From an uncultured Candidatus Saccharibacteria bacterium (GTDB lineage Bacteria > Patescibacteriota > Dojkabacteria > SC72): a stretch of DNA of 64,000 nucleotides. Below the pieces are notes generated by a model. The model did no database searches. It was given only the letters and a program-made list of their open reading frames with translations, and was not told the DNA's origin. Of this stretch, positions 1-64,000 are shown one piece after another. Made by a program: the position numbers and the translations under genes. The stretch lies in contig CAZSUV010000001.1 in the NCBI GenBank assembly GCA_964610125.1, positions 184,035 to 248,034 of the forward strand, in the 5' to 3' direction. Position 1 is the stretch's first letter. Each line of letters opens with the position of its first letter.

Positions 1-921
1 CTTGAGCTTGGAGGATTTGACGCCTCTACAAAATTAATAAGTAACTATTTCCCAAAATGGAAAATATCAAATTATAGTGAAGATTTAAGAAAGTCAGATT
101 GGAATATAAAAAGTAACGAATTTGATTTGATATTAAATATGGAGGTAGTCGAACACTTAACTGATCAGTATGTAGAAAAAACAGATAATCCTGAATATTG
201 TTATGATTACAACGGCAAATTTATTTATTCGGGTGTAATAAATTGTTTGTTAGAATCTAATAGAGTCCTTAAAGAAAATGGAAGAATGTTCTTATCTACG
301 CCGAATGGCTTGAGCTATTTAAATATGCACAAGATGCTTATTGGAGATCCTTCGCATCAATGGCTCAATCATATTAGAGAATATAGTATTGACGAACTAA
401 CAGATCTTTTTGCAAAAACTGGTTTGAAAGTGAATAACTTGGAATGTGTAGAAGTACTATGTGCTGATTGGGATTTTTCATATATTGATAAGGTTCTTGA
501 ATTAACAAATGCCAAAAAAGAAAACAGATGGTCTAATTTATTCTTTGATATAGAAATTAAGGAAAAAAACAAAAAGGAAATAATAATTAAAAAAAATATT
601 TTTAGTAAAAATAAGCTTTTTGACCATTCGATTGAAAATAATTTATTGGATAAGGAAAAAGAATTACTTAATGATAAGAATACAGTTGTAGACTTGAAAC
701 AGAAGCTGCAAGATGAACAAGAAATAAATGCAAAACCAACAGAACAGGGACGTATTATTCAAGAAAAGAATCTTATTATAAAACAAAGAGAATTACAAAT
801 AAAAGAGATAAATCAAAAGTATGAGTCATCAGTCTCTGAATATAATCGAATAAAGGATTCGTTAAGTTGGAAAATACTTAAACCGATTAGATTTGTAATA
901 AAATTAATATTAAAAAGATAG
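1..921 (+). CDS. Class I SAM-dependent methyltransferase, 5' partial, with a Lys/Glu-rich coiled-coil C-terminal tail
   Basis: Frame 1 is open from base 1. It has the methyltransferase post-motif signature FDLILNMEVVEHL and the VLKENGRMFLSTPN motif. The C-terminal third is low-complexity K/E-rich. Confidence 0.6.
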   Translation, partial: LELGGFDASTKLISNYFPKWKISNYSEDLRKSDWNIKSNEFDLILNMEVVEHLTDQYVEKTDNPEYCYDYNGKFIYSGVINCLLESNRVLKENGRMFLSTPNGLSYLNMHKMLIGDPSHQWLNHIREYSIDELTDLFAKTGLKVNNLECVEVLCADWDFSYIDKVLELTNAKKENRWSNLFFDIEIKEKNKKEIIIKKNIFSKNKLFDHSIENNLLDKEKELLNDKNTVVDLKQKLQDEQEINAKPTEQGRIIQEKNLIIKQRELQIKEINQKYESSVSEYNRIKDSLSWKILKPIRFVIKLILKR

Positions 922-927
922 CACAAC

Positions 928-3255
928 ATGCATCGACTGATTACATTAATCAAGAAAATAATAGCAAAGTTATTAGGCTTGGATAAAATATCTTCTGTTG
1001 TTTGGACAGAGACGACTAGCCCCAAAACAACGGTTTTTACGAAAAAGCCTGAGGATTTTAAATACTATGACAGCGTTGTAGATATAAGTAAATATAAGTA
1101 CAAGAAAAAGTATATGATTTCCTTGATCGCAACGATATTTAATGAAGAAAAGAACATAGAAGAATGGTTGGATTCTATAGCTATGCAGACTGTGTTGCCA
1201 GATGAGGTTGTAATTGTAGATGGTGGATCAAGAGATAAAACTGTAGAGGTTGTGAATAATTATATTAAGACAAGCAAGCTAAAAATAAAGTTAATCGTAA
1301 ATCCATGTGCAGTCGCCCAAGGGAGGAACATTGCAATACAAAACTCAAACTATGAAATAATCGCAATTACGGATGCAGGTACAAAGCTGGACAAAAACTG
1401 GTTAGAGTATCTTGTTATTCCGTTTGAAGTGGACGAAAAAATTCAAGTAGTTAGCGGCTGGTATAATGCAAAAATTGAAAACATGTTCGATAGAGCAGTT
1501 GCGGATTATACATTGGTGAACGATGTGAAAGATCTCAGTATAAAAGAATTTCTTCCATCCTCGCGTTCAATAGCTGTTAAGAAGATTTATATGGAGATGA
1601 TTAATTATTATCCAGAATGGTGTACCCTTTCAGGCGAGGATACGCAAATGGATCTAAAGTTAAAAAAATGTTGTGAGCATTGGGGATTTGTACCAGATGC
1701 TATTGCTACGTGGGGAATGAGAAATTCATATAAGAAATTAAGACAGCAATATTTTTGGTGGGGAAGGGGAAGCGCTGAGATTGAGTTCAATTCTGATTAT
1801 TATAAGTATCTTAGAAATTCATATATTACTAAGATACTGCTACTCCTAGGGGTTGCCCTTCTAGCTGCATGGGGTATGACAGCTTTGGTTACCAGTTCTT
1901 GGGGTATTAATATTTGGCTTTTGATAATATTTTTAATAGTTTGTATTCTCGAAAGTACGAGTCTTTTTCTGTTTCTTTGGTTAAGGTATGGAAAGCGTAA
2001 GAATCTTTCTATTAGACAGTATATGACTGCTCTTGCTGTTAAGTTGAGTGTTGATTATGGAAATATAATAGGATTTAGACAGGGATTAATAAATCGACCA
2101 AGTCTTATGAAAAAGAAATTCATAGATCAGATTGGAAATGCCTATATTTTATTTACCTCTTACTCTGTTAATGACAAAAGATTTGACGCCAAGATATTAG
2201 ATCAGATTCAGGAATCATGTAGAAAGAATATTAGAGTAATAAATATTTATTGCTTAGCAAATAATAAAGACAAACCATTTTATTGTGATTTTAACCCCGA
2301 TTATTTTGAGGAATATTCTGTAGATACATTTGATGAAAAAGATTTTGCCTACTCAAATAAATTTGTTTTAACAAGAAATTTTAGAATAATATCGTTTATT
2401 AATAGTAGCAAAGCTCTAAGCATAATGAAATCTTTAGGTAAGAGGCTTAGAACCTTATGTACAATTGTTGTTAGCAAATATAATCTTCAGCAATCATCAA
2501 ACGATCTTACATTTAAGTCTGAATATGAGACTCTAAAATTTGCAGATGTAATATTTGTAAAAGATATAAATGAAACCAAGTATTTTAGAACATTGCTAGA
2601 AGATAAATGTAATTGTGTTTTATATGATAAATTAAATTTTGATGTTTTCAATAACTATTTTCATCAAGAATTATCGTATAAAGAAAGATTTGTAAGAGCA
2701 AAACAATTTAGATTCTTTGTCGGTCTAAAATTTTACCTAGCAAATCATTTGTTTGCTAAGCAAGCAAGTTATAGGTTGAGACATTGGTATTTGAAGAAGT
2801 TCTTAAGGTATAAAATTGGAGAGGATTCAAGTATACATATGAACTGCTTTTTCACTGGAGATAATATTGAAATTGGACGAAATACGGTCATAAATAGAAG
2901 AAGCTACTTTGATGGCAGAGTTGGTATTAAAATAGGTGATTTTGTAAACGTATCTCCAGAGGTCTATATGTTAACATTGCAACATGAGCCCAACGACATG
3001 TTCTTCTCATGTAAGGGTGGTAATATTGTGATAGATGACTATGTATGGATTGGTGTAAGAGCAATCATTCTACCGGGTGTGCATATCGGAGAAGGTGCTG
3101 TCGTTGCTGCAGGTGCAATTGTAACAAAGGATGTTGCACCATATACCATTGTGGCTGGAATTCCAGCAAAAGAGGTAAAAAAGAGAATGGATAATCTATT
3201 CTACACACCAAAGTATTTTCCATTCTTCGATACAGATATTATAGTTGATAAATAA
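928..3255 (+). CDS. Bifunctional family-2 glycosyltransferase / left-handed beta-helix (hexapeptide) acyltransferase fusion with a central membrane segment
   Basis: N-terminal GT2 motifs ([37 protein letters not shown]). Hydrophobic helices at about aa 300-345. C-terminal hexapeptide repeats ([51 protein letters not shown]). The true start may be the internal Met at about 1111. Confidence 0.7.
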
Positions 3256-3260
3256 AAATT

Positions 3261-4499
3261 ATGCCAAAGAAAAACATATTAGTAATAACACCATTCCCAT
3301 TATACCCAGATAAATCTGGTGGCAGGATGGGAATTCTTTCATCGATAACACCCTTGGCAAACGAATATAATTATCATCTTTTAGCAGTGACTTCATCAGA
3401 GGAATTAAAGCAATTTGTAAATGATAGAGGGAAATTGCTAGAAAAATATTACAAAGTATTTAAAACGGTAACTTTTGTGGATAGGCCCGAAATACCTTGT
3501 GGTATGAATGGGAAATTTTCTAAACTAAAACATTATCTGAAACATATTTTATTGGGGTTACCACTTATGGATGTTTCTTATTATAGTGAGGATCTAATAA
3601 AAGAGATTAAAAAAATAGATAATATAAGGCACATTGATTTGTTAGAAGTGCATCATTTACATATGGCTTATGTGAAAAGGTTTTTTAGAAAAATGCCCGC
3701 TATATTAATCAACCATAATTTAGAAACAAAATTGTGGCCATTTTGGATAAATGAAAATGGTGGGATATTTACTTTTATCCTAAAAGTAATTCGCAAGTTC
3801 AATCGATATTATGGAAATAGGATAGAAATGAATAATGGGTTAAGATTTGATGCAAACGCGTATGTGTCACAGGAGGAAATGAGGACTGTGAATTTTGGAG
3901 ATAACAAATATTGGCTTCCAACTTCATTTGAACTTTTAAAAAACAGAAAAATCTTTAATAAAAAGAGATTGAGGTTATTATGGCTTGGTGGATTTGATTG
4001 GGGGCCAAATGTAGATGCGTGTACTTGGTTTCTAAGGGAAATTTGGCCATTAGTTTCTGACTTGGACATTGAAGTTCATTTAATTGGAAAAAATCCTTCA
4101 GAAAATCTGTTAAAGGCAGATGATAACAAAAAAGTATTTGTACATGGTTTCATTGAAGATATTACTGAGTATTTATCTGAAGCAGATATGTTTATTGTAC
4201 CATTGAGAGAAGGAGGAGGAATTAGGGTAAAAATATTAGAAGCGATGAATTGGGGTATTCCTGTTATTTCAACAAGTAAGGGTTGCGAAGGATTGCCATA
4301 TTCGTATGGGGAAAACATCCTAGTTGCAAATACTGCAACAGAATTTGCTGAATGTATAAATCAATTATATAAGAGTCAAACTTTGAAGGAAGAACTGAGT
4401 AAGAATGGAAGAATATATTTGAAAGAGAACCACAGCCGAGAGGTTATTGGAAATAAGAAGCGAGAAATTTATAATTTTGTATTTAATAAAAGAGATTAA
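3261..4499 (+). CDS. Glycosyltransferase family 1 (GT4-type)
   Basis: C-terminal GT-B motif EAMNWGIPVISTSKGCEGL and FVHGFIEDITEYLSEADMFIVP. Confidence 0.8.
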   Translation: MPKKNILVITPFPLYPDKSGGRMGILSSITPLANEYNYHLLAVTSSEELKQFVNDRGKLLEKYYKVFKTVTFVDRPEIPCGMNGKFSKLKHYLKHILLGLPLMDVSYYSEDLIKEIKKIDNIRHIDLLEVHHLHMAYVKRFFRKMPAILINHNLETKLWPFWINENGGIFTFILKVIRKFNRYYGNRIEMNNGLRFDANAYVSQEEMRTVNFGDNKYWLPTSFELLKNRKIFNKKRLRLLWLGGFDWGPNVDACTWFLREIWPLVSDLDIEVHLIGKNPSENLLKADDNKKVFVHGFIEDITEYLSEADMFIVPLREGGGIRVKILEAMNWGIPVISTSKGCEGLPYSYGENILVANTATEFAECINQLYKSQTLKEELSKNGRIYLKENHSREVIGNKKREIYNFVFNKRD

Positions 4500-4517
4500 A
4501 TTTATTATTGGTAATCT

Positions 4518-5162
4518 ATGAAAAAAAGAACACAAGCAATTCTTGATGAACTCGTGTCCAGATATCCAGCATTAGAAGCAAATGTAACAGATTTGTTAAA
4601 AGCTCTAGCCATCCTTCTTGAATGTCATATGAATGGAAATAAAATTCTGATTTGTGGTAATGGAGGAAGTGCCGCTGATGCAGAACATATTTCAGGAGAA
4701 TTAGTTAAAGGGTTTATGCTAAGAAGAAATAGCTCTCAAATTGATGTTGAAAAATTCAACAAGTTGGGAGATGAGGGGCAACATTTAATAGAGAATTTAC
4801 AACAGGGTATAAGAGCTATTCCACTGTCGTCATTTTCTTCAGGAATGACAGCATATATGAATGATATGGAACCAAACTTGGTTTATGCTCAATTAACATA
4901 TGCATTAGGTATGAATGGCGATGTTTTATTACCTATCTCTACCTCGGGCAATTCAAAAAATACCTATTTTGCGGCCTTAGTTGCAAAAGCCATGGGAATG
5001 AAAACAATTGCATTATCAGGAAAAACCGGTGGAAAACTTAATGATATTTGTGATGTGTGTATAAAAGTTCCCGAAAGTGAGACTTTTAAAATTCAGGAAC
5101 TTCATCTTCCAATCTATCATTTCCTTTGCTCGGCTTTAGAATCAGAGCTTTTTGAAATGTAA
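4518..5162 (+). CDS. gmhA: SIS-domain sugar-phosphate isomerase, phosphoheptose isomerase (GmhA)-like
   Basis: Hallmark ILICGNGGSAADAEHISGEL motif of GmhA/SIS isomerases; about 210 aa. Confidence 0.7.
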   Translation: MKKRTQAILDELVSRYPALEANVTDLLKALAILLECHMNGNKILICGNGGSAADAEHISGELVKGFMLRRNSSQIDVEKFNKLGDEGQHLIENLQQGIRAIPLSSFSSGMTAYMNDMEPNLVYAQLTYALGMNGDVLLPISTSGNSKNTYFAALVAKAMGMKTIALSGKTGGKLNDICDVCIKVPESETFKIQELHLPIYHFLCSALESELFEM

Positions 5163-5187
5163 CTAAACTAAGCATGCTTTTTCCGCT

Positions 5188-6303
5188 ATGCAAACCCTTC
5201 TTTTCATTTTCGGTACCCGTCCAGAAGCCGTTAAAATGGCTCCCTTAATTAAAGAATGTGAGAAATACCCAAATGATTTCAATGTAAAAATAGCAGTAAC
5301 AGGTCAACATAGAGAAATGTTAGATCAAGTATTAGAATTCTTTAAGATAACTCCTGATTATGATCTCAATCTAATGAAACCCAATCAAACACTCTTTGAT
5401 GTAACAGCAGATGCATTAAGAGGAATGAACGATATCATAGATGAAGTAAAACCAGACCTAATCATAGTACAAGGAGATACAACTACCGTATTCACAGGAG
5501 CATTAGCAGGATATTACAAGAAGGTAAAGGTCGCACACCTAGAAGCAGGCTTAAGAACAGGAGATAAATATTCACCATTCCCAGAAGAAATGAATAGAAT
5601 ACTAACAGGACATATAGCTGATTACCATTGGGCACCAACAGAACAAGCTAGAAAGAACCTCATACTAGAAAATATAAAGGACGAGAATATACACGTAGTA
5701 CAAAATACTGTCATAGATGCATTGTTCTTAGGATTAGATTTAATCAAAGAACAAGGAGATACCAAATACCAAGAATTCTTTAAGGATATAGATTTTAGTA
5801 AGAAGGTTGTACTAGTAACAGCACACAGAAGAGAAAGCTTTGGAGAACCATTTGAAAATATCTGTAATGCCATAAAAGAACTCTCAACAGAACACCCAGA
5901 TGTGGAGTTTGTATATCCAGTACATTTAAATCCCAACGTAAGGGAAGTGGTATACCGAATACTATCCAATATCCCTAATGTACATCTCTTAGAGCCCCTA
6001 GATTATCCGTATATGCTATGGATAATGAATAGGGCATATATAGTACTTACGGACTCTGGTGGTATACAGGAAGAAGCTCCAGCTCTTGGTAAACCAGTAT
6101 TAGTTCTTAGAAACGATACTGAAAGACCAGAGGGTATATCTGCAGGTACTGCTAAGTTAGTAGGCACAGACAAAGAGAAGATATTGGAAGAAGCAAATAC
6201 TCTCTTAAACAATACAGAAGCATATGACAAGATGGCTCATGCAGTTAATCCATATGGTGATGGAAAAGCATCTGCAAGAATAGTTGAATTACTTAAACAA
6301 TAA
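5188..6303 (+). CDS. wecB: UDP-N-acetylglucosamine 2-epimerase (non-hydrolysing)
   Basis: FGTRPEAVKMAPL start, VQGDTTTVF, AHLEAGLRTGDKYSPFPEEMNR and HWAPTEQARKNL motifs match WecB/MnaA. Confidence 0.85.
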   Translation: MQTLLFIFGTRPEAVKMAPLIKECEKYPNDFNVKIAVTGQHREMLDQVLEFFKITPDYDLNLMKPNQTLFDVTADALRGMNDIIDEVKPDLIIVQGDTTTVFTGALAGYYKKVKVAHLEAGLRTGDKYSPFPEEMNRILTGHIADYHWAPTEQARKNLILENIKDENIHVVQNTVIDALFLGLDLIKEQGDTKYQEFFKDIDFSKKVVLVTAHRRESFGEPFENICNAIKELSTEHPDVEFVYPVHLNPNVREVVYRILSNIPNVHLLEPLDYPYMLWIMNRAYIVLTDSGGIQEEAPALGKPVLVLRNDTERPEGISAGTAKLVGTDKEKILEEANTLLNNTEAYDKMAHAVNPYGDGKASARIVELLKQ

Positions 6304-6305
6304 TC

Positions 6306-6851
6306 ATGAATAAAAAGTATTACCTTAAATTCTGGTTAAAACAGAATAAAAATGAACTCATTACTGAAAGTTACCCAACGGTATTTGAAGTAAATTGGGA
6401 TGAATTAAGGAAGAAAGGTGCTGAGTTACTAGTATTTGATGTAGATGACACTCTATGTGGACATCAAGATAATATAACTGAGAAGAGTATCCAACTACTA
6501 AAGGGACTTCAATTAAAAGGATTTAAAATCGCATTCTTTTCAAACTCAAAGGAAGAAAGAAGGCAGGTAAAGAAAGTGGCCAAAGATTTCAATATATTTG
6601 TATTTCTAAATAGTGATAAACCAAACCCTACGAACCTTGGAATAGTACTGTCTGAAATGAAAATGAAATCATCCCAATGTGCGGTAATAGGGGATAAGGT
6701 TTCGACAGATCTATTCACTGCATATCAAATAGGGATACCTAATAGGATATTGGTAACACGACCATACTCTGAGGTATACGGTGGGAGTAAACCAGGGTTG
6801 GTATATAGATTGATGAGAAAAGTAGACAACTTCTTTTCTACAAATAACTAA
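6306..6851 (+). CDS. HAD-superfamily (subfamily IIIA-like) phosphatase
   Basis: LLVFDVDDTLCGH (DxDxT motif I) and VIGDKVSTDLF (motif IV). Small size typical of YqeG/GmhB-like phosphatases. Confidence 0.6.
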   Translation: MNKKYYLKFWLKQNKNELITESYPTVFEVNWDELRKKGAELLVFDVDDTLCGHQDNITEKSIQLLKGLQLKGFKIAFFSNSKEERRQVKKVAKDFNIFVFLNSDKPNPTNLGIVLSEMKMKSSQCAVIGDKVSTDLFTAYQIGIPNRILVTRPYSEVYGGSKPGLVYRLMRKVDNFFSTNN

Positions 6852-6855
6852 TTAG

Positions 6856-7626
6856 TTATTTCTTCCTCAACTTAAACATTCCTAAAGAATATTCATTCTT
6901 CTTAAAACTCTTAACCTTAATATCCCTATGTAACTTCCCATCATCATCAACCATATTAAATTCAACCAATTCAAAACCCTTAAAATATTTCAATATAGTT
7001 AATGGATTCCAAACATGATGAGCATTAAAACAAATCCTCTCCCTTCCTATGGGAGTAGAAAGGTAAAGAAAACCCCCAGGTTTAACAACTCGCCCCAATT
7101 CCTTACAAGCAACCTCAGGACCATTAACATCAAGTTTGTCTCCATATCTACCCAAACCAATATGCTCAATAACATGCAAACAAGAAACCGATTCCAATTG
7201 GTTATCCTTAAAAGGAAGATTCTCAATATCCCCCTCTAACAAATTCAAATTCTCAATATCAGCCTGAATAGGTCTAAGATCAATGAAATGAGCTTTCGTA
7301 ATACCAGCAAGATAGCAACTCATCTGATATGTAGAACCAACATCATAGTGATCCTTAGGCTTAATCTTGTTTACATTGTTGAACACCCAAATCTGTTGAT
7401 ACAAATAGTGATAGTCAACACCAGTATTCTTAGTCTTGTCATCAAGCATAGGATACAAGTCCAAGTTGATTAACCATGACTTAGACCTAACCATATACTT
7501 AAACAAAGAAACAACATATCCAGGTAAACCCCTTAAAGAATTCAAAACCTTTTGTAAATCAATAAAAGGAAGAAAACCATGATATATAAATTGGACTAAT
7601 CTAGATTGTTTAGGAGATTTGCTCAT
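6856..7626 (-). CDS. Class I SAM-dependent methyltransferase (methyltransferase type 11-like)
   Basis: VSCLHVIEHIGLGRYGDKLDVNGPEVACKELGRVVKPGGFLYLSTPIG. The start was chosen at MSKSPKQ (7626) to avoid a 125-nt overlap with the upstream gene; the ORF-track start is 7734. Confidence 0.6.
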   Translation of the reverse strand: MSKSPKQSRLVQFIYHGFLPFIDLQKVLNSLRGLPGYVVSLFKYMVRSKSWLINLDLYPMLDDKTKNTGVDYHYLYQQIWVFNNVNKIKPKDHYDVGSTYQMSCYLAGITKAHFIDLRPIQADIENLNLLEGDIENLPFKDNQLESVSCLHVIEHIGLGRYGDKLDVNGPEVACKELGRVVKPGGFLYLSTPIGRERICFNAHHVWNPLTILKYFKGFELVEFNMVDDDGKLHRDIKVKSFKKNEYSLGMFKLRKK

Positions 7627-8731
7627 ACTTTTTAATATTTTCTTTCCAATTAAATTTATTTTTAGCAGTATTGTATATATCTTTGTAAATCTTAACCTCA
7701 TCATCCCAGTTCTCCATAATATGGACAATATCATTCTTAATAGCTCTTCCAGAAAGATTCCCCAATGGGATCAATCTCTCCTGAGGAATAATCTCCTTAG
7801 TACCACCCACATCAGTAGCTACAATAAATAATCCATTGGCTAAACCTTCTAAAACAGTAGTAGGCAAACCCTCCGTATATGACGGATTTATGAAAATATC
7901 ATACTTCGAGAATTGCTTCTGTGTCTCTTCAAATGGAAGCAATCCCATCATACTAATATGCCCAGAAAGATTATTGTCCTTAACCAACCGCTTAATATTG
8001 CTCATCTCGGAACCGTCACCAATAATTGTGAGGGCAAAAGGAATACGATTCTCATTCATGGATACACACGCATCTATCAATTCATAAATCCCTTTGGAAC
8101 GAATTATTCTTCCTACAAAAAGAAGTTTAAGAATTTCTGGTTTTCTCTTGTTTGGAAATATATCTAATGGAAATGGATATGAGTTGTATATTGTTGGCCC
8201 ATATTTCAACTTTGAATATCTAGACTGTAGGAACTCTCTTACACTATCACTAATTGGGAATATTAATTTAGAATTTCTTAAAATATATCCAGCTAAGAAG
8301 AAATCAAAAATCCATGCACAAAGTCTTACAAACAATGATCCATCTTTTACGAAAGAAGAACCATGCTCAAAGTGGTAATGGATTAAATGATTGCGTTTGG
8401 CAATAAATGTGGCTATCCAGTTATTAAGATAGAAACGGGTATGGGTGTGTATCTCTGGATTATTTCCTTGGTTCTCTTTTATTACTTCAACAATCTGTTT
8501 CAAACCACTTGGAGTAGGAATGTAATACTTTCCTTTTACCATCTCTATACAATCAATACGTAGAATATCTGTATTACCATTTGTTTCAATCTCAGCAAGC
8601 TTCTTGTCATATCTCGATGTAATTACCAAGACTTTTTTGTTTGAAAGATTTTTGTAGAAGTTTTCTACGTATTTCTCTAATCCTCCTACGTGTGGTTTGT
8701 ATAGATGGGCAAAAACAATAATGTCGTACAT
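7610..8731 (-). CDS. Glycosyltransferase family 1 (GT4-type)
   Basis: INPSYTEGLPTTVLEGLANGLFIVATDVGGTKEII GT-B C-terminal motif. Confidence 0.8.
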   Translation of the reverse strand: MYDIIVFAHLYKPHVGGLEKYVENFYKNLSNKKVLVITSRYDKKLAEIETNGNTDILRIDCIEMVKGKYYIPTPSGLKQIVEVIKENQGNNPEIHTHTRFYLNNWIATFIAKRNHLIHYHFEHGSSFVKDGSLFVRLCAWIFDFFLAGYILRNSKLIFPISDSVREFLQSRYSKLKYGPTIYNSYPFPLDIFPNKRKPEILKLLFVGRIIRSKGIYELIDACVSMNENRIPFALTIIGDGSEMSNIKRLVKDNNLSGHISMMGLLPFEETQKQFSKYDIFINPSYTEGLPTTVLEGLANGLFIVATDVGGTKEIIPQERLIPLGNLSGRAIKNDIVHIMENWDDEVKIYKDIYNTAKNKFNWKENIKKYEQIS

Positions 8732-8735
8732 ATGG

Positions 8736-9557
8736 TTATTTTCTTAATACAGTAGATATGAATCGCCAAAGCTTGGCTGGAATAAAGTAGGCAATGAACA
8801 ATCTTGCAAGATGGGTACACTTTGTTTTGAAGGTAATAGGGTATTTGTAGTTAAGGTGACCATCTAATGCGCAGTAAAGAGTTGCAAGATGCATATCCAT
8901 AGGATCTTTTGCAGTTAAACTGGTATTTACAACACGATACTTTATTAATACATCTTCAAGATTACCAAGTTGTCCTTTTGATGCCATCTTCATGGTTAAT
9001 AGGTAATCTTCAGAAGTATTTATACCTCCATATCCACCAACCTCTAAGAATGTTTCTCTTCTGTAAATCATTGCAGAATGAACCATAGGGTTGAATTGAA
9101 GGAGAACCTTCATTATTTCAGCATGCGTAGTAGGGAAGTGAGTTCGGTTTTTTACATTCATACTCTCATCACACATCTCCATATTTCCACTTGAGAGTAC
9201 TACTTCTGGATGTGCATCCATATATTCAACCTGTTTAGCAATTCTATCTGGATAGCTCCAATCATCAGAATCCTGCTTTACAATATATTCGCCTCTAGCT
9301 TCTTTAATGCCTCTATTCGCAGCAGCGGATACTCGGAGATTTTTTTCATTTTCAATGATCTTAATTCGGTTATCTTTCTTTTGGTATTTTTTCAATATTT
9401 CCAATGTCCCATCCGTAGAACAGTCGTTCACAAGTATTAATTCAAAGTCTTTAAAGGTTTGGTGGAGTAATCCTTCAATTGCCTCTCCTACATATTTCTC
9501 TGCATTGTAAATTGGAATGACAATGGATACCCTAGGCGCTTTAAACATCTTTTTCAT
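8736..9557 (-). CDS. Glycosyltransferase family 2
   Basis: PRVSIVIPIYNAEKYVGEAIEGLLHQTFKDFELILVNDCSTDGT. Confidence 0.8.
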   Translation of the reverse strand: MKKMFKAPRVSIVIPIYNAEKYVGEAIEGLLHQTFKDFELILVNDCSTDGTLEILKKYQKKDNRIKIIENEKNLRVSAAANRGIKEARGEYIVKQDSDDWSYPDRIAKQVEYMDAHPEVVLSSGNMEMCDESMNVKNRTHFPTTHAEIMKVLLQFNPMVHSAMIYRRETFLEVGGYGGINTSEDYLLTMKMASKGQLGNLEDVLIKYRVVNTSLTAKDPMDMHLATLYCALDGHLNYKYPITFKTKCTHLARLFIAYFIPAKLWRFISTVLRK

Positions 9558-9888
9558 CTTTTGAATTTATATCCTTTAAAGCAATCTTTCTATTCAACGT
9601 AGTTATATCTTTACTAACCTCATTCATTTTAAGCTTTTGTACAAAGGATGCATAGATGAGGTAGACGATAGCTACGTAGACAAAGGCATCAATACTTCTT
9701 CCTACACCAAAGCTTAAACCAATGAGATCAATTAGGTGTGGGAACCAAATTAGAACTAATCCAGCTATCCAACATATAACCCAAATCGTTAGGGCGAGGG
9801 GAGTTAAAACCTTTTTCTTAAATGATGAATACAGGTTAGGAAGAACAAAGAGGAGTACACCGATAGTTACTAATATTTGTAGAACCAT
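9541..9888 (-). CDS. Small polytopic membrane protein, DUF2304-like
   Basis: 115 aa with 3-4 predicted TM helices. Positioned immediately downstream of a polyprenol-phosphate sugar synthase-type GT2, as is typical for DUF2304. Confidence 0.5.
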   Translation of the reverse strand: MVLQILVTIGVLLFVLPNLYSSFKKKVLTPLALTIWVICWIAGLVLIWFPHLIDLIGLSFGVGRSIDAFVYVAIVYLIYASFVQKLKMNEVSKDITTLNRKIALKDINSKDEKDV

Positions 9889-9896
9889 ATTATTAT

Positions 9897-10601
9897 TTAT
9901 TTAATTAAAGTATTTTCTATTAATCTAATAACCATTTTAATACCATTTAGCAAACCTTGTGCAGAAAAACCTTCATGATGTTTGTACTTGTTTAGTGAAT
10001 AGTCAGTATATATTACCTTAATTGGAACTTCTTTTATCTTTAATTTTGCATCTTTTATCTGTCCTAACATCTCGGATTCAAATTCATATCTATCCATCGA
10101 AGTGTATACAGATTCTAATGCCTTCTTTGAATATGCTCTGAATCCAGACTGACTGTCGGTTACTAATACTCCAAAGAATATATATGTAACCCAGTTGCCA
10201 ATCTTGTTCATGAGTATTCTAGATTTTGGCATTCCTTTTTCACCAAGCATTCTACTTCCTAAAACTACATCAGCTTTCTCTTCAAGAATTGGAGTTATGA
10301 GTTTTACAATGTCTTTTGGATTATGTTGACCGTCTGAATCTAATGTTACTGCAATATCTGCATTAAGTAATTTCGCAGCATCTAATCCTGTCTGGGTAGC
10401 CGCACCTTTTCCTCGATTAATTGTGTGTTTGAGAGTTATAGCTCCTGCGGATACACTTTCTTCATATGTATTATCTGCACTTCCATCATCTACAACAATT
10501 ATATTGTTATATCCTTCATTCTTAATACTTTGAATTACTTCTTTTATGACCTTTCCTTCGCAGTAAGCGGGTAGGACGATGTAGATATTTTTGTTATTCA
10601 T
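9897..10601 (-). CDS. GT2 polyprenol-phosphate sugar synthase (DPM1/GtrB/ArnC-like)
   Basis: IYIVLPAYCEGKVIKEVI, IIVVDDGSADNT, AVTLDSDGQHNP (DxD-type), GSRMLGEKG. Confidence 0.8.
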   Translation of the reverse strand: MNNKNIYIVLPAYCEGKVIKEVIQSIKNEGYNNIIVVDDGSADNTYEESVSAGAITLKHTINRGKGAATQTGLDAAKLLNADIAVTLDSDGQHNPKDIVKLITPILEEKADVVLGSRMLGEKGMPKSRILMNKIGNWVTYIFFGVLVTDSQSGFRAYSKKALESVYTSMDRYEFESEMLGQIKDAKLKIKEVPIKVIYTDYSLNKYKHHEGFSAQGLLNGIKMVIRLIENTLIK

Positions 10602-10664
10602 ATGCTTTGTCTATTATACATGATTGCCTGGAATATTTTGATATTGTACAATAGCCAGTATTAG

Positions 10665-12623
10665 ATGAAGAACTTTATACTAAAAAACAAGCTCAGATTG
10701 ATATCCTTTAGCGCAGTATTAGGGTTATTGGCTATATCAGTCTTGATAGGAATACTCGTTCCATCAATTAAGTTCTTTGAGTTAGTGCCGCTCGCAATTC
10801 TTTTGGGATTTGGATTAACTAGTTTCTTAAAGAAGGTATTGCCAATTAGGAATATTTTGTCATTCATTTCTATATCAATATTTCTAGGATTGTTTTTAAA
10901 TACATTTGTGATATTTTTGCTTGGAACCCTTGGATTGAATATTGGCATGCCACTTCTGATCTTCTATATCCCAGTAATGATTATTTTAAATATAGTTCTA
11001 TTCTTTCGCTTTAACACAGAAGAGGAGCTATCTGGATATTTTAAGAATACAAAGTTAGAAGTTATCGATATCATATGGATTGTTATTCTTACAGTTCTGT
11101 TCTTGATGTTTGCAGGTACATGCTTAGAGAGATTCTATTTCCTTTGGGATGGGTTTACATTCTGGGTATTGGACGCGAAGTATATCTTTGAGAATCAACA
11201 TCTTAGAGATGGAAGCTTCATATTGTTAAACAACAACTATATGTCTTTCTTCTCACTACAGATTAACTATGTGTATTTGATATATGGCAAGATTGTTGAG
11301 CAAACCGCAGGTTTACTAAATTTGATGTATGCATATACCGGTATAATGTTGATATTCAGTTATCTCATTGAGATTAAGAAAAGTAATATCAAAAAAATAT
11401 TAATCTATTTAGGAATATTAGCTGCTTTGTATGCGTTCTTCACAGTCCACTATCTATTAATGTCTGTATATTCTGATGTATTTCTTTCGGTTGTTGTACT
11501 TTTCTATGCTTTGATTCTTTTCAACAAAGAATTTAAAGAAAAGTACTATTGGCAGAGATTTTTACTTCTTGTTATTCTATCCGCAACTATATATTTAACA
11601 AAGACGCACTTCTTCATCTTCTCATTATTCCTACTTGGATTCTTGTTTGTATATGATTTCAAATATCTATGGAGTAAGGTAAAAAATATAACTAAGGATT
11701 ATTGGTTTGTATTTGTAATAGTTCTTTTGGCATTGATAGCCTTAGTCGTTTTTGAATATGCTAAATCAATATCGAATGAATCTTCTTTTGTCCAAAGTGT
11801 ATCCAGTGGTTTTGTATTAGATAAGTCTATACTCACAAATATTAAAAGTGTCGTAAAAGGATTGATATTAAATATCCCATTAGTTGTTGCAGTTATTGCT
11901 TTCTATCTTCCTGTCGCATTCCTCGTTAAGAAGGGTTTCAATTGGCAGGATTTTGTAAAAATAGCATTTCTTGGCTTGTTAGTATCATTTACTTTTGTAG
12001 TATATATTCTTGGTATCTACCCAATATCTGATGGGAGCATGTACAGATATCTAGGCTTAGCATATTTAGCTTTGCCATTCTTGTTCATTGATATTCTTCC
12101 AGATTTCAATATTGAGCGTAAGTGGCAAGAAATCCTAACTATTTTAGTTATGCTTGGATGTGTAGGATTAATATTTGTCCAACTATGTTTCCATATTGGT
12201 GTAGATCTTAAATTTACACCTAACTCTGGTGCATATGTTGAATCCGAAGCTCACAAAGAATATGCGGACATTGTTGATGAAGTGAAAGAGATTGTACCTG
12301 AAGATCAAAGTATTATGATTGCATCATATGGTGTTGCTGGACCAACGATAACAGATAACTTTCCTCCTGGATTTTTCTTGAGATACTATTTAATGGAATA
12401 CAATGAAACCGTTGCATATTACTGTGCTCCTGCAGATTGCTTGCCATATTTCCTTACTCAAAAACCAGACTATTTACTCATATATTCCTACAGTGATTTT
12501 TGGCCTGCATGCAGTGGTGTATTGGAAAACAAAAAATCGTATTTAATCAAATTTGATTTTACACAGGAAGAACTGAATAGTGGGAAATGTCTGGCAGATG
12601 AAAATAACACAAGAGTTTTGTAA
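10665..12623 (+). CDS. Large polytopic membrane protein, candidate GT-C-fold glycosyltransferase (YfhO/ArnT-like)
   Basis: 652 aa with at least 12 hydrophobic helices over aa 1-500 and a soluble C-terminal domain. Divergent from the GT2-DUF2304 pair. No soluble catalytic motif recognised. Confidence 0.5.
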   Translation: MKNFILKNKLRLISFSAVLGLLAISVLIGILVPSIKFFELVPLAILLGFGLTSFLKKVLPIRNILSFISISIFLGLFLNTFVIFLLGTLGLNIGMPLLIFYIPVMIILNIVLFFRFNTEEELSGYFKNTKLEVIDIIWIVILTVLFLMFAGTCLERFYFLWDGFTFWVLDAKYIFENQHLRDGSFILLNNNYMSFFSLQINYVYLIYGKIVEQTAGLLNLMYAYTGIMLIFSYLIEIKKSNIKKILIYLGILAALYAFFTVHYLLMSVYSDVFLSVVVLFYALILFNKEFKEKYYWQRFLLLVILSATIYLTKTHFFIFSLFLLGFLFVYDFKYLWSKVKNITKDYWFVFVIVLLALIALVVFEYAKSISNESSFVQSVSSGFVLDKSILTNIKSVVKGLILNIPLVVAVIAFYLPVAFLVKKGFNWQDFVKIAFLGLLVSFTFVVYILGIYPISDGSMYRYLGLAYLALPFLFIDILPDFNIERKWQEILTILVMLGCVGLIFVQLCFHIGVDLKFTPNSGAYVESEAHKEYADIVDEVKEIVPEDQSIMIASYGVAGPTITDNFPPGFFLRYYLMEYNETVAYYCAPADCLPYFLTQKPDYLLIYSYSDFWPACSGVLENKKSYLIKFDFTQEELNSGKCLADENNTRVL

Positions 12624-12626
12624 TTT

Positions 12627-13496
12627 CTAAATCCTAATCCAATCTTCTGGAATAATCCCCTTGTTTATCCCATCTCCATCTCTTAACCATCTCTTTGGTG
12701 CAATTACCATCTTTCCTTCATTTTGATTTAACCATGCTCCCCACCACGAAAAACTGCTATTCGCTATTATATTGTGTCTACATTTACTCATTAGAGACAT
12801 CTCCTGAGCTCCAATCAATTCTGGAGAAGAAACATAGATAACTTTGTAGTCATTTAGGAATGGCATATTTTCTTTAACCCAATCAATATCATCAGAGAAC
12901 ACATATAGGTTAATTTCATCTAGTCGATCGCTTAAGAATTTACAAGCATCTTCGTAATATGAATTATTTAATACCCCATGATGTTTGTTTGCACCAGGGT
13001 TAGTAATGTAGTCTCCTCTTCTAATATGCACTGATACTGAATCCTCATCTCTTGATATCTCGTTAGCAATCCTTAAGAAATCTTTCGTCTCATATTCATT
13101 CTTGAGCTGAAACTCAGAAATAATCTGAGATGAGTATTTCTCAAAGTATTCTTGTTTTTGGAAATAGCCATCAAGATATATATTCTCTCCAAGATGTAAT
13201 GGATATTTAAGATAGTTTCTCCCAACTAAAAATGCATTTAATATATTCACAACATTTGAAATTACGGGAATGGGATATTTGACTAGATGTAAATCTCCCT
13301 GAGAGGCAATCTCATAATGGGTATTTAATCTGTCTAACAGGAATGGTCGTGGAGTCTCATTTGCAAAGCTATCTTGGTTATCAAAATGAGTAAGATCTAC
13401 TTTGTGTTTTGTATTTTTTTCTAACGAGAGAGCCAGTCCTGCTGCATATTGGAACATCTGGTTTCCAAGTCCACCTTTTAAATCTGTAATAATCAT
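12627..13496 (-). CDS. Glycosyltransferase family 11 (alpha-1,2-fucosyltransferase-like)
   Basis: N-terminal IITDLKGGLGNQMFQYAAGLALS is the GT11 signature motif I; about 290 aa as in bacterial FutC/WbsJ enzymes. Confidence 0.75.
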   Translation of the reverse strand: MIITDLKGGLGNQMFQYAAGLALSLEKNTKHKVDLTHFDNQDSFANETPRPFLLDRLNTHYEIASQGDLHLVKYPIPVISNVVNILNAFLVGRNYLKYPLHLGENIYLDGYFQKQEYFEKYSSQIISEFQLKNEYETKDFLRIANEISRDEDSVSVHIRRGDYITNPGANKHHGVLNNSYYEDACKFLSDRLDEINLYVFSDDIDWVKENMPFLNDYKVIYVSSPELIGAQEMSLMSKCRHNIIANSSFSWWGAWLNQNEGKMVIAPKRWLRDGDGINKGIIPEDWIRI

Positions 13497-13564
13497 TTTT
13501 CAATTGTATATGATATCCAGATTAAAAAGAAGAATAATCCATGTACATCTGGTAATATATACAT

Positions 13565-14758
13565 ATGCACATCATTATCGATGGAACTACAACCCAAGAC
13601 CAATTAGCATATGCAGGTATAGGGCAATATACCAAATCAATCATATTTGCATTAGTAAAAGCATTCCCCAATACTCAATACACCATACTTTTGTTTGATG
13701 AAAAGGTATCAACCCTGGAACCAGTAATTGAGGTATACAAAAATGTAACAATAGAGAGAATAGGGAAGTACAGACTGAACGATTACAAAAACGATATTGT
13801 TTACTTCACACAAATACTCCCAACAATTAACAGAGTAAAACAAAAAGATAGCATATATTACTGTCCTTACTTCTGGAGAAACTATCCATCATACTCAATG
13901 CCAACAGTACTCTTTGTACACGATATGAACCTCCCAATGTTCAATATGTACTCTCAACAAAGTAAGCTACACAACTTCATTAGAAAAATTCAATACTGGC
14001 TTACATTAAACAAATCAATGAAATGTGAATATATTGTTACTAACTCCCAAACCTCTCTAGATGATTTCCTCAAATACTACACTAAATATCCAAAGGAAAG
14101 GACATGCGTCTCATATCTAGGTGCAGATATGGAAGAGAAAGAAGTAGATATTTCTAATGTATTACCAAAAGATTACAAAGAAAAGAAATATGTAATATAT
14201 CTTGGCGGAGCACTCAACTGGACTAAGAACACAGATGGAGTCATAAAAGGATATGCAGAATTCTTGAAGCTATTAGATCCAAAACAAAAACAACCATATT
14301 TAGTAATCTCAGGAAAAATATTTAAGGATGAAAGTAAGAAAGAAGTACAAGAATTCCAGAGACTCATATCTGAGTTAGGAATTCAGGATAAGGTAATTTT
14401 TACAGGATTTTACAAAGATGAAGAAAAGTATTCCTTACTTAAAAATGCCTTTGCCTTTATGCATCTTGCACTCTATGAGGGCTTTGGAATATCTCCATTA
14501 GAAGCTATACGTGCTAAAACTCCAACAGTAATTCATGAGAGTAATGTATACAAAGAGGTATTTAAAGATATGGCAATATTTGTAAATGGAAAAGATCAAA
14601 AAGAAGTCGGAAAAACTCTTTACGACATATATACCAATCCAAGTAAGTACAAAGAAAGAGTTGAGAAAGCATATATTCTGTCTAAGAAGTACTCATGGGA
14701 GGAGACTGCCAAGAAAACACATAACGTATTTGAAATATTAAACAAAGAAAATGATTAA
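13565..14758 (+). CDS. Glycosyltransferase family 1 (GT4-type)
   Basis: EGFGISPLEAIRAKTPTVIHESNVYKEVF motif. Confidence 0.8.
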   Translation: MHIIIDGTTTQDQLAYAGIGQYTKSIIFALVKAFPNTQYTILLFDEKVSTLEPVIEVYKNVTIERIGKYRLNDYKNDIVYFTQILPTINRVKQKDSIYYCPYFWRNYPSYSMPTVLFVHDMNLPMFNMYSQQSKLHNFIRKIQYWLTLNKSMKCEYIVTNSQTSLDDFLKYYTKYPKERTCVSYLGADMEEKEVDISNVLPKDYKEKKYVIYLGGALNWTKNTDGVIKGYAEFLKLLDPKQKQPYLVISGKIFKDESKKEVQEFQRLISELGIQDKVIFTGFYKDEEKYSLLKNAFAFMHLALYEGFGISPLEAIRAKTPTVIHESNVYKEVFKDMAIFVNGKDQKEVGKTLYDIYTNPSKYKERVEKAYILSKKYSWEETAKKTHNVFEILNKEND

Positions 14759-15233
14759 TATATTACTTTACATACTACTAGGAATCATTGCTTTGGCTGG
14801 CCTTGTCCTAACCGTTATAAACCTTCCAGGTATCTGGCTCATCTTTGGTGCTACACTCGTAGCAGGAATAATGGATAAGTTCCAAAACCTAACACCACTC
14901 ATATTACTTATTCTCTTCTTCCTTTGCTTAGCTTCAACCTTTGCAGACAATATTGCTGCAGCATTAGGAGCAAAGAAATTCGGAGGAACAGGATGGGGAA
15001 TGGCAGGAGCAGTAATTGGAGGAATAGCCGGAATGTTCATTGGTGGTATATGGGGAATATTCTTAGGCCCACTTGTGGGAGCAGTGCTTTTTGAAATGCT
15101 TTTTGCTAAGAAAGATATGGCAACAAGCCTAAAAGCAGGTTGGGGAATGTTCATAGGAATACTGATAAGTATGATATTAAAACTAGGATTGAGTGTAGGC
15201 ATAATAATATTCACTATAACAAGGATAACTTAA
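14751..15233 (+). CDS. DUF456-family membrane protein
   Basis: Gly-rich TM protein with GAKKFGGTGWGMAGAVIGGIAGMFIGGIWG, characteristic of DUF456. Confidence 0.55.
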   Translation: MINILLYILLGIIALAGLVLTVINLPGIWLIFGATLVAGIMDKFQNLTPLILLILFFLCLASTFADNIAAALGAKKFGGTGWGMAGAVIGGIAGMFIGGIWGIFLGPLVGAVLFEMLFAKKDMATSLKAGWGMFIGILISMILKLGLSVGIIIFTITRIT

Positions 15234-15297
15234 TCCTTTTGAACTTCATCTCACATTGTGATAGATTAGGAACATTGTAATTTGAAATCCCATAAAT

Positions 15298-15969
15298 ATG
15301 ATAAAACTTCATAATATTAAAAAGAGCTATTTTCTCGGCAAAACCGAAATACCAGTATTAAGAGATATAGATTTAGAAATCCAAGATGGTGAATTTGTTG
15401 CCCTTATGGGCCCTTCTGGATCAGGCAAATCAACTCTCTTAGCCATACTCTCGTGTATAGATACACCAACATCAGGAGAATTTATGTTAGATAACAGAGA
15501 TATTGCAGGAGTAAGTGAAAACAATCTTGCAGATATTAGAAATAGAGAAATAGGAGTGGTATTTCAGGCATTCAACCTAATACCAAGTCTAAATGCATTA
15601 CAAAATGTAGAAGCACCCCTATTCGCATCATCAGTAAAAATCTCCAGAAAAGAAATTCGAGAAAGAGCTTTGGAAATGTTAGAAAAAGTCGGACTCTCAG
15701 ACAGAGCAAAGCACAGACCAGAAGAAATGTCCGGTGGTCAGCAACAGAGAGTAGCTATAGCTAGAGCATTAATTACAAATCCAAGACTATTAATTGCAGA
15801 CGAGCCAACAGGTAATCTTGATTCAACAACAGGTGAAAAGGTTTTGGATCTTTTCATAAAGTTACATAAGGAATTAGGTATAACCTTGATAATAGCGACA
15901 CATGACAAAAGCATTGCTTCAAAGGCAGATAGAACAATTAATATTGTTGACGGAAAAGTAGTATGTTAG
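15298..15969 (+). CDS. ABC transporter ATP-binding protein (MacB/LolD-type)
   Basis: Walker A GPSGSGKST, signature LSGGQQQRVAIARAL, Walker B LLIADEPTGNLD. Confidence 0.85.
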   Translation: MIKLHNIKKSYFLGKTEIPVLRDIDLEIQDGEFVALMGPSGSGKSTLLAILSCIDTPTSGEFMLDNRDIAGVSENNLADIRNREIGVVFQAFNLIPSLNALQNVEAPLFASSVKISRKEIRERALEMLEKVGLSDRAKHRPEEMSGGQQQRVAIARALITNPRLLIADEPTGNLDSTTGEKVLDLFIKLHKELGITLIIATHDKSIASKADRTINIVDGKVVC

Positions 15970-18437
15970 ATTTTGCATTCCACAAAATTATATCTTCCCT
16001 AAAATCATTGGGAATTACAGCAGTAATAATATCGTTAGCAGTATTCTTTTCTGCATTCTCATCAATGGCATTACTTACAATGTCGGATCAATTCTTGGGT
16101 GTTACAGTTAAAGATCCAGAGATAAGTTTTGGAGGAGATGTGACAGTAAATGCGGATAAAATTACCCTGGGAAAGTTAGAACTTGAACTACAAGATTTAA
16201 AAACTTCGGGAAAGATTACGCAGATGACTCAAAGAGGTCGAATATATGGAATCTCAGTACAAAGTAGCAAAGTTAAGGAATTGATGATGATGAACCTAGT
16301 AGGAATAAATGATAGTACATATCCATTGTACGGATATGTAAATGTAGAGGGTGGATTGTATAACAGTGTTAAAGAATTAAATACAATCTCAATATCTGAG
16401 GATTTAGCAACTAAACTAGAGGTTAATGTTGGGGATACCATACAGGTCTTACCTTCAAATATCTTTGAATCAAAATCTCTTAAAGTTGCAAGCATAATTG
16501 AGGATACAAATATTGGTGCAGGACAAGCATACGTCAATATGGATACCATGGATATGTTTGGATATTCAAGCAAAAGCCTATTAATTCGAGGAGAGGAGAA
16601 AGCAATCGAGGAAAAGCTTAATAGTTTCTTTACACCAGAAGATTCCGCTGGTATGTACCAGAGTCTTACAGGGTATATTGATAGCCAAAAGAAGAGCTCA
16701 CTCGCATATACACTAGTATTTAGAGGCTTGAGTATTCTCGGAATTTTCATAGGTAGTATGGGTATAGCGTCTTCTATGCAGGTAATCATATCGAGAAGAA
16801 AACGAGAAATTGGAATAATGAAAGCAATTGGGTATACAGAGAAAAATATAACTCTACTTTACCTTCTTGAACTTTTAGTTCTAGCATTGCCGGGTATACT
16901 TTTAGGCATTGTAGGTGGTTACTTCCTTTCAAGATATATATTGAATCTGTTTACTACTGTTGGCATTAATATTGCATTTGAAACTGCATTGAACTGGAAG
17001 GTTGCAGGGATTACATTCTTAGCTTCATTAGGATCTGCTTTAATATTTGGCTTCTATTCAATTTCTAAATTCGCATCCTTCAGTATTGTTGATGCATTGA
17101 GAGAAAATTCTAATGGTAAAGGAAAGGGTAAGTGGAAGAACTTTTTGTTAATAGCTATCATAGCAATATTGTTTGCAGGTATTAGTGTATTAATAACTGG
17201 GGACTGGAAATATGGATTAATAGCCGTTGGAGTTGCAGGTGCTGGAACTTTGATATTTAGTTTAATATTCCAATTCATATTCTGGTTAATTCTTCGATTA
17301 CCACTTAATACTGGAAATACATTTGAAATGGCATGGATTAACTTAAGGAATAGCTACAAGAAAAATATCTTAGCTGTGATGGCTATATTTATTGGTATAA
17401 CTGCAATTGGATTCATAATCTGTTTGATTAAAACAAGTAAAGAGGAAATGTCTTCTCAAACAATTGATCTAAAAAGTACTGTAAATGTTGTTTCTGTACG
17501 TGACTATGACTCCAATACTCAGTTGGTGGATGTGTTGAAAAACAACAGTTTAAATTATGAAATTGAGTATGTTAAGGTGCTCAGTATGGAGGAACCGCCA
17601 TATTTTTACAATGCATCTGGGAGAGATATTAGTGATAAATATTTAGATATAAATATTACTGAAGGGAGTTTAAAGGAAGGTAAATATGCAGTTATCCCTG
17701 ATAGCCTTAAGGAAGGTGGTATATATGCGATTGGTCAAATGATTTCAATTACTAATGTCGGAGATTTCGAAATTAGTGGTTACTACACTTCTAAGACACA
17801 ACAATCGAGTACTGAAGGTGGAATGAGCTATTCAATAATCCCTGATATGCCTGCTGTGATTGTTACGAAAACAACATTTATGCAATATTTTAAAGCAAAT
17901 GTAAAAGAGGTTGCACTAGTAGTGACAGATTCGAATACCGAAGAGAAGGCCGTTAACGTATTGAATGGTATCGATGGAAATGTTGTTCTAAGTACCAAAG
18001 CAACTGAGGATTACATGAATTCTATGTTTGATATGATTACTAAGATGGTATTTTCTGTCGCAGGATTAGCATTACTTGCGGGGGGTATCCTTCTACTTAA
18101 TTCTACATCATTGGAAATTATATCCAGAAAACGATCATTTGGATTACTAAAAGTTGTCGGCTTTATGAACAGACAAGTTAAAGCAATGCTCTTCTTAGAA
18201 TATGGATTGATATTCATAATAACCTTTGCAATATCTTACCTTACCGTATGGGGTGGGGTAACGATATTAAGTAAATACAGTGAACAAATATTTGGTTACA
18301 AATATACTATCTTGTTTGCTGGATCTGATGTTTTGTACCTTATGCTAGGTTTTGGAGTACTGATATTTGTATTAATATGGTCTGTAGCTATTAAATACCT
18401 AAATACGAGACCAGTTGAAGTCTTAAGATACGAATAG
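15963..18437 (+). CDS. ABC transporter permease, FtsX/MacB-like, with duplicated permease domains and large extracytoplasmic domains
   Basis: 824 aa. Two 4-TM FtsX-like blocks (aa about 260-400 and 700-820) separated by extracellular domains. Start overlaps the ATPase stop. Confidence 0.75.
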   Translation: MLDFAFHKIISSLKSLGITAVIISLAVFFSAFSSMALLTMSDQFLGVTVKDPEISFGGDVTVNADKITLGKLELELQDLKTSGKITQMTQRGRIYGISVQSSKVKELMMMNLVGINDSTYPLYGYVNVEGGLYNSVKELNTISISEDLATKLEVNVGDTIQVLPSNIFESKSLKVASIIEDTNIGAGQAYVNMDTMDMFGYSSKSLLIRGEEKAIEEKLNSFFTPEDSAGMYQSLTGYIDSQKKSSLAYTLVFRGLSILGIFIGSMGIASSMQVIISRRKREIGIMKAIGYTEKNITLLYLLELLVLALPGILLGIVGGYFLSRYILNLFTTVGINIAFETALNWKVAGITFLASLGSALIFGFYSISKFASFSIVDALRENSNGKGKGKWKNFLLIAIIAILFAGISVLITGDWKYGLIAVGVAGAGTLIFSLIFQFIFWLILRLPLNTGNTFEMAWINLRNSYKKNILAVMAIFIGITAIGFIICLIKTSKEEMSSQTIDLKSTVNVVSVRDYDSNTQLVDVLKNNSLNYEIEYVKVLSMEEPPYFYNASGRDISDKYLDINITEGSLKEGKYAVIPDSLKEGGIYAIGQMISITNVGDFEISGYYTSKTQQSSTEGGMSYSIIPDMPAVIVTKTTFMQYFKANVKEVALVVTDSNTEEKAVNVLNGIDGNVVLSTKATEDYMNSMFDMITKMVFSVAGLALLAGGILLLNSTSLEIISRKRSFGLLKVVGFMNRQVKAMLFLEYGLIFIITFAISYLTVWGGVTILSKYSEQIFGYKYTILFAGSDVLYLMLGFGVLIFVLIWSVAIKYLNTRPVEVLRYE

Positions 18438-19002
18438 AGTATTTAAATAGCTCTCTTGTGTCATAATTCAGAGATACATTTCCGAGAACATCTGTTTGAA
18501 CATATAGTGTCATATTTTCAAGATTGCTAGAATATATATTCTTTGGTTCATCAATCTCTTTCATATCTCCACTTTCTATGGATATCTCGTAGTAGTGTTG
18601 TTCTAGAAAATCCATTGCTGTCATCGCAATTATCTTGTCTCCTTTTAGTAATATCGGTCGTATAGTTGGAAAAAATCTTAATTCTTTCCCATCAATCGTA
18701 AATATCGTTGAAAACTCTTCCTTAGAATTGATTAAAAAATGCTCAATTCCACATAACACAATACCTTTGTTTCTATCCAATCCTACAAATTCATTTGGTT
18801 TCCTTGTACCAATATTCTCTAACGTTTTCTCAGCAATATCGTATTCAAATATATCTGCATCTTTTACAAAAATTACATGATCCATATCTTTCCAGATAAC
18901 CTGTTGGGGATTAACAATATTGGGTATCAACCCTCTGTGAGGTTGCCCAGAAATCAATTCAAAAGCCATACCAATTACTATGAGGAACTTGTCCATAAGC
19001 AT
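18391..19002 (-). CDS. Hypothetical protein
   Basis: 203-aa ORF with no recognisable motif. Tightly packed between the M23 peptidase and the convergent permease (46-nt overlap). Confidence 0.35.
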   Translation of the reverse strand: MLMDKFLIVIGMAFELISGQPHRGLIPNIVNPQQVIWKDMDHVIFVKDADIFEYDIAEKTLENIGTRKPNEFVGLDRNKGIVLCGIEHFLINSKEEFSTIFTIDGKELRFFPTIRPILLKGDKIIAMTAMDFLEQHYYEISIESGDMKEIDEPKNIYSSNLENMTLYVQTDVLGNVSLNYDTRELFKYSIRILRLQLVSYLGI

Positions 19003-19013
19003 ATAGTTTTAAA

Positions 19014-20060
19014 TTAAAATGTAGGATGTGGATTGTCTCCACTCAATCTCCCGGGATTAGACTTTGCATTCAAAGTAAGTACCTTACTCCAATCAGCAGC
19101 AATGTAATCCACAGGATTAACATGAGTACTCTGACTTCTTCCTAACCTTGTTTCAAAATGAAGATGATATGCCAAAGGTTGGCAATTCCAACTACCCGTA
19201 TTCCCAGATATCCCAAGGACATCACCTTTCTTGACCTTTTCCCCCACATCAATATATGTAGATTGAAGATGGAAGTAAGATGAATACATACCATTAGTAT
19301 GTTTAACCAAAAGATAGTTGCCACCAGACAAACATTCCCCATTGTAGCTATCCCATCCTTTGCCAATAATTTCACCATCACCAATAGCTAAGATTTCTTT
19401 CTGTGTAGCTCCAAAATCAATTCCCGTATGTGGCTTCTGAAACGCAGTATTTCCATGCCATTGTGTAACACCAATATATTCCTTGAAAGGAAATGAAAAT
19501 GGTTTTGAAAGCCCAGAAGTATTAACATTCCAAACCATGGGATCAGTAATATTTTCCTTAATAACTGTAGGAACACTTGTCTTCACCACAGGATTTAACT
19601 TTGTCGATGTTGTAGCTTTAACTTGTGTTTTTTGTACAACTGGAGTTGGAGTAGAGGTTACAGTGGAAGGAGTAGATTCAGAAATCGTAAAGGAATATAT
19701 AACGGTTGAAAGCACATGCTCACAAGGATTCTCCTCCTTTGGACAATATTTAACCCACCATAAAATATTGTTTCCAAATTCCTTGGGAACAGAATACATA
19801 AAACCTGTTCCATTGGTATTTGGGATTGAAATACTCACTCTAGGAAAATAATTCTGAGTAGAATCAATCACATTTCCAACATCTAACATATATGTGTACT
19901 CTTCATTTGGACTAGTATTCTTCCATTGGAAATTGATAACCCGTGTATCAACAGTAGAATTGTTTTGGGGAAAGATTCCACTTACTTCCGCCCAACACAT
20001 GGTTGGTAAAGTGAAAAAGCATATCAATGTAAATATGAGTATGGTAATATATCTCTTCAT
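19014..20060 (-). CDS. M23-family metallopeptidase with N-terminal signal/anchor and a Thr/Pro-rich linker
   Basis: HxxxD-type and HLHFE motifs (GNYLLVKHTNGMYSSYFHLQS, YHLHFETR). Signal-like MKRYITILIFTLICFFTLPTMCWA. The start was set at MKRY; the ORF-track start is 20162. Confidence 0.7.
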   Translation of the reverse strand: MKRYITILIFTLICFFTLPTMCWAEVSGIFPQNNSTVDTRVINFQWKNTSPNEEYTYMLDVGNVIDSTQNYFPRVSISIPNTNGTGFMYSVPKEFGNNILWWVKYCPKEENPCEHVLSTVIYSFTISESTPSTVTSTPTPVVQKTQVKATTSTKLNPVVKTSVPTVIKENITDPMVWNVNTSGLSKPFSFPFKEYIGVTQWHGNTAFQKPHTGIDFGATQKEILAIGDGEIIGKGWDSYNGECLSGGNYLLVKHTNGMYSSYFHLQSTYIDVGEKVKKGDVLGISGNTGSWNCQPLAYHLHFETRLGRSQSTHVNPVDYIAADWSKVLTLNAKSNPGRLSGDNPHPTF

Positions 20061-20128
20061 ACCCCAAATATACATAACAGAAATGAAATATTTCTGAAAA
20101 ATACAATACTTAATGATATAATCAGAAC

Positions 20129-23047
20129 ATGCTAAAAATACTATCAGGTCTCTTTGACTCAAACGAAAAACAGCTTAAAAAGATCCAACCAACAATCGAC
20201 AAGATTAATGGAATGGAAGAAGCAATGGGCAAATTAACCAATGAACAGTTAAGAGCAAAAACTGACGAATTTAGAAAAACATTAGGAGTAGATTTCACCA
20301 CAGCAAGAAAAGAATTTGAGACTCTAAGCACAGATGCGCTAAAGACAAGACTAGATGATGAAAAGAAGAAACTTTACGAAATACTCCCAGAAGCATTTGC
20401 AGTAGCAAGAGAAGCATCCAAGCGAGTAGCAAATCACAGGCATTTTGATGTACAGATGATGGCTGGATATGTACTCTTTGACAACAAAATAGCTGAGCTA
20501 TTCACAGGAGAAGGAAAAACATTAGCAGCAAACCTACCATTGTATCTATGTGGATTAACCGGTCGAGGTGCGCATTTAGTAACAGTAAATGACTATCTCG
20601 CCCGAAGAGATGCAGAATGGAATGGCCATATCCTTAACTCATTAGGTATAACCGTTGGAGCTGTAAACTCTGGCAAACAATACAGATTCATAACAGATGA
20701 AGAAGTACTGAAATTAAAAGGAAGTGATGGAAAGGAATTACTCAAGGAAAGAGACGAAAAAGCTAAAGCCAATGGGAGATTGAAATATGACCATATGAGT
20801 GGAGTGAATATGGTTGAATGTTCAAAACAAGAAGTCTACGCCTGTGACGTGGTATATGGTACTAACAATGAATTTGGTTTTGATTACCTTCGAGACAATA
20901 TGGCAAGAACCTTGGAAGAAAGAGTACAAGGTCCTAAATATTTTGTAATCGTTGACGAAGCTGACTCCATCCTCATTGATGAAGCTAGAACACCATTGAT
21001 CATATCTACCAATGCTCAAACTGCAAATGATATGTACAAAAAGTTCGCAAATCTTGCTAACCAACTACAACCAGAAAAACACTATATCGTTGATGAAAAG
21101 TCTCATTCCGTATCACTAACCGATGATGGAATTGATCATGCTGAGAAGCTACTTGGGGTAAAGAACGTGTATGAAAATGCACAGTTAGCATATCACTTAG
21201 ATAATGCATTAAAGGCAAAGGAGCTTTACAAACTAGATGATGAATATATGATTCGTAATGGAGAAATCCTCATCGTTGATGAATTTACGGGAAGAGCAAT
21301 GGAAGGAAGAAGATACAGTGAAGGATTACACCAAGCGATAGAAGCAAAGGAAGGGGTAGAAGTTAAGCGAGAATCTAAAACAATGGCTACAATTACATTG
21401 CAGAACTTCTTTAGGCTTTACAAATATCTCTCAGGAATGACAGCAACCGCTTTAACTGAGGCTGAAGAGTTCTCCTCAATCTACAAGCTCGATACCATAG
21501 TGGTACCTACCAACAGACAAGTAGTGAGAAAAGATCACGTAGACCTAGTCTACAGAAGCGAGGAAGGCAAGTTTAGAGCCATAGTGGAAGATATTAAGGA
21601 ACACCATGCAAAAGGACAGCCAGTATTGGTTGGTACAACATCTGTTGAAAAATCAGAGAGGATAGCAGATATGCTTGCTAAAGATGGTATCAAACACAAT
21701 GTATTAAATGCAAAACAACACGAAAGAGAAGCACATGTAATCTCTGAAGCAGGTCAAAAAGGATCTGTAACCATTGCAACAAATATGGCAGGTAGAGGTA
21801 CAGATATCGCATTAGGAGAAGGAGTAACTGATCTAGGTGGATTGTATGTAATTGGTTCTGAAAGACATGAATCAAGAAGAATAGATAACCAGTTAAGAGG
21901 AAGATCTGGAAGACAGGGAGATCCTGGTGAATCAAGATTCTTTGTATCATTTGAAGACGAATTAATGAGACTCTTTGGAGGAGACAGAATGCAAATGCTC
22001 ATGACTCAGGTAGGATTGGATGATGAAACACCAATTGAAGTTGGGATATTAGGTAGAACAATTGAAAATGCACAAAAGAAAGTAGAAGCCTACAACTATG
22101 ATATTCGTAAAAATTTGGTTGAATATGATGATGTATTAAATCAACAGAGAGAAATCATATATACCATTAGAAGAAAACTTTTACAGGCAGATACTACAGA
22201 GAAATTTGAAATATCAGCAAAGACATTGAAGCATGATCTTGAAGTAGTAAAAGCATTAGATATTGATACATTGCAAGACAGTTTTGATGGATTCTCATTT
22301 GCTAGGGAAGAAAGTTGGAGAACACCAGAACTAGATTCTCTACAATATATATTCTCACCATTGGAGAAATGGATATTAAAGAAGGAATTAGAATATGTAG
22401 AATATCTCTTTGCATCTGAGTTACAAGATGATGATGAGATAGATAACGTGGAAGAGAGAAAGTTGTATGTACAGATTAAAAATCTTCTAACAGATGAAAT
22501 ATTTGATGTAGTAGTTAAACAACTAGGATTCAAAGATCAGGTTGAAATGTTTAGACATTTGGAATCATTGAACAAGGTAGAAAAGTTAACAGTTATCAAG
22601 AGGATGGTAGCAATAGCTATGATATTACATGTATATTCCATCGGAGCAGAGCCAATGAAAGCTCTTGCTAGAATGTTAATCCTTGAGGCATATGACAAAT
22701 TCTGGATGGAGCACTTAGACACAATGGCTGATTTAAGAGAAGGTATTTCACTTCGAAATCTTGCTCAAAGAGATCCATTAGTAGAATACAAAAATGAGGG
22801 CTTCCAAATGTTTGATGATATGCTCAAAAAGATTGATGAATCGGTATCTACAAGATTCTTTAGAGTAAGGTTGGTGCAAAAGCAAGAACAAATTCCAGTT
22901 AAAACTAATGACCAAGAAGACAAAAGACCTGGCAAAACAGTTGGGCAGAAAACTATAACAAAGAACAAAAAAGTTGGTCGTAATGACCCTTGTCCTTGTG
23001 GTAGTGGCAAAAAATACAAGAAATGTTGCTTCCCAAAGTATGAGTAG
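20129..23047 (+). CDS. secA: Preprotein translocase ATPase SecA
   Basis: Full-length SecA: MLKILSGLFDSNEKQLKK start, Walker A FTGEGKTL, DEAD-like VDEADSILIDEARTPLIIS, C-terminal Zn finger CPCGSGKKYKKCC. Confidence 0.95.
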   Translation: MLKILSGLFDSNEKQLKKIQPTIDKINGMEEAMGKLTNEQLRAKTDEFRKTLGVDFTTARKEFETLSTDALKTRLDDEKKKLYEILPEAFAVAREASKRVANHRHFDVQMMAGYVLFDNKIAELFTGEGKTLAANLPLYLCGLTGRGAHLVTVNDYLARRDAEWNGHILNSLGITVGAVNSGKQYRFITDEEVLKLKGSDGKELLKERDEKAKANGRLKYDHMSGVNMVECSKQEVYACDVVYGTNNEFGFDYLRDNMARTLEERVQGPKYFVIVDEADSILIDEARTPLIISTNAQTANDMYKKFANLANQLQPEKHYIVDEKSHSVSLTDDGIDHAEKLLGVKNVYENAQLAYHLDNALKAKELYKLDDEYMIRNGEILIVDEFTGRAMEGRRYSEGLHQAIEAKEGVEVKRESKTMATITLQNFFRLYKYLSGMTATALTEAEEFSSIYKLDTIVVPTNRQVVRKDHVDLVYRSEEGKFRAIVEDIKEHHAKGQPVLVGTTSVEKSERIADMLAKDGIKHNVLNAKQHEREAHVISEAGQKGSVTIATNMAGRGTDIALGEGVTDLGGLYVIGSERHESRRIDNQLRGRSGRQGDPGESRFFVSFEDELMRLFGGDRMQMLMTQVGLDDETPIEVGILGRTIENAQKKVEAYNYDIRKNLVEYDDVLNQQREIIYTIRRKLLQADTTEKFEISAKTLKHDLEVVKALDIDTLQDSFDGFSFAREESWRTPELDSLQYIFSPLEKWILKKELEYVEYLFASELQDDDEIDNVEERKLYVQIKNLLTDEIFDVVVKQLGFKDQVEMFRHLESLNKVEKLTVIKRMVAIAMILHVYSIGAEPMKALARMLILEAYDKFWMEHLDTMADLREGISLRNLAQRDPLVEYKNEGFQMFDDMLKKIDESVSTRFFRVRLVQKQEQIPVKTNDQEDKRPGKTVGQKTITKNKKVGRNDPCPCGSGKKYKKCCFPKYE

Positions 23048-23129
23048 TTTATGCCCTCTATGGGTTTATTGACACTTTCCTCACAAAACATATACTATTG
23101 GAATATAACAAGTTGTATCCATAACTCTA

Positions 23130-23654
23130 ATGCCAGACAAAAAGAAAATTACAAAAGACCAGTTAGTAACTACACATAAGAGTGTACATGTAGTGTTCTT
23201 CTCATGTGCTCACTGTGGAGATGAGATAGAAGATATCAAGATGTGCCCAAGTTGTGGTGAACCAATGAAGGTTATAAATGTTGTTGAGAAATTTGGAGAA
23301 GAAGCAGAGAAATTCCTTGAGCAAGTTAAGAAGAATATGCCGGTTAAATCTGGTGATGACGATGAAGAAGAGGAAGAGTATGTAAGCATAGATAAAGAAC
23401 AACCAAACATCATATTGATGGGTGGCGCAGATTCAGTAATAGATGATGGTGGAATTGATCCAACTGCACCTGATGATGGCGATGGATTGGATATCATATT
23501 CCCAAGTGATGATGATGGGGAAGAAGTACATCCAAAAGTAGAAGCGTTGGATGATAGTGAACTTTCGAAAGCCTTGGAACAGTTAGATGAGGAAGATGAT
23601 ACATCTTCTGAAGACTTTGATTCATTTGGTGGTGGAGAGGTTCCTGAGTTATAA
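23130..23654 (+). CDS. Zinc-ribbon protein with a long acidic C-terminal tail
   Basis: CAHCGDEIEDIKMCPSCGEPM (CxxC-x13-CxxC) followed by about 110 aa that are very D/E-rich. Confidence 0.45.
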   Translation: MPDKKKITKDQLVTTHKSVHVVFFSCAHCGDEIEDIKMCPSCGEPMKVINVVEKFGEEAEKFLEQVKKNMPVKSGDDDEEEEEYVSIDKEQPNIILMGGADSVIDDGGIDPTAPDDGDGLDIIFPSDDDGEEVHPKVEALDDSELSKALEQLDEEDDTSSEDFDSFGGGEVPEL

Positions 23655-23660
23655 TCTTTC

Positions 23661-24818
23661 ATGAATTCTCTTGAAAACTTGTTTCCTAAAGTAGCTATTG
23701 TCGCCGACCAGATGAATGGCTTTGGTGGAGCAGATCGAGAACTAATCTCTATACTCAAGCTTTTTCCTAATGCTGAAATATTCACCATTACTTTTAACAA
23801 GAAGATATATCCTCAAATATCCAATACTGTGCACACCAGCTTTTTGCAAAAATGGTTAGATCGATTACCAAAATCTTTAGCACGACATCTTAAAGTATTT
23901 ACCCCATGGGCATATGAGAGTTTTAATTTTGATGGATTTGATTTAGTCATAAGTATATCGGCTGGCCCTGCCAAGGGAATAATTACAGGAATTGATCAAC
24001 CACATATCGCAATGACCATGACGCCGCCTAGAAGTCTTTGGGACAAAGAAAATAACTTCAGAGCATTAAAACTTAGTAAAATGTATTCTGCCATATCCGA
24101 AACTATCAACGTCTTCATGCGTATCTGGGATATCAATATTGCAAAACGTGTTGATTACTGGACTGCCAATTCTAAATACATTCAAAAGAAAATCCAACGC
24201 ACATATGGTGTAGATGCAACAGTAATATATCCTGGCATAGAAGAAAGGTATTTTGAGAAAAGAAAACAATCGCAACTTGATGAAGTTAAGAAGAAATATT
24301 CACTTCCCGAAGACTTTGTTTTAATAGTTTCTCGCTTGTATGATTACAAAAGAATCGATTGGGCAATTAGGGCATGTATAAAAGCAGACAAGAAATTAAT
24401 CATAGTTGGAGAAGGACCAGATAGAAAATATTTAGAAAAAGTTGCTAACAAGAATCCCAATATTACATTCTTAGGCTATGTTAATGACGATGAGGCAATA
24501 TCGCTTTTCAGATTGGCATCACTACTTCTTTTCTGTGGATTAGAAGACTTTGGGATAGTTCCTGTAGAAGCCATGGCAGCTGGCACGCCGGTATTTGCAC
24601 TTAAAGAGGGTGGCCTCTTGGAAACAGTTAAGGAACATATTTCAGGAGAATTTTTCAAAACAGAAGAAGAATTATGTAATTTACTTAAGGATTTTGATAA
24701 AAGAAGATATAATAAGGAAGAAATTGTAAAACAGGCCAGTAATTTTACAGAAGCCAAGTTCCTAAATAACTTAGAAAAGTACATAACTCAAATATATGAA
24801 AAGGAAACTTCGAAATAG
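23661..24818 (+). CDS. Glycosyltransferase family 1 (GT4-type), paralog A
   Basis: FGIVPVEAMAAGTPVFALKEGGLLETV. Confidence 0.8.
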   Translation: MNSLENLFPKVAIVADQMNGFGGADRELISILKLFPNAEIFTITFNKKIYPQISNTVHTSFLQKWLDRLPKSLARHLKVFTPWAYESFNFDGFDLVISISAGPAKGIITGIDQPHIAMTMTPPRSLWDKENNFRALKLSKMYSAISETINVFMRIWDINIAKRVDYWTANSKYIQKKIQRTYGVDATVIYPGIEERYFEKRKQSQLDEVKKKYSLPEDFVLIVSRLYDYKRIDWAIRACIKADKKLIIVGEGPDRKYLEKVANKNPNITFLGYVNDDEAISLFRLASLLLFCGLEDFGIVPVEAMAAGTPVFALKEGGLLETVKEHISGEFFKTEEELCNLLKDFDKRRYNKEEIVKQASNFTEAKFLNNLEKYITQIYEKETSK

Positions 24819-25977
24819 AGGAGCAAATATCAAAGTAGCTGTTGTAACAGATCCATTGTATAAACGTGGAGGAGCAGAAGATCATGTTAGAGGTATATTA
24901 CAAGCATTTCCTAAAGCAGAAATATTTACGGCATATCATGATCCTAAGTTTACAGCCGAATACTATCCTCATGTAAAAGTACATCATTCCTTTATGCAAT
25001 ATCTACCGAAGAAATTTGAACTTAAATATCCATATATGGTATTTCTTCCAGGTGCATATAGATCCTTTAAGTTTGATAATTTTGATGTTGTCATATCAAT
25101 TTCAATTGCTTTTGCTAAATTCGCAAAAACAAAAAATATTCCTCATGTAAATATTTGTATGTCTCCTCCTAAATTCCTGTGGCAAAAGGAAGGAAGAACT
25201 TTGAAGAGTAAGGATAAATTAACAGGCCTTAATAAATTCCTCTTCGGAATATATGGCTCTGTCATAGAACCATCCTTGGAAAAGAAATGGAGGAAATGGG
25301 ATAAAGAAGCAGCTCAAAGATGTACAAAAATAGCGGCGATTTCTAATGTAGTTAAGGAAAGAATAAAGAAATATTACGATGTAGATGCTGATGTCATCTA
25401 TCCTCCAGTAGATACCAAACCACTACAAGCATCTAAGGCTATAAACAGGAAAGAAAATTGGTTCTTGTATTCGGGTAGAGTAGAAACATACAAAGGAGTT
25501 AAGCTTGCAATACAGGCTTGTGTAAAAGCAGGAGTTCCACTTAAGGTAGTTGGTAAAGGAGATGATCTTGATGCCATGGTAGCCCTAGTTCAAAAGTTGA
25601 ATGCCAAAGGATTGGTAAAATTCCTTGGCTATGTATCTGATGAAGAAAAATTTGATCTGATGTCCAGAGCTAAAGCATTACTCTTCCCAGTGAGACATGA
25701 GGATTTTGGAATTACACCAGTAGAAGCTAATGCTTCTGGTACTCCAGTCATAGCTTTTAGAGAAGATGGTGTTTTAGAAACAATATCGGAAGAGAATCCT
25801 AAAACAGGAATATTCTTTGATGAATACAAGGTAGATGCGTTGGCAAAAATACTAAAGAATTTCAAATCAAGTGATTTCCTACCAGACAACTGTAGAAAAC
25901 AAGCAAGTAATTTTGCATCTGAGATTTTTGTATATAAACTGCAAAATTATGTTAAAGATGTCCTACAGAAGAAGTAA
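24796..25977 (+). CDS. Glycosyltransferase family 1 (GT4-type), paralog B
   Basis: FGITPVEANASGTPVIAFREDGVLETI. The N-terminal half is collinear with paralog A. Overlaps paralog A by 23 nt. Confidence 0.8.
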   Translation: MKRKLRNRGANIKVAVVTDPLYKRGGAEDHVRGILQAFPKAEIFTAYHDPKFTAEYYPHVKVHHSFMQYLPKKFELKYPYMVFLPGAYRSFKFDNFDVVISISIAFAKFAKTKNIPHVNICMSPPKFLWQKEGRTLKSKDKLTGLNKFLFGIYGSVIEPSLEKKWRKWDKEAAQRCTKIAAISNVVKERIKKYYDVDADVIYPPVDTKPLQASKAINRKENWFLYSGRVETYKGVKLAIQACVKAGVPLKVVGKGDDLDAMVALVQKLNAKGLVKFLGYVSDEEKFDLMSRAKALLFPVRHEDFGITPVEANASGTPVIAFREDGVLETISEENPKTGIFFDEYKVDALAKILKNFKSSDFLPDNCRKQASNFASEIFVYKLQNYVKDVLQKK

Positions 25978-26605
25978 AAGGATATTTGATATTGTTCTCT
26001 CCCTTTTGTTGTTAATCATCCTTTCACCAATATTGTTACTCATATCCTTCTTCATTTGGATAGCTGATCGTCAGGAGGTATTTGTTAAAGAACCTCTGAG
26101 GCTTGGAATGAAGGGAAAAGAATTCAAAATGTACAAATTTAGAACTATGATTCCTAATGCACACAATGAAATCCAGAATAACCCAAAATATTCTGAAGCA
26201 AAGGAGATATGGATTAAACACGATGGGAAATTAAAAATAGCTGAAGATCCTAGGATTACATTGATAGGTAGGCTACTTAGGAAAACCGATATGGATGAAC
26301 TTCCTCAGCTATTTAATGTATTAAAAGGAGATATGTCCATTGTAGGACCAAGACCAATGTATCTGGGAGAGGTAAATAGGTATTTGGGAAGTCATCCCGA
26401 TGGGAAGAAATATTACAAACGAAGATTAAGAGTAAGACCAGGAATGACAGGTATATGGCAGGTATCTGGAAGGAATGATATTAAGTTTAAGGACAGGATG
26501 ATATTGGAGGCTAAGTATGCGGCTAATGTAAATTTTAAAGAGGATATTAAAATATTTTTTAAGACACCTTGGGTAGTATTAACAAGGAGAGGAGTATATG
26601 AATAA
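25958..26605 (+). CDS. Monotopic polyprenol-phosphate phosphoglycosyl transferase (bacterial sugar transferase, PglC/WbaP C-domain type)
   Basis: RIFD... single N-terminal helix, MSIVGPRPMYLGE, VRPGMTGIWQVSGRND. Start set at MSYRRSKRIFD. Confidence 0.8.
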   Translation: MSYRRSKRIFDIVLSLLLLIILSPILLLISFFIWIADRQEVFVKEPLRLGMKGKEFKMYKFRTMIPNAHNEIQNNPKYSEAKEIWIKHDGKLKIAEDPRITLIGRLLRKTDMDELPQLFNVLKGDMSIVGPRPMYLGEVNRYLGSHPDGKKYYKRRLRVRPGMTGIWQVSGRNDIKFKDRMILEAKYAANVNFKEDIKIFFKTPWVVLTRRGVYE

Positions 26606-27206
26606 AGATACGGTAACGATAATAAAATCAGTAAACTATTCTGAGGCCGACAAGGTCCTAACCGTTTTTGGTAGAGAGTATGGAAAATTTACAGTCTTTG
26701 CCAAAGGAATTAGAAAATTAAACAGTAAGAATAGGGGGAATATGCAAACCTTCTGTACTAGTGAAATAGCCTTCTACGAAGGCAAGGGGTTACCAATATT
26801 AACAGAATCTTCTCCTGTATCTAGTTTGAATTTTGATGAACTTAATGTCGCAAACATCCGAAGAATCTCCTTCATGCTTAATAAATTTCTTCAGGAATAT
26901 GATCCATATCCAAAGCTTTTCGATGCACTTCAGGTGGTACTACAGAAGAATCTAGATCTAGAAGCTACTAACAAATTAAGAATTAAGTTTCTTAAAGAAA
27001 TGGGATTCCTTGATGACTTCACCGTTTGTAAATTTTGTGGAGGTAAAGAAGAATTAAAATATCTCGACACTATGAGTTTTGCCCTTGTATGTAAAAATTG
27101 TTACAGTAAAGGAAATGGAAAACCATTAGGGGATAATCCATATTCATCATTACTACTAACTAGGACGTTAGATAGATATATTAAGAAGGTTGTAGAAGAA
27201 ATTTAA
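26598..27206 (+). CDS. recO: DNA repair protein RecO
   Basis: N-terminal OB-fold region IIKSVNYSEADKVLTVFGREYGKFTVFAKGIRK and C-terminal Cys4 (CKFCGG...CKNC) as in RecO. Confidence 0.7.
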   Translation: MNKDTVTIIKSVNYSEADKVLTVFGREYGKFTVFAKGIRKLNSKNRGNMQTFCTSEIAFYEGKGLPILTESSPVSSLNFDELNVANIRRISFMLNKFLQEYDPYPKLFDALQVVLQKNLDLEATNKLRIKFLKEMGFLDDFTVCKFCGGKEELKYLDTMSFALVCKNCYSKGNGKPLGDNPYSSLLLTRTLDRYIKKVVEEI

Positions 27207-27210
27207 AACT

Positions 27211-29382
27211 ATGAAGATAAAAACTGCCATCATTACCATAGTACTCATATTGGGTTTGGTTTTTCTAACAAAGACCTCTTTGTATGCTCAATCATTTCCT
27301 GGAGTGGGTGGGGATGTTACTGTTAATGCCAATATCAATCAAGATTTGTATTCACAATTAGATGTAACTCCAAGTACTGTTGAAGCAATGGAACCTGCCT
27401 TGGTTAATCTACAAATGCTTACTTCCAATGGAGATCCCAAAGCTGGTCGAACTGTAGTGATATATATTAACGGAAGTTCTACTGGTGTAACCATAACTCA
27501 ACCACCTGTCTCAGATAGTAATGGATTAACATCAGGAAGTGTATTCTCTTCTGTACCTGGTACATACGAAGTTTGTGCAATGGATACAACTGAAGGCATA
27601 AATATATATGTACTAGATTGCGAGACATTGTATGTTGTGCCTGTTACAGCACCTGTGTTACTTTCAGAACCACAATATACCAAAGGAACATCAAATACAC
27701 TAACTTGGACCATGTCTGGTCCTAACTCTTACACATACCTAATACAGGCTTCTACCTCTCCTACATTTACAACTATAGCGGCGGAAAGTAATTGGATTTC
27801 TGCTAAGGCATATGAATTTCAAAATCTTTCTGATGGTCAAATATATTTTTACAGAGTGAAAGCAAAGAACTCTTTGGGCGGTGAGAGTGCTTGGTCAAAT
27901 TCGGTATATTCTGTACAAGATAACTCGGAACCAACCATAACGTTGTTAAGTTTAGATGGACTTGGAACTAACAATACTCAGGTTTGGGAAGCCCAGGATG
28001 TTTTAACATTTACATTGAGGGTAAAGGACAATACTGGAGTGGTTAGTAAGAGTTTCTGGTGTGTAGCTAGAGATGATTCTCCATTAGATTGTTTAGATAC
28101 TGAATCTTCAAATGGAGATATATGGACGATATCTGTTAAGCTTGGTGATTTGGAACATGACACGAACTATTACTTGTATAACAACTATTCGTTTTGTGCA
28201 GAAGCAGTAGATCAGGTAGGGAATATTAAAAGGATATGTGATATTTCGTTGACTGTTCCTAACCCCGGGGTTGATGAGGAACCTGAAAAACCTGTCATTC
28301 CAGTTATTGAACAGATTAAAGATACCATTAACGAGATATTGGATGATTCAAAACAGTTTTTTGAGAATACGATAGGGAAGATAAATCCAGCTACATTGGA
28401 GCAACTTTCCATAACGGTAGCCATAGCCAATATTCTTTTTGGCATGGGTATAGTCATAAATGGGCTTGGTACTGTTCCATATCTTCTTCTTCAATTGTTC
28501 TTGAGTATTTCAAGCTTCCTTGGTTTCAGAAAGAAGGGCCATCCTACGGGTTATGTGTATGACTCAATTACTAAAGAACCAATAGCTCAGTGTATTGTAA
28601 GAATATTTGATCAGAATGGTGCATTGGTATGGACAGATGTTACGGATGGGAATGGCTTCTTCAAATCAATTCCTTTGAAGTCTGGAGAATATAGTATAAA
28701 GGTTGTAGCAATGGACTATGAATTCCCTTCTAAGATTGTTTTTGGTAAGGCTGATTTTCCATTGGAGAATGTATATCATGGTCAGGAGTTCTATGTTGCT
28801 AAAGAGAATATTCCTAATTTTTCCATCCCAATGGATAGGTTAGAGATGAGTGATCTTAGGTTTGTGTTTAGCCAATTTGCATTCGTATCTAAACTAGTAT
28901 GGAAATTTTTCCATATGGTTTTGTTTATTGTTGGTTTGATGTTTAGTTTGTATGCTTTGTCTGTAGATAGCTCGTGGTACAACTTTGTCATATTAATTTT
29001 GTATATTCCTTCCGTATTCCTACTGATTACTTCTTTCTTAGGTAAACGAGAGAAGTATGGAATTGTTAAGGATACTAAGGGTAAGAGGCTTACAGGTATT
29101 GTACTTGGGCTTAAGGATAAGGAGTTTGGTAGATTGATTTCTAAGAGGGTTACGGATGAGCTTGGTAGGTTTAGATTCTTCATCTATCCTGGTATCTATG
29201 ATTTAGAGGTGCTTAGTGGGGAATGGAAGATTGTAGGGGGGAGTAATCTTACTGATATTAAGAACAAGAAGGAGGATGTTTTGATTAGGAATATTACTGT
29301 GGAGAAGGTTGTTCCTGAGCAAGAGAAGAAGCCTAAGAAAGTTAAGACGGAGGATGTATTACAACCGTTAGAAGAGTTGTAA
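27211..29382 (+). CDS. Secreted/anchored surface protein with fibronectin-III-like and carboxypeptidase-regulatory-like beta-sandwich domains and C-terminal TM helices
   Basis: Signal peptide. fn3-like block (TLTWTMSGPNSYTYLIQASTSPTF...YFYRVKAKNSLGGESAWS). CarbopepD_reg-like (GYVYDSITKEPIAQCIVRIFDQNGALVWTDVTDGNGFF). Three hydrophobic helices near the C-terminus. Confidence 0.6.
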   Translation: MKIKTAIITIVLILGLVFLTKTSLYAQSFPGVGGDVTVNANINQDLYSQLDVTPSTVEAMEPALVNLQMLTSNGDPKAGRTVVIYINGSSTGVTITQPPVSDSNGLTSGSVFSSVPGTYEVCAMDTTEGINIYVLDCETLYVVPVTAPVLLSEPQYTKGTSNTLTWTMSGPNSYTYLIQASTSPTFTTIAAESNWISAKAYEFQNLSDGQIYFYRVKAKNSLGGESAWSNSVYSVQDNSEPTITLLSLDGLGTNNTQVWEAQDVLTFTLRVKDNTGVVSKSFWCVARDDSPLDCLDTESSNGDIWTISVKLGDLEHDTNYYLYNNYSFCAEAVDQVGNIKRICDISLTVPNPGVDEEPEKPVIPVIEQIKDTINEILDDSKQFFENTIGKINPATLEQLSITVAIANILFGMGIVINGLGTVPYLLLQLFLSISSFLGFRKKGHPTGYVYDSITKEPIAQCIVRIFDQNGALVWTDVTDGNGFFKSIPLKSGEYSIKVVAMDYEFPSKIVFGKADFPLENVYHGQEFYVAKENIPNFSIPMDRLEMSDLRFVFSQFAFVSKLVWKFFHMVLFIVGLMFSLYALSVDSSWYNFVILILYIPSVFLLITSFLGKREKYGIVKDTKGKRLTGIVLGLKDKEFGRLISKRVTDELGRFRFFIYPGIYDLEVLSGEWKIVGGSNLTDIKNKKEDVLIRNITVEKVVPEQEKKPKKVKTEDVLQPLEEL

Positions 29383-29406
29383 AAATGGTATTAAAAGTGA
29401 TATTAT
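29377..29406 (+). promoter_or_regulatory. Putative sigma70-like promoter for tRNA-Lys (TTGTAA-N18-TATTAT)
   Basis: -35 at 29377-29382 and -10 at 29401-29406, 12 nt upstream of the mature tRNA 5' end. Overlaps the stop codon of the upstream gene. Confidence 0.4.
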
Positions 29407-29418
29407 ACTCATGTTTGT

Positions 29419-29491
29419 GGGCACGTAGCTCAATTGGTAGAGCAAGCGACTCTTAATCGCTTGGTTCGGGGTTCGAGTCCCCGCGTGCTCA
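29419..29491 (+). tRNA. tRNA-Lys (anticodon CTT)
   Basis: 73-nt cloverleaf: acceptor GGGCACG/CGTGCTC, D-arm GCTC-AATTGGTA-GAGC, anticodon stem AGCGA/TCGCT with loop CTCTTAA, T-arm CGGGG-TTCGAGT-CCCCG, discriminator A. CCA is not encoded. Confidence 0.85.
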
Positions 29492-29493
29492 GA

Positions 29494-29853
29494 TTATATA
29501 TTCACAGGTATAATCTTTATTGCCCAAACCCCATATTTCTCTATCCCTTCTTTATACCCACTTAATGAGTTAATTGATTCAATTCCTCCTTCTAAATCTT
29601 TTCCACTGGAGAGTGTTCTTGTTGTTCCTTCTTGTTCTAATAATTCTCTTACAGTTTTGTAATGTGTAATTCTTAATACTTTTACATTTTGTTGTTCTAG
29701 ATTCTCATTATTTATCAATGTTAATATATCGTCCTTCTTCAAGAGGTTGTAATCAAGCTTCTCACAGGGAGTATTTGTTCTAACCTCTATCTCTTTAGTT
29801 TTATTTTTGATAGCTTGCCAGGGTCTATCATTTATATCTATTGTGTAATTCAT
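29494..29853 (-). CDS. ASCH-domain protein
   Basis: 119-aa protein with WQAIKNKTKEIEVR-type ASCH N-terminal motif. Confidence 0.55.
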   Translation of the reverse strand: MNYTIDINDRPWQAIKNKTKEIEVRTNTPCEKLDYNLLKKDDILTLINNENLEQQNVKVLRITHYKTVRELLEQEGTTRTLSSGKDLEGGIESINSLSGYKEGIEKYGVWAIKIIPVNI

Positions 29854-31481
29854 TATATCTCTTTCCCCATATACAACCTCCCCATTTCAAAACCTCTCTT
29901 CTTGTAATATTCTCTAGTCCCAATAGCAGAAATAACCGAAATTCTCTGTATCTTCTCTTTCTTAGTAATCTCTTCTGCCATCTCAATAAGTTTTTTACCT
30001 AATCCTAAGTGTTGAGATTCCCCAGAACTATCAATATCCAAACTCATAACCCTACCATATACATGAACCTCTCTGATTATGGAAGAATCCCTTAATTCCT
30101 CTACAAAGTTATTCTTCCTCTCCTTAGCATTAGGTATAGACAACCTCAAAAACCCACAAATCCTATCCGTCCCCTTAGTCTTGTAAGAAAGGAAAAATTC
30201 TTTCCCAGTAGAAGTATCATACTTCATAGTTTCCAACTCCAAATCATCCCAACTTACATGCTCATTCCGTATCTCTCTACTACGAATATCATTCATCCTC
30301 TTCCCTTTCTTCTCAATCAACTCCTCAGCAATCTGTCTAAGGTTTGTCTTTTTGTTACCAGCCACAATCTCCTCTGAAGGAATATCCCTAATGATTCTAG
30401 ACAACCTACAATACCTAGGAGTAGTAGGCATAGTCTCAGACAAAACCATCAATAATTCATCCTCAGTATATGGCTTGTATTTACCATCCTCGTACAATTT
30501 AAAAAGCAAAGTATTCGGAACAATGGAAGTAGGATATATCTTTAACTCATCAGGACTAAAATCCTTCTTCCAAAGCCTTTTGTAATCATTAATATCCTTC
30601 TTAACATTAGACATGTAAAGATTAGGCATCCAATGCCCATGGATCTTAAAACCACCAAGTCTAAGTAATCTAATTGCATTCTTCACACCCTTAGTAGGCC
30701 TACCAATATGGTTGGCATCTATGATTTTGTCATCAAGAGATTGAATACCAATCTGGATTTTGGTAGCACCAAGCTTTCTAAGATTGATAACCTCATCTTC
30801 AGTTATTAAATCTGGTCTGGTTTCAAACACCAATCCCACATTCCTACAGTATGCATTCTCATTAATATGTTGTGCTTCGAATAGCTCATTAACAGTAGAT
30901 AATGGTAATTCCTTTCTAGGTTGGATATATCCTTGGGTATCTCTCTGTACATCATTCATAGCATCAAAACATGTCTTAACAAAAGATATCTTGTATTCCT
31001 CTTGATATGCAGACCAAGAACCACCTAATACAAGTAATTCTACCTTCTCAATATTATGTCCAATATTCTTTAATGCAATGAGTCTGTTGTATACCTGAGC
31101 ATATGGATCAAAGCAGTTACTTAGAGCTCTCTGTGCCCCTGGCTCAGAGGAAATATAGCTCTTGGGCATACTTGGGTCATTAGGACAGAATATACATCTA
31201 CCAGGGCAAGGGTAGGGTTTAGAGAGTACTGTAACTGTAGCTACACCAGAGTTGGTTCTAGTAGGTTTTAGTCTAATTCTTTCTTCTACGGTTTTGTCCT
31301 TTATTCCAAGATATTCATACCCGTTTACTAATTCATCATGTCTAAAGAGTTTGTTTCCATCCTTAGGATATTTCTTTAATATAGTTTGTAATGTGTCTGT
31401 TCTCCAATTGGTTGAAGCCTTAATTAAGGAAAATATATTCTCTAATTCAATTTTGTAATTTTCGGGTTTAAAGTTCTTCAT
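29853..31481 (-). CDS. elp3: Elp3-like radical-SAM / GNAT acetyltransferase (tRNA wobble-uridine modification enzyme homolog)
   Basis: PYPCPGRCIFCPN radical-SAM cluster motif in an Elp3-like context. C-terminal GNAT block (HLGLGKKLIEMAEEI...RGFE). 542 aa, like archaeal/bacterial Elp3. Confidence 0.75.
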   Translation of the reverse strand: MKNFKPENYKIELENIFSLIKASTNWRTDTLQTILKKYPKDGNKLFRHDELVNGYEYLGIKDKTVEERIRLKPTRTNSGVATVTVLSKPYPCPGRCIFCPNDPSMPKSYISSEPGAQRALSNCFDPYAQVYNRLIALKNIGHNIEKVELLVLGGSWSAYQEEYKISFVKTCFDAMNDVQRDTQGYIQPRKELPLSTVNELFEAQHINENAYCRNVGLVFETRPDLITEDEVINLRKLGATKIQIGIQSLDDKIIDANHIGRPTKGVKNAIRLLRLGGFKIHGHWMPNLYMSNVKKDINDYKRLWKKDFSPDELKIYPTSIVPNTLLFKLYEDGKYKPYTEDELLMVLSETMPTTPRYCRLSRIIRDIPSEEIVAGNKKTNLRQIAEELIEKKGKRMNDIRSREIRNEHVSWDDLELETMKYDTSTGKEFFLSYKTKGTDRICGFLRLSIPNAKERKNNFVEELRDSSIIREVHVYGRVMSLDIDSSGESQHLGLGKKLIEMAEEITKKEKIQRISVISAIGTREYYKKRGFEMGRLYMGKEI

Positions 31482-31528
31482 TATTCTGATATCCTTGTAT
31501 TATCTAATATTTTAACCAATCTAGCTAC

Positions 31529-32137
31529 ATGAATAGACCTAAACTTGCAGAAGAGAGAACATTAATCTTGGTAAAACCAGATGTGCTTCAAAGACAAATC
31601 TTTGGAGAAATACTATCACGATTCGAAAGAAAGGGTTTTAAAATTGTTGCAATGAAGATGCTCAATGCAAGCAAGGAACAAGTTGGAGAACACTATATTG
31701 ATAACGATACATATTCTATTGAAACTGGTGAGAAAGCTAAGAAAGGCGCGATATCTAGAGGTCAGGATGTTTCAGATTGGAACTCATTGGAGTGGGGAAG
31801 AATTATTAGAAAAAGAAATATTGCATATCTAACTGCTGGTCCAATTGTAGCTATGGTTCTTGAGGGGAATGGTGTAATTGGCGGAGTTAGGAAGATCCTT
31901 GGTAGTACAAGCCCTTCTGATGGAGATGTTGGTACTGTTAGAGATGACTATTCATTTGATAACTATGCATTAGCGGATGTAGTATCTCGAGCTACTAGAA
32001 CGATGCTTCATGCTTCTGATTCTCCTGAGAGTGCAGAGAGGGAGATCAAGATATGGTTTAACAAAGATGAAATATGCAGTAACTACGAAACAGTAGCAGA
32101 GAAAATATTCTATGATTCTGGATGGGACAATATCTAG
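31529..32137 (+). CDS. ndk: Nucleoside diphosphate kinase (long form with internal insertion)
   Basis: ERTLILVKPDVLQRQIFGEILSRFERKGFKIVAMK and HASDSPESAEREIKIWF match Ndk. A roughly 60-aa insertion makes it 202 aa. Confidence 0.8.
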   Translation: MNRPKLAEERTLILVKPDVLQRQIFGEILSRFERKGFKIVAMKMLNASKEQVGEHYIDNDTYSIETGEKAKKGAISRGQDVSDWNSLEWGRIIRKRNIAYLTAGPIVAMVLEGNGVIGGVRKILGSTSPSDGDVGTVRDDYSFDNYALADVVSRATRTMLHASDSPESAEREIKIWFNKDEICSNYETVAEKIFYDSGWDNI

Positions 32138-32785
32138 TTACATACTTAGAATATCATCAATATCTTTCTTTTTACTCTTTGAGAAAGCAGTAGATTCTGG
32201 TATTTCATTCTTGTTTAATTCTCCTCCGTTATCTAGGTAATCTTTAAGTTTTTTAAAATCTTCTTTTAGTACATCTCTAAGATTGGGATTGTAGAGAGCT
32301 ACAGCAGGATGATACATTGCAAATACAGGTAGGCCACTTGGATGTTCAAAAGGTAATCCATGAGAAGCAGATATCTTCGCACCAGGTACAAATCTCTCAA
32401 ATGCATGTCTTCCTAGAGGTATTAATATCTTTGGCTTTATGAACATTAATTCTGCATTTAACCATACTCTACAACTATTCTTTTCCTCATCAGTTGGTTC
32501 TCTGTTTTCAGGTGGTCTGTATTTTACAGTGTTAGAGACATATACCTCTTCTCTTGTGAATCCAATACTTTGAAGTAGTTCATTTAAAAACTTTCCTGCA
32601 GCTCCCACAAATGGTTTCCCTTGTAGATCTTCATTTTTACCCGGTGCTTCTCCAATGAATACAATGCCTGAAGTAGGGGGAGTTATTTCGTATACCGGTT
32701 GTGTAGCTATTTTCCTTAATCCACATCGGTTATTTACTGCGTAGTATTCGTGTAGTTCTTTTAGTGTTTGGAAATCGGTTTTCAT
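32138..32785 (-). CDS. Uracil-DNA glycosylase, family 4
   Basis: GEAPGKNEDLQGKPFVGAAGKFL motif (GEAPG + F-x-G-x-AG) typical of family-4 UDG. Confidence 0.8.
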   Translation of the reverse strand: MKTDFQTLKELHEYYAVNNRCGLRKIATQPVYEITPPTSGIVFIGEAPGKNEDLQGKPFVGAAGKFLNELLQSIGFTREEVYVSNTVKYRPPENREPTDEEKNSCRVWLNAELMFIKPKILIPLGRHAFERFVPGAKISASHGLPFEHPSGLPVFAMYHPAVALYNPNLRDVLKEDFKKLKDYLDNGGELNKNEIPESTAFSKSKKKDIDDILSM

Positions 32786-32828
32786 ATATATTGATTATAT
32801 ATGATTGTTTTAGAGTAGAGAAGTTTTT

Positions 32829-34703
32829 TTACTTTACACCCGACAGTAAATTCTTAAAACTATCCATACTTCCAAATGCATGAACTCTGGAAAGCGTAAG
32901 CGCATGTCCCGGATAGTTATCTATTGTAGAACCACAACTAACCGCTATGGTATATCCAGCACTAGCAACATATGACAAAGTCGTTGAGTTATATCCACAA
33001 CCAGGATAGCAGAAGGAGGTTACAGGTTTTCCAGTAGCGCTTTGTAATGCATATCTACTTGAGATAATTTCAGCAGAGAGTTCGCTTGGATCTGATACTT
33101 TCGTTAAATCTGGATGATGAGCCGAATGGGAACCAATATCCATCCCATTGTCCGACATTTCCTTGGTTTGAGCTTGGTTTATACTAGATCTTTGGGAGAT
33201 AATGTAGAAAACTCCGGTTAATCCGTATTCTTTAAGAATTCTATATCCATTGGTATATTGGTTAAGTACACCATCATCAAAAGTAAGCATAACTGTTTTT
33301 TGTGTTGGATTCTTACCAGTCTTTAAAATATTTGCATATTCTTGTGTGGAAATGGTTTTGTAATTTTTTTTAACAAGGTAGGCCATTTGTTTTTCAAAAT
33401 CATGTGGATCAACATAAAGGCCAGATACAAATGAACTCTGTCCAGCAGGAACAGGAGTTATCTGATGATACATGAAGATTGGAATTCTAACCGTTCCCTT
33501 TTGCTGTGCTGTAGGGGTTACATCGTATGGTTCATCGAAGTTGTTATCATTTATCTCAAATGTTAATGAAGGTATTATAGTTTTATCTTTACTCTCAAAC
33601 GTATATATTGGAGCTATGAATGTTTTGATTTCGTTGTTAAGATTGAAAGACTTAATGAGGAAGGATATCTGAGTACTAGCCTGAGCGTAGGTGTTTTCAT
33701 TTGTCGTAAGATTGATTAGTTGATTATTCACTAAATCCTTAATAGCAGTTGGGACAGTATCACCGTATTTGTATGCAACGAGTAATCCAACTAAAGTATC
33801 TAAATCACTGATTTTCTTTTTAGTTGTATCACTAAAATTATCTAGTTTAGAATCTACTGATTCAAGGTAATTGGTTATTAATTGAATTTTATGAAGTTGA
33901 CCGTAATCTAAATCAAGATATATATCATTGGAGTATGAGTGTGGATTCTCTGATGAAGCAACTTGGGTATTCTCCTTATTTATCTGGTACATATACATTT
34001 GGTTATTTATATATGTATCATATTCATTTTTTGATTCAAGAGATTTAAACCTTAATGATGTAGTTAAAAAGTTTAAAGTAGGTAGGAATGATTCATCGTG
34101 GATTTTGACAAGCTGTTCGGCACATGTCTCTTCTCTTAGAAATGATTCAATATTTTGTGCGATACAGGTGGAAAGTTCTTTTTCAATTGATGATTCTTTT
34201 CCCATTTCTAAATATGGAATTATATCCTCATTAGATTTGTTTTCTTTAACCATGGATTGGGAGATATCTTGAAGTTCAGTTAGTACATATTGGTTAAGAT
34301 ATGATTGGGGTATGAGGATATTTAATTGACTGTCCTGAAGATATTTGTACCCATTGGTGAGATTGGTTGTATCTTTGGTTTTTAATACTTCGGAATATCG
34401 TAAGTATGTAGTTAATTCATGTGGTGTAAATGCGCCAAAGTTCTTAGTTAAAGTATCATAATCTGTAGGGAGTATTTCAAGATTGGCTAACTCTGAGAGG
34501 GAAGTAGTGTTTGCATCCTGATTGATTTTTATATCCTCTGCACTAATGGAGAATCCTTTTGAGTTGTTATGCCCTTTCGTAATGAAAAGATTGTAGTAAA
34601 GCCCAAAGAATATTATGGCTAAGATTTCAATTCCGGAGAGTACACACAGGACAATCATGGTCTTTTTGAAAAGAATTGTTCTTGGTGATTTGTTCTCTTT
34701 CAT
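32829..34703 (-). CDS. Membrane-anchored polysaccharide deacetylase (NodB-domain) family protein
   Basis: N-terminal TM helix. C-terminal NodB motifs VMLTFDDGVLNQY, HSAHHPDL. Confidence 0.7.
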   Translation of the reverse strand: MKENKSPRTILFKKTMIVLCVLSGIEILAIIFFGLYYNLFITKGHNNSKGFSISAEDIKINQDANTTSLSELANLEILPTDYDTLTKNFGAFTPHELTTYLRYSEVLKTKDTTNLTNGYKYLQDSQLNILIPQSYLNQYVLTELQDISQSMVKENKSNEDIIPYLEMGKESSIEKELSTCIAQNIESFLREETCAEQLVKIHDESFLPTLNFLTTSLRFKSLESKNEYDTYINNQMYMYQINKENTQVASSENPHSYSNDIYLDLDYGQLHKIQLITNYLESVDSKLDNFSDTTKKKISDLDTLVGLLVAYKYGDTVPTAIKDLVNNQLINLTTNENTYAQASTQISFLIKSFNLNNEIKTFIAPIYTFESKDKTIIPSLTFEINDNNFDEPYDVTPTAQQKGTVRIPIFMYHQITPVPAGQSSFVSGLYVDPHDFEKQMAYLVKKNYKTISTQEYANILKTGKNPTQKTVMLTFDDGVLNQYTNGYRILKEYGLTGVFYIISQRSSINQAQTKEMSDNGMDIGSHSAHHPDLTKVSDPSELSAEIISSRYALQSATGKPVTSFCYPGCGYNSTTLSYVASAGYTIAVSCGSTIDNYPGHALTLSRVHAFGSMDSFKNLLSGVK

Positions 34704-34734
34704 ACCATATTAGAATACAAAATTTTTGTTGTTT

Positions 34735-35961
34735 TTACGATACCCCAGCTAAATACCCTGTACTCCAGCATAATTGAAGGTTGTAACCTCCAGTCGGGCC
34801 ATATACATCAATTATCTCTCCTGCAAAGTAAAGGTTATCGATGATTTTTGATTTCATTGTATTTGGATCTATCTCTCTTATATCTATACCTCCGTCTGTA
34901 ACAATTGCGTTATTCCAATCTCCAATTTCAGATATGTTTAATGTTAACTCCTTCAATATATGGAGGAGTGAATTTCTTGAATCTTTAGAAAGTTGAGAAG
35001 CTTTTTCATCAGGGTTAATTTTTGAAAGTTTGATTATGACTGGAATAAGGGACGAGGGAAGTAACTTTCCTAATGAATTTTTTATTGCTTTGTTTTTTGC
35101 CTCTGATAGATCTTTGGTAATTCTTTCTTTTAATGTAGGGTAGGTGAGTGCGGGTTTTAAATCAATTAAAACTTTTACGGGCGAATTTTCAAGGAGATCT
35201 CCAATTTCTCTTGCGCAATCTATGACTATTGGCCCACTGATCCCTGTATGGGTAAAGAGTAGTTCTCCGAATTTTGAAAAGATTTTCTTTCCATTTTGAT
35301 ATATATCCATTCGGATATTTTTTAAACCTAACCCTGATAAATCTTTAACCCAAGATTCTTTTGTTGTCATTGGAACGAGTGCAGGTTTAGGTTCTATGAT
35401 TTCATGCCCTAAGGATTTTGCTAATTCATAGCCATTGCCATTTGATCCTGTAAGGGGATATGACTTTCCTCCTGTAGCTATCACATATTTATCTGCTGTA
35501 AATATTCCTTTGTTTGTTTTAATTCCTGTTATGTGGTCTTTTTCACTCAGTATTTCTTGTACGTCACAATTGAAAAGAATGTCTTCTTTGATTAAGGCAT
35601 ACATCTTCTCTATGATTTCGTATGCATCGTCACTTTCTGGAAATACTCGGTTTCCTCGTTCTACCTTTGTTTTTATATCAAGTTCTTTATTAAAAAATTT
35701 CAATGTATCTGCTACACTGAATTTAGAAAAAGCATGGTAGAGAAATTTCCCATTTTTTTTGTAACTTGAAACTAAGGTTTTTAGATTGTCTGTATTATTG
35801 GTTATATTGCATCGTCCTTTGCCTGTTATGGCCAACTTTTTTCCAATACTATTGTTTTTCTCAATTAGTAGAATTTTCTCACCTTTTTGTTTTGCAAATA
35901 TTGCAGTAAAGAGCCCTGCGGGTCCTGCTCCGATGATGATTTTTTGATATTGGTTAGACAT
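34735..35961 (-). CDS. HI0933/BaiN-family FAD-dependent flavoprotein
   Basis: IIGAGPAGLFTA Rossmann start and the family hallmark AITGKGRCNITNN. Confidence 0.75.
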   Translation of the reverse strand: MSNQYQKIIIGAGPAGLFTAIFAKQKGEKILLIEKNNSIGKKLAITGKGRCNITNNTDNLKTLVSSYKKNGKFLYHAFSKFSVADTLKFFNKELDIKTKVERGNRVFPESDDAYEIIEKMYALIKEDILFNCDVQEILSEKDHITGIKTNKGIFTADKYVIATGGKSYPLTGSNGNGYELAKSLGHEIIEPKPALVPMTTKESWVKDLSGLGLKNIRMDIYQNGKKIFSKFGELLFTHTGISGPIVIDCAREIGDLLENSPVKVLIDLKPALTYPTLKERITKDLSEAKNKAIKNSLGKLLPSSLIPVIIKLSKINPDEKASQLSKDSRNSLLHILKELTLNISEIGDWNNAIVTDGGIDIREIDPNTMKSKIIDNLYFAGEIIDVYGPTGGYNLQLCWSTGYLAGVS

Positions 35962-38900
35962 TGTCTCTACTATGTTTTCTTCTTTTCTTTACGAATATTG
36001 CTATGCCAATACCGGCAATGATTTCTATTCCAGCTATGATTCCAAACCAAAGGTAAGGGGTTTTCTTTAATTCAATATTTTTCTCAACAATATTTGTTTC
36101 AACTGTAAACCATTCAGTTTCTGTAGGCATATATCCCTGTGTCTCTACAACAAGTTTGTACTCTCCTGGGGTTACAAAAAATTGATATTCTCCTTGTTGG
36201 TTGGTGTATTGAGGATTGGTTGTACCATCTTTTGAAAGCCAGAGTATTTCTTGATTACTATCCTTTGTGTAAAGAGTTACCTTTGCATTCAATATTCTTA
36301 ATTCATTTGTACCATCCTTTGTATATACATATCCGTACGGATCAACTCGAAGAGCCAAAGTTATTGAAAGACTGCTGGTATTATCTTTTGATATTGCTTG
36401 TATTGTTGTAGCGTATGTTCCCTTTACACTTGGGCTATCTATTGTTGCTTTGTAGGTATCTTTTTCAGAATCATATTCCATATTGTAAGTCTGATTGTTG
36501 ACAGTGATAATTACATTTTTCAGATTGGTAGAGTTATTAGTTATGGTGCTTGCGGGGATCTCAATCTTCAATGTTTGGTTTGCATAGGTATGAATATCTC
36601 CATTATCTGTTGAATTAAGTTGTTTTTCTTCTTGTGTGGTGACAACGATTTTTTGATCTTCTTTTAGATCTTGAGATTTGATTATTTTTGTTTGTGGTTG
36701 AACAACTGGAATGACTGGTTCCGGCTCGGAAGGTGTTCCTGGTTGAGTTGGAGCTGTTACTGCGGCTGGAGTTGTAGCTTGTGCCAGTGTTCCTGATGAT
36801 TGATTCCCAATATTATCTAATGCAAATATTGTGTAGTAATATCGAGTACTAATACTTAGGTTGGTATCTGAATATGCAGAGAGTGTACCCTCGTAAACTT
36901 TTGCTCCATCAGTTGTAGAAAGAGGAACATGAGTATTATTCCTCATTAATATGACTTTAGAAAAATCAGTATTGGTTGGATTTTGCCAAGCAAGTGCAAC
37001 GGTTCTCTGTGTTGGTGTAGCTGTAAAGTTGCTCACATTTGTTGGAGCGATGGAATCGTACTTTATGACAAAGGATCTAGTCTCACTGTATGTTCCTGCA
37101 CCGTTCAAGGCTCTTACTTTGATTGTAGTTTCTCCTTCATTTTGAGCAGGAAGATCATATGATGGGGAAGTAGTGAAGTATGTATAGTTAGAGGTATTTG
37201 GAATTGAACCATCGTTTGTAATGTAGAATGTGTCTCCTGATGTTGAGTTAGGATCTGTCCAAGAAATTACAGGACCACTTTCGGTATTTTGTAATATGCC
37301 ATTGTTTGCCCCTGTTACCTCAACTATATCGACTACGGAGGAATCTATTTTCAAAGTGTATTTGTAGTATGTCGTTTTGCTTGTATTATCCTTTGCTACC
37401 AGATGTAGATACCAAATACCATTAGTTAATTCAGAAGTTGCCAGGGTATCGTTTGCTAAGGCTTGTGTTCCATCTACTAATACATCTGCAATTGTCAGTG
37501 TTTCATTTTGATTTAGTAATTTCCATACTCCGAGGATACCGCTTCCTGTATCAGAAGCGATCCAATTAACGGTTGCTGAACTATCTGGATACCAATTGGT
37601 TTGTATAGGGTTAGTTATGCTTGTTATTGAATCAAATATAGGGTCTTGTGTATCGATATTTGCAGCGTATGTTGAAAAGGCTGTGTTTCCACAATTATCT
37701 CTTGTGGCTAAGTGGAAATATGACGAGCCTTCAGTGATGTTTTGGAAGCTAATTGCATCCTCAGATATGAGGTTTCCATCTGCAATTGTGGTTACAAGGT
37801 CTGTTTCTTCATTACTATCCCATATGTACCATGTGTTTTCTATACCGCTTTCGGAATCAGAGATAGTCCAGCTAATATTTGCAGTGGTGGTTGTATACCA
37901 CGCGGATTGATTTGGATGGGTGTTACTTGTTAATGATGATATATTTGGATTTGTATTATCCGTTTTAATATTAAACGTTAAATCGGAGGTATCTACACCA
38001 CCTGTTGGCATATTTAAAATATACAGGGTATATGTATCATCAATATTTGTAACATTCGCTGTGGTTATATCTATCGATATATTTTCTCCAGAGGATATTA
38101 AATCAGTCCATTCGGTTGATTCTTCATTTGATATTTTTACATCAAAATCATTGTCTGATGGATATATATTTGTAGTGCCAAAATATATTACTTTAACCCC
38201 AGAGAAGGTGAGTACTTGATTTGAGCCTATCCAATCCCCTGAAGTAATTTGATTGGTTTGTGCATCTGTTACTGTGAGTGTTCCTATGAATGTTAATCTG
38301 TTCTCATATTTATATGTTGTAGCATTGTAACTGTATATACTTTCAGCAGCGGCCTTGTCCAATGCTTTTACCCCATATTGTATGCTAGTTCCTCGGGTCC
38401 AGTTCCAGTTTGAAGTAACATGCCATGTAACTGTAATGTCATTTGCTGTAGGTGACCCAATTGTAGTGTCGTATGTAATCCCTGAGATATATTCAGATCC
38501 AGATACGGGAGTTGGGAACTGTCCAGTTTGATTTGAACCTGTTGGGGTTATGTAATATTCAATATCTGTTCCAGCGGGATTTTTGATTTGTAGATACAAT
38601 TTGTCTAAATCAGCTGCACCATTGATATCTGAATATTTTGTTTGAATGGTTAATGCTTTTCCAGCATAGATATCCTCTGCTCCTGTGATATCTGCGTTTA
38701 GTGCAGTAGGGGCATAGTTCATTGTAAATTGAGCCGTAGTGGACCAGTTACTTTCATTCTGATATGTGTTACTGTCCCAGAACTTCATTCTCCAGTAATA
38801 TGTAGCACCTGGTTGTAAGGCTGTTCCTGCGTATGAAATATCTTGTGATTTACTTCCATTTGCAACCGCAGGTACGAGGGATGTTTTTGTAGAATCCCAC

Positions 38901-41152
38901 ATAACTGTGCCTGTAAACGAGGAGTTAGTATTTACCTGGATTTGGTAGTAGTTTCCTGTGTTGTCCCCATCTATATCAGTAAATATTGCAGAAAATTCTG
39001 GGGTATTGTCAGAAACTTGTGAGGGATTGGTACTTCCTTCTGTTTGTAGAGTAGAAGGAGTACTTGGGGGTGTATTTTGTACGTTTTCAGCTCCAATTAT
39101 GGTTGCTTTTGATACTTTTCTTTGTGCATATATAACTGTGGTATATGCTGGTAGGTTTGAAACTGAATCTGATGTTACTGTTGCTGAGTGTGTATGTGTA
39201 GAGTCTGCAAAGTTAGCACCAGTACCATAGCTTGTCAAAGTAGCGGAAGGAGCTCCTGAGGTTATAGTTGTTGAATGTGTATGTGTTGCTGCGCCTCCAG
39301 TTGCTCCATATGTAGTTGCACCTCTAGCGAATTTACTGTCTAGAGCAGTAAATCTACTCCATCCTAATGGAGGTAGAGTAGAGGTTATGATTACGTTGTC
39401 TTCAGTTACATATTGGTCTGTGTTTGCCTTAGCAAATACCATATCTAGATATGGAGGTAGGTTTGAACTAGCAGAGACTGTCGCGCTTGTAGAGGTATGA
39501 GTATGTGTACTAGAGGCAATAGTCCCACTTGCTGCAGATGGGGTAGGGTATCTAATGATTATAATTCCAGAACCACCAGCAGCAGGATTTCCTTGCGAAC
39601 CACCACCGCCGCCACCATTACCAGTATTTGCTGCGCCAGCACTACCATTATATACAGCATCATTAGCGCCTCTACCACCAATAGCATATGTAATTGGACT
39701 TCCAGTAATACTAGAAGTAAATCCAGGACCGCCAGCCCCACCTTCCCAACTAGTAGGGGCAGCAACACCAGGACCACCAGCCCCACCACCACCTCCACCA
39801 GCATAACGATTAGCGGCCCCACCATTATAACCTTGGCCAGCAGTTCCAGTACCTCCACCACCCCATGATGCACCTCCACCACCACCTGATCCACCACTAG
39901 CACCCCAACCGTAACCACCACCTATTGCTGTTAAGCCATTAAATGAAGAGTTTAATCCTGAAGATGCGCCAACAACTATAGAATATGATCCAGAAGCAAA
40001 AGCTACATTTTCGCTATGAAGTACTCCACCACCACCACCTCCTCCACCAGATAGATTATCTCCTTTTGATCCTGCGCCCCCAGCGCCAACAACTAAGTAA
40101 TCAATATTTCCAGAGCCAGTTGCGGTAAATGTTCCACTTGAAGTGAATTTGTGTATGGTATATCCACCAGATGTAGTAATTGTTCCTCCAGTAGCACTGA
40201 GGGGTGTAGTTATAGTTGCTTGTGTTTCCGCAGATGTTCCAGTTACAACGTTAGTAGTAGTCGTATGAGTATGTGTAGCTGCTCCTCCTGTAGTTCCATA
40301 TGTTGTATTTGCTTTTGGCAATACATCGTCCAAAGCACTAAACCTAGTCCAACCAGTAGGGGTATCAACATCAAACATAGATATTAACCCCTGAGAAATG
40401 AGGAAAGTATTTCTGTAACAAAGAATAGCATCCTTGTATGGAGGTTGTACTGAAGCATTTGAAAGTATAGTTGCTCTAAGACTTGTATGGGTGTGTGAGG
40501 TAGTTGTCCCATTAGTACCAGCAGAAGTAGATCCGGCTATATTTGTAGTAGAAATAGAAGACGAAGTTGCTATTGCATCTGTATGGGCATGTGAATTAGA
40601 ACCCCCAGTAGTTCCATATGTGCTACTGCCGTACAAGAATTTCCCATCCAAATCAGATGCTCTAGTCCAACCGGAAGGACATGTAGTATCTGCATACATA
40701 TATGTATTTCCACTCCAAGTTAGGGCATTACTAATAGCGGTAGGATTACCATAGTACATGTAAATTGTTTTGCCACCATCAGGAAGTGAGGGTACTTTGG
40801 TCCAGATTTTTGTCTCTGATGTATTGCATCCACTTTCAATCCAGTAATCTAAAGAAGTATTTTCATCACTATCTGTAAATCGTAAATCATTGCAAGTATT
40901 TTGTAGTTTTCCTTCATTAACCAGAGAGAGTGTATCTACAGTTATTAATACATCCTCATTGGTTAAGGTCGAGTCAGTATTCTCTACTGTAACGGGTTTT
41001 CTATATTGCCATCCCAAATCCATCCACCCAAGCGTTGATGGTACTGGTATCTTTGCGAAGGTACCCACAATTATAGTGGAGATGATTAGTGATCTTATTA
41101 CTAAAAGCGAGAGCTTTAATGCTTTCTTCATGAGGCGTTTCAGTAAGGGCAT
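35954..41152 (-). CDS. Giant (1732 aa) cell-surface protein with tail-collar-like and Gly-rich repeats, fn3-like domains and a C-terminal TM anchor
   Basis: Signal/anchor at N-terminus. Three or more repeats of GWTR(F/A)S-LD-KF--G--TYGTTGG--(T/S)H(T/A)H plus three H-x-H-x(n)-LP(P/A)Y units. An 180-aa poly-Gly segment (GGGGGGGG...IIIRYP). Multiple beta-sandwich segments. Ends LWFGIIAGIEIIAGIGIAIFVKKRRKH. Confidence 0.7.
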   Translation of the reverse strand: MPLLKRLMKKALKLSLLVIRSLIISTIIVGTFAKIPVPSTLGWMDLGWQYRKPVTVENTDSTLTNEDVLITVDTLSLVNEGKLQNTCNDLRFTDSDENTSLDYWIESGCNTSETKIWTKVPSLPDGGKTIYMYYGNPTAISNALTWSGNTYMYADTTCPSGWTRASDLDGKFLYGSSTYGTTGGSNSHAHTDAIATSSSISTTNIAGSTSAGTNGTTTSHTHTSLRATILSNASVQPPYKDAILCYRNTFLISQGLISMFDVDTPTGWTRFSALDDVLPKANTTYGTTGGAATHTHTTTTNVVTGTSAETQATITTPLSATGGTITTSGGYTIHKFTSSGTFTATGSGNIDYLVVGAGGAGSKGDNLSGGGGGGGGVLHSENVAFASGSYSIVVGASSGLNSSFNGLTAIGGGYGWGASGGSGGGGGASWGGGGTGTAGQGYNGGAANRYAGGGGGGAGGPGVAAPTSWEGGAGGPGFTSSITGSPITYAIGGRGANDAVYNGSAGAANTGNGGGGGGSQGNPAAGGSGIIIIRYPTPSAASGTIASSTHTHTSTSATVSASSNLPPYLDMVFAKANTDQYVTEDNVIITSTLPPLGWSRFTALDSKFARGATTYGATGGAATHTHSTTITSGAPSATLTSYGTGANFADSTHTHSATVTSDSVSNLPAYTTVIYAQRKVSKATIIGAENVQNTPPSTPSTLQTEGSTNPSQVSDNTPEFSAIFTDIDGDNTGNYYQIQVNTNSSFTGTVMWDSTKTSLVPAVANGSKSQDISYAGTALQPGATYYWRMKFWDSNTYQNESNWSTTAQFTMNYAPTALNADITGAEDIYAGKALTIQTKYSDINGAADLDKLYLQIKNPAGTDIEYYITPTGSNQTGQFPTPVSGSEYISGITYDTTIGSPTANDITVTWHVTSNWNWTRGTSIQYGVKALDKAAAESIYSYNATTYKYENRLTFIGTLTVTDAQTNQITSGDWIGSNQVLTFSGVKVIYFGTTNIYPSDNDFDVKISNEESTEWTDLISSGENISIDITTANVTNIDDTYTLYILNMPTGGVDTSDLTFNIKTDNTNPNISSLTSNTHPNQSAWYTTTTANISWTISDSESGIENTWYIWDSNEETDLVTTIADGNLISEDAISFQNITEGSSYFHLATRDNCGNTAFSTYAANIDTQDPIFDSITSITNPIQTNWYPDSSATVNWIASDTGSGILGVWKLLNQNETLTIADVLVDGTQALANDTLATSELTNGIWYLHLVAKDNTSKTTYYKYTLKIDSSVVDIVEVTGANNGILQNTESGPVISWTDPNSTSGDTFYITNDGSIPNTSNYTYFTTSPSYDLPAQNEGETTIKVRALNGAGTYSETRSFVIKYDSIAPTNVSNFTATPTQRTVALAWQNPTNTDFSKVILMRNNTHVPLSTTDGAKVYEGTLSAYSDTNLSISTRYYYTIFALDNIGNQSSGTLAQATTPAAVTAPTQPGTPSEPEPVIPVVQPQTKIIKSQDLKEDQKIVVTTQEEKQLNSTDNGDIHTYANQTLKIEIPASTITNNSTNLKNVIITVNNQTYNMEYDSEKDTYKATIDSPSVKGTYATTIQAISKDNTSSLSITLALRVDPYGYVYTKDGTNELRILNAKVTLYTKDSNQEILWLSKDGTTNPQYTNQQGEYQFFVTPGEYKLVVETQGYMPTETEWFTVETNIVEKNIELKKTPYLWFGIIAGIEIIAGIGIAIFVKKRRKHSRDNV

Positions 41153-41207
41153 AATAATCTAATGATATGCGTTTTATCTTTTCGCGTCAAGGAATTTCGC
41201 TTATTAA

Positions 41208-42134
41208 CTAGGCCTCTAGTTCGAAAGTTTTTGGATCTATCCCAATCTCTCCTAACTGTTGCTTGAATACATCTAAGGCTTGTTCACTTCCGAGTGTATT
41301 GGCAGACCAATCTCCTCCTGCACATATTTTGTGATAGTTTTTGCCGTAAAACTTTTGCATAGTTTTTTCATCTGATTTTGAGATATTCCATTTAGGATAG
41401 AAGGAATCATATTCATTAATAACACTTGCATCTAATAGCTCATGCATACAGAACATAATTACCTCTAAACCTAAGGCATGACAAGCTTGGGCTAATCTCT
41501 TACACCCAGTATATGTCGCATATACAGATACTGTAACAACCTTTTCTAAATTGGGACATTTCTTTTTTAAATCTTCTATACCTGCAATCAAATTTCTACC
41601 AGCGGCAATAGAGTCATACATTATAGCGAGTTTTATATCTGCTAAGATTTCTGTTTCCTGTCCTTTGGGCAAATCTATTTTGTAATTACAAACTTTTCCA
41701 GCGATACCTTTGACGCCATTCTCTTCATCCTTTACATGGTGTACATCCATAATTAGGTAAAGTCTTGATTCAAAACCACTTCCCATATATGTATTTACAA
41801 ATGGAGATTGGGTGATAGGTTCTCTGATGAGCATAGCGCTAATAGCTTCTTTGCTTGGATTATATTTATGATTTATAGCCTTCTTAAATTCTTTAGTGGA
41901 AGCTATGGTATATGTGGCTGCGCATAAATCTACAGATCTAGGCATTCCTAGATGCAATCTTGCAGGTTTTCCGTTATGTTCAATTAAGAGAGATTTGGTT
42001 TCTGGAGATTGAAGAACATTAATGGGGACGGAATTGCGGAGGATTTTAGTTTGATATATTTTGTACTTGGAAGGGGTATTTTTGTATGGGGTTTGTACTG
42101 ATCCGTTGGCTAGTGTGGTCCAAGTAATATTCAT
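41208..42134 (-). CDS. Hypothetical protein with phosphoribosyltransferase-like (UPRT-type) PRPP-binding motif
   Basis: ILADIKLAIMYDSIAAGRNLIAGI resembles the PRTase fold motif (hydrophobic stretch - D - small residues - G). No other recognised motif. Confidence 0.3.
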   Translation of the reverse strand: MNITWTTLANGSVQTPYKNTPSKYKIYQTKILRNSVPINVLQSPETKSLLIEHNGKPARLHLGMPRSVDLCAATYTIASTKEFKKAINHKYNPSKEAISAMLIREPITQSPFVNTYMGSGFESRLYLIMDVHHVKDEENGVKGIAGKVCNYKIDLPKGQETEILADIKLAIMYDSIAAGRNLIAGIEDLKKKCPNLEKVVTVSVYATYTGCKRLAQACHALGLEVIMFCMHELLDASVINEYDSFYPKWNISKSDEKTMQKFYGKNYHKICAGGDWSANTLGSEQALDVFKQQLGEIGIDPKTFELEA

Positions 42135-42428
42135 ATATTTCGGGTAAAAATTAGATATATCTACTTGGAATTACATTGTAGAGATATATTTCATCTCAGT
42201 CAAATATCATTTGATTATGCCCTATATACAACAACTTTTAGGCTTTCCCTGGACTTCACTTAATCTGGCATATCATGATCATGTACTTTTAATGATGAGA
42301 GAAGATCTCTAAAAAGAAATGTAAGCCTTTGAATGTAAGCAGCTCAAACAATATTAAAAATATTACTGCTCAATTACAAGCTATTTCTATCGGTATAGGT
42401 ACAAGCTAAGTTCTAAAGACAAGCTATT

Positions 42429-42491
42429 ATGAAAAACAAAATATTGGGGTATCTAACATGGATCGTTGAAGTTGTTCACAGTCCAGGCTGA
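42429..42491 (+). other. Candidate 20-codon small ORF (MKNKILGYLTWIVEVVHSPG)
   Basis: ATG at 42429, TGA at 42489-42491. Followed 28 nt later by a strong intrinsic terminator. Lies in a 440-bp intergenic region upstream of the response-regulator gene. Confidence 0.3.
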
Positions 42492-42519
42492 TAGCTTATG
42501 AGCAGATTGGTGAGTTCTC

Positions 42520-42548
42520 GGGGAGGGCCAATGGCCTTCCCCTTTTTT
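42520..42548 (+). terminator. Rho-independent terminator (10-bp GC-rich stem, 3-nt loop, T6)
   Basis: GGGGAGGGCC-AAT-GGCCTTCCCC followed by TTTTTTG. Plus-strand orientation. Confidence 0.6.
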
Positions 42549-42576
42549 GTATATATAAGTTATATAATCTATTACT

Positions 42577-43245
42577 ATGAAATTACTTTTAGTTGAGGAT
42601 GAAGAAAGTTTAAGAAAGCCAGTAAAATTCTTTTTGGAAAGAAATAATTTTTCAGTAGATGAAGCTGGAGATGGGCAAGCAGCTTTGGATATGGTTGATA
42701 CCAATGAATATGATTGTATACTTTTGGATTTAAATCTCCCAGAAGTTGATGGCATTGAAGTGGCAAAAAAGATAAGGGAAGGAAAAAATCTTGTTCCCAT
42801 AATTATGGTTACTGCTAGGTCTCAGGTATATGACAAACTCAAAGGCTTTACTCAGGGTGCAGATGACTATGTTACTAAACCTTTCGATTTGAAAGAGTTG
42901 GTTGCAAGAATAAATGCGGTAATTAAACGAAGTAGTACAAACAAAGAAGAAAATCTGACATTTGGAGATAGTACAGTTTTTCCAGAACGAAATTTAGTGA
43001 TAGATAATAAAAAGGGAAAGGAAATCTCACTAAGCAATAAAGAGATGGGAGTTTTACAATATCTTCTGAGGAGCAAGGGTGAAATCATTTCTTCGGAAGT
43101 ACTTCTTGAACATGTTTGGGATAGAGAAATAGATATGTTCTCTGAAACTGTTAAGACACATATTAAGACTTTAAGAAAGAAGGTTGATCCTACTAAGAAA
43201 TATATTAAAACCGTTAGAGGGAAAGGTTATTGTATTGATTGTTAA
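42577..43245 (+). CDS. OmpR-family response regulator
   Basis: Receiver motifs LLVEDEESL, ILLDLNLPEVDG; winged-helix C-terminus (TVRGKGYCI). Confidence 0.85.
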   Translation: MKLLLVEDEESLRKPVKFFLERNNFSVDEAGDGQAALDMVDTNEYDCILLDLNLPEVDGIEVAKKIREGKNLVPIIMVTARSQVYDKLKGFTQGADDYVTKPFDLKELVARINAVIKRSSTNKEENLTFGDSTVFPERNLVIDNKKGKEISLSNKEMGVLQYLLRSKGEIISSEVLLEHVWDREIDMFSETVKTHIKTLRKKVDPTKKYIKTVRGKGYCIDC

Positions 43246-43317
43246 CCACTTCACATTCGTTTCACTGCTTTTTGCGTAAATTGCTTGCTATATAAATTAT
43301 AGTTTCTATCTCATAAC

Positions 43318-43995
43318 ATGGGTAATATTTTAGAGGTTAAAAAATTAACCAAAAAATACAAAGATGGGGATATAGAAGTTACGGCATTAGACAATGTCAG
43401 CTTCTCACTCCCTGAGGGCTTCGATTTGGCAATTCTTGGGCCATCTGGTTCTGGTAAGACAACATTACTTCAACTAGCTGGGGGATTAGATACTATGACA
43501 TCTGGGGATGTCATCATATCTGGTCAAAGTATTAAGAATATGTCAGATACAGAGATTTCAGATTTTAGAAACAAAACCATGGGTTTCATTTTTCAGATGA
43601 TTAACCTACATGATTTTTTTACTGCTAAAGAAAACGTAATGTTACCAATGTTAGTTGCAGGGGTTAATAGATCAAAAGCTGAGGAAAAAGCGCTAAAACT
43701 TCTTGAAAAGGTTGGGCTTTCTCCAAGAGCGAACCATTTACCAAAACAACTATCTGGTGGAGAACAGCAAAGAGTAGCAGTTGCAAGAGCATTAGCCAAT
43801 GATCCAAAAATTATTTTTGCAGATGAACCAACAGGTAAGTTAGACAAAGCAAACTCAGAGTTAGTGATAGATATTCTTGAGAATCTCTCTCATGATAACG
43901 GGATGAGCGTAATAATGATTACTCATGATGAGAATATTGCAAAAAGATTCTCTCGAGTTATAAAGCTTGAGAATGGTTCAGTCAAAAATAATTAA
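43318..43995 (+). CDS. ABC transporter ATP-binding protein (MacB/LolD-type)
   Basis: GPSGSGKTT, LSGGEQQRVAVARAL, IFADEPTGKLD. Confidence 0.85.
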   Translation: MGNILEVKKLTKKYKDGDIEVTALDNVSFSLPEGFDLAILGPSGSGKTTLLQLAGGLDTMTSGDVIISGQSIKNMSDTEISDFRNKTMGFIFQMINLHDFFTAKENVMLPMLVAGVNRSKAEEKALKLLEKVGLSPRANHLPKQLSGGEQQRVAVARALANDPKIIFADEPTGKLDKANSELVIDILENLSHDNGMSVIMITHDENIAKRFSRVIKLENGSVKNN

Positions 43996-44015
43996 TATAT
44001 TACTAACTTTTTAAA

Positions 44016-45857
44016 ATGAAACTTAAAGATATCCTCTTAATAAATATTAAGAAACTCAAAACAAAGACTAAAAAAGCTCTGTTTTTAATAATCCCCATAT
44101 TTGTTCTCATTACCCTAAGTGTTATTCTCTCAAGCCAGATTAAAAATATTCAGGCGGCTGCAGCTAATAGTGTATTTGGTACAATTGCACAAAAGTTTAC
44201 CCTCATAGAGGTACAGACTGAACAGACCGCATTTGATCCTTCCAAAGCATTTAATACTACAAGTAGCGTAGAAGATAACCGATTCTCGGCATTGGATGAA
44301 ACAACAATCTCAACAATATCTGGTGTTAAAAACGTAAGTTTGCAAACTACATTACCAGTAAAGAATGCAAAAACAACGGATCTATTTACTGACAAAACTG
44401 TGAACTTTAGTTCGCTTTCTACATTAGATACAACCGCAGCATCAATATATACCACTTCAGATTTTACATATACCGAAGGTGAAGCTATCCCTATTATTCT
44501 TAATGCTAGTGCTTTAACTACATCCACTGAGGACTGGGGTGGTAAGACAGAAATTACAATGGATACCTCTAGTATTACAAGAGGACAGGGTGGAATGGCT
44601 CAAAGACTTTCATTCCTTAAAACAGAAGCTATTACATATGACAAAGACAGTTTGATAGGGAAGACGTTTACAATGCAGGTTGGAGGTTTAGATTCAATCC
44701 AAGATTATACAATGGATAGGAGTAGTGGAACTATGGTAATCAAAAAACTTACAGATGAGGAGATGGCTACAAAAGTTGAAGAAAGAAAGACCGCAATTTC
44801 TACATATTGGAACTATGATCAAATCTCAACACCAATAACATATACATTTGTTGTTGTGGGTATTGTTGATGATAATACGGCTAATACTACTTACGTACCT
44901 GAGAATTTTGCAGATACTTTAGTCAAAGACTATATCTCACATGAGATTAGTTCGAGAAATGGAACTGCTATTCCAACTACAGTTTTAAATAGTACATTCA
45001 CAGGTGTTACATATGATGGAGTAGAAATCAAAACTAGTAGTAGTGGAATGATAGGGCAGATGGTTAGAAGATTTGAAAATAGTTCTTCCACGGGTAGTAC
45101 AAATAACGGAGGAACCCCTCCAGAGAGACCAACTGAAGGTGGATTGGGTTTTGGTGGAGAATTGGGAAGCAAGGGCTACTACATTCCTGGCTTAATAATC
45201 CAAGTAGACAGTAGCAACAATGTCACAGGAGCGGTATCAGATTCTAATGTATATACTACATCTACAAAGTATGGGGATTATTTAGATGTGGTGATAGATA
45301 ATGTGGTGAATAGAACCGCCGTTATTGAGGCTATAAACGATGCTGGTTATGCATATCAAGATACTAATGATGTTGCAGTATTTGATAAGTTGCAAAGTAC
45401 GTTAAGTACAATTTCAAGTGTCTTTATGATCAGTTTCATTGTCTTGGTGAGTGCGTTAGTTGCATTTACGATGAGTAAATTCATATCTGAAAGTATTAGA
45501 GAAATTGGTATCTTTAGAGCTATTGGTATGCGAAAAAACTCTGTACTTGCTATGTTCATATCTCAATCCCTTTTGTATGTATTGATAGGATATGTAGCTG
45601 GTATTGGATTAGGAATTGCCTTGAACTTTGTAGCAGGATACTTGGTATCGGACTGGTTTAGCACATTTCTTACTGAGACAGTAGCTAAGACATTTAATGT
45701 AGTAAATACTGTAGACAAGAGTATTTTTAGTGGAATTAACTTCTCATCAATTGGAATATATACTGCACTCTTAATTGGTATATCAAGTATAATATCTATA
45801 ATAACTTCTTTATCCGCTTCTAAGGTAAGTCCTGTGGAAGCTATAAAAAATGAATAA
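44016..45857 (+). CDS. ABC transporter permease, FtsX-like, with large Thr/Ser-rich extracytoplasmic domain
   Basis: N-terminal TM helix, about 400-aa extracellular region, C-terminal 3-TM FtsX block (IGIFRAIGMRKN...). Confidence 0.75.
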   Translation: MKLKDILLINIKKLKTKTKKALFLIIPIFVLITLSVILSSQIKNIQAAAANSVFGTIAQKFTLIEVQTEQTAFDPSKAFNTTSSVEDNRFSALDETTISTISGVKNVSLQTTLPVKNAKTTDLFTDKTVNFSSLSTLDTTAASIYTTSDFTYTEGEAIPIILNASALTTSTEDWGGKTEITMDTSSITRGQGGMAQRLSFLKTEAITYDKDSLIGKTFTMQVGGLDSIQDYTMDRSSGTMVIKKLTDEEMATKVEERKTAISTYWNYDQISTPITYTFVVVGIVDDNTANTTYVPENFADTLVKDYISHEISSRNGTAIPTTVLNSTFTGVTYDGVEIKTSSSGMIGQMVRRFENSSSTGSTNNGGTPPERPTEGGLGFGGELGSKGYYIPGLIIQVDSSNNVTGAVSDSNVYTTSTKYGDYLDVVIDNVVNRTAVIEAINDAGYAYQDTNDVAVFDKLQSTLSTISSVFMISFIVLVSALVAFTMSKFISESIREIGIFRAIGMRKNSVLAMFISQSLLYVLIGYVAGIGLGIALNFVAGYLVSDWFSTFLTETVAKTFNVVNTVDKSIFSGINFSSIGIYTALLIGISSIISIITSLSASKVSPVEAIKNE

Positions 45858-46983
45858 TGATATGAAAAAGTTTTTTAAATCCTTAAAATTTAAAATGTCT
45901 TTGTTGTATTCAGGAATCCTACTGGTTCTTTGTGTAGGATTCTTCTTGGTGATGAATATCTTCGTGGTTGACTATATGCAAAAGGATATTGGATCACCAA
46001 GATTAGTAGGATTTAATAATGTTGGATTCATAGCGAATTTAAACGAGGAGAAAAAAGAATTGTTAAGAGAGTCTAGGCAAAATGATTTGGAAAATATTCG
46101 TTTAATCTCAATGTATGCAATGATTCCATTTGTCATATTGAGTTTTGGCGGTGGATATTTAATTGCAGATAACAGCTTAAAACCTTTGGAGAAATTGAAG
46201 GATGAGATGAAAAAGAAGTCTACAAAAAATCTTGGTGAAAAGATTGAGTTCGAGGACAAGGGGGACGAGATCTCTGAGGTTATACAGAGTTTTAATGATA
46301 TGTCTGAGCAATTAGGAAGATCTTTTGAAGCTCAAAAGGAGTTTGTTGAGAATGCTTCTCACGAGCTTAAGACTCCATTAGCGGTTATACAGGCAAATGT
46401 AGACAGTATTCTTGCAGATTCTAAGATTCCTCAAAAAGATTTGTTTGATATGCTTGATGATTCTAAGAAATCTATCATATTTATGAACAAGCTTACTGAG
46501 GATTTACTTCTATTGTCATTGGTAGATGTAGAGTTTGAAAAGAAGGAACTAAATCTAAGAAATCTTTTGGATGAGGCAGTAGCTGACGCAAAGAAATTAG
46601 TGGATGGGAAAGGGTTTAATATTTCCTTTAATGATGGACATGATATTAAGGTCTTAGGTAATGATGTGTTACTTAAGAGAGCATTTCAAAATTTGATAGA
46701 GAATAGTATTAAGTATTCTCAGGGGAAGAATTTGAATATTGATTTAAAAAAGAACAGAAGAGATATATTTATTACATTTAAAGATGATGGTGTGGGGGTA
46801 CCACAGGATAAACAGAGTAGGATATTTGATAGATTCTATAGGGTAGATAAATCTAGATCTAGAAAGACAGGTGGTAGTGGATTAGGGTTAGCTATAACTA
46901 AGGAGATTATAGAGAAGCATAATGGAGCTATTCATTATATGGATGGAAAGGGAGCTACATTTGTGGTTCGCTTGTCTCTGTAG
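45850..46983 (+). CDS. Sensor histidine kinase (HisKA + HATPase_c)
   Basis: Two N-terminal TM helices, H-box ASHELKTPLAVIQANVD, G-box GGSGLGLAITKEII. Confidence 0.8.
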   Translation: MNNDMKKFFKSLKFKMSLLYSGILLVLCVGFFLVMNIFVVDYMQKDIGSPRLVGFNNVGFIANLNEEKKELLRESRQNDLENIRLISMYAMIPFVILSFGGGYLIADNSLKPLEKLKDEMKKKSTKNLGEKIEFEDKGDEISEVIQSFNDMSEQLGRSFEAQKEFVENASHELKTPLAVIQANVDSILADSKIPQKDLFDMLDDSKKSIIFMNKLTEDLLLLSLVDVEFEKKELNLRNLLDEAVADAKKLVDGKGFNISFNDGHDIKVLGNDVLLKRAFQNLIENSIKYSQGKNLNIDLKKNRRDIFITFKDDGVGVPQDKQSRIFDRFYRVDKSRSRKTGGSGLGLAITKEIIEKHNGAIHYMDGKGATFVVRLSL

Positions 46984-47320
46984 AGGTCTCTGGATTTATC
47001 TCAGATTCAGGGTGGGAATCTGTTGGTGCAGAATTTATTTCCCTTTGTGCTCTTTCGTTTTCTCTTTCTAACCTTCCAACTTCAAATACTGCAGATTTCC
47101 TAAGGTTATCAACAGAATAACCAATACTTTTCGCATTTACTTCAAGGCAATGTTCCAAATCATCTGGTGTTAGCTTCCCATCTCTTACTCTTTGCATTGT
47201 TCTTGCAGTCGAGGTTATGGTATTAAATACTCTAGATTCACCATCCTTTTTTATAGTTAATCCTTGTCCAATAAAACCTTCAGCATCTGATGTCTCTCCG
47301 TAATTTCCATTGTGTATCAT
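46955..47320 (-). CDS. Hypothetical protein (terminal gene of the copper operon)
   Basis: 121-aa ORF, 40 nt downstream of the copA stop on the same strand. No recognised motif; acidic C-terminus. Confidence 0.35.
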   Translation of the reverse strand: MIHNGNYGETSDAEGFIGQGLTIKKDGESRVFNTITSTARTMQRVRDGKLTPDDLEHCLEVNAKSIGYSVDNLRKSAVFEVGRLERENERAQREINSAPTDSHPESEINPETSTETSEPQM

Positions 47321-47360
47321 TATATTTATTAGTAATAATTTATTTTAAACGAGTTGTGAG

Positions 47361-49598
47361 CTACATTCTAGCATATTTTAATCTTAAACTATTCCCAACT
47401 ACACTAACCGAACTCATAGCCATGGCTATACTAGCTATAATAGGAGAAAGTAATATACCAAAAGGAATATACAAAATCCCCATTGCAATAGGGATAGCTA
47501 TAACATTGTAACCAAATGCCCAATACAAATTCTCATGCAATATCCTCATTGTCTGTTTAGACAAATTAATAGTATCTACAATCTTTAATAGCGAACCACT
47601 AACCAAAACAATATCACCCGAGTCTATAGCTACATCTGTACCAGTACCCATGGCAATCCCGATATCTGCTCTAGCCAATGCAGGGGCATCATTAATACCA
47701 TCCCCAACCATAGCTACAATACCTTGATATTTTTCTTTTACATCCTGAATAACAGAATCCTTTTCTTGAGGTAATACATCTGCAATGACTTCATCAACGC
47801 CAACCTCATCAGCAATTCTTTGAGCAGCTATCTTGTTATCCCCAGTTAACATAATTGTTTTGATACCCATATCATGTAACATTTGTATAGCCAACTTACT
47901 ATCCGCTTTTACCTTATCATTCAACCCATATATCGCTGATATATCCTTCCCCTCAATCTGTATGGCTAATGTATTACCTTCATTCTGTTGATCAGAAATA
48001 TATTGCTGAAGATTAGTTGGAATGGAAGCTATCGTAGTTGCAAATTTTGGATTAACAACATATACCTCTTTCCCATCAACCATGGCTTTGACACCACTCC
48101 CTTCAATATTTTTAAAATCAGAAATGGATATATCATTTGAAGAAGATTCCGGTTTTGAATATTCAGCTATCGCCATCCCCAACGGATGTTCAGAATTCTT
48201 TTCAATGGAGTAGGCTATACTCTTTGAAATATTCTCATCCTTCGCAAAATATTTTGCACTTACAACCTTAGGTTTCCCTTCAGTTATAGTTCCTGTTTTG
48301 TCAAAAACTACAACCTTAATATTTCTTGCATTCTCCAATGCTTGAATATCCTTTATCAATATCCCATTCTTCGCCCCTCTACCAGTACCAACCATAATGG
48401 CGGTTGGAGTAGCTAAACCTAAAGCACAAGGACAAGCAATAACTAAAACAGCGGTAGCCAAATACAAAGAGAATTGTAAATCTTTTCCAATGAGCATCCA
48501 TGTAACAAAAGTAGCAATTGCAATTAATATGATGACAGGTACAAATATCCCAGATATTTTGTCTACAATCTTTTGTATTGGAGGTTGTGAATTCTGAGCC
48601 TCTTGAACAAGCCTAATAATCTGGGCGAGTAGGGTATCCTTTCCAACTTTTGTAGCTTTAACCTGCAACATTCCAGTTAGATTAATTGTTGATCCCACCA
48701 CCTTGCTGTCTATATCTTTCTCAACAGGTAAGGGCTCTCCGCTAATCATTGCTTCATCTACACTAGACATACCTTCAACTACAATTCCATCTATGGGAAT
48801 TTTTTGACCAGGCTTTACTAGAAGAATATCTCCAACCTGTATCTTCTCAATGGGAATGATTTGCTCTTCTCCATTCACAATTATGATTGCTTCCTTAGCT
48901 TGAAGCTTCATGAGATCTCTAACTGCTTCATTTGTTTTGTATCTGGCTTTGGCTTCTAACCATCTTCCGAGGGTTATGAAAAAGATTATAAATACTGCTG
49001 CATCAAAAAATACATTAACATCTTTAGAAAAGAGTTGTGGAAAAAATGTAACAACAGAAGAGAACAGCCAAGAGGTAAATGTACTCAAAGCAACTAAGCT
49101 ATCCATATTAAAAGATCTTTTCTTAATCGCTTTCCAAGCACTAATAAAAAATTGTTTGCCACCGATAAAGATTATTCCGGTTGTTAAGACAAATTGAATT
49201 AGGAAAAGTATATTTACATTCCCAACCATTCCTAGCATATCCTTTATCATTGGTACTATATTCATCATCTCCAATAACATCCAGATCATAAGAAAGAAAA
49301 ATGGAATTGTTGCTATTGTAAGAAATATGAGCGTCCTCTTTATGGTTTTTAACTCTTTCTTCTTTAGTACATCAGTATTGGTATCTTCAAGGAGAAGAGT
49401 GTAATCCCCTATCGAATCTACAGTTTTTTTAATATCCTGAATATTAATTTTCTTCTCATCGTATTCTATCTGCATATCCCCAGAGGTGTAGTTCACAATT
49501 ACATTCTTGATCCCGGGTAATTTGATTAAGAAGCTTTCAATGAGCACCTTACATGAAGCACAATGTAGGCCTTGTATTTTGTAATTTTCTCTTTTCAT
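47361..49598 (-). CDS. copA: Copper-translocating P1B-type ATPase
   Basis: N-terminal HMA ([12 protein letters not shown]), CPC motif ([11 protein letters not shown]), DKTGTIT phosphorylation site, [10 protein letters not shown]. Confidence 0.9.
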
Positions 49599-49599
49599 A

Positions 49600-51003
49600 T
49601 TACAGTACAGTTATGGTAACAGGGGAAACCATTCCCATTGAGCAGGTAATTTTGTATGTACCCTTCTTAGGTGTGAATGTAATGATATTCTGTCCTGGTT
49701 TAAGGGATATATATCCATCAAACAAGCCTCTTCCTGACATTGATGCACCACATCCTTGTATTCCTTGGTTATCTACTACCAAAGTAGCTTTGACCCCTGC
49801 CTTGAGCGTTGTAGCTCCTGTGGGTATGTACTGAAAACCCTTAGCTGTGAGGTTGAGAGTTTGTTCACCATTGGGGTCAGGTTTCTTAGTTTCTTCTTGT
49901 TGTACCTGCTTTGGTTGAACCTTAATATCATTTAAACTTGGTAATCCTAATACATTGAATTGTGCATTTATATTGTAAAACACAAAAAAGATTATGAGTA
50001 TTCCTGCTATTTGATTAAACAGTGCTGTACTCTTTGGTTTCTCATTCATCTTTATGCCTGAGATACTAATTCCAAGTAGTGGAATGAATGTTCCTAGTGC
50101 AAAGAAGAGCATAACTAAAGATCCCAGAAGGAAACTCCCGCTTGTTAAGGCTATGCCTTGGGCTATGAGGGTGAATCCACAGGGTATGAAGAATGTTACA
50201 GCTCCCATTGTGAATGGCATGAATCTACCTGAAAATTTGTTCTCATTTGATATGCTCTTGGTAAATGATTTTGGCATTGCGAATCTTAACTTTTGAGCCC
50301 ATTTTACTTCTAGCATTTGCAACGCAAGAATGAACATTCCAATTGATATGAGGATGATGAAGATTGCTGAGAGAGTAGGGTTGTTAAATGTTACTGACTT
50401 CCCGATGAGCCCCAGTACTCCTCCAAACAATGCAAATGATACTATTCTTCCGACATGGAACATAGTATGAGGGATACTTTTTTGCTTTTGTGATTGTCCA
50501 ATATACATATCGTTCCATTGCTTACTCATTGAGAGGAGCATTCCTCCTACAAGGGCTGCACAACTGGATATTCCTGCTACAATTCCTAGTGTAAAGTATG
50601 CACCTAAAGTGAATCCTCCATTTATATTGATATATTTTGCCAACTGTAGTTTGTCTACTACTATGAATATGGTTATGACAACGGCAAGTATCAGTCCAAT
50701 TTTAAATACTTTACCAAGCTTCTCACTGTTTACTGTTAATGCTCCATCTTCTAGATGGAAGAGTGGGGACTCTTTTGTATCTTTTTTCTTTTTCGAAAAA
50801 GTGTACCCCATCTTTTCAAATTCTTTGTTTAGGAGTGGAATATCTAGTTCTTCTTTCCCTTCGTAATATATGTCTACTTTTGAATCTTGTAATGAAGCTT
50901 CTACAGAGGTAACTCCTTTTTGAGCTATGATGTATTTTTCAATTAACAATTCGCATGATGCACAGTGCATTCCTTGGACATAGATTGTTTGTTTCTTACC
51001 CAT
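49600..51003 (-). CDS. HMA-domain / polytopic membrane / C-terminal cupredoxin-like domain protein
   Basis: N-terminal [12 protein letters not shown] metal-binding domain. Six or more TM helices (TauE/DsbD-like region with FFIPCGF). C-terminal beta domain ([12 protein letters not shown]). One nucleotide upstream of copA. Confidence 0.55.
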
Positions 51004-51033
51004 ATTTATACACCTTACTATCTTAGTGTATTT

Positions 51034-51065
51034 AGTATATACTTAGGTGTGTAGTCCTAAGTCAA
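51034..51065 (-). promoter_or_regulatory. MerR-type promoter: TTGACT-N20-TATACT with dyad ACTTAGG-N8-CCTAAGT across spacer and -35
   Basis: On the minus strand, -35 is at 51060-51065 and -10 at 51034-51039. The 20-bp spacer is the hallmark over-long spacer of MerR/CueR-activated promoters. A perfect 7-bp inverted repeat sits at 51041-51062. Drives the HMA/copA operon divergently from the MerR gene. Confidence 0.6.
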
Positions 51066-51075
51066 GCATTTAAAT

Positions 51076-51462
51076 ATGTATATGAAATCAGGTGAATTTA
51101 TATCAAAAACCAAGATTACTAGAGATACCTTGAGATATTACAACAGGCTTGGGTTTTTAGTACCTAAAATTAATCCAAGTAATGGGTACAAGGAATATTC
51201 TGAGGATGATATTTGGATGGTTACCTTCATTAAGAGTGCACAGGGTATTGGGTTTTCTCTAAAGGATATTAAGGAGTTGTCTGAACATATGAAATCAGGA
51301 GAATGTAAGCACAAGTCTTTATTACCATTCCTTAACACTAGATTAGATGAGGTTGAGGAGAAGATTAAGGCATTACAGAAGATTAGGAAACATTTGAAGT
51401 TCTTAATAGAGGATTTTGAACAGAGAGATTGTAGTAAAAAACCGAGTGAATTAAAGCTTTAG
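51076..51462 (+). CDS. MerR-family transcriptional regulator (CueR-like)
   Basis: HTH: ISKTKITRDTLRYYNRLGFLVP. C-terminal coiled-coil and Cys (SGECKHKS). Confidence 0.7.
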   Translation: MYMKSGEFISKTKITRDTLRYYNRLGFLVPKINPSNGYKEYSEDDIWMVTFIKSAQGIGFSLKDIKELSEHMKSGECKHKSLLPFLNTRLDEVEEKIKALQKIRKHLKFLIEDFEQRDCSKKPSELKL

Positions 51463-52224
51463 TAATTCTTTAAAGGCAATTTTGTATTTGTATTCCCTGA
51501 GTTCATACCTATATGCCTTTGAAGCAAGATATTCATCACTTCCGACCAATTCATTTTTTACTAAATTATCTGATATATGTAAGATTGCAGTACTAGGTAC
51601 ATTGTAATGATTTGAGACTGCAAAAAGAGTAGAACTTTCCATCTCTACGGCTAGGTATCCTTCTTCTTGCCACTTATCTACATCTTCCTTAGTTTCTCCA
51701 AGCATAGCTTGGCAGGTTACTACTGGACCTCGATAGGTAGTATATTTTTTGTCTATATTGTTTTCAATTTCTTTACTGAGTTTCTCATCAGGATAGTGTT
51801 TGTTGTCTGTTACATTTCTTTGATACATTCTTGTGGCACTTTCATCTCCATATGTGTATGTGGGAATTATGATATCTCCTGCACTTAGGTTTGTTTGTAG
51901 TCCGCCACAGCTTCCAAGTAGAATATTCTTCTTGGAACCCAATACGCATGCAATATTTGCTAATTCTGAGAGATATGCACCTCCATATACAATGTCATAC
52001 CAGATTCTTTTTCCATTTAATTCAAATTCTACAACATTTCTAAAAAATCCCTTCTCTATATTCTTTGGGGTTGCTACTATATTAAGCTCTGCAAGGGCAT
52101 TGTAAAATGCAGCTTCATCATTGTCTCTTTTTCCTGCACCTGCAACTAAGAGCGCATCTACTTTGTAGTCTTCAGGGAGGTTTAATTGTCTAATCCAATC
52201 TTCTTTTGTTAGGTGTTGGTACAT
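51451..52224 (-). CDS. Nucleoside phosphorylase, PNP/UDP/MTAP family
   Basis: VAGAGKRD..., GKRIWYDIVYGG, LLGSCGGL motifs, collinear with DeoD/Udp-type phosphorylases. Confidence 0.6.
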   Translation of the reverse strand: MYQHLTKEDWIRQLNLPEDYKVDALLVAGAGKRDNDEAAFYNALAELNIVATPKNIEKGFFRNVVEFELNGKRIWYDIVYGGAYLSELANIACVLGSKKNILLGSCGGLQTNLSAGDIIIPTYTYGDESATRMYQRNVTDNKHYPDEKLSKEIENNIDKKYTTYRGPVVTCQAMLGETKEDVDKWQEEGYLAVEMESSTLFAVSNHYNVPSTAILHISDNLVKNELVGSDEYLASKAYRYELREYKYKIAFKELLKL

Positions 52225-52263
52225 AGCAATATATTATCATATAGAGGGCAGGATTAAACATTA

Positions 52264-53178
52264 TTGACACAACTAGTACTCAGATGTATACTCATCCTCG
52301 TGGAAAATGAAATAGGTAAAAAATTAAAAGAATTAAGAACAGTCAAAGGAATAACTCAAAAAGCTCTTGCAAAGAAGCTCGGCTGTACTGAAATCATGAT
52401 TAGCAGGTATGAATTAGGCGTAAGTCAGATATCTATACCCCAGTTAGAAAAAATATCAAAAATACTAGGAACAACAACAAAAGAGTTTTTCAATGGTGAT
52501 GAACATAGTAATCAAAATACTAGTAAATCTTCTACATTTAAAAATGCATTTGTTTTTGATTTAGATGATACCCTTGTAGATGGAAGACAATTCTGTGGCG
52601 AAACAATAGCTAGAGTATTAACCGAAGTAGATCCTACTGTTAATTTTGATCTAGTATGTCAGTTACATGAGAGTATAAGGGGATTAACCATTGAAGATTT
52701 GTATGAATATATTGCTAAAAAGGTAAATGTAAAAATTGATATGGAAAGGTTTTTAAAAAGAGACTTTGAAATACAACAGGAGAATATTGGAAGAATGGAA
52801 TTGTTTGATGGAGTAGTGGAAATACTTGAATTCCTAAAATCAAGTGGAAAAAAAGTGTATATATGTACAAACAGAAAGAAGGAATTACTTATGAATGTGC
52901 TTAATGCTAACAATATTGCAGGATATTTTGATGAGGTTATTTCTTGTGTAGATATGGGTTACAAGAAACCTAATCCATATTGTTTAGTAGATCTAATTCA
53001 GAGATCGGGTAAGAGTATTGATGAGTTTATATATTTTGGTGACTCAGAGGTTGATTCTCAATTTGCGCAGAATGCTAATATTGATCATATTATTTTTGAT
53101 CAATATATGAATAACAAGAATTTGTTTAAGAAGTTAGTAAATATGTTTCTTGAGAGACAGATTAATGGTGAGCATTAA
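52264..53178 (+). CDS. XRE-family HTH domain fused to HAD-superfamily hydrolase
   Basis: HTH LKELRTVKGITQKALAKKLGCTEIMISRYELG. HAD motif I FVFDLDDTLVDG and motif IV FGDSEVDSQFA. A GTG at 52300 is an alternative start. Confidence 0.65.
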   Translation: MTQLVLRCILILVENEIGKKLKELRTVKGITQKALAKKLGCTEIMISRYELGVSQISIPQLEKISKILGTTTKEFFNGDEHSNQNTSKSSTFKNAFVFDLDDTLVDGRQFCGETIARVLTEVDPTVNFDLVCQLHESIRGLTIEDLYEYIAKKVNVKIDMERFLKRDFEIQQENIGRMELFDGVVEILEFLKSSGKKVYICTNRKKELLMNVLNANNIAGYFDEVISCVDMGYKKPNPYCLVDLIQRSGKSIDEFIYFGDSEVDSQFAQNANIDHIIFDQYMNNKNLFKKLVNMFLERQINGEH

Positions 53179-53247
53179 CTGACTTAAGAGAGACACTCGG
53201 TGTGACACATGAGTGTCTCTCCTTTTATTATTTAATTAAGTCAGTTT
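53178..53247. terminator. Bidirectional intrinsic terminator with nested inverted repeats between convergent genes
   Basis: Inner stem AAGAGAGACACTC/GAGTGTCTCTC (53186-53221), then CTTTTATT. Outer arms AACTGACTTAA/TTAAGTCAGTT. Confidence 0.6.
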
Positions 53248-53719
53248 AGCTTATTTCTGTATAATGGAAATCATCCATATCGAAAAAACAGATTTCCAAT
53301 CCCTGAGGAATTGCGATTCTAGCTTTTACTTCCGTAAGGGGAACATGCAGCCGATCTTCGGTTTCGCATTCATCTTTCATATATCTTTCAAAGATAGGGC
53401 TAATTTGGAATGGAAATTTTGTAAGCAGGGAAAGCTTCTTTGTTTCGAGTCTCTTTAGGCGGGTCGGAATACTGATGCATACCACTGTAAGGCAAAAGAG
53501 AACTTTTGCTAAAGTGATATTGTCGGTCCCAACTTCTACCTGGTAGTCTTCAAAATTCTCCTTGAACCAGGTTAGTGCTGCTTCGGATGATTGATTTTGT
53601 CGATTCAACCAATTCTCGAAGAGTGGGGTCCCATTTTCCTTTACGACTAAACACATATTTGTTTCAAGCCATGCGGAAATGGGTTGAATAGTACCTGTGA
53701 CTAAAGACATATCGATCAT
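53246..53719 (-). CDS. Hypothetical protein
   Basis: ORF with no recognisable motif. Locally higher GC than neighbours. Start set at MIDMS; the ORF track extends to 53758. Confidence 0.35.
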   Translation of the reverse strand: MIDMSLVTGTIQPISAWLETNMCLVVKENGTPLFENWLNRQNQSSEAALTWFKENFEDYQVEVGTDNITLAKVLFCLTVVCISIPTRLKRLETKKLSLLTKFPFQISPIFERYMKDECETEDRLHVPLTEVKARIAIPQGLEICFFDMDDFHYTEIS

Positions 53720-53862
53720 TGCGTTTTTCCTCCTGAATTTTTTTAATATAACTTGCAAACAAAAGACCTAATCTTCTCTTTGCAAGCTATATTAGAAACG
53801 TATTTACTGACTTATTAAAGAACACTGTGATTATACTATAAGACAATGTAGAAATCGAGCAA

Positions 53863-54261
53863 CTAAATCTTCCCTAAGATATTTGTAATAACTGGGATAA
53901 GGTAGGGGACAAATATTATTATTCCCAACACCACTGAAGCTATTGCACTAACTAATACACATCCTGCACTTACATCTTTAGCATATTTAATGTTTACCCT
54001 AAACTCTTGGGATATGGTATCACTTAGTGCTTCAATGACACTATTAAATGCTTCCGATATTAATACTAAGGCTATTAAAAATCCTACAGCTATCCATGCG
54101 GTGTGAGATATTTCAAGAAGTATACCTAAGAGTATTGCTAAGAAAGCGAAGATTAACTGTATTCTAAAATTTCTTTCATTCTTGATGATTGAGATTAAAC
54201 CGTGTATAGCATGCTTCTGGCTTTCAAAATATGTCTTAGAGGTTGTGAAAGAGTCTTTCAT
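53863..54261 (-). CDS. dgkA: Diacylglycerol/undecaprenol kinase (DgkA family)
   Basis: 132 aa, 3 TM helices, NFRIQLIFA and EAFNSVIEALSDTIS motifs. Confidence 0.75.
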   Translation of the reverse strand: MKDSFTTSKTYFESQKHAIHGLISIIKNERNFRIQLIFAFLAILLGILLEISHTAWIAVGFLIALVLISEAFNSVIEALSDTISQEFRVNIKYAKDVSAGCVLVSAIASVVLGIIIFVPYLIPVITNILGKI

Positions 54262-54278
54262 TGATATATGGATATATA

Positions 54279-54692
54279 TTATTTTTTTCTATTCATCCAT
54301 GTTACAGTTAATTGTAATACTGTAGCGAATGATACCCAAAGCAAATATGGTATTTGCATATATAATATCCATGGTACAAATGGATATACTACAATCATCA
54401 TCCATACTATGGTTATCCATGTTAATACAATATCTATAGCTGCTAATTCATTGTTCTTTAATCCAAACTGTATAGGGGTGAATAGGGCATTAAGTACTAG
54501 ATTCAATACAAATGGTATACATACAAAAGAAGGAAGATCTCCATTCGAGGTATGTATGAATACATAACCAAAGGAGATGAATATGAGGATGTAGAGGACA
54601 GTCCAAGCTGGTCCGAATAGCCATGAAGGTGGAGCCCAATTAGGCTTTTTTAATTGAGAATACCAATCAGATGTTCTCATTGGATTTTTCAT
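54279..54692 (-). CDS. tspO: TspO/MBR tryptophan-rich sensory protein
   Basis: KPNWAPPSWLFGPAWTVLY and PYLLWVSFATVLQ motifs; 5 TM helices. Confidence 0.75.
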   Translation of the reverse strand: MKNPMRTSDWYSQLKKPNWAPPSWLFGPAWTVLYILIFISFGYVFIHTSNGDLPSFVCIPFVLNLVLNALFTPIQFGLKNNELAAIDIVLTWITIVWMMIVVYPFVPWILYMQIPYLLWVSFATVLQLTVTWMNRKK

Positions 54693-54730
54693 AATTCAAG
54701 TATACACCTTATATTGTATTTGGCGATAGA

Positions 54731-55036
54731 TTATTTCCCTATCTCCCCATACTCCCTATCTATATATTTTGCTGTCTCTATATCCCTAGGTGTAACCTTA
54801 CCTCCTACGCTAAATCTTTGTAATTCAAATATAGCCTTGGAGTAATATACATGTATATCAGGATGATGATCTTCTTTTTCAAAATGTGGTGTTAACTTTT
54901 GTATGAAGTTAATAACACTTGGAAAATCAGGGAATGTAAATTCCTTAGATATTTTGTCATCCTTGTATGTCCATCCGGGGATTTGGCCAAGAGATTTGTT
55001 TATCTCTTCTGGGGTAAGTATCTTTAAGTCTTCCAT
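54731..55036 (-). CDS. Pterin-4a-carbinolamine dehydratase (PCD/DCoH)
   Basis: WTYKDDKISKEFTF...EKEDHHPDIHVYYSKAIFELQRFSVGGKVTPRDIETAKYID matches the PCD signature (E-x-HHP-x...). Confidence 0.8.
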   Translation of the reverse strand: MEDLKILTPEEINKSLGQIPGWTYKDDKISKEFTFPDFPSVINFIQKLTPHFEKEDHHPDIHVYYSKAIFELQRFSVGGKVTPRDIETAKYIDREYGEIGK

Positions 55037-55167
55037 ATAGTATATATGTACTAAACTTAGCTACTACATATATATTATACTCCTTTTTGAAATGTATATT
55101 GAAAAGCTGATATTCAAGTAGGCACAGACACGAGATGTGCCTACTTGATGTAACATCAGTGGAAAAG

Positions 55168-55803
55168 TTAGGTGCCAGAAAAATTGATGTTCAGGAACTC
55201 AAAAGAGCCTTGCACACGAATCCCACTCGAGAGAATTTGAATCTCTGGAAAGAGATTTTTCGTGTTGTTTTCAAGAAATTCCTGAAGCGGTTTACTTTCG
55301 GAACTGAAAAAGTCCCATTTCAATATATCTATATTACTTCCGCCCTGGATAAGAGTTGTTTCAACAAACATCTTGTTCCCGACAAAGAGATTTCCCTTTA
55401 ATTCTGGTCCAGGGTGCTGATTGGTGCGTGTCTGCCAGGCGTCATAATCCGAGAAAATTCTGGAAACTTCTACGCTGGGGTATTCATTATTGATGATAGT
55501 CCAGTATGCAACCAGAGAGGTTACATAGTTAAAAACCGGTTCTTTCCATCCCAATGTAACAAAACCTGCTTGGTTGTCAAAGAGGCCCAAATCGGATTCT
55601 ACACCATTTAGTAGTTTTGCTGTTTCTACGTATGCAGAGGTGATTAGTTTTGAGCGATCCTTAATATCACCAACGATCCTGGATGAGGTTAGGTGGTTTT
55701 TTGTATCGTCACTTTGACTTATCCCAACGAGATAATATCCATACCAACTTTCATTCAATAGCTTTGACATCCAATCTACTGTTTCAAATATATCACCGTT
55801 CAT
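55168..55803 (-). CDS. Hypothetical protein
   Basis: ORF with locally elevated GC and no recognised motif. Start set at MNGDIFETVDW; the ORF track extends to 55860. Confidence 0.35.
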   Translation of the reverse strand: MNGDIFETVDWMSKLLNESWYGYYLVGISQSDDTKNHLTSSRIVGDIKDRSKLITSAYVETAKLLNGVESDLGLFDNQAGFVTLGWKEPVFNYVTSLVAYWTIINNEYPSVEVSRIFSDYDAWQTRTNQHPGPELKGNLFVGNKMFVETTLIQGGSNIDILKWDFFSSESKPLQEFLENNTKNLFPEIQILSSGIRVQGSFEFLNINFSGT

Positions 55804-55970
55804 GGTTTCTCTCCTTTTGAGTCTTTCTGAATTTGGGTTGAATATATACATAATTAACAAGAGAACAGAGTCTCTTGAATATTTTCCACTGATTGTTAAT
55901 GATCGTATAGATTATACTATGAGATATGACAGATATCCATCCTTAGGTTTAATCCTCTAAAGGGTATATA

Positions 55971-56549
55971 ATGAAATATATGGAAAACAAAAAGAAAATA
56001 TATGCATTCATAGATAGTCAGAATATAAATATGGGTGTATTTGCTAAACGATGGAATATGGATTGGGGTAAGTTTAGGGAATATCTTAGAAATACATTTG
56101 GTGTAGAGAAGGCATACCTATTTATTGGGTATATTGATACGAATGAGGATCTATACAAGAGATTGGAGAAGGAAGGGTTCATAGTTATATACAAGAAGGT
56201 ATTGGCTGTTACTAAGGATGAGGTTACTACTTACAAGGGTAATGTGGATGCTGAGATGGTATTACATACTATGATTGAATATCCTAATTATGATTCTGCC
56301 ATTATATGTACAGGGGATGGTGATTTTCTATGTTTAATTGAATATTTAGAGAAGAATAACAAATTAGAAAAGATTATTGCTGCTAACAAGAGGTTTAGTA
56401 CATTATTACAAGGATATTCTAAGTATATATTAGATCTATATTCTTTGAAGAAGGAATTGGGGTATATGAGGAAGGGGAAGAAAAAGGAACAACAGAATGG
56501 AAAAACGGCTCTGAATAAAGAAATAACGGCTACACCTCATCCACAGTAG
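55971..56549 (+). CDS. NYN-domain (PIN-like RNase fold) protein
   Basis: IYAFIDSQNINMG... and ICTGDGDF motifs (acidic residues of the NYN/LabA-like nuclease fold). Confidence 0.65.
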   Translation: MKYMENKKKIYAFIDSQNINMGVFAKRWNMDWGKFREYLRNTFGVEKAYLFIGYIDTNEDLYKRLEKEGFIVIYKKVLAVTKDEVTTYKGNVDAEMVLHTMIEYPNYDSAIICTGDGDFLCLIEYLEKNNKLEKIIAANKRFSTLLQGYSKYILDLYSLKKELGYMRKGKKKEQQNGKTALNKEITATPHPQ

Positions 56550-56570
56550 TACCCTGTGTGTAATTGGAAC

Positions 56571-56599
56571 TTGACGAATACCGAAGATTTTGGTAGAAT
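56571..56599 (+). promoter_or_regulatory. Near-consensus sigma70 promoter TTGACG-N17-TAGAAT placing the TSS at or within 1 nt of the hsdS-half ATG (leaderless)
   Basis: -35 at 56571-56576, -10 at 56594-56599. ATG at 56606 lies 7 nt after the -10. No Shine-Dalgarno. Confidence 0.55.
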
Positions 56600-56605
56600 A
56601 CTCTT

Positions 56606-57181
56606 ATGGTTGAATATACAGAATTAAAAAACATATCAAGAATCATTTCGGGATACACGTTTAGAAATGCTGTTATTCATACTCCAACTGGAAGCTACCC
56701 AGTTGTACAATCCAAAAATCTTACAAAAGGCCTGTATATAAATGAGAAGGCGTTATCTTTTGTTAATTTGGATAACGTTAATACTAAAGCTATAGCAGAA
56801 GACGGTGATGTTGTAATAAGCGCAAGGGGAAAGTCTATCGCAGCTGTAGTTAAATCAGAAAGAAAGCTAGTGGTTTCATCATCTTTGTATCTTGCAAGAG
56901 TTAATAGCAATCTTATGCTACCCGAATTTTTGGCCTTGTATCTAAATTCTCCTGCAGGACAAATGGATTTGCAAAAACGAGCTACAGGAGCAACAATTAA
57001 GACAATTCTTAAAGGAGCTCTTGAGAATATAGAAATTCCAAGATTGCCTCTTAAGAAACAGGAAATAATAGTAAAAATGTATCTAAACATGGAAAAGCAA
57101 TCTAAATTACTTGAAAGATGGCAAGAGATAAATAATAGATTTTTTGAAATTACCTTAAATAAGGTTATAAATAATTTTTAA
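56606..57181 (+). CDS. hsdS: Type I restriction-modification specificity subunit, half-size (single target-recognition domain)
   Basis: 191 aa. One TRD followed by the conserved HsdS helical region (IEIPRLPLKKQEIIVKMYLNMEKQSKLLE). Directly upstream of hsdM. Confidence 0.65.
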   Translation: MVEYTELKNISRIISGYTFRNAVIHTPTGSYPVVQSKNLTKGLYINEKALSFVNLDNVNTKAIAEDGDVVISARGKSIAAVVKSERKLVVSSSLYLARVNSNLMLPEFLALYLNSPAGQMDLQKRATGATIKTILKGALENIEIPRLPLKKQEIIVKMYLNMEKQSKLLERWQEINNRFFEITLNKVINNF

Positions 57182-57193
57182 TTAGGGATAACA

Positions 57194-58714
57194 ATGTCTG
57201 ATTCTATAAGAAAATACACACAGCAAGAGTTAAACAAGGTGCTTTGGTCAGCTGCAGATTCTTCTCGAACAACTGTTGATGCTGGTGTATACAAAGACTA
57301 TGTTTTGGTAATGCTTTTCTTTAAATACTTGAGCGACTTGTCTAAGAAACAAGAGAATAAATATAAAGAAAGATTTGGGAATGATACTGCTAGGATAGAA
57401 GAAAAAATGAAAGCAGATAGGTTTTATCTCCCTAAAAATTCTTCATTTGATTACATATATAGTATTGCGGAGCATGACAATATAGGTGAAGAGTTAAACA
57501 AGGTTTTAAATAGAATCGAGGACACAAACAAAAACAAATTAGGGGGTATTTTCAGTACTGTAGATTTTAACTCTGAAGCTATTCTTGGAAAATTAGAAGA
57601 AAGATCTAAGATGATCAGGAATTTAATATATGATTTTCAAAAGATAGATCTTTCAGAAGTAGATGATGATCTTGTTGGAAATTCATATATGTACATGATT
57701 GAGCAATTTGGTGCTGACGCAGGAAAGAAAGCTGGGGAGTTCTTCAGTCCAACACCAGTGGCAAGTCTTGTAGCAAAATTAGCTCAGCCAAAGGATGGAG
57801 ATAGAATTGCGGATGGAGCATGTGGGTCTTGTAACCTTTTGATATTAACTGGAAAAGAAGTTGAATCTCAAGGTTCTAAGAACTATGCGTTGTATGGTCA
57901 AGAATCAAAAGGTAGTACATATCAGTTAGCAAGAATGAATCTTTTCCTTCATGGAAAAGACTCTGCACGTATTGAATGGGGTGACACATTGAACAATCCT
58001 TTGTTAGTAGAGAACGATAAGTTAATGAAATTTGATGTAGTTGTTGAAAATCCGCCTTTTTCTTTAAAGAAGTGGGGTGCAGAGAATGTAGACAAGGATA
58101 GATATAATCGATTCTTTAGAGGTATTCCTCCTAAGGATAAGGGTGATTATGCGTTTCTTTCCCATACTGTAGAAACTTTGAAACCTAAATCAGGTAGAGC
58201 TGCCGTCATAGTCCCTCATGGTGTGCTTTTTAGAGGTGGTACTGAGGGAAAGATAAGAGAAGCGTTCTTAAGAGAAAATATCATTGATGCTGTTATTGGT
58301 CTTCCTGCTGGCCTATTCCAAACTACTGGTATTCCTGTAGCTATTTTAATCATCGACAGATCTAGAGAAGAAGGTGGAAAGAACCAGGATAGAAAAGATG
58401 TTCTCTTCATTGAAGCATCTAAAGAATTTAAGGCTGGAAAAGCGCAGAATACTCTCTCTGAGGAAAATATTAACAAGATATATGATACCTATGCTAATAG
58501 GAAGGAGACAGATAAATTTTCTAGAAATGTAGGCTTTGATGAAATCAAAGAGAATGATTTCAATCTCAATATCACTAGATATGTTGATACTTTTGTAGAG
58601 GAAGAACCTATTGATATACAAGCCAATATTAAAGAACTAGAAAAGATAGAACCTGAATTAAAGAAATTAGAAGAAGAAATGAAGGAATATTTAAAGGAGT
58701 TAGGGATTAATTAA
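57194..58714 (+). CDS. hsdM: Type I restriction-modification N6-adenine DNA methyltransferase subunit
   Basis: HsdM_N helical region, motif I (ADGACGSCNLL), motif IV VVENPPFS, DFNLNITRYV C-terminal. Confidence 0.9.
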   Translation: MSDSIRKYTQQELNKVLWSAADSSRTTVDAGVYKDYVLVMLFFKYLSDLSKKQENKYKERFGNDTARIEEKMKADRFYLPKNSSFDYIYSIAEHDNIGEELNKVLNRIEDTNKNKLGGIFSTVDFNSEAILGKLEERSKMIRNLIYDFQKIDLSEVDDDLVGNSYMYMIEQFGADAGKKAGEFFSPTPVASLVAKLAQPKDGDRIADGACGSCNLLILTGKEVESQGSKNYALYGQESKGSTYQLARMNLFLHGKDSARIEWGDTLNNPLLVENDKLMKFDVVVENPPFSLKKWGAENVDKDRYNRFFRGIPPKDKGDYAFLSHTVETLKPKSGRAAVIVPHGVLFRGGTEGKIREAFLRENIIDAVIGLPAGLFQTTGIPVAILIIDRSREEGGKNQDRKDVLFIEASKEFKAGKAQNTLSEENINKIYDTYANRKETDKFSRNVGFDEIKENDFNLNITRYVDTFVEEEPIDIQANIKELEKIEPELKKLEEEMKEYLKELGIN

Positions 58715-58735
58715 ATTGGTAGTAGTATATGTAGA

Positions 58736-59866
58736 ATGAATGAAAATGATTCGAAGATGTTTAAATATCCTCAAAAAGATCTCGCTGAGGCTCTGATGAA
58801 AATACCTTCTCTAAAAGGTATGGAAGTTTTTAGTACGACAGAAAAGGATATATTGGAAAATAAAAAAGTAGGAAGAATATATGTTGCAGATTTCCCAAAA
58901 GAAACAGGGAAATATATTTCTGTATCTGAATATGAGGATTACACTGGGCAGGACTTGGATTTGAAAATTTCTTCAAAAATTAATTTGCGAATAACATATA
59001 TTACAAATGAGGATAAAATCACAGGGGTTGAAATATCCAAACTTTATAAGGGAAAGCTCGATAGGATTAATCTTACAACGTTGTCTTTTAACAGAATTAT
59101 GCAACTTTTGTATATATTTTCGACTCTTGACATTAAATCCGTAGCTAACAAATCTCTCATATTAGATAAGTCTATTGTTGGAGATTCTGATCAGTTAATG
59201 AATTTCCTAGAGCTAGTAGTTAAAGATCCTATAGGCAGAGAGAAAATTTCTGAAGTTGTAAAGAATTATGATCTTATTAAGAAGGGAGACATTGATGATC
59301 TTGTAGATCGAAAATCTGCAGTAGAACTTTTTGAAAAAATACTAAACTCGGAGGCTGAATTTAATAAATATAAATTAGAAATCGGTGTTAAGAAAAATGA
59401 ACAAGTTTGGGAAGATTTCTTTAAACAAAATGATTGGATACTAGGTTCTGAATATGTAGAGATTTTAGATCAAAGGAATATTGATGAAGATGATATCACA
59501 GATTATCTTTTGAAATCATTTGATGGATTTGTTGATATTATTGAGCTTAAGTTACATACTGCTCCATTTTGGACGACTGAAATGAATCCAACCGCGGAGC
59601 TTACATCTGCTACTATGCAGTGTATAAAGTACATATTTGAAATAGAAAAAAAATTGGATTCAATTGAATTCAAAGAGAAATTACAAAGTGCTTCCTTGGT
59701 AAAGCCTAAAATCACATTAATTTATGGAAGAAGCAAGGATTGGTCTTTAACAGAAAAGGAGATGTATAGAGTTTTAAATTCAAGTTACAATAATATTAGT
59801 ATCTTAACCTTCGATTATGTCTTAGAAAGAGCAAAAAGAATTGCAGGAGTGGAACTTATAAATTAA
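58736..59866 (+). CDS. DUF4263-family (Shedu SduA-like) PD-(D/E)xK nuclease-domain protein embedded in the type I R-M operon
   Basis: C-terminal region shows the DUF4263 pattern: EQVWEDFFKQNDWILGSEY (W/NPW-LG box), DYLLKSFDGFVDIIELKLH (D...E-x-K), TAELTSATMQCIKYIFEIE, ITLIYGRS, ISILTFDYVLERAKRI. The N-terminal 200 aa are unrelated to known domains. Confidence 0.55.
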   Translation: MNENDSKMFKYPQKDLAEALMKIPSLKGMEVFSTTEKDILENKKVGRIYVADFPKETGKYISVSEYEDYTGQDLDLKISSKINLRITYITNEDKITGVEISKLYKGKLDRINLTTLSFNRIMQLLYIFSTLDIKSVANKSLILDKSIVGDSDQLMNFLELVVKDPIGREKISEVVKNYDLIKKGDIDDLVDRKSAVELFEKILNSEAEFNKYKLEIGVKKNEQVWEDFFKQNDWILGSEYVEILDQRNIDEDDITDYLLKSFDGFVDIIELKLHTAPFWTTEMNPTAELTSATMQCIKYIFEIEKKLDSIEFKEKLQSASLVKPKITLIYGRSKDWSLTEKEMYRVLNSSYNNISILTFDYVLERAKRIAGVELIN

Positions 59867-59879
59867 TGGTGGAGAAAAT

Positions 59880-61166
59880 ATGACGAAAACAAATGAAGAG
59901 TATAAAAATAAGTGGAGAAATATAAAACTTCAGAAATTAGGAACTACATATTCTGGCTTAGCTGGGAAGAAGAAGGATGACTTTAATACAGGAGAATCAA
60001 AATTCATATCTTATATGAATATATATTTAAACCCAAGTCTCAAAGGGGAAGCTTTATTAAATGTAAGAATCAAAGATGGAGAAAAACAGAACAAAGTGAA
60101 ATATGGCGATTTGTTCTTTACAACATCTTCCGAAACTCCTGATGAAGTGGGAATATCTTCTGTATTGCTTGAGAATCTGGAATGTGATGCTTACTTAAAT
60201 AGTTTTTGTTTTGGTTTTAGATTGTACGATTTCAATACCATTGATCCAAACTTTGCAAAGTATTATTTTAGGGGACAGTCGTTCCGAAAACAGATGTTTA
60301 GAATTGCACAGGGGGCAACAAGATTCAACCTCTCGAAGAAATATTTTATGGATACAAAAATACAAATTCCAACAACAATTAACGAACAAAAACGTATTGT
60401 ATCTATATTGGAGACATATGATAGCTATATAAATATATTGGGAGAAAAGATTGATATAAAAAAGAAAATTAATAAATATTTGAGACAAATACTGTTAACA
60501 GGAGAAAAGAGAATGAGTGGATTTCCTGATGAATGGAAAAATATAAAACTTCAAAAGTTGGGTACCACATATTCAGGATTAACTGGAAAAAACAAAGAGG
60601 ATTTTAATACTGGTGAATCAAAGTTCATTTCATATATGAATATATATTTAAATCCAAGTCTCAAAAAGGAAGCTTTGTTGAATGTAAAGATTAAAGATGG
60701 AGAAAAACAAAATAAAATTCAATATGGAGACTTATTTTTTACAACTTCTTCTGAAACTCCAGATGAAGTAGGAATATCTTCTGTTCTTCTTGAAGATTTT
60801 GGTTGTGATGCTTACTTGAATAGCTTCTGTTTTGGTTTTAGACTTCATGATTTCAAAACAATCGATCCAAACTTCGCAAAGCATTATTTTAGGGGACAAT
60901 CATTTAGAAAACAGATGTTTAGAATTGCTCAAGGGGCAACTAGATTCAATCTCTCTAAGAAATATTTCATGGATACTGAGATACATATCCCAAGTTCTAT
61001 TGCAGAACAACAAGACATAGCTTCAATTCTTTCTTCTGCAGATAAAGAGATCGAAGGCTTAGAAACTAAAAAGAAATTAGTAGAACAACAAAGAAAATAT
61101 CTCTTAAATAATCTAATAACAGGAAATATAAGAGTTCCTGGAACAATAGGTAATAATTTAAACTAA
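59880..61166 (+). CDS. hsdS: Type I restriction-modification specificity subunit with two near-identical TRDs
   Basis: 428 aa. Two about 155-aa TRD blocks that are roughly 90% identical at protein level. Shine-Dalgarno GGTGGAG upstream. Confidence 0.85.
   Translation: MTKTNEEYKNKWRNIKLQKLGTTYSGLAGKKKDDFNTGESKFISYMNIYLNPSLKGEALLNVRIKDGEKQNKVKYGDLFFTTSSETPDEVGISSVLLENLECDAYLNSFCFGFRLYDFNTIDPNFAKYYFRGQSFRKQMFRIAQGATRFNLSKKYFMDTKIQIPTTINEQKRIVSILETYDSYINILGEKIDIKKKINKYLRQILLTGEKRMSGFPDEWKNIKLQKLGTTYSGLTGKNKEDFNTGESKFISYMNIYLNPSLKKEALLNVKIKDGEKQNKIQYGDLFFTTSSETPDEVGISSVLLEDFGCDAYLNSFCFGFRLHDFKTIDPNFAKHYFRGQSFRKQMFRIAQGATRFNLSKKYFMDTEIHIPSSIAEQQDIASILSSADKEIEGLETKKKLVEQQRKYLLNNLITGNIRVPGTIGNNLN
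59913..60996 (+). repeat. Imperfect direct repeat (2 x about 460 bp, roughly 83% nucleotide identity, 621-bp period) encoding the two TRDs of hsdS
   Basis: Copy 1 at about 59913-60375, copy 2 at about 60534-60996. Differences are mainly synonymous. Confidence 0.8.
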
Positions 61167-61172
61167 AAGAAT

Positions 61173-64000
61173 ATGGATACACTAAACTTTGATGAGGCAA
61201 AACAATCACAACTACCATTGGTAGAAGTACTCATAAACATGGGATATAGATATATACCATGTGATGAAGTAATGAAAGAAAGAAGAGGCGATACAAGCAA
61301 GTTCATACTAAAAGACACGGCATTTAGAAAGTTCTCAGAGATTAACGGTTATGAATGTAATGGACAACAATACAAATTCTCTGAAGCCGAAGTGATGGAA
61401 GTTATAGATGAGCTTGAGAATATCCCATTTGAGGGGCTCATCGACACTTCTAAGAAGGTATATGGAATGATTATGCCAACAACGGGTGGGAAGACAATAC
61501 GTGTGTTTTGTGATGGTAAGTATGACTCAAAAAGTTTTAAATACATTGATTTTGAGAATATTGAGAACAATGACTTTGCAGTTACTGTAGAATTTGAGGC
61601 CACAGGAAAAGGGCCAATAAGACCTGACATTGTAGTCTTTGTTAATGGTATCCCATTCTCTATCATTGAAAACAAGAAATCTTCAGAACCAATAGAAAAG
61701 GCATTAAGTCAGCAAAATCGTAATCAGCAAGCAGACTATTGCCCAAAACTTTTTGTATATCCTCAACTATTGATTGGAGCAAATAAAATAGATCTAAGAT
61801 ATGGGACAACAGGAACTCCAAACAAATTCTATGCCAAGTGGAAAGAAAGAGAACTTATAGAGGAAGAATGGAAATACAGAGAAACATTCAAGCAAAAAAT
61901 TGAACAGAAGACAAAAGAAATAATCTCAAAGAAAATCGATACCGAAGTATATCAAAAGATCTTGGCAAATCTAAAGGCAAGCAAGAACTATATTCAAGAT
62001 TTAGATAGAACAGTAAGCGAGCAGGATATCGCAACTGTTGGTCTATTAAGCAAAGAAAGATTGTTAGATATATCAAAGAACTATATCCTGTATGATGCTG
62101 GAATTAAGAAGGTTCTCAGATATCAGCAAATCTTTGCTATTAAGAAGTTGATGAAAAGAATAGAGCAAAGAAGAATTATAGAGACAGGAGAAAAAAGAGA
62201 AGGCGGAATTCTATGGCAAACTCAGGGATCAGGGAAGTCCTTAACAATGGTGATGTTCGTTAAAGCTCTAATAGAAAATCCTGAAATACAGAATCCTAGA
62301 GTACTGATTGTAACGGATCGAAGAGATTTAGATAGACAGATCAAGGGAACCTTTAACGATGCAGGTCTAAAGAAGAATGTAATACAAGCTAAAAGTGGTG
62401 AACATTTATTCAATTTGATTAAGGAAAAGAATTTGAGTGTTATTACTACTTTGGTACAAAAATTTGAGTCTGCAAGTAAGCATCGGGCGAATTTCGTAGA
62501 CAAAGATGAGAACATTTTTGTTCTTATTGACGAAGCTCACCGTACTCAGGGAGGTCAAGCAAATATCGAGATGAATAGAACTATCCCAAATGCTTGCTAT
62601 ATTGCATTTACTGGAACTCCGCTTTTAAAAAATGATACTTCAGTCAAGAAATTTGGGAATTTTGTAGATAGATATACGATAGATGATGGATTGGAAGATG
62701 GAATTATTTTACCTTTAATATATGAGGGTAGGTATGTTCCCATTGTTCAAGATAAAGAAGAAATTGATAGACAAGTTGCAAGAATTTTCTCAGATCTTAC
62801 AAAAGAACAAATACAGAAATTACAGGATGGCCTAAGAAAAGAGATAATTCAAGATAATCCTCAGAGAATTGCCGAAATACAATATGATATTGAGCAACAT
62901 TATATTAGTAATTTCCAAGGATCAGGATTAAAAGCCCAACTTGTAGCTCCTTCAAAATACTCTGCAATTCTTTTCCAAAAATATTTTAAGTTAAATGAAG
63001 TCGTTAATACGGCAATTGTGATTTCTGATGAAAATGGAATTATTGAAGATGAAAATGAACACAAAAAAGAAGTGGATGAGTACTTAAAAGAGATCAAAGA
63101 TAATTATCAGAGTTTACTATCGTACGAAAAGGATGTAATAGAAAGTTTCAAAAATAATGAGGAAGGAATTGAGATATTAATAGTTGTAGATAAACTTTTG
63201 ACAGGCTTTGATGCCCCAAGAAATACTGTATTGTATCTAACAAAAGAGCTAAGAGACCATAACTTACTTCAAGCTATAGCTAGGGTAAACAGGTTATTTG
63301 ATAACGATACGTTGCCTAAAACAGCTGGATATATTATTGACTATTCGGAAAATGCGAAGAATCTTAAATCTGCAATGGAATTATTTGGAAATTTTGATGT
63401 AGATGATGTTAAAAGCACCTTGATAGATGTGGATGAAAAAATACAAGAATTGGAGACCTCCTATGCCATTTTGCATGATCATTTTAATGGAGTTCGCAGA
63501 GATGATGAAGCATATTTACAATCATTGGCAGATGAAGCAACAAGAAAAGAATTTTATGAAGCATTAAATTCCTTTATGCGAAATCTTAGCGAATGTATGA
63601 TTTTGCAGGACTTTGCTGTTAAGTTTAATGATCTAGATTTATATAGAAACGAATTAAAGAAATTTCTCAATTTGAGAAAAACAGCTAGTGTAAAGTATGC
63701 TGATGATGAGTACGTTGATTTCCAAAAATACAAATATTCATTAACAAAGATTATCGATAAAAATATTAAGGCTCAAGAAGCGGAGATACTTACGAGACAA
63801 GTTTCCATCAATGATAAGGAATTGTTTAATGAAATTCTTGATGAGATGGGGTCAGATAAGTCTAGAGCAGAAGCAATTACTTCACAGATACAGAAGACAG
63901 CAAATGAAAAAATGGGCGAAGACCCTGTCTTCTATAAGAAATTTTCGCAAAAGATTGAAAAATTAATTGAAGATATGAGACAAAATAAGCTTTCAGATAT
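61173..64000 (+). CDS. hsdR: Type I restriction enzyme R subunit, 3' partial (runs off window)
   Basis: ATG at 61173, open to the window end. N-terminal nuclease-region motif (VFVNGIPFSIIENK). Helicase motif I TQGSGKSLTMV, motif II LIDEAHRTQ. Confidence 0.85.
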   Translation, partial: MDTLNFDEAKQSQLPLVEVLINMGYRYIPCDEVMKERRGDTSKFILKDTAFRKFSEINGYECNGQQYKFSEAEVMEVIDELENIPFEGLIDTSKKVYGMIMPTTGGKTIRVFCDGKYDSKSFKYIDFENIENNDFAVTVEFEATGKGPIRPDIVVFVNGIPFSIIENKKSSEPIEKALSQQNRNQQADYCPKLFVYPQLLIGANKIDLRYGTTGTPNKFYAKWKERELIEEEWKYRETFKQKIEQKTKEIISKKIDTEVYQKILANLKASKNYIQDLDRTVSEQDIATVGLLSKERLLDISKNYILYDAGIKKVLRYQQIFAIKKLMKRIEQRRIIETGEKREGGILWQTQGSGKSLTMVMFVKALIENPEIQNPRVLIVTDRRDLDRQIKGTFNDAGLKKNVIQAKSGEHLFNLIKEKNLSVITTLVQKFESASKHRANFVDKDENIFVLIDEAHRTQGGQANIEMNRTIPNACYIAFTGTPLLKNDTSVKKFGNFVDRYTIDDGLEDGIILPLIYEGRYVPIVQDKEEIDRQVARIFSDLTKEQIQKLQDGLRKEIIQDNPQRIAEIQYDIEQHYISNFQGSGLKAQLVAPSKYSAILFQKYFKLNEVVNTAIVISDENGIIEDENEHKKEVDEYLKEIKDNYQSLLSYEKDVIESFKNNEEGIEILIVVDKLLTGFDAPRNTVLYLTKELRDHNLLQAIARVNRLFDNDTLPKTAGYIIDYSENAKNLKSAMELFGNFDVDDVKSTLIDVDEKIQELETSYAILHDHFNGVRRDDEAYLQSLADEATRKEFYEALNSFMRNLSECMILQDFAVKFNDLDLYRNELKKFLNLRKTASVKYADDEYVDFQKYKYSLTKIIDKNIKAQEAEILTRQVSINDKELFNEILDEMGSDKSRAEAITSQIQKTANEKMGEDPVFYKKFSQKIEKLIEDMRQNKLSD

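Follow-up and report, generated by a model that had tools for sequence, protein, structure and literature searches.

Within the 64,000-nucleotide stretch of DNA analyzed here (the window), one gene encodes a 1732-residue protein that an earlier note described as a giant surface protein, perhaps an adhesin, with phage tail-collar-like repeats and a polyglycine segment. This raises the question of what the repeats are, how they relate to phage fibers, and what such a protein may do for its cell. The reading favored here, with a probability of roughly 0.55, is that the protein is a type-I-like Dojkabacteria surface adhesin whose phage-fiber-like head forms a pseudo-trimer and mediates attachment to a partner or host.

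Gene Integrity and Genomic Context

The gene occupies positions 35954..41152 on the minus strand, where the open reading frame begins with ATG and runs for 1732 codons plus a stop codon without internal stops. An identical 1732-residue protein is encoded on a separate Logan assembly contig, and a colinear ortholog of 1766 residues (P0149, KKP92411.1) comes from candidate division WS6 (Dojkabacteria). The window protein and this ortholog are 72% identical across residues 525–1732, with one gap, and every N-terminal segment is 53–87% identical, including the Gly-rich segment. Because the glycine-coding run uses mixed codons and agrees with both the independent ortholog and the Logan copy, it is not a homopolymer artifact. 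The gene predicted in the earlier note is thus intact, with neither the interruption nor the GGN artifact that had been raised as a concern. The local GC spike is also real (0.456 in 39001–40000 and about 0.35 elsewhere) and stems from the Gly_rich_2 segment described below.

The gene is chromosomal and belongs to a cell of the Dojkabacteria (WS6), ultrasmall members of the Patescibacteria/CPR. The closest relatives of the protein are encoded in WS6/Dojkabacteria MAGs, several of which have kept orthologs. Nearby genes encode a two-component system, an ABC transporter, P-type ATPases, a flavoprotein, and a deacetylase-like protein; no phage genes were found among these housekeeping and transport neighbors.

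The N-terminal Segment and DUF2341

Residues 1–35 (41048..41152, minus strand) consist of a basic N-region (KRLMKKALK) and a hydrophobic segment with a mean Kyte-Doolittle value above 1.6 in windows starting at residues 10–17. They probably form a signal peptide or signal anchor, with cleavage expected after ..GTFA, and 114 of 149 family representatives carry an N-terminal hydrophobic segment. The segment at residues 10–35 is a second hydrophobic stretch in the protein, absent from the earlier note. Should this segment stay uncleaved and act as an anchor, both ends of the protein would be tethered and the head would lie close to the membrane.

A DUF2341 domain follows at residues 41–145 (40718..41032, minus strand), with a Pfam match to PF10102 at residues 87–142 (E=1.1e-16; 61.5 bits, cutoff 23.4). 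The domain was found in 31 of the 45 family members scanned. DUF2341 is associated with PilY-type pilus-tip adhesins (PMC4858521) and with giant Patescibacteria proteins for which adhesion was proposed (PMC11809585). The window protein resembles these giant proteins and the archaeal/PilY-type adhesins in its N-terminal DUF2341, its very large size, its predicted secretion, and its CPR genome. The published proteins, for which adhesion or host interaction is proposed, are not described as having a triple-HxH domain or a nested Gly_rich_2 domain. Unlike the DUF2341/PilY-type adhesins, the window protein shows no prepilin signal and carries a C-terminal transmembrane (TM) anchor of its own.

The Triple-HxH Domain

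All repeat motifs listed in the earlier note were located in the protein. GW[TS]R lies at residues 161, 267, and 597, TYG.TGG at 178, 284, and 614, and [LQ]P[PA]Y at 236, 565, and 667; the six HxH motifs are at 188, 220, 294, 550, 624, and 653. The repeat is also visible in the DNA as a 41-nucleotide family of three copies (at 40581, 40263, and 39273) with 76–83% identity. A profile of homologous modules matches the three copies in the window with i-Evalues from 1e-37 to 1e-10, far beyond chance. Module 1 (residues 150–249; 40406..40705, minus strand; C-P-x-GWTR ... TYGTTGG..HAH ... SHTH ... QPPY..ILC) has an i-Evalue of 1e-37, an AF2 core pLDDT of about 95–98, and a position-specific Cys pair. 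Module 2 is split into an N-terminal half (residues 256–328; 40169..40387, minus strand; GWTR ... TYGTTGG..THTH), which covers profile positions 2–69 (i-Evalue 1.3e-16), and a C-terminal half (residues 536–578; 39419..39547, minus strand; STHTH ... NLPPY..VFA), which covers positions 50–100 (i-Evalue 1.2e-10). Module 3 (residues 586–679; 39116..39397, minus strand; PPLGWSR ... TYGATGG..THTH ... STHTH ... NLPAY..IYA) matches with an i-Evalue of 1.3e-33.

At E≤1e-3 the profile retrieves 2090 cluster representatives, of which 274 remain at E≤1e-30. Judged by this sequence conservation, the module of about 100 residues is a genuine domain without Pfam coverage. Its four histidines are 96–98% conserved among 429 modules. 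Only P, G, W, H, and Y occupy columns conserved at 80% or more, and no conserved acidic residue accompanies HxH. Copy number is nearly constant, as 144 of 158 proteins contain either three modules (127 proteins) or six (17 proteins). Most triplets (144 of 164) are uninterrupted and span 297–330 residues, save one of 278. Where a triplet is interrupted, the insertion invariably sits in the loop between the HxH motifs; this concerns copy 2 in 18 cases and both copies 1 and 2 in two. When each of 408 modules is paired with its closest relative from a different protein, the two occupy the same triplet position in 366 cases. Individual copies also bear their own marks, with the Cys pair specific to copy 1 and a proline (PPLGW) marking copy 3 in 114 of 136 third modules. 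As these patterns indicate, the triplet is an ordered unit of diverged copies. The inter-module linkers are modeled by AF2 with pLDDT values of 92–98, which suggests that the modules form one rigid unit and are not strung together like beads.

A Gly_rich_2 Domain Nested in Module 2

The stretch lying between the HxH motifs of module 2 had been described as a poly-glycine segment. It is indeed Gly-rich, with five runs of at least four glycines between residues 369 and 518, but it is a folded domain rather than a plain run. Residues 337–535 (39548..40144, minus strand) match Gly_rich_2 (PF21722; E=3.9e-11; 43.8 bits, cutoff 24.3) over profile positions 1–225 of 226, and are predicted to form a TNF-like beta-sandwich followed by a glycine-rich lattice. 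Parts of the lattice are modeled with low confidence (pLDDT 36–60). In Foldseek searches, the model matches the Pam3 fiber (7ypx_A, probability 0.96) and the Bxb1 tail tip (9d93_Pa, probability 0.99), although the similarity to these PDB entries is weak (E about 0.02; TM 0.2–0.36). There are also 98 matches to viral structures in BFVD at E≤1e-3, and the ALK/LTK glycine-rich domains score E>1 with a probability of at most 0.06.

In the cyanophage Pam3 tail fiber gp24 (7YPX/7YFW), a TNF-like beta-sandwich likewise continues as a glycine-rich lattice that features motifs of the GGGGxGG type. Recognition of the host receptor was assigned to these domains, whose distal tip is variable (PMC9608196). 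This variability has a parallel in the Gly-rich domain of the window protein, which is the region least conserved with its ortholog (53% identity). Unlike the homotrimeric end of the Pam3 fiber, the window domain is nested in the loop of another domain within a single-chain cellular membrane protein. Related polyglycine "brush" domains occur in Salmonella phage S16 gp38, the mycobacteriophage Bxb1 tail tip (9D93), and the ALK/LTK TG domain. Gly_rich_2 is the best-supported phage receptor-binding-like element of the window protein. Elsewhere, it is also fused to prepilin N-termini.

Occurrence of the Module in Phages

Residues 146–664 match the phage protein family phrog_2295 (E=2.7e-33), and the module occurs in viral contigs in several arrangements. 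A 485-residue protein with tail-spike and tail-fiber PHROG matches carries a single C-terminal module (contigs L029/L030), and a fused triplet of 392 residues is encoded on contig L028. Contigs L026/L027 contain three tandem paralogous single-module genes downstream of a tape-measure gene, and three of the encoded proteins match phrog_8469, "tail fiber protein". Each of these tandem genes might equally specify a homotrimer of its own, which speaks against the pseudo-trimer proposed below. Tail fibers bearing a single C-terminal module are trimeric.

In trimeric fibers, three symmetry-related HxH motifs create an octahedral six-His Fe/Zn site (PMC6116203). The module shares with T4 gp37/gp12, the R1/R2 pyocin fiber, and P2 gpV an invariant His-x-His flanked by small residues, and its viral versions are tail fibers. 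It differs from these proteins in two ways: the three copies belong to a single polypeptide, not to separate chains, and each copy has two HxH motifs, for which metal binding is presumed. Neither sequence comparison nor Foldseek against the PDB detected similarity to the trimeric HxH fibers (gp12, gp37, pyocin, and P2 gpV). The earlier suggestion of phage receptor-binding modules, taken broadly, finds support in phrog_2295, the viral tail-fiber occurrences, and Gly_rich_2; its link to Collar specifically has none.

Stalk and Membrane Anchor

The head is followed by an Ig-like domain of the rhamnosidase N-terminal type (residues 700–812; 38717..39055, minus strand; PF25788, E=4.5e-15; PDB 6i60_A, E=9e-4) and about seven Ig/FN3-like beta-sandwiches recognized by AF2 and Foldseek (residues 813–1600; 36353..38716, minus strand), with a Pro-rich linker near residues 1461–1485. 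A CarboxypepD_reg-like beta-sandwich comes next (residues 1601–1698; 36059..36352, minus strand). Its PF13715 match (E=3.3e-5) scores 24.3 bits and so misses the cutoff of 32.2, and homologs P0409, P0411, and P0417 bear PF13620. The C-terminus (residues 1699–1732; 35957..36058, minus strand) contains a hydrophobic segment at 1699–1723, a helix in the model (H888–915, model numbering), followed by the basic tail KKRRKHSRDNV. Both TM segment and tail are conserved in stalk homologs. The AF2 stalk model is all-beta (mean pLDDT 77), with 479 Foldseek matches in the PDB at E≤1e-3 to multi-Ig/FN3 ectodomains. About nine Ig/FN3/CarboxypepD_reg-like domains and a TM anchor are thus predicted C-terminal to the head, in line with the beta-sandwiches, carboxypeptidase-regulatory-like domain, and anchor of the earlier note. 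One of the Foldseek matches is the base of the Aureispira grappling-hook protein GhpA (9FLY; 9fly_A, E=3.6e-16), which similarly places a distal binding head on a long beta-sandwich string. This likeness is generic to Ig/FN3 domains and provides no evidence of common descent, and the heads differ.

Proposed Architecture and Alternative Explanations

In the favored reading, the protein would extend outward from a C-terminal TM helix with a cytoplasmic basic tail, through the stalk, to an N-terminal head composed of DUF2341 and the triple-HxH domain of about 310 residues. The three copies may fold as a single-chain pseudo-trimer of a phage fiber-tip module. The first HxH of each copy would contribute to one metal site and the second to another, each holding six His in an octahedral arrangement like that of T4 gp37/gp12, the R-pyocin fiber, and P2 gpV. 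Gly_rich_2, which interrupts the variable loop of copy 2, would be displayed outward as the ligand-binding tip. The cell may thereby bind a structure on the surface of a partner or host cell, and the fast-evolving, swappable head would determine the specificity. A host- or partner-binding adhesin is the most likely function, and the earlier proposal of an episymbiont adhesin fits the Dojkabacteria taxonomy, with binding itself remaining putative.

The repeats had been likened to those of the tail-collar family. PF07484 was absent from the whole protein (E≤1), 16 isolated modules (E≤10), 45 family members, and the phage single-module proteins (E≤1), and Foldseek against the PDB returned none of the gp12/collar entries. 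The earlier note had named the lack of HMM support as fatal to its collar claim, which therefore fails. Even so, the module could genuinely belong to the Collar/MdpB superfamily as a strongly diverged form, shortened by losses of about 31 and about 10 residues from the canonical domain. A greedy HHalign alignment with MdpB-type Collar proteins is colinear (hydrophobic strand-P-x-GW; DL-x-GRF/LD-x-KF; G..GG; HxH; N-x-(Q/P)PY-L..F), and the short motifs follow the same order in Collar, MdpB-type proteins, and T4 gp12 (P-x-GW, D-L-x-G-R/K-F, GG, HxH, N-x-x-P-Y-L-x-x-F). An HxH likewise follows the domain in Collar proteins (consensus ..PaHtH). With a score of 20.4, the alignment outperforms each of 30 column shuffles (maximum 16.9) but barely the reversed-sequence control (18.3); its probability is 6–8% and its confident region spans 12–13 columns. 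As the module is also about 70 residues shorter and has no HMM or structural match, such kinship is possible yet doubtful. It is unlikely that the modules are independent beads, each with its own metal or ligand, on what would still be a surface adhesin. Two HxH motifs per module could form a local four-His site, and Foldseek reveals no similarity to known trimeric HxH fibers. Moreover, HxH losses are statistically independent across the three copies and so do not support shared sites, although alignment slips may contribute to this result. The locked copy number, the position-specific orthology of the copies, the confidently modeled linkers, and the trimeric state of the fibers that bear single-module phage proteins argue instead for the pseudo-trimer.

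An enzymatic role, as a glycoside hydrolase or a metallohydrolase with catalytic HxH, is very improbable. HxH motifs occur in many metalloenzymes, KKP92411.1 is named "Bnr repeat-containing glycosyl hydrolase" in GenBank, and one Ig domain is of the kind found at the rhamnosidase N-terminus. However, this match is limited to that non-catalytic domain, Pfam and NCBIfam searches at E≤1 revealed no BNR, glycoside-hydrolase, or peptidase catalytic domain, and the module lacks a conserved acidic partner for HxH. Still harder to credit is a phage, prophage, or tailocin fiber gene, despite the phrog_2295 match and the presence of the module and Gly_rich_2 in viral contigs and viral structure predictions. 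Phage genes do not flank the locus, orthologs persist in Dojkabacteria MAGs, and the protein combines a signal or anchor at its N-terminus with a basic-tailed TM helix at its C-terminus and a 1000-residue Ig-like stalk common to paralogs with non-phage heads.

Divergence of Head and Stalk

For the favored surface adhesin, a head built from two modules otherwise found at phage tail-fiber tips suggests that the cell recognizes its partner or host with a viral toolkit. This head evolves faster than the stalk and is swappable. The window protein and its close relative P0408 share 85% identity in the signal peptide and 66–83% in the stalk (76–83% in the beta-sandwich domains), whereas identity in the triplet is only 24–46% and P0408 has no Gly-rich insert. 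Other proteins with the same stalk carry unrelated heads.

Integrity and genomic setting of the giant gene

The 1732-aa giant protein is encoded by an uninterrupted, ATG-started open reading frame (window 35954..41152, minus strand). All the repeat motifs listed in the earlier note are found in its translation: GW[TS]R occurs three times (aa 161, 267, 597), as do TYG.TGG (aa 178, 284, 614) and [LQ]P[PA]Y (aa 236, 565, 667), HxH occurs six times (aa 188, 220, 294, 550, 624, 653), and five glycine runs fall within aa 369-518. The repeat shows up three times in the DNA as well, where a 41-nt family has its copies at positions 40581, 40263, and 39273. The GC content is 0.456 at 39-40 kb of the window versus about 0.35 elsewhere. 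An assembly or sequencing artefact in the glycine-coding run is ruled out by its mixed codons, by an identical protein encoded on a separate Logan contig, and by a colinear ortholog. This ortholog (P0149, GenBank KKP92411.1, candidate division WS6, 1766 aa) aligns with the giant protein end to end, with 72% identity and a single gap across aa 525-1732. The best relatives are found in Candidatus Dojkabacteria/WS6 and other Patescibacteria MAGs.

The surrounding genes encode a flavoprotein, a deacetylase-like membrane protein, a two-component system, an ABC/FtsX transporter, and heavy-metal ATPases, and there are no phage genes among those flanking the giant gene, which is a chromosomal gene of a CPR bacterium. 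A 308-aa ORF with no Pfam family on record (41208-42134, minus strand) lies 55 nt upstream on the same strand. Two genes downstream lies a 624-aa ORF (32829-34703, minus strand) with a hydrophobic N-terminal segment. Motifs in its C-terminal region (...TFDDG...HSxxH...) suggest a polysaccharide deacetylase.

The HxH module and the triplet rule

Aligning the motif-bearing stretches of the giant protein and its eight closest homologs defined the HxH module, a unit of about 100 aa. It consists of a hydrophobic strand, P-x-GWTR, LD-x-KF-x-G, YG-x-TGG-x3-HxH, about 28 variable residues, a second HxH, about 12 residues, LPPY, and a closing hydrophobic strand. The giant protein has three modules, at aa 150-249, 256-578, and 586-679, and the second contains a Gly_rich_2 domain exactly between its two HxH motifs. 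The most conserved residues are four His, one Pro, and a Trp, with the His kept in 96-98% of 429 modules. Searched against 1.84 billion representatives, the module profile retrieved 2090 proteins at E<=1e-3, 274 of them at E<=1e-30. No Pfam family covers the cellular or viral versions, and the profile has no match to PDB sequences at E<=10. A cupin-type G-x5-HxH-x3-4-E site or a catalytic metallohydrolase was rejected on account of the unsuitable motif spacing and the lack of a conserved acidic residue.

Modules occur in threes. Exactly three are present in 127 of the 158 proteins examined, and six in another 17. Tandem triplets are uninterrupted in 144 of 164 cases, almost all of them 297-330 aa long; the others have an insertion in module 2 (18/164) or in both modules 1 and 2 (2/164). 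When 408 modules were compared across proteins, 366 had their closest relative at their own triplet position. Module 1 is typically marked by a Cys pair (C-P-x-GW ... F-C) and module 3 by PPLGW. Judged by these sequence comparisons, the three positions of the triplet are not interchangeable. With two HxH in each of its three modules, the giant protein has three equivalent, conserved HxH motifs that one site could draw on, and copy number runs in multiples of three. A test for co-loss of HxH across the three copies found losses that look independent, which supports neither side. An AlphaFold2 model of aa 140-690 has a mean pLDDT of 79.9, rising to 92-98 in the module cores and in the linkers that join them, as would be expected of one rigid body and not of beads on a string.

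The triple-HxH family ranges over CPR bacteria, at least one DPANN archaeon, an actinobacterial MAG, and phages. Two giant proteins, one from Woesearchaeota (P0134, 5808 aa) and one from an Actinomycetota MAG (P0232, 5472 aa), carry the triple-HxH domain twice, with six modules each, so the domain crosses the boundary between bacteria and archaea. The family with its triplet rule appears to be undescribed in the literature and databases searched, as do the single-gene, three-gene, and fused forms of the module and the use of the triple-HxH domain as a scaffold for nested receptor-binding domains. Giant DUF2341 adhesin-like proteins in CPR genomes and glycine-rich fibre-tip domains are already known; an earlier description of phage-fibre-like giant proteins in Patescibacteria was sought, and nothing relevant was found in the papers searched.

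Viral versions of the module

The HxH module is phage-related. Scanning IMG/VR with a module-3 pattern, derived from the module-3 sub-alignment, yielded five viral contigs. Two of them (L029 and L030) encode a 485-aa protein with PHROG matches to tail spike, minor tail, and tail-fibre families and a single module at its end (...CPSGWTRVADFDGKFLRGAATYGGTGGSSTHTH...HLPPYIDVVFCKKD*). Two others (L026, 5957-7576; L027, 6503-8468) have three consecutive paralogous genes after the tape-measure gene and before the integrase, each with one HxH module and extra HxH repeats. On L027 these genes lie at 6503-7162, 7110-7817, and 7839-8468. Three of these tandem-gene proteins match phrog_8469 ("tail fiber protein") over the module, and the products may form a heterotrimeric fibre tip. 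The fifth contig (L028) encodes a 392-aa protein with a fused triplet. A tblastn search of aa 140-690 against 50,697 GenBank phage records gave no match, probably owing to the low-complexity filter, and is thus uninformative.

Phage tail fibres are trimers. HxH motifs in trimeric fibres build octahedral six-histidine Fe/Zn sites from three symmetry-related chains, for example in T4 gp37 and gp12, the R-pyocin fibre, and P2 gpV (PMC6116203).

Relation to the Collar family

The repeats had been likened to phage tail-collar repeats, and this identity is not borne out. PF07484 has no match on the whole giant protein (E<=1), on 16 isolated modules (E<=10), among 45 family members (E<=0.01), or on eight viral module proteins (E<=1). 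Other Pfam matches on isolated modules, to Phage_fiber (E=3.9) and Gp10_D3 (E=0.092, one module), are at noise level. The module was also compared, profile against profile, with 106 genuine Collar/MdpB-type proteins. HHalign gave a probability of 5.8-8.4% (P=0.004-0.0065), with 12-13 confident columns at the N-x-PPY-L..F end. Run greedily, it aligned the two colinearly motif by motif (P-x-GW; DLxGRF vs LDxKF; GG; HxH; N..PY) at the cost of deleting stretches of about 31 and about 10 residues. At 20.4, the score is higher than in any of 30 column shuffles (maximum 16.9) and barely above the reversed control (18.3). Foldseek of the model against the PDB retrieved no collar-containing fibre (T4 gp12 1OCY/1PDI/5IV5, 5LYE, 9CUY); the yardstick was the set of gp12-type chains retrieved in a sequence search with a Collar protein. 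That the module belongs to the Collar family is therefore unproven, and remote homology is possible.

The glycine-rich domain

The glycine-rich stretch, taken for a poly-glycine segment in the earlier note, is not a linker. Gly_rich_2 (PF21722) matches it end to end at aa 337-535 (E=3.9e-11, 43.8 bits versus a gathering score of 24.3, profile positions 1-225 of 226), and nearly all of the 616 homologs found are annotated as PF21722. Foldseek of the model matched the Bxb1 mycobacteriophage tail tip (9d93_Pa, E=0.017, probability 0.99) and the cyanophage Pam3 fibre (7ypx_A, E=0.024, probability 0.96), and the ALK/LTK glycine-rich domains much more weakly (E=2-5). The fold of Pam3 gp24 and the ALK TG domain is a TNF-like sandwich with a glycine lattice, and the lattice part of the model has a pLDDT of 36-60. 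The viral structure library BFVD gave 98 matches at E<=1e-3, mostly to a "glycine-rich domain-containing protein" of tailed phages and prasinoviruses. The distal tip of the Pam3 fibre is variable, and its authors noted a resemblance to S16 gp38 and ALK (PMC9608196). Such domains are also called brush domains in mycobacteriophages (PMC13243795).

Gly_rich_2 is also fused to prepilin N-termini in related metagenomic proteins. Three homologs (P0010, P0021, and P0105) join it directly to the prepilin N-terminal methylation domain PF07963; type IV pilins of uncultured bacteria appear to display this binding module too. The giant protein has no PF07963 match, and its N-terminus is without a G/A-F-T-L-I-E type motif.

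A conserved stalk and an exchangeable head

Pfam assigns four domains to the giant protein, one of them below threshold. Besides Gly_rich_2, these are DUF2341 (PF10102) at aa 87-142 (E=1.1e-16, 61.5 bits versus a gathering score of 23.4), an Ig domain of the rhamnosidase N-terminal type at aa 700-812, and a CarboxypepD_reg-like domain at aa 1642-1697 (PF13715, E=3.3e-5, 24.3 bits, below the cutoff of 32.2). The related family PF13620 is on record for the homologs P0409, P0411, and P0417, and the corresponding region of the giant protein is modelled as a beta-sandwich. NCBIfam added no further domains. PHROGs gave one strong match, to phrog_2295 of unknown function (E=2.7e-33, aa 146-664 on profile positions 400-968 of 1183). 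Hydrophobic segments lie at aa 10-35 and aa 1699-1723, the latter followed by KKRRKHSRDNV.

The AlphaFold2 model of aa 812-1731 (mean pLDDT 77) is all-beta up to a terminal helix, and its Foldseek matches number in the hundreds, all multi-Ig/FN3 ectodomains such as the base of the Aureispira grappling-hook protein. As modelled, the last 1000 residues thus form a beta-sandwich stalk of a generic kind, with a TM anchor.

Head and stalk differ in conservation. Between the giant protein and its WS6 ortholog, the glycine-rich domain is the least conserved region (53% identity versus 68-88% in every other segment compared). In a close relative (P0408), the signal peptide is 85% identical and the stalk 66-83% (76-83% in the beta-sandwich domains), whereas the triplet is only 24-46% identical and the glycine-rich insert is absent altogether. 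The stalk has only 11 relatives, some of them with entirely different heads. These comparisons thus point to a design in which anchor and stalk are conserved, whereas the head evolves fast and can be exchanged. As a source of the head's variability, a diversity-generating retroelement or template repeat was rejected, as no long repeats pair with the giant gene.

Proposed structure and function

Some chains have a single module, others have three, and in some phages three tandem genes have one each; copy number follows the multiples-of-three rule. From this we infer, by analogy with phage fibres, that in cells the triplet forms a pseudo-trimer out of one chain, with two metal sites on its axis. 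One site would take the first HxH of each module (H188/H190, H294/H296, H624/H626) and the other site the second (H220/H222, H550/H552, H653/H655). A bolder reading, to which we give a probability of roughly one in three (0.35), is as follows. The triple-HxH domain would be an undescribed pseudo-trimer that arose by fusion of three copies, or three paralogous genes, of a phage fibre-tip module, with two six-His sites on its axis. Episymbionts (CPR bacteria and a DPANN archaeon) would have recruited it, along with polyglycine receptor-binding domains nested in it, as a head for host recognition that can be exchanged; cells and phages would draw on one module pool, and head swaps would set host range. 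The evolutionary pattern is solid, and the structure and function are what we infer.

On the cell, the N-terminal segment would be a Sec signal cleaved after ..GTFA, and the C-terminal helix would anchor the protein with its basic tail in the cytoplasm. A stalk of about nine domains would push DUF2341 and the triple-HxH scaffold away from the cell, and the scaffold would display the nested glycine-rich domain as a ligand-binding tip. If the N-terminal segment is uncleaved, the head would be membrane-proximal. DUF2341 has been linked to pilus-tip adhesins (PMC4858521) and to giant Patescibacteria proteins proposed for adhesion (PMC11809585). Together with the Gly_rich_2/prepilin fusions, these associations fit an adhesin role.

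The modules could instead be independent bead repeats, which is unlikely given a locked copy number, copies ordered by position, and linkers that are rigid in the model. That the module is a true, diverged member of the Collar family is somewhat doubtful on the profile and structure comparisons; it would be compatible with the pseudo-trimer.

Two further readings concern the whole protein. GenBank names the WS6 ortholog a BNR-repeat glycosyl hydrolase, but an enzyme is very improbable: neither BNR repeats nor a glycoside-hydrolase catalytic domain was matched by Pfam or NCBIfam at E<=1, and the rhamnosidase similarity is limited to the rhamnosidase N-terminal Ig domain. A prophage fibre is hardly credible in view of the non-phage gene context, the hydrophobic anchors, and the long stalk.

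Ultrasmall CPR bacteria depend on attachment to other cells, and few of the molecules that decide their partners are known. The giant gene is a concrete candidate for partner choice. It would encode a stalked surface protein with a head of two modules that phages otherwise use for host recognition. It also leads to a newly defined, large domain family (at least 2090 cluster representatives) outside Pfam-A, NCBIfam, and the annotated PHROGs. Its "always three" rule is unusual, and related versions exist as one module per gene, three tandem genes, and one fused chain. If the pseudo-trimer is true, it would be a natural example of a homotrimeric fibre tip turned into a single polypeptide, of interest for the evolution and engineering of receptor-binding proteins; such a fusion would let each copy diverge and take up nested binding domains. 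If the binding function is wrong, the protein is an ordinary large surface protein, and the better domain annotation remains.

Related surface proteins and other repeats

Several homologs (P0412, P0413, and P0415) and two related loci (L002 and L004) have the stalk and anchor in common with the giant protein and a different head, with a TWIGGTDTNW.T.(A/S)NWS.. motif. One MAG, Loclat_bin-19700, encodes two paralogs of this stalk/anchor family. By sequence similarity, the stalk-sharing proteins look like a small lineage-specific family of head-swapped surface proteins.

Elsewhere in the window, a 300-nt direct repeat (59908-60207 and 60529-60828, 82% identical, 621 nt apart) falls within a 428-aa ORF (59880..61166) as an internal duplication; this gene is unrelated to the giant gene.

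The C-terminal ends of triplet-bearing proteins vary. A TM helix, as in the giant protein, ends only six of 149. A conserved motif, [FY]-x-G-L-x-L-x-G-L-x-L-[DN], ends 24 of the 149 (P0121, P0123, P0125, P0135, and 20 others) and may be an uncharacterised sorting signal or a terminal strand.

Follow-up and report, generated by a model that had tools for sequence, protein, structure and literature searches.

A gene for a Shedu-family nuclease (sduA, product Sdu) lies inside a type I restriction-modification (R-M) operon in the window, by which we mean the whole 64,000-nucleotide stretch of DNA that was analyzed, and such embedding is conserved across the clade to which Sdu belongs and is not an accident of one genome. 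Profile matches, aligned motifs and the modelled fold indicate that Sdu is a genuine type-1 Shedu PD-(D/E)xK nuclease with an intact predicted catalytic site. Comparison of Sdu with the R-M proteins encoded beside it across related loci further indicates that the association between the two has been re-made many times.

The host of the window belongs to the WS6/Dojkabacteria, within the CPR/Patescibacteria, as its SecA groups at 90% clustering with sequences of 'candidate division WS6'. On re-reading the sequence, the 376-residue reading frame was found exactly where the original prediction had placed it, with the four motifs named there (NDWILGSEY, FDGFVDIIELK, ITLIYGRS and ILTFDYVLERAKRI) all present and the same spacings of 21 nt after hsdM and 13 nt before hsdS. 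The proposed order of hsdS(half)-hsdM-X-hsdS-hsdR was borne out by Pfam, NCBIfam and PADLOC domain matches (Table 1). The hsdM, hsdS and hsdR genes of the host system are all present, co-directional and intact, the completeness of hsdR being taken from a 10-kb Logan contig (L024 in our numbering of loci) that carries an identical operon, in which hsdR encodes 1067 aa and is followed by a gene for a YgjP-like metallopeptidase. A half-size S gene 5' of hsdM also occurs at four other loci with the same HsdM family (L001, L007, L026 and L030). The full-length hsdS contains an internal duplication, with halves that are 76% identical and a 300-nt direct repeat at 82% identity; the two hsdS genes were also compared for repeats of a recombination or shufflon type, which returned this internal duplication only and no convincing inverted repeats.

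The claim of co-directional embedding in the type I operon was also supported, and no terminator-like sites were found between the operon genes on the + strand. GC content is uniform over the operon at about 0.30-0.34, and promoter-like matches inside sduA are no commoner than in shuffled sequences. Judged solely from the gene spacing, co-transcription of sduA with the hsd genes is plausible. A site directly 5' of the half-size hsdS has the top promoter-like score on the + strand in the region, with total matches not above shuffle expectation, and we offer it as the operon promoter only as a suggestion.

Table 1. Features of the sduA-containing type I R-M operon, in window coordinates
Feature	Position	Strand	Evidence or description
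Candidate operon promoter	56571..56599	+	TTGACG-17-TAGAAT with extended TG; directly 5' of half-size hsdS
Half-size hsdS, 191 aa	56606..57181	+	Single target-recognition domain; Pfam Methylase_S E = 6e-11; PADLOC Specificity_I
hsdM, type I N6-adenine DNA methyltransferase, 506 aa	57194..58714	+	HsdM_N and N6_Mtase E = 8.5e-97; TIGR00497 270 bits against cut-off of 242.75
sduA-like gene, predicted Shedu-family nuclease, 376 aa	58736..59866	+	PF14082; PADLOC SduA models
Putative N-terminal sensor domain, residues ~30-130	58823..59125	+	Modelled as five-to-six-stranded antiparallel beta-sheet, then helix
Alpha-helical linker, residues ~131-216	59126..59383	+	AF2 secondary structure; position as in B. 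cereus/E. coli SduA linker
DUF4263/SduA_C PD-(D/E)xK nuclease domain, residues ~217-372	59384..59851	+	
Predicted catalytic codons	E222 59399-59401; D256 59501-59503; E270 59543-59545; K272 59549-59551; Q295 59618-59620	+	
Full-length hsdS, 428 aa	59880..61166	+	Methylase_S x2; PADLOC Specificity_I E = 1.5e-96
hsdR, restriction/translocase subunit	61173..64000, past window end	+	HSDR_N, SWI2_SNF2 E = 6.7e-72, T1R_D3-like, ResIII

The original assignment of Sdu to DUF4263 and Shedu, made from motifs, was confirmed by profile matches well beyond chance. Pfam PF14082 (SduA_C/DUF4263) matches residues 220-361 with a score of 68.3 bits (cut-off 27; E = 1.1e-18), spanning profile positions 2-157 of 159. 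In PADLOC, 17 SduA models match the protein. Model PDLC00385 does so at E = 6.2e-59 over model positions 134-317 of 319 (58%) and PDLC00392 at E = 4e-26 over model positions 7-388 of 396 (96%; residues 29-369 of Sdu), and both satisfy the PADLOC threshold for single-gene Shedu, which is E <= 1e-25 with a model coverage of at least 50% (PMC8565338). No NCBIfam model matches Sdu. A search of the PDB with a profile built from 31 homologues matched only the Shedu structures 8ti8/8ti9 from Bacillus cereus and 8ps4 from Escherichia coli.

Four catalytic motifs have been defined for B. cereus Shedu by Gu et al. (bioRxiv 10.1101/2023.08.10.552793; Mol Cell 2025), and the corresponding PD-(D/E)xK residues of Sdu, E222 (motif I), D256 (motif II), E270/K272 (motif III, ExK) and Q295 (motif IV), align to E204, D249, E264/K266 and Q295 of 8ti8. 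An alignment of 71 sequences, down to 19% identity, shows no variation at W234, D256, E270, K272 or Q295, and E222 is kept in at least 90% of them. The AF2 model from an alignment of 31 close homologues had a poor N-terminal half (pLDDT 60), and one built from the 71-sequence alignment, to which members of 19-30% identity had been added, reached a mean pLDDT of 80. The original prediction had pointed to the SduA structures for comparison, and in a Foldseek search this second model matched both E. coli and B. cereus SduA at E ~1e-7. The sole low-confidence stretch of the nuclease domain in the model is the segment of residues 239-253, just before D256, a position from which we infer that it is the counterpart of the 'motif II loop' that has a regulatory role in B. 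cereus Shedu.

The N-terminal 200 residues, which had been described as without a known match, proved instead to form a conserved sensor-plus-linker module. When 1.84 billion cluster representatives were searched with a profile of residues 30-216, 96 clusters were retrieved, 52 of them at E <= 1e-10; the match is N-terminal in every case, in proteins of ~340-410 aa or in fragments. SduA_C was present in 46 of the 46 full-length members tested that carry the module, which on these sequence searches is specific to a small Shedu subfamily. Within the modelled sheet the aromatic residues Y49, F53, Y60 and Y88 are conserved, and there is no tryptophan in residues 1-216. The sequence profile of residues 30-216 had no match in the PDB even at E <= 10; Foldseek of the N-terminal part returned weak matches to Pur-alpha.

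Both parts of the protein are constrained. Comparison with an 88%-identical orthologue (L038; dS = 0.76) gives a dN/dS of 0.078 for the whole protein, and the values for its two parts (0.043 over residues 30-216, 0.097 in the nuclease domain) point to strong purifying selection on both; by this measure, sduA is functional. Besides the start at 58736, candidate start codons are M8 (58757), M21 (58796) and M29 (58820). Gene callers on identical contigs choose M8, giving a protein of 369 aa, and homologues of other genera begin near residue 26-30. Because residues 1-29 evolve faster (dN/dS of 0.27) and are missing from most homologues, the true start of sduA may be M8, M21 or M29.

To follow the original suggestion that relatives be surveyed for insertions between hsdM and hsdS, we collected relatives of Sdu, and embedding emerged as a habit of the clade. 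The species-representative genomes contain 16 full-length relatives at 45% identity or more: 15 are embedded in type I operons, and the remaining one is cut by a contig end. Six of six further metagenome loci are embedded as well. A query with the single protein against genome contigs gave no relatives, and an alignment-based query did. A census of relatives at least 45% identical, taken after a metagenome scan, covered 73 loci and 58 distinct Sdu sequences at 95% clustering. Forty-six of the 58 lie inside a type I R-M operon, one is in a type II system (RadC-D12 methylase ... AlwI endonuclease-Sdu), seven have no hsd hit and four are on contigs too short for judgement, giving an association with R-M for 47 of the 54 evaluable members (~87% or more). 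The gene orders among hsd-bearing loci include M-Sdu-S-R (16), S-M-Sdu-S-R (5, the order in the window), R-M-Sdu-S (3) and M-S-Sdu-R (3), and Sdu is always co-directional with the R-M genes and tightly spaced from or overlapping them. The members of the clade come mostly from Patescibacteria/CPR genomes.

A Shedu gene in an R-M operon is not in itself without precedent. Gu et al. counted 602 of 5,499 Shedu genes (~11%) within R-M systems of types I, II, III or IV. The present clade is tied to R-M far more tightly than that. The sample surveyed there contains almost no CPR bacteria; it comprises proteobacteria, actinobacteria, firmicutes, bacteroidota, cyanobacteria and some archaea, and is dominated by the first three.

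At least two of the contexts without an hsd hit are clearly not R-M systems. One (L050/L053) is a helicase/toxin-antitoxin island with SNF2, NOV_C, GIY-YIG-Schlafen-helicase and SocA genes, and in the other (L062) Sdu stands alone. As these contexts belong to the same clade, the nuclease presumably works without R-M, and the stand-alone members L050 and L062 suggest that autonomous function is possible.

The R-M partners of Sdu vary far more than Sdu does. Relative to the window locus, Sdu is 45-61% identical everywhere, with ranges of 25-78% for HsdM and 23-64% for HsdR, and over 22 loci the pairwise identities of Sdu and HsdM are uncorrelated (Spearman rho 0.05, p = 0.41). The HsdM proteins fall into seven families (45% single linkage), which are only 19-38% identical to each other and yet carry Sdu proteins that are 53-84% identical. 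For 16 of the 22 loci the closest Sdu relative belongs to a locus with another HsdM family; L002 and L010, for instance, have Sdu proteins that are 84% identical and HsdM proteins that are 33% identical. Three architectures (T1R_D3/T1RH_C, EcoR124_C and EcoEI_R_C) are represented among the HsdR partners. The uncoupling of Sdu identity from HsdM identity, together with the seven HsdM families, shows repeated moves between unrelated R-M operons.

The range of partners widens further among more distant relatives with the same N-terminal module. At two loci (L017 and L018) Sdu follows a complete type II system with REase_II and a D12 methylase. Taken over all loci, L017, L018 and L048 each have a type II restriction endonuclease and methyltransferase of their own, to which Sdu is an addition. 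We had considered Sdu as the sole restriction component beside the D12 methylases of L017 and L018, which is ruled out by the adjacent type II restriction endonucleases detected with PADLOC. Elsewhere among the distant relatives, Sdu follows a type IIG fusion enzyme (L036), an EcoRI-type methylase with no recognizable restriction endonuclease (L037), or M and S genes with no detectable HsdR (L023). Other distant relatives with the module lie by themselves, either in defence islands or on plasmids, and those on plasmids are only ~23% identical. No relative was found in phage genomes (INPHARED) or IMG/VR viral contigs, and a phage origin of sduA was dropped on these grounds.

The overall explanation that we favour, with somewhat more confidence than doubt, is that Sdu is a self-regulated accessory nuclease of R-M operons with an indirect functional link to restriction. 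The gene would be a cassette that has entered one unrelated type I operon after another, between hsdM and hsdS or hsdR, as well as the occasional type II system, and that is read from the operon transcript. The N-terminal domain would keep the nuclease off until it has bound free ends, single-stranded DNA or a similar DNA signal. This self-inhibition with a DNA trigger is the most likely mode of control by analogy with E. coli and B. cereus Shedu, which provide a precedent both for self-inhibition and for the sensing of DNA ends. Sdu probably need not contact the Hsd proteins physically. A conserved interface with them is unlikely, given the diverse partners, the restriction endonucleases that relatives have of their own and the stand-alone members, and its unlikelihood favours indirect coupling; a conserved physical silencing partner is likewise unlikely from these comparisons. 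Cleavage by HsdR, or by the type II enzyme in relatives, would turn invading DNA into linear fragments with ends, and Sdu would sense these fragments and nick or degrade them, or else catch DNA that escapes restriction. That Sdu acts on the products of restriction is the tentative part of this scheme, and we consider it rather doubtful.

A more far-reaching form of the idea, which we regard as possible though somewhat unlikely, would make the clade a dedicated restriction-coupled nuclease, triggered by ends or single-stranded tails left by HsdR or the type II enzyme, so that the two would form a two-step kill module. Such a module might replace RecBCD-type clearance in reduced CPR genomes, the repeated captures would then reflect selection for coupling, and a sub-clade may have a conserved 116-aa partner protein.

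The junction of hsdM with hsdS or hsdR might alternatively be no more than a landing pad at which the Shedu gene gains expression and co-transfer, with no interplay with restriction. In related operons the hsdM-to-hsdR interval also holds RhuM, Bro-N, Fic/DOC, AAA_21 with RloB, AAA_13 and Zeta toxin genes, and further DUF3892, DUF4145 and the PADLOC candidates PDC-S13/S32. So many unrelated passengers, defence and toxin genes among them, mark the junction as a general landing pad, and this shared use keeps alive the view of Sdu as a pure hitch-hiker, as do the clade members outside R-M (L050/L053 and L062), the distant relatives alone on plasmids or in defence islands, and the Shedu enzymes studied so far, which act as single genes. 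A hot spot alone, however, leaves the rarity of the clade elsewhere unexplained. The frequency of association (47 of 54, against ~11% for Shedu overall), its re-establishment as the gene moved, many times independently, into at least 7 HsdM families and type II systems, and the invariable co-direction and tight spacing or overlap all speak against mere co-transfer, which we judge unlikely.

It is also conceivable, though quite improbable, that Sdu is, as in the model of the original prediction, a guard of the PrrC/RloC kind, a latent nuclease bound by the type I complex and unleashed by anti-restriction proteins as an abortive-infection backup. The strong link of the clade to type I operons and the position of sduA, which matches that of prrC in the EcoprrI locus (PMC12707154), would fit such a role, and related operons carry AAA_13 and RloB-type genes that are typical of such modules. 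Sdu has none of the PrrC/RloC domains, however, in searches of Pfam, NCBIfam and PADLOC, and Shedu enzymes have an inhibitory N-terminal domain of their own. Near-identical Sdu proteins, moreover, occur with HsdM proteins that are 19-38% identical, with three HsdR architectures, with type II and IIG systems, or alone, which makes a conserved silencing interface unlikely, and the comparisons as a whole lower somewhat the likelihood of an R-M-licensed composite.

Very improbable is a role for Sdu as an alternative restriction subunit or methylation-sensitive endonuclease, a second 'R' against which the adjoining N6-adenine methyltransferase protects the host: relatives do lie directly 3' of four kinds of such enzyme (HsdM, D12 class, EcoRI-methylase and type IIG fusions), sometimes with no HsdR (L023) or restriction endonuclease (L037) recognizable, and a restriction-like role is proposed for some Shedu classes by Gu et al., but HsdR is intact at most loci, L017, L018 and L048 retain their type II restriction endonuclease, Sdu proteins that are 55-84% identical cannot fit many different HsdS specificities, type I sites are too sparse to shield the chromosome from a non-specific nuclease, and some members have no methyltransferase nearby.

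The frequent presence of defence and toxin genes in type I R-M operons has long called for an explanation, and to our knowledge an experimental one exists for PrrC only. CPR bacteria are, as far as we know, largely without CRISPR. That Shedu genes occur inside R-M systems, type I included, was already known; what is added here, as description, is a clade centred on CPR bacteria that has an N-terminal module of its own, is embedded as a rule and has been exchanged repeatedly between R-M families. The clade offers a clean test case, a compact nuclease with an intact predicted active site that is nearly always in a complete R-M operon and has been swapped between R-M families, and the natural stand-alone exceptions could serve as controls. 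If the coupling is real, it would show innate defence layers wired in series and would also be a main defence module of CPR bacteria; if the two are uncoupled, the clade would be one more case of documented co-location. The locus will hardly surprise a specialist, yet it lends itself well, as a natural system, to the question of why nucleases are carried in type I operons.

The R-M-encoded Shedu genes counted by Gu et al. are the same phenomenon as the one described here, and these authors suggest that Shedu complements R-M (10.1101/2023.08.10.552793); our search of the literature found no experimental test of a functional link between Shedu and R-M. The survey gives counts only, and in its accessible text it describes neither a clade with R-M embedding as the rule nor repeated transfer between R-M families.

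Among characterized enzymes, the SduA of B. cereus B4264 (8ti8/8ti9), placed in 'type 1A' by Gu et al., resembles Sdu in length (382 against 376 aa), in its succession of N-terminal beta-rich domain, helical linker and C-terminal DUF4263 domain, and in the alignment of its four motifs. It also has a flexible loop before motif II, and the low confidence of this loop in the Sdu model is as expected for a regulatory loop. The two proteins are only ~18-20% identical, however, and the N-terminal module of Sdu is not detectably homologous by sequence to that of the B. cereus protein; the N-terminal domain of type 1A Shedu is assigned an sPC4/Whirly fold by Gu et al. B. cereus SduA was studied as a single-gene system, whereas sduA here is internal to a type I R-M operon. 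The DNA-end-sensing SduA of E. coli (8ps4/8ps5), in which a toxic nuclease domain is restrained by the N-terminal domain, has the same order of N-terminal domain, helical linker and nuclease. Its end-stabilizing Trp25 has no evident counterpart in the tryptophan-free N-terminal region of Sdu, and it too is a stand-alone system.

PrrC and RloC in type I (EcoprrI) loci share with Sdu the state of a passenger in an hsd operon, a potentially toxic nuclease and a place in a second line of defence (PMC12707154). They combine an N-terminal ABC-type ATPase with a C-terminal anticodon-nuclease domain, whereas Pfam, NCBIfam and PADLOC find in Sdu neither of these and SduA_C only, and their target is tRNA, whereas that of Sdu is predicted to be DNA. 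By its domain content Sdu is not a member of the PrrC/RloC group, and the operon position alone is analogous. KELShedu (PMC12577705) differs from Sdu in being of another Shedu subtype, in having a small dsDNA-binding protein as its partner and in being regulated by NTP levels, but it likewise pairs a DUF4263 nuclease with another gene in one operon, so that Shedu is not always a single-gene system.

The full-length hsdS of the operon contains an internal tandem duplication, with 76% protein identity between its halves and a 300-nt direct repeat (82%). Because the two halves are so alike, both target-recognition domains of the encoded protein probably read the same half-site, which would make its target symmetric. 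The accompanying half-size hsdS is a separate gene, and this two-S layout is kept across loci of the same HsdM family (L001, L007, L026, L030, L045, and L051). The start codon of sduA is ambiguous; most homologues lack residues 1-29, which also evolve faster (dN/dS 0.27), and on identical contigs gene callers picked M8. M21 has a GAGG 5 nt upstream.

The hsdM-hsdR interval of related type I operons also houses other passenger genes (L002, L004, L005, L006, L009, L010, L011, L027, L030, L033, L047, L061, and L067), including RhuM, Bro-N, Fic/DOC, AAA_21+RloB, AAA_13, Zeta toxin, DUF3892, DUF4145, DUF6602, the PADLOC candidates PDC-S13 and PDC-S32, and several unannotated ORFs. Among the genes flanking the operon, the upstream NYN-domain gene is present on the Logan contig carrying an identical operon (L024) and is not conserved in related operons; L079 has another NYN-domain gene shortly downstream of Sdu. 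A YgjP-like gene immediately follows hsdR in several operons (L024, L026, L030, and L033). Elsewhere in the window, a very long ORF coincides in position with the only GC-rich bump (0.456 at 39-40 kb versus ~0.34 elsewhere).

Locations of features in the window and in loci carrying sduA relatives
Feature	Locus	Coordinates	Strand	Remark
Very long ORF	window	35954-41152	-	1732 aa
NYN-domain gene	window	55971-56549	operon's strand	predicted RNase; directly upstream of operon
Half-size hsdS	window	56606-57181		upstream of hsdM
sduA start region	window	58736-58822		
Full-length hsdS	window	59880-61166		
YgjP-like metallopeptidase gene	L024	9160-9864		PF01863, WLM/SprT-like; just past window end
Unannotated ORF	L002	10301-11647		448 aa; hsdM-hsdR interval
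Unannotated ORF	L012	3882-4796		304 aa; hsdM-hsdR interval
Region with the distant sduA relative and its neighbours	L023	4090-8585		Eubacterium MAG
116-aa ORF	L013	5344-5694		
116-aa ORF	L031	7871-8221		
116-aa ORF	L079	1255-1605		
116-aa ORF	L066, L068, L070, L072, L073, L076-L078			

The distant relative in L023, 39% identical over the nuclease half, comes after genes for an N6_Mtase (792 aa) and an HsdS-like protein. No HsdR is detectable at this locus; downstream lies a 1052-aa metallophosphatase-radical-SAM fusion. In a Shedu sub-clade ~50% identical to the window protein, a conserved 116-aa ORF, absent from the window, always directly follows sduA and overlaps its stop codon. This ORF is 58-84% identical from locus to locus, abounds in YDYG/FSG repeats, and gave no match to Pfam or PADLOC; its product may be a small protein serving as a dedicated partner.
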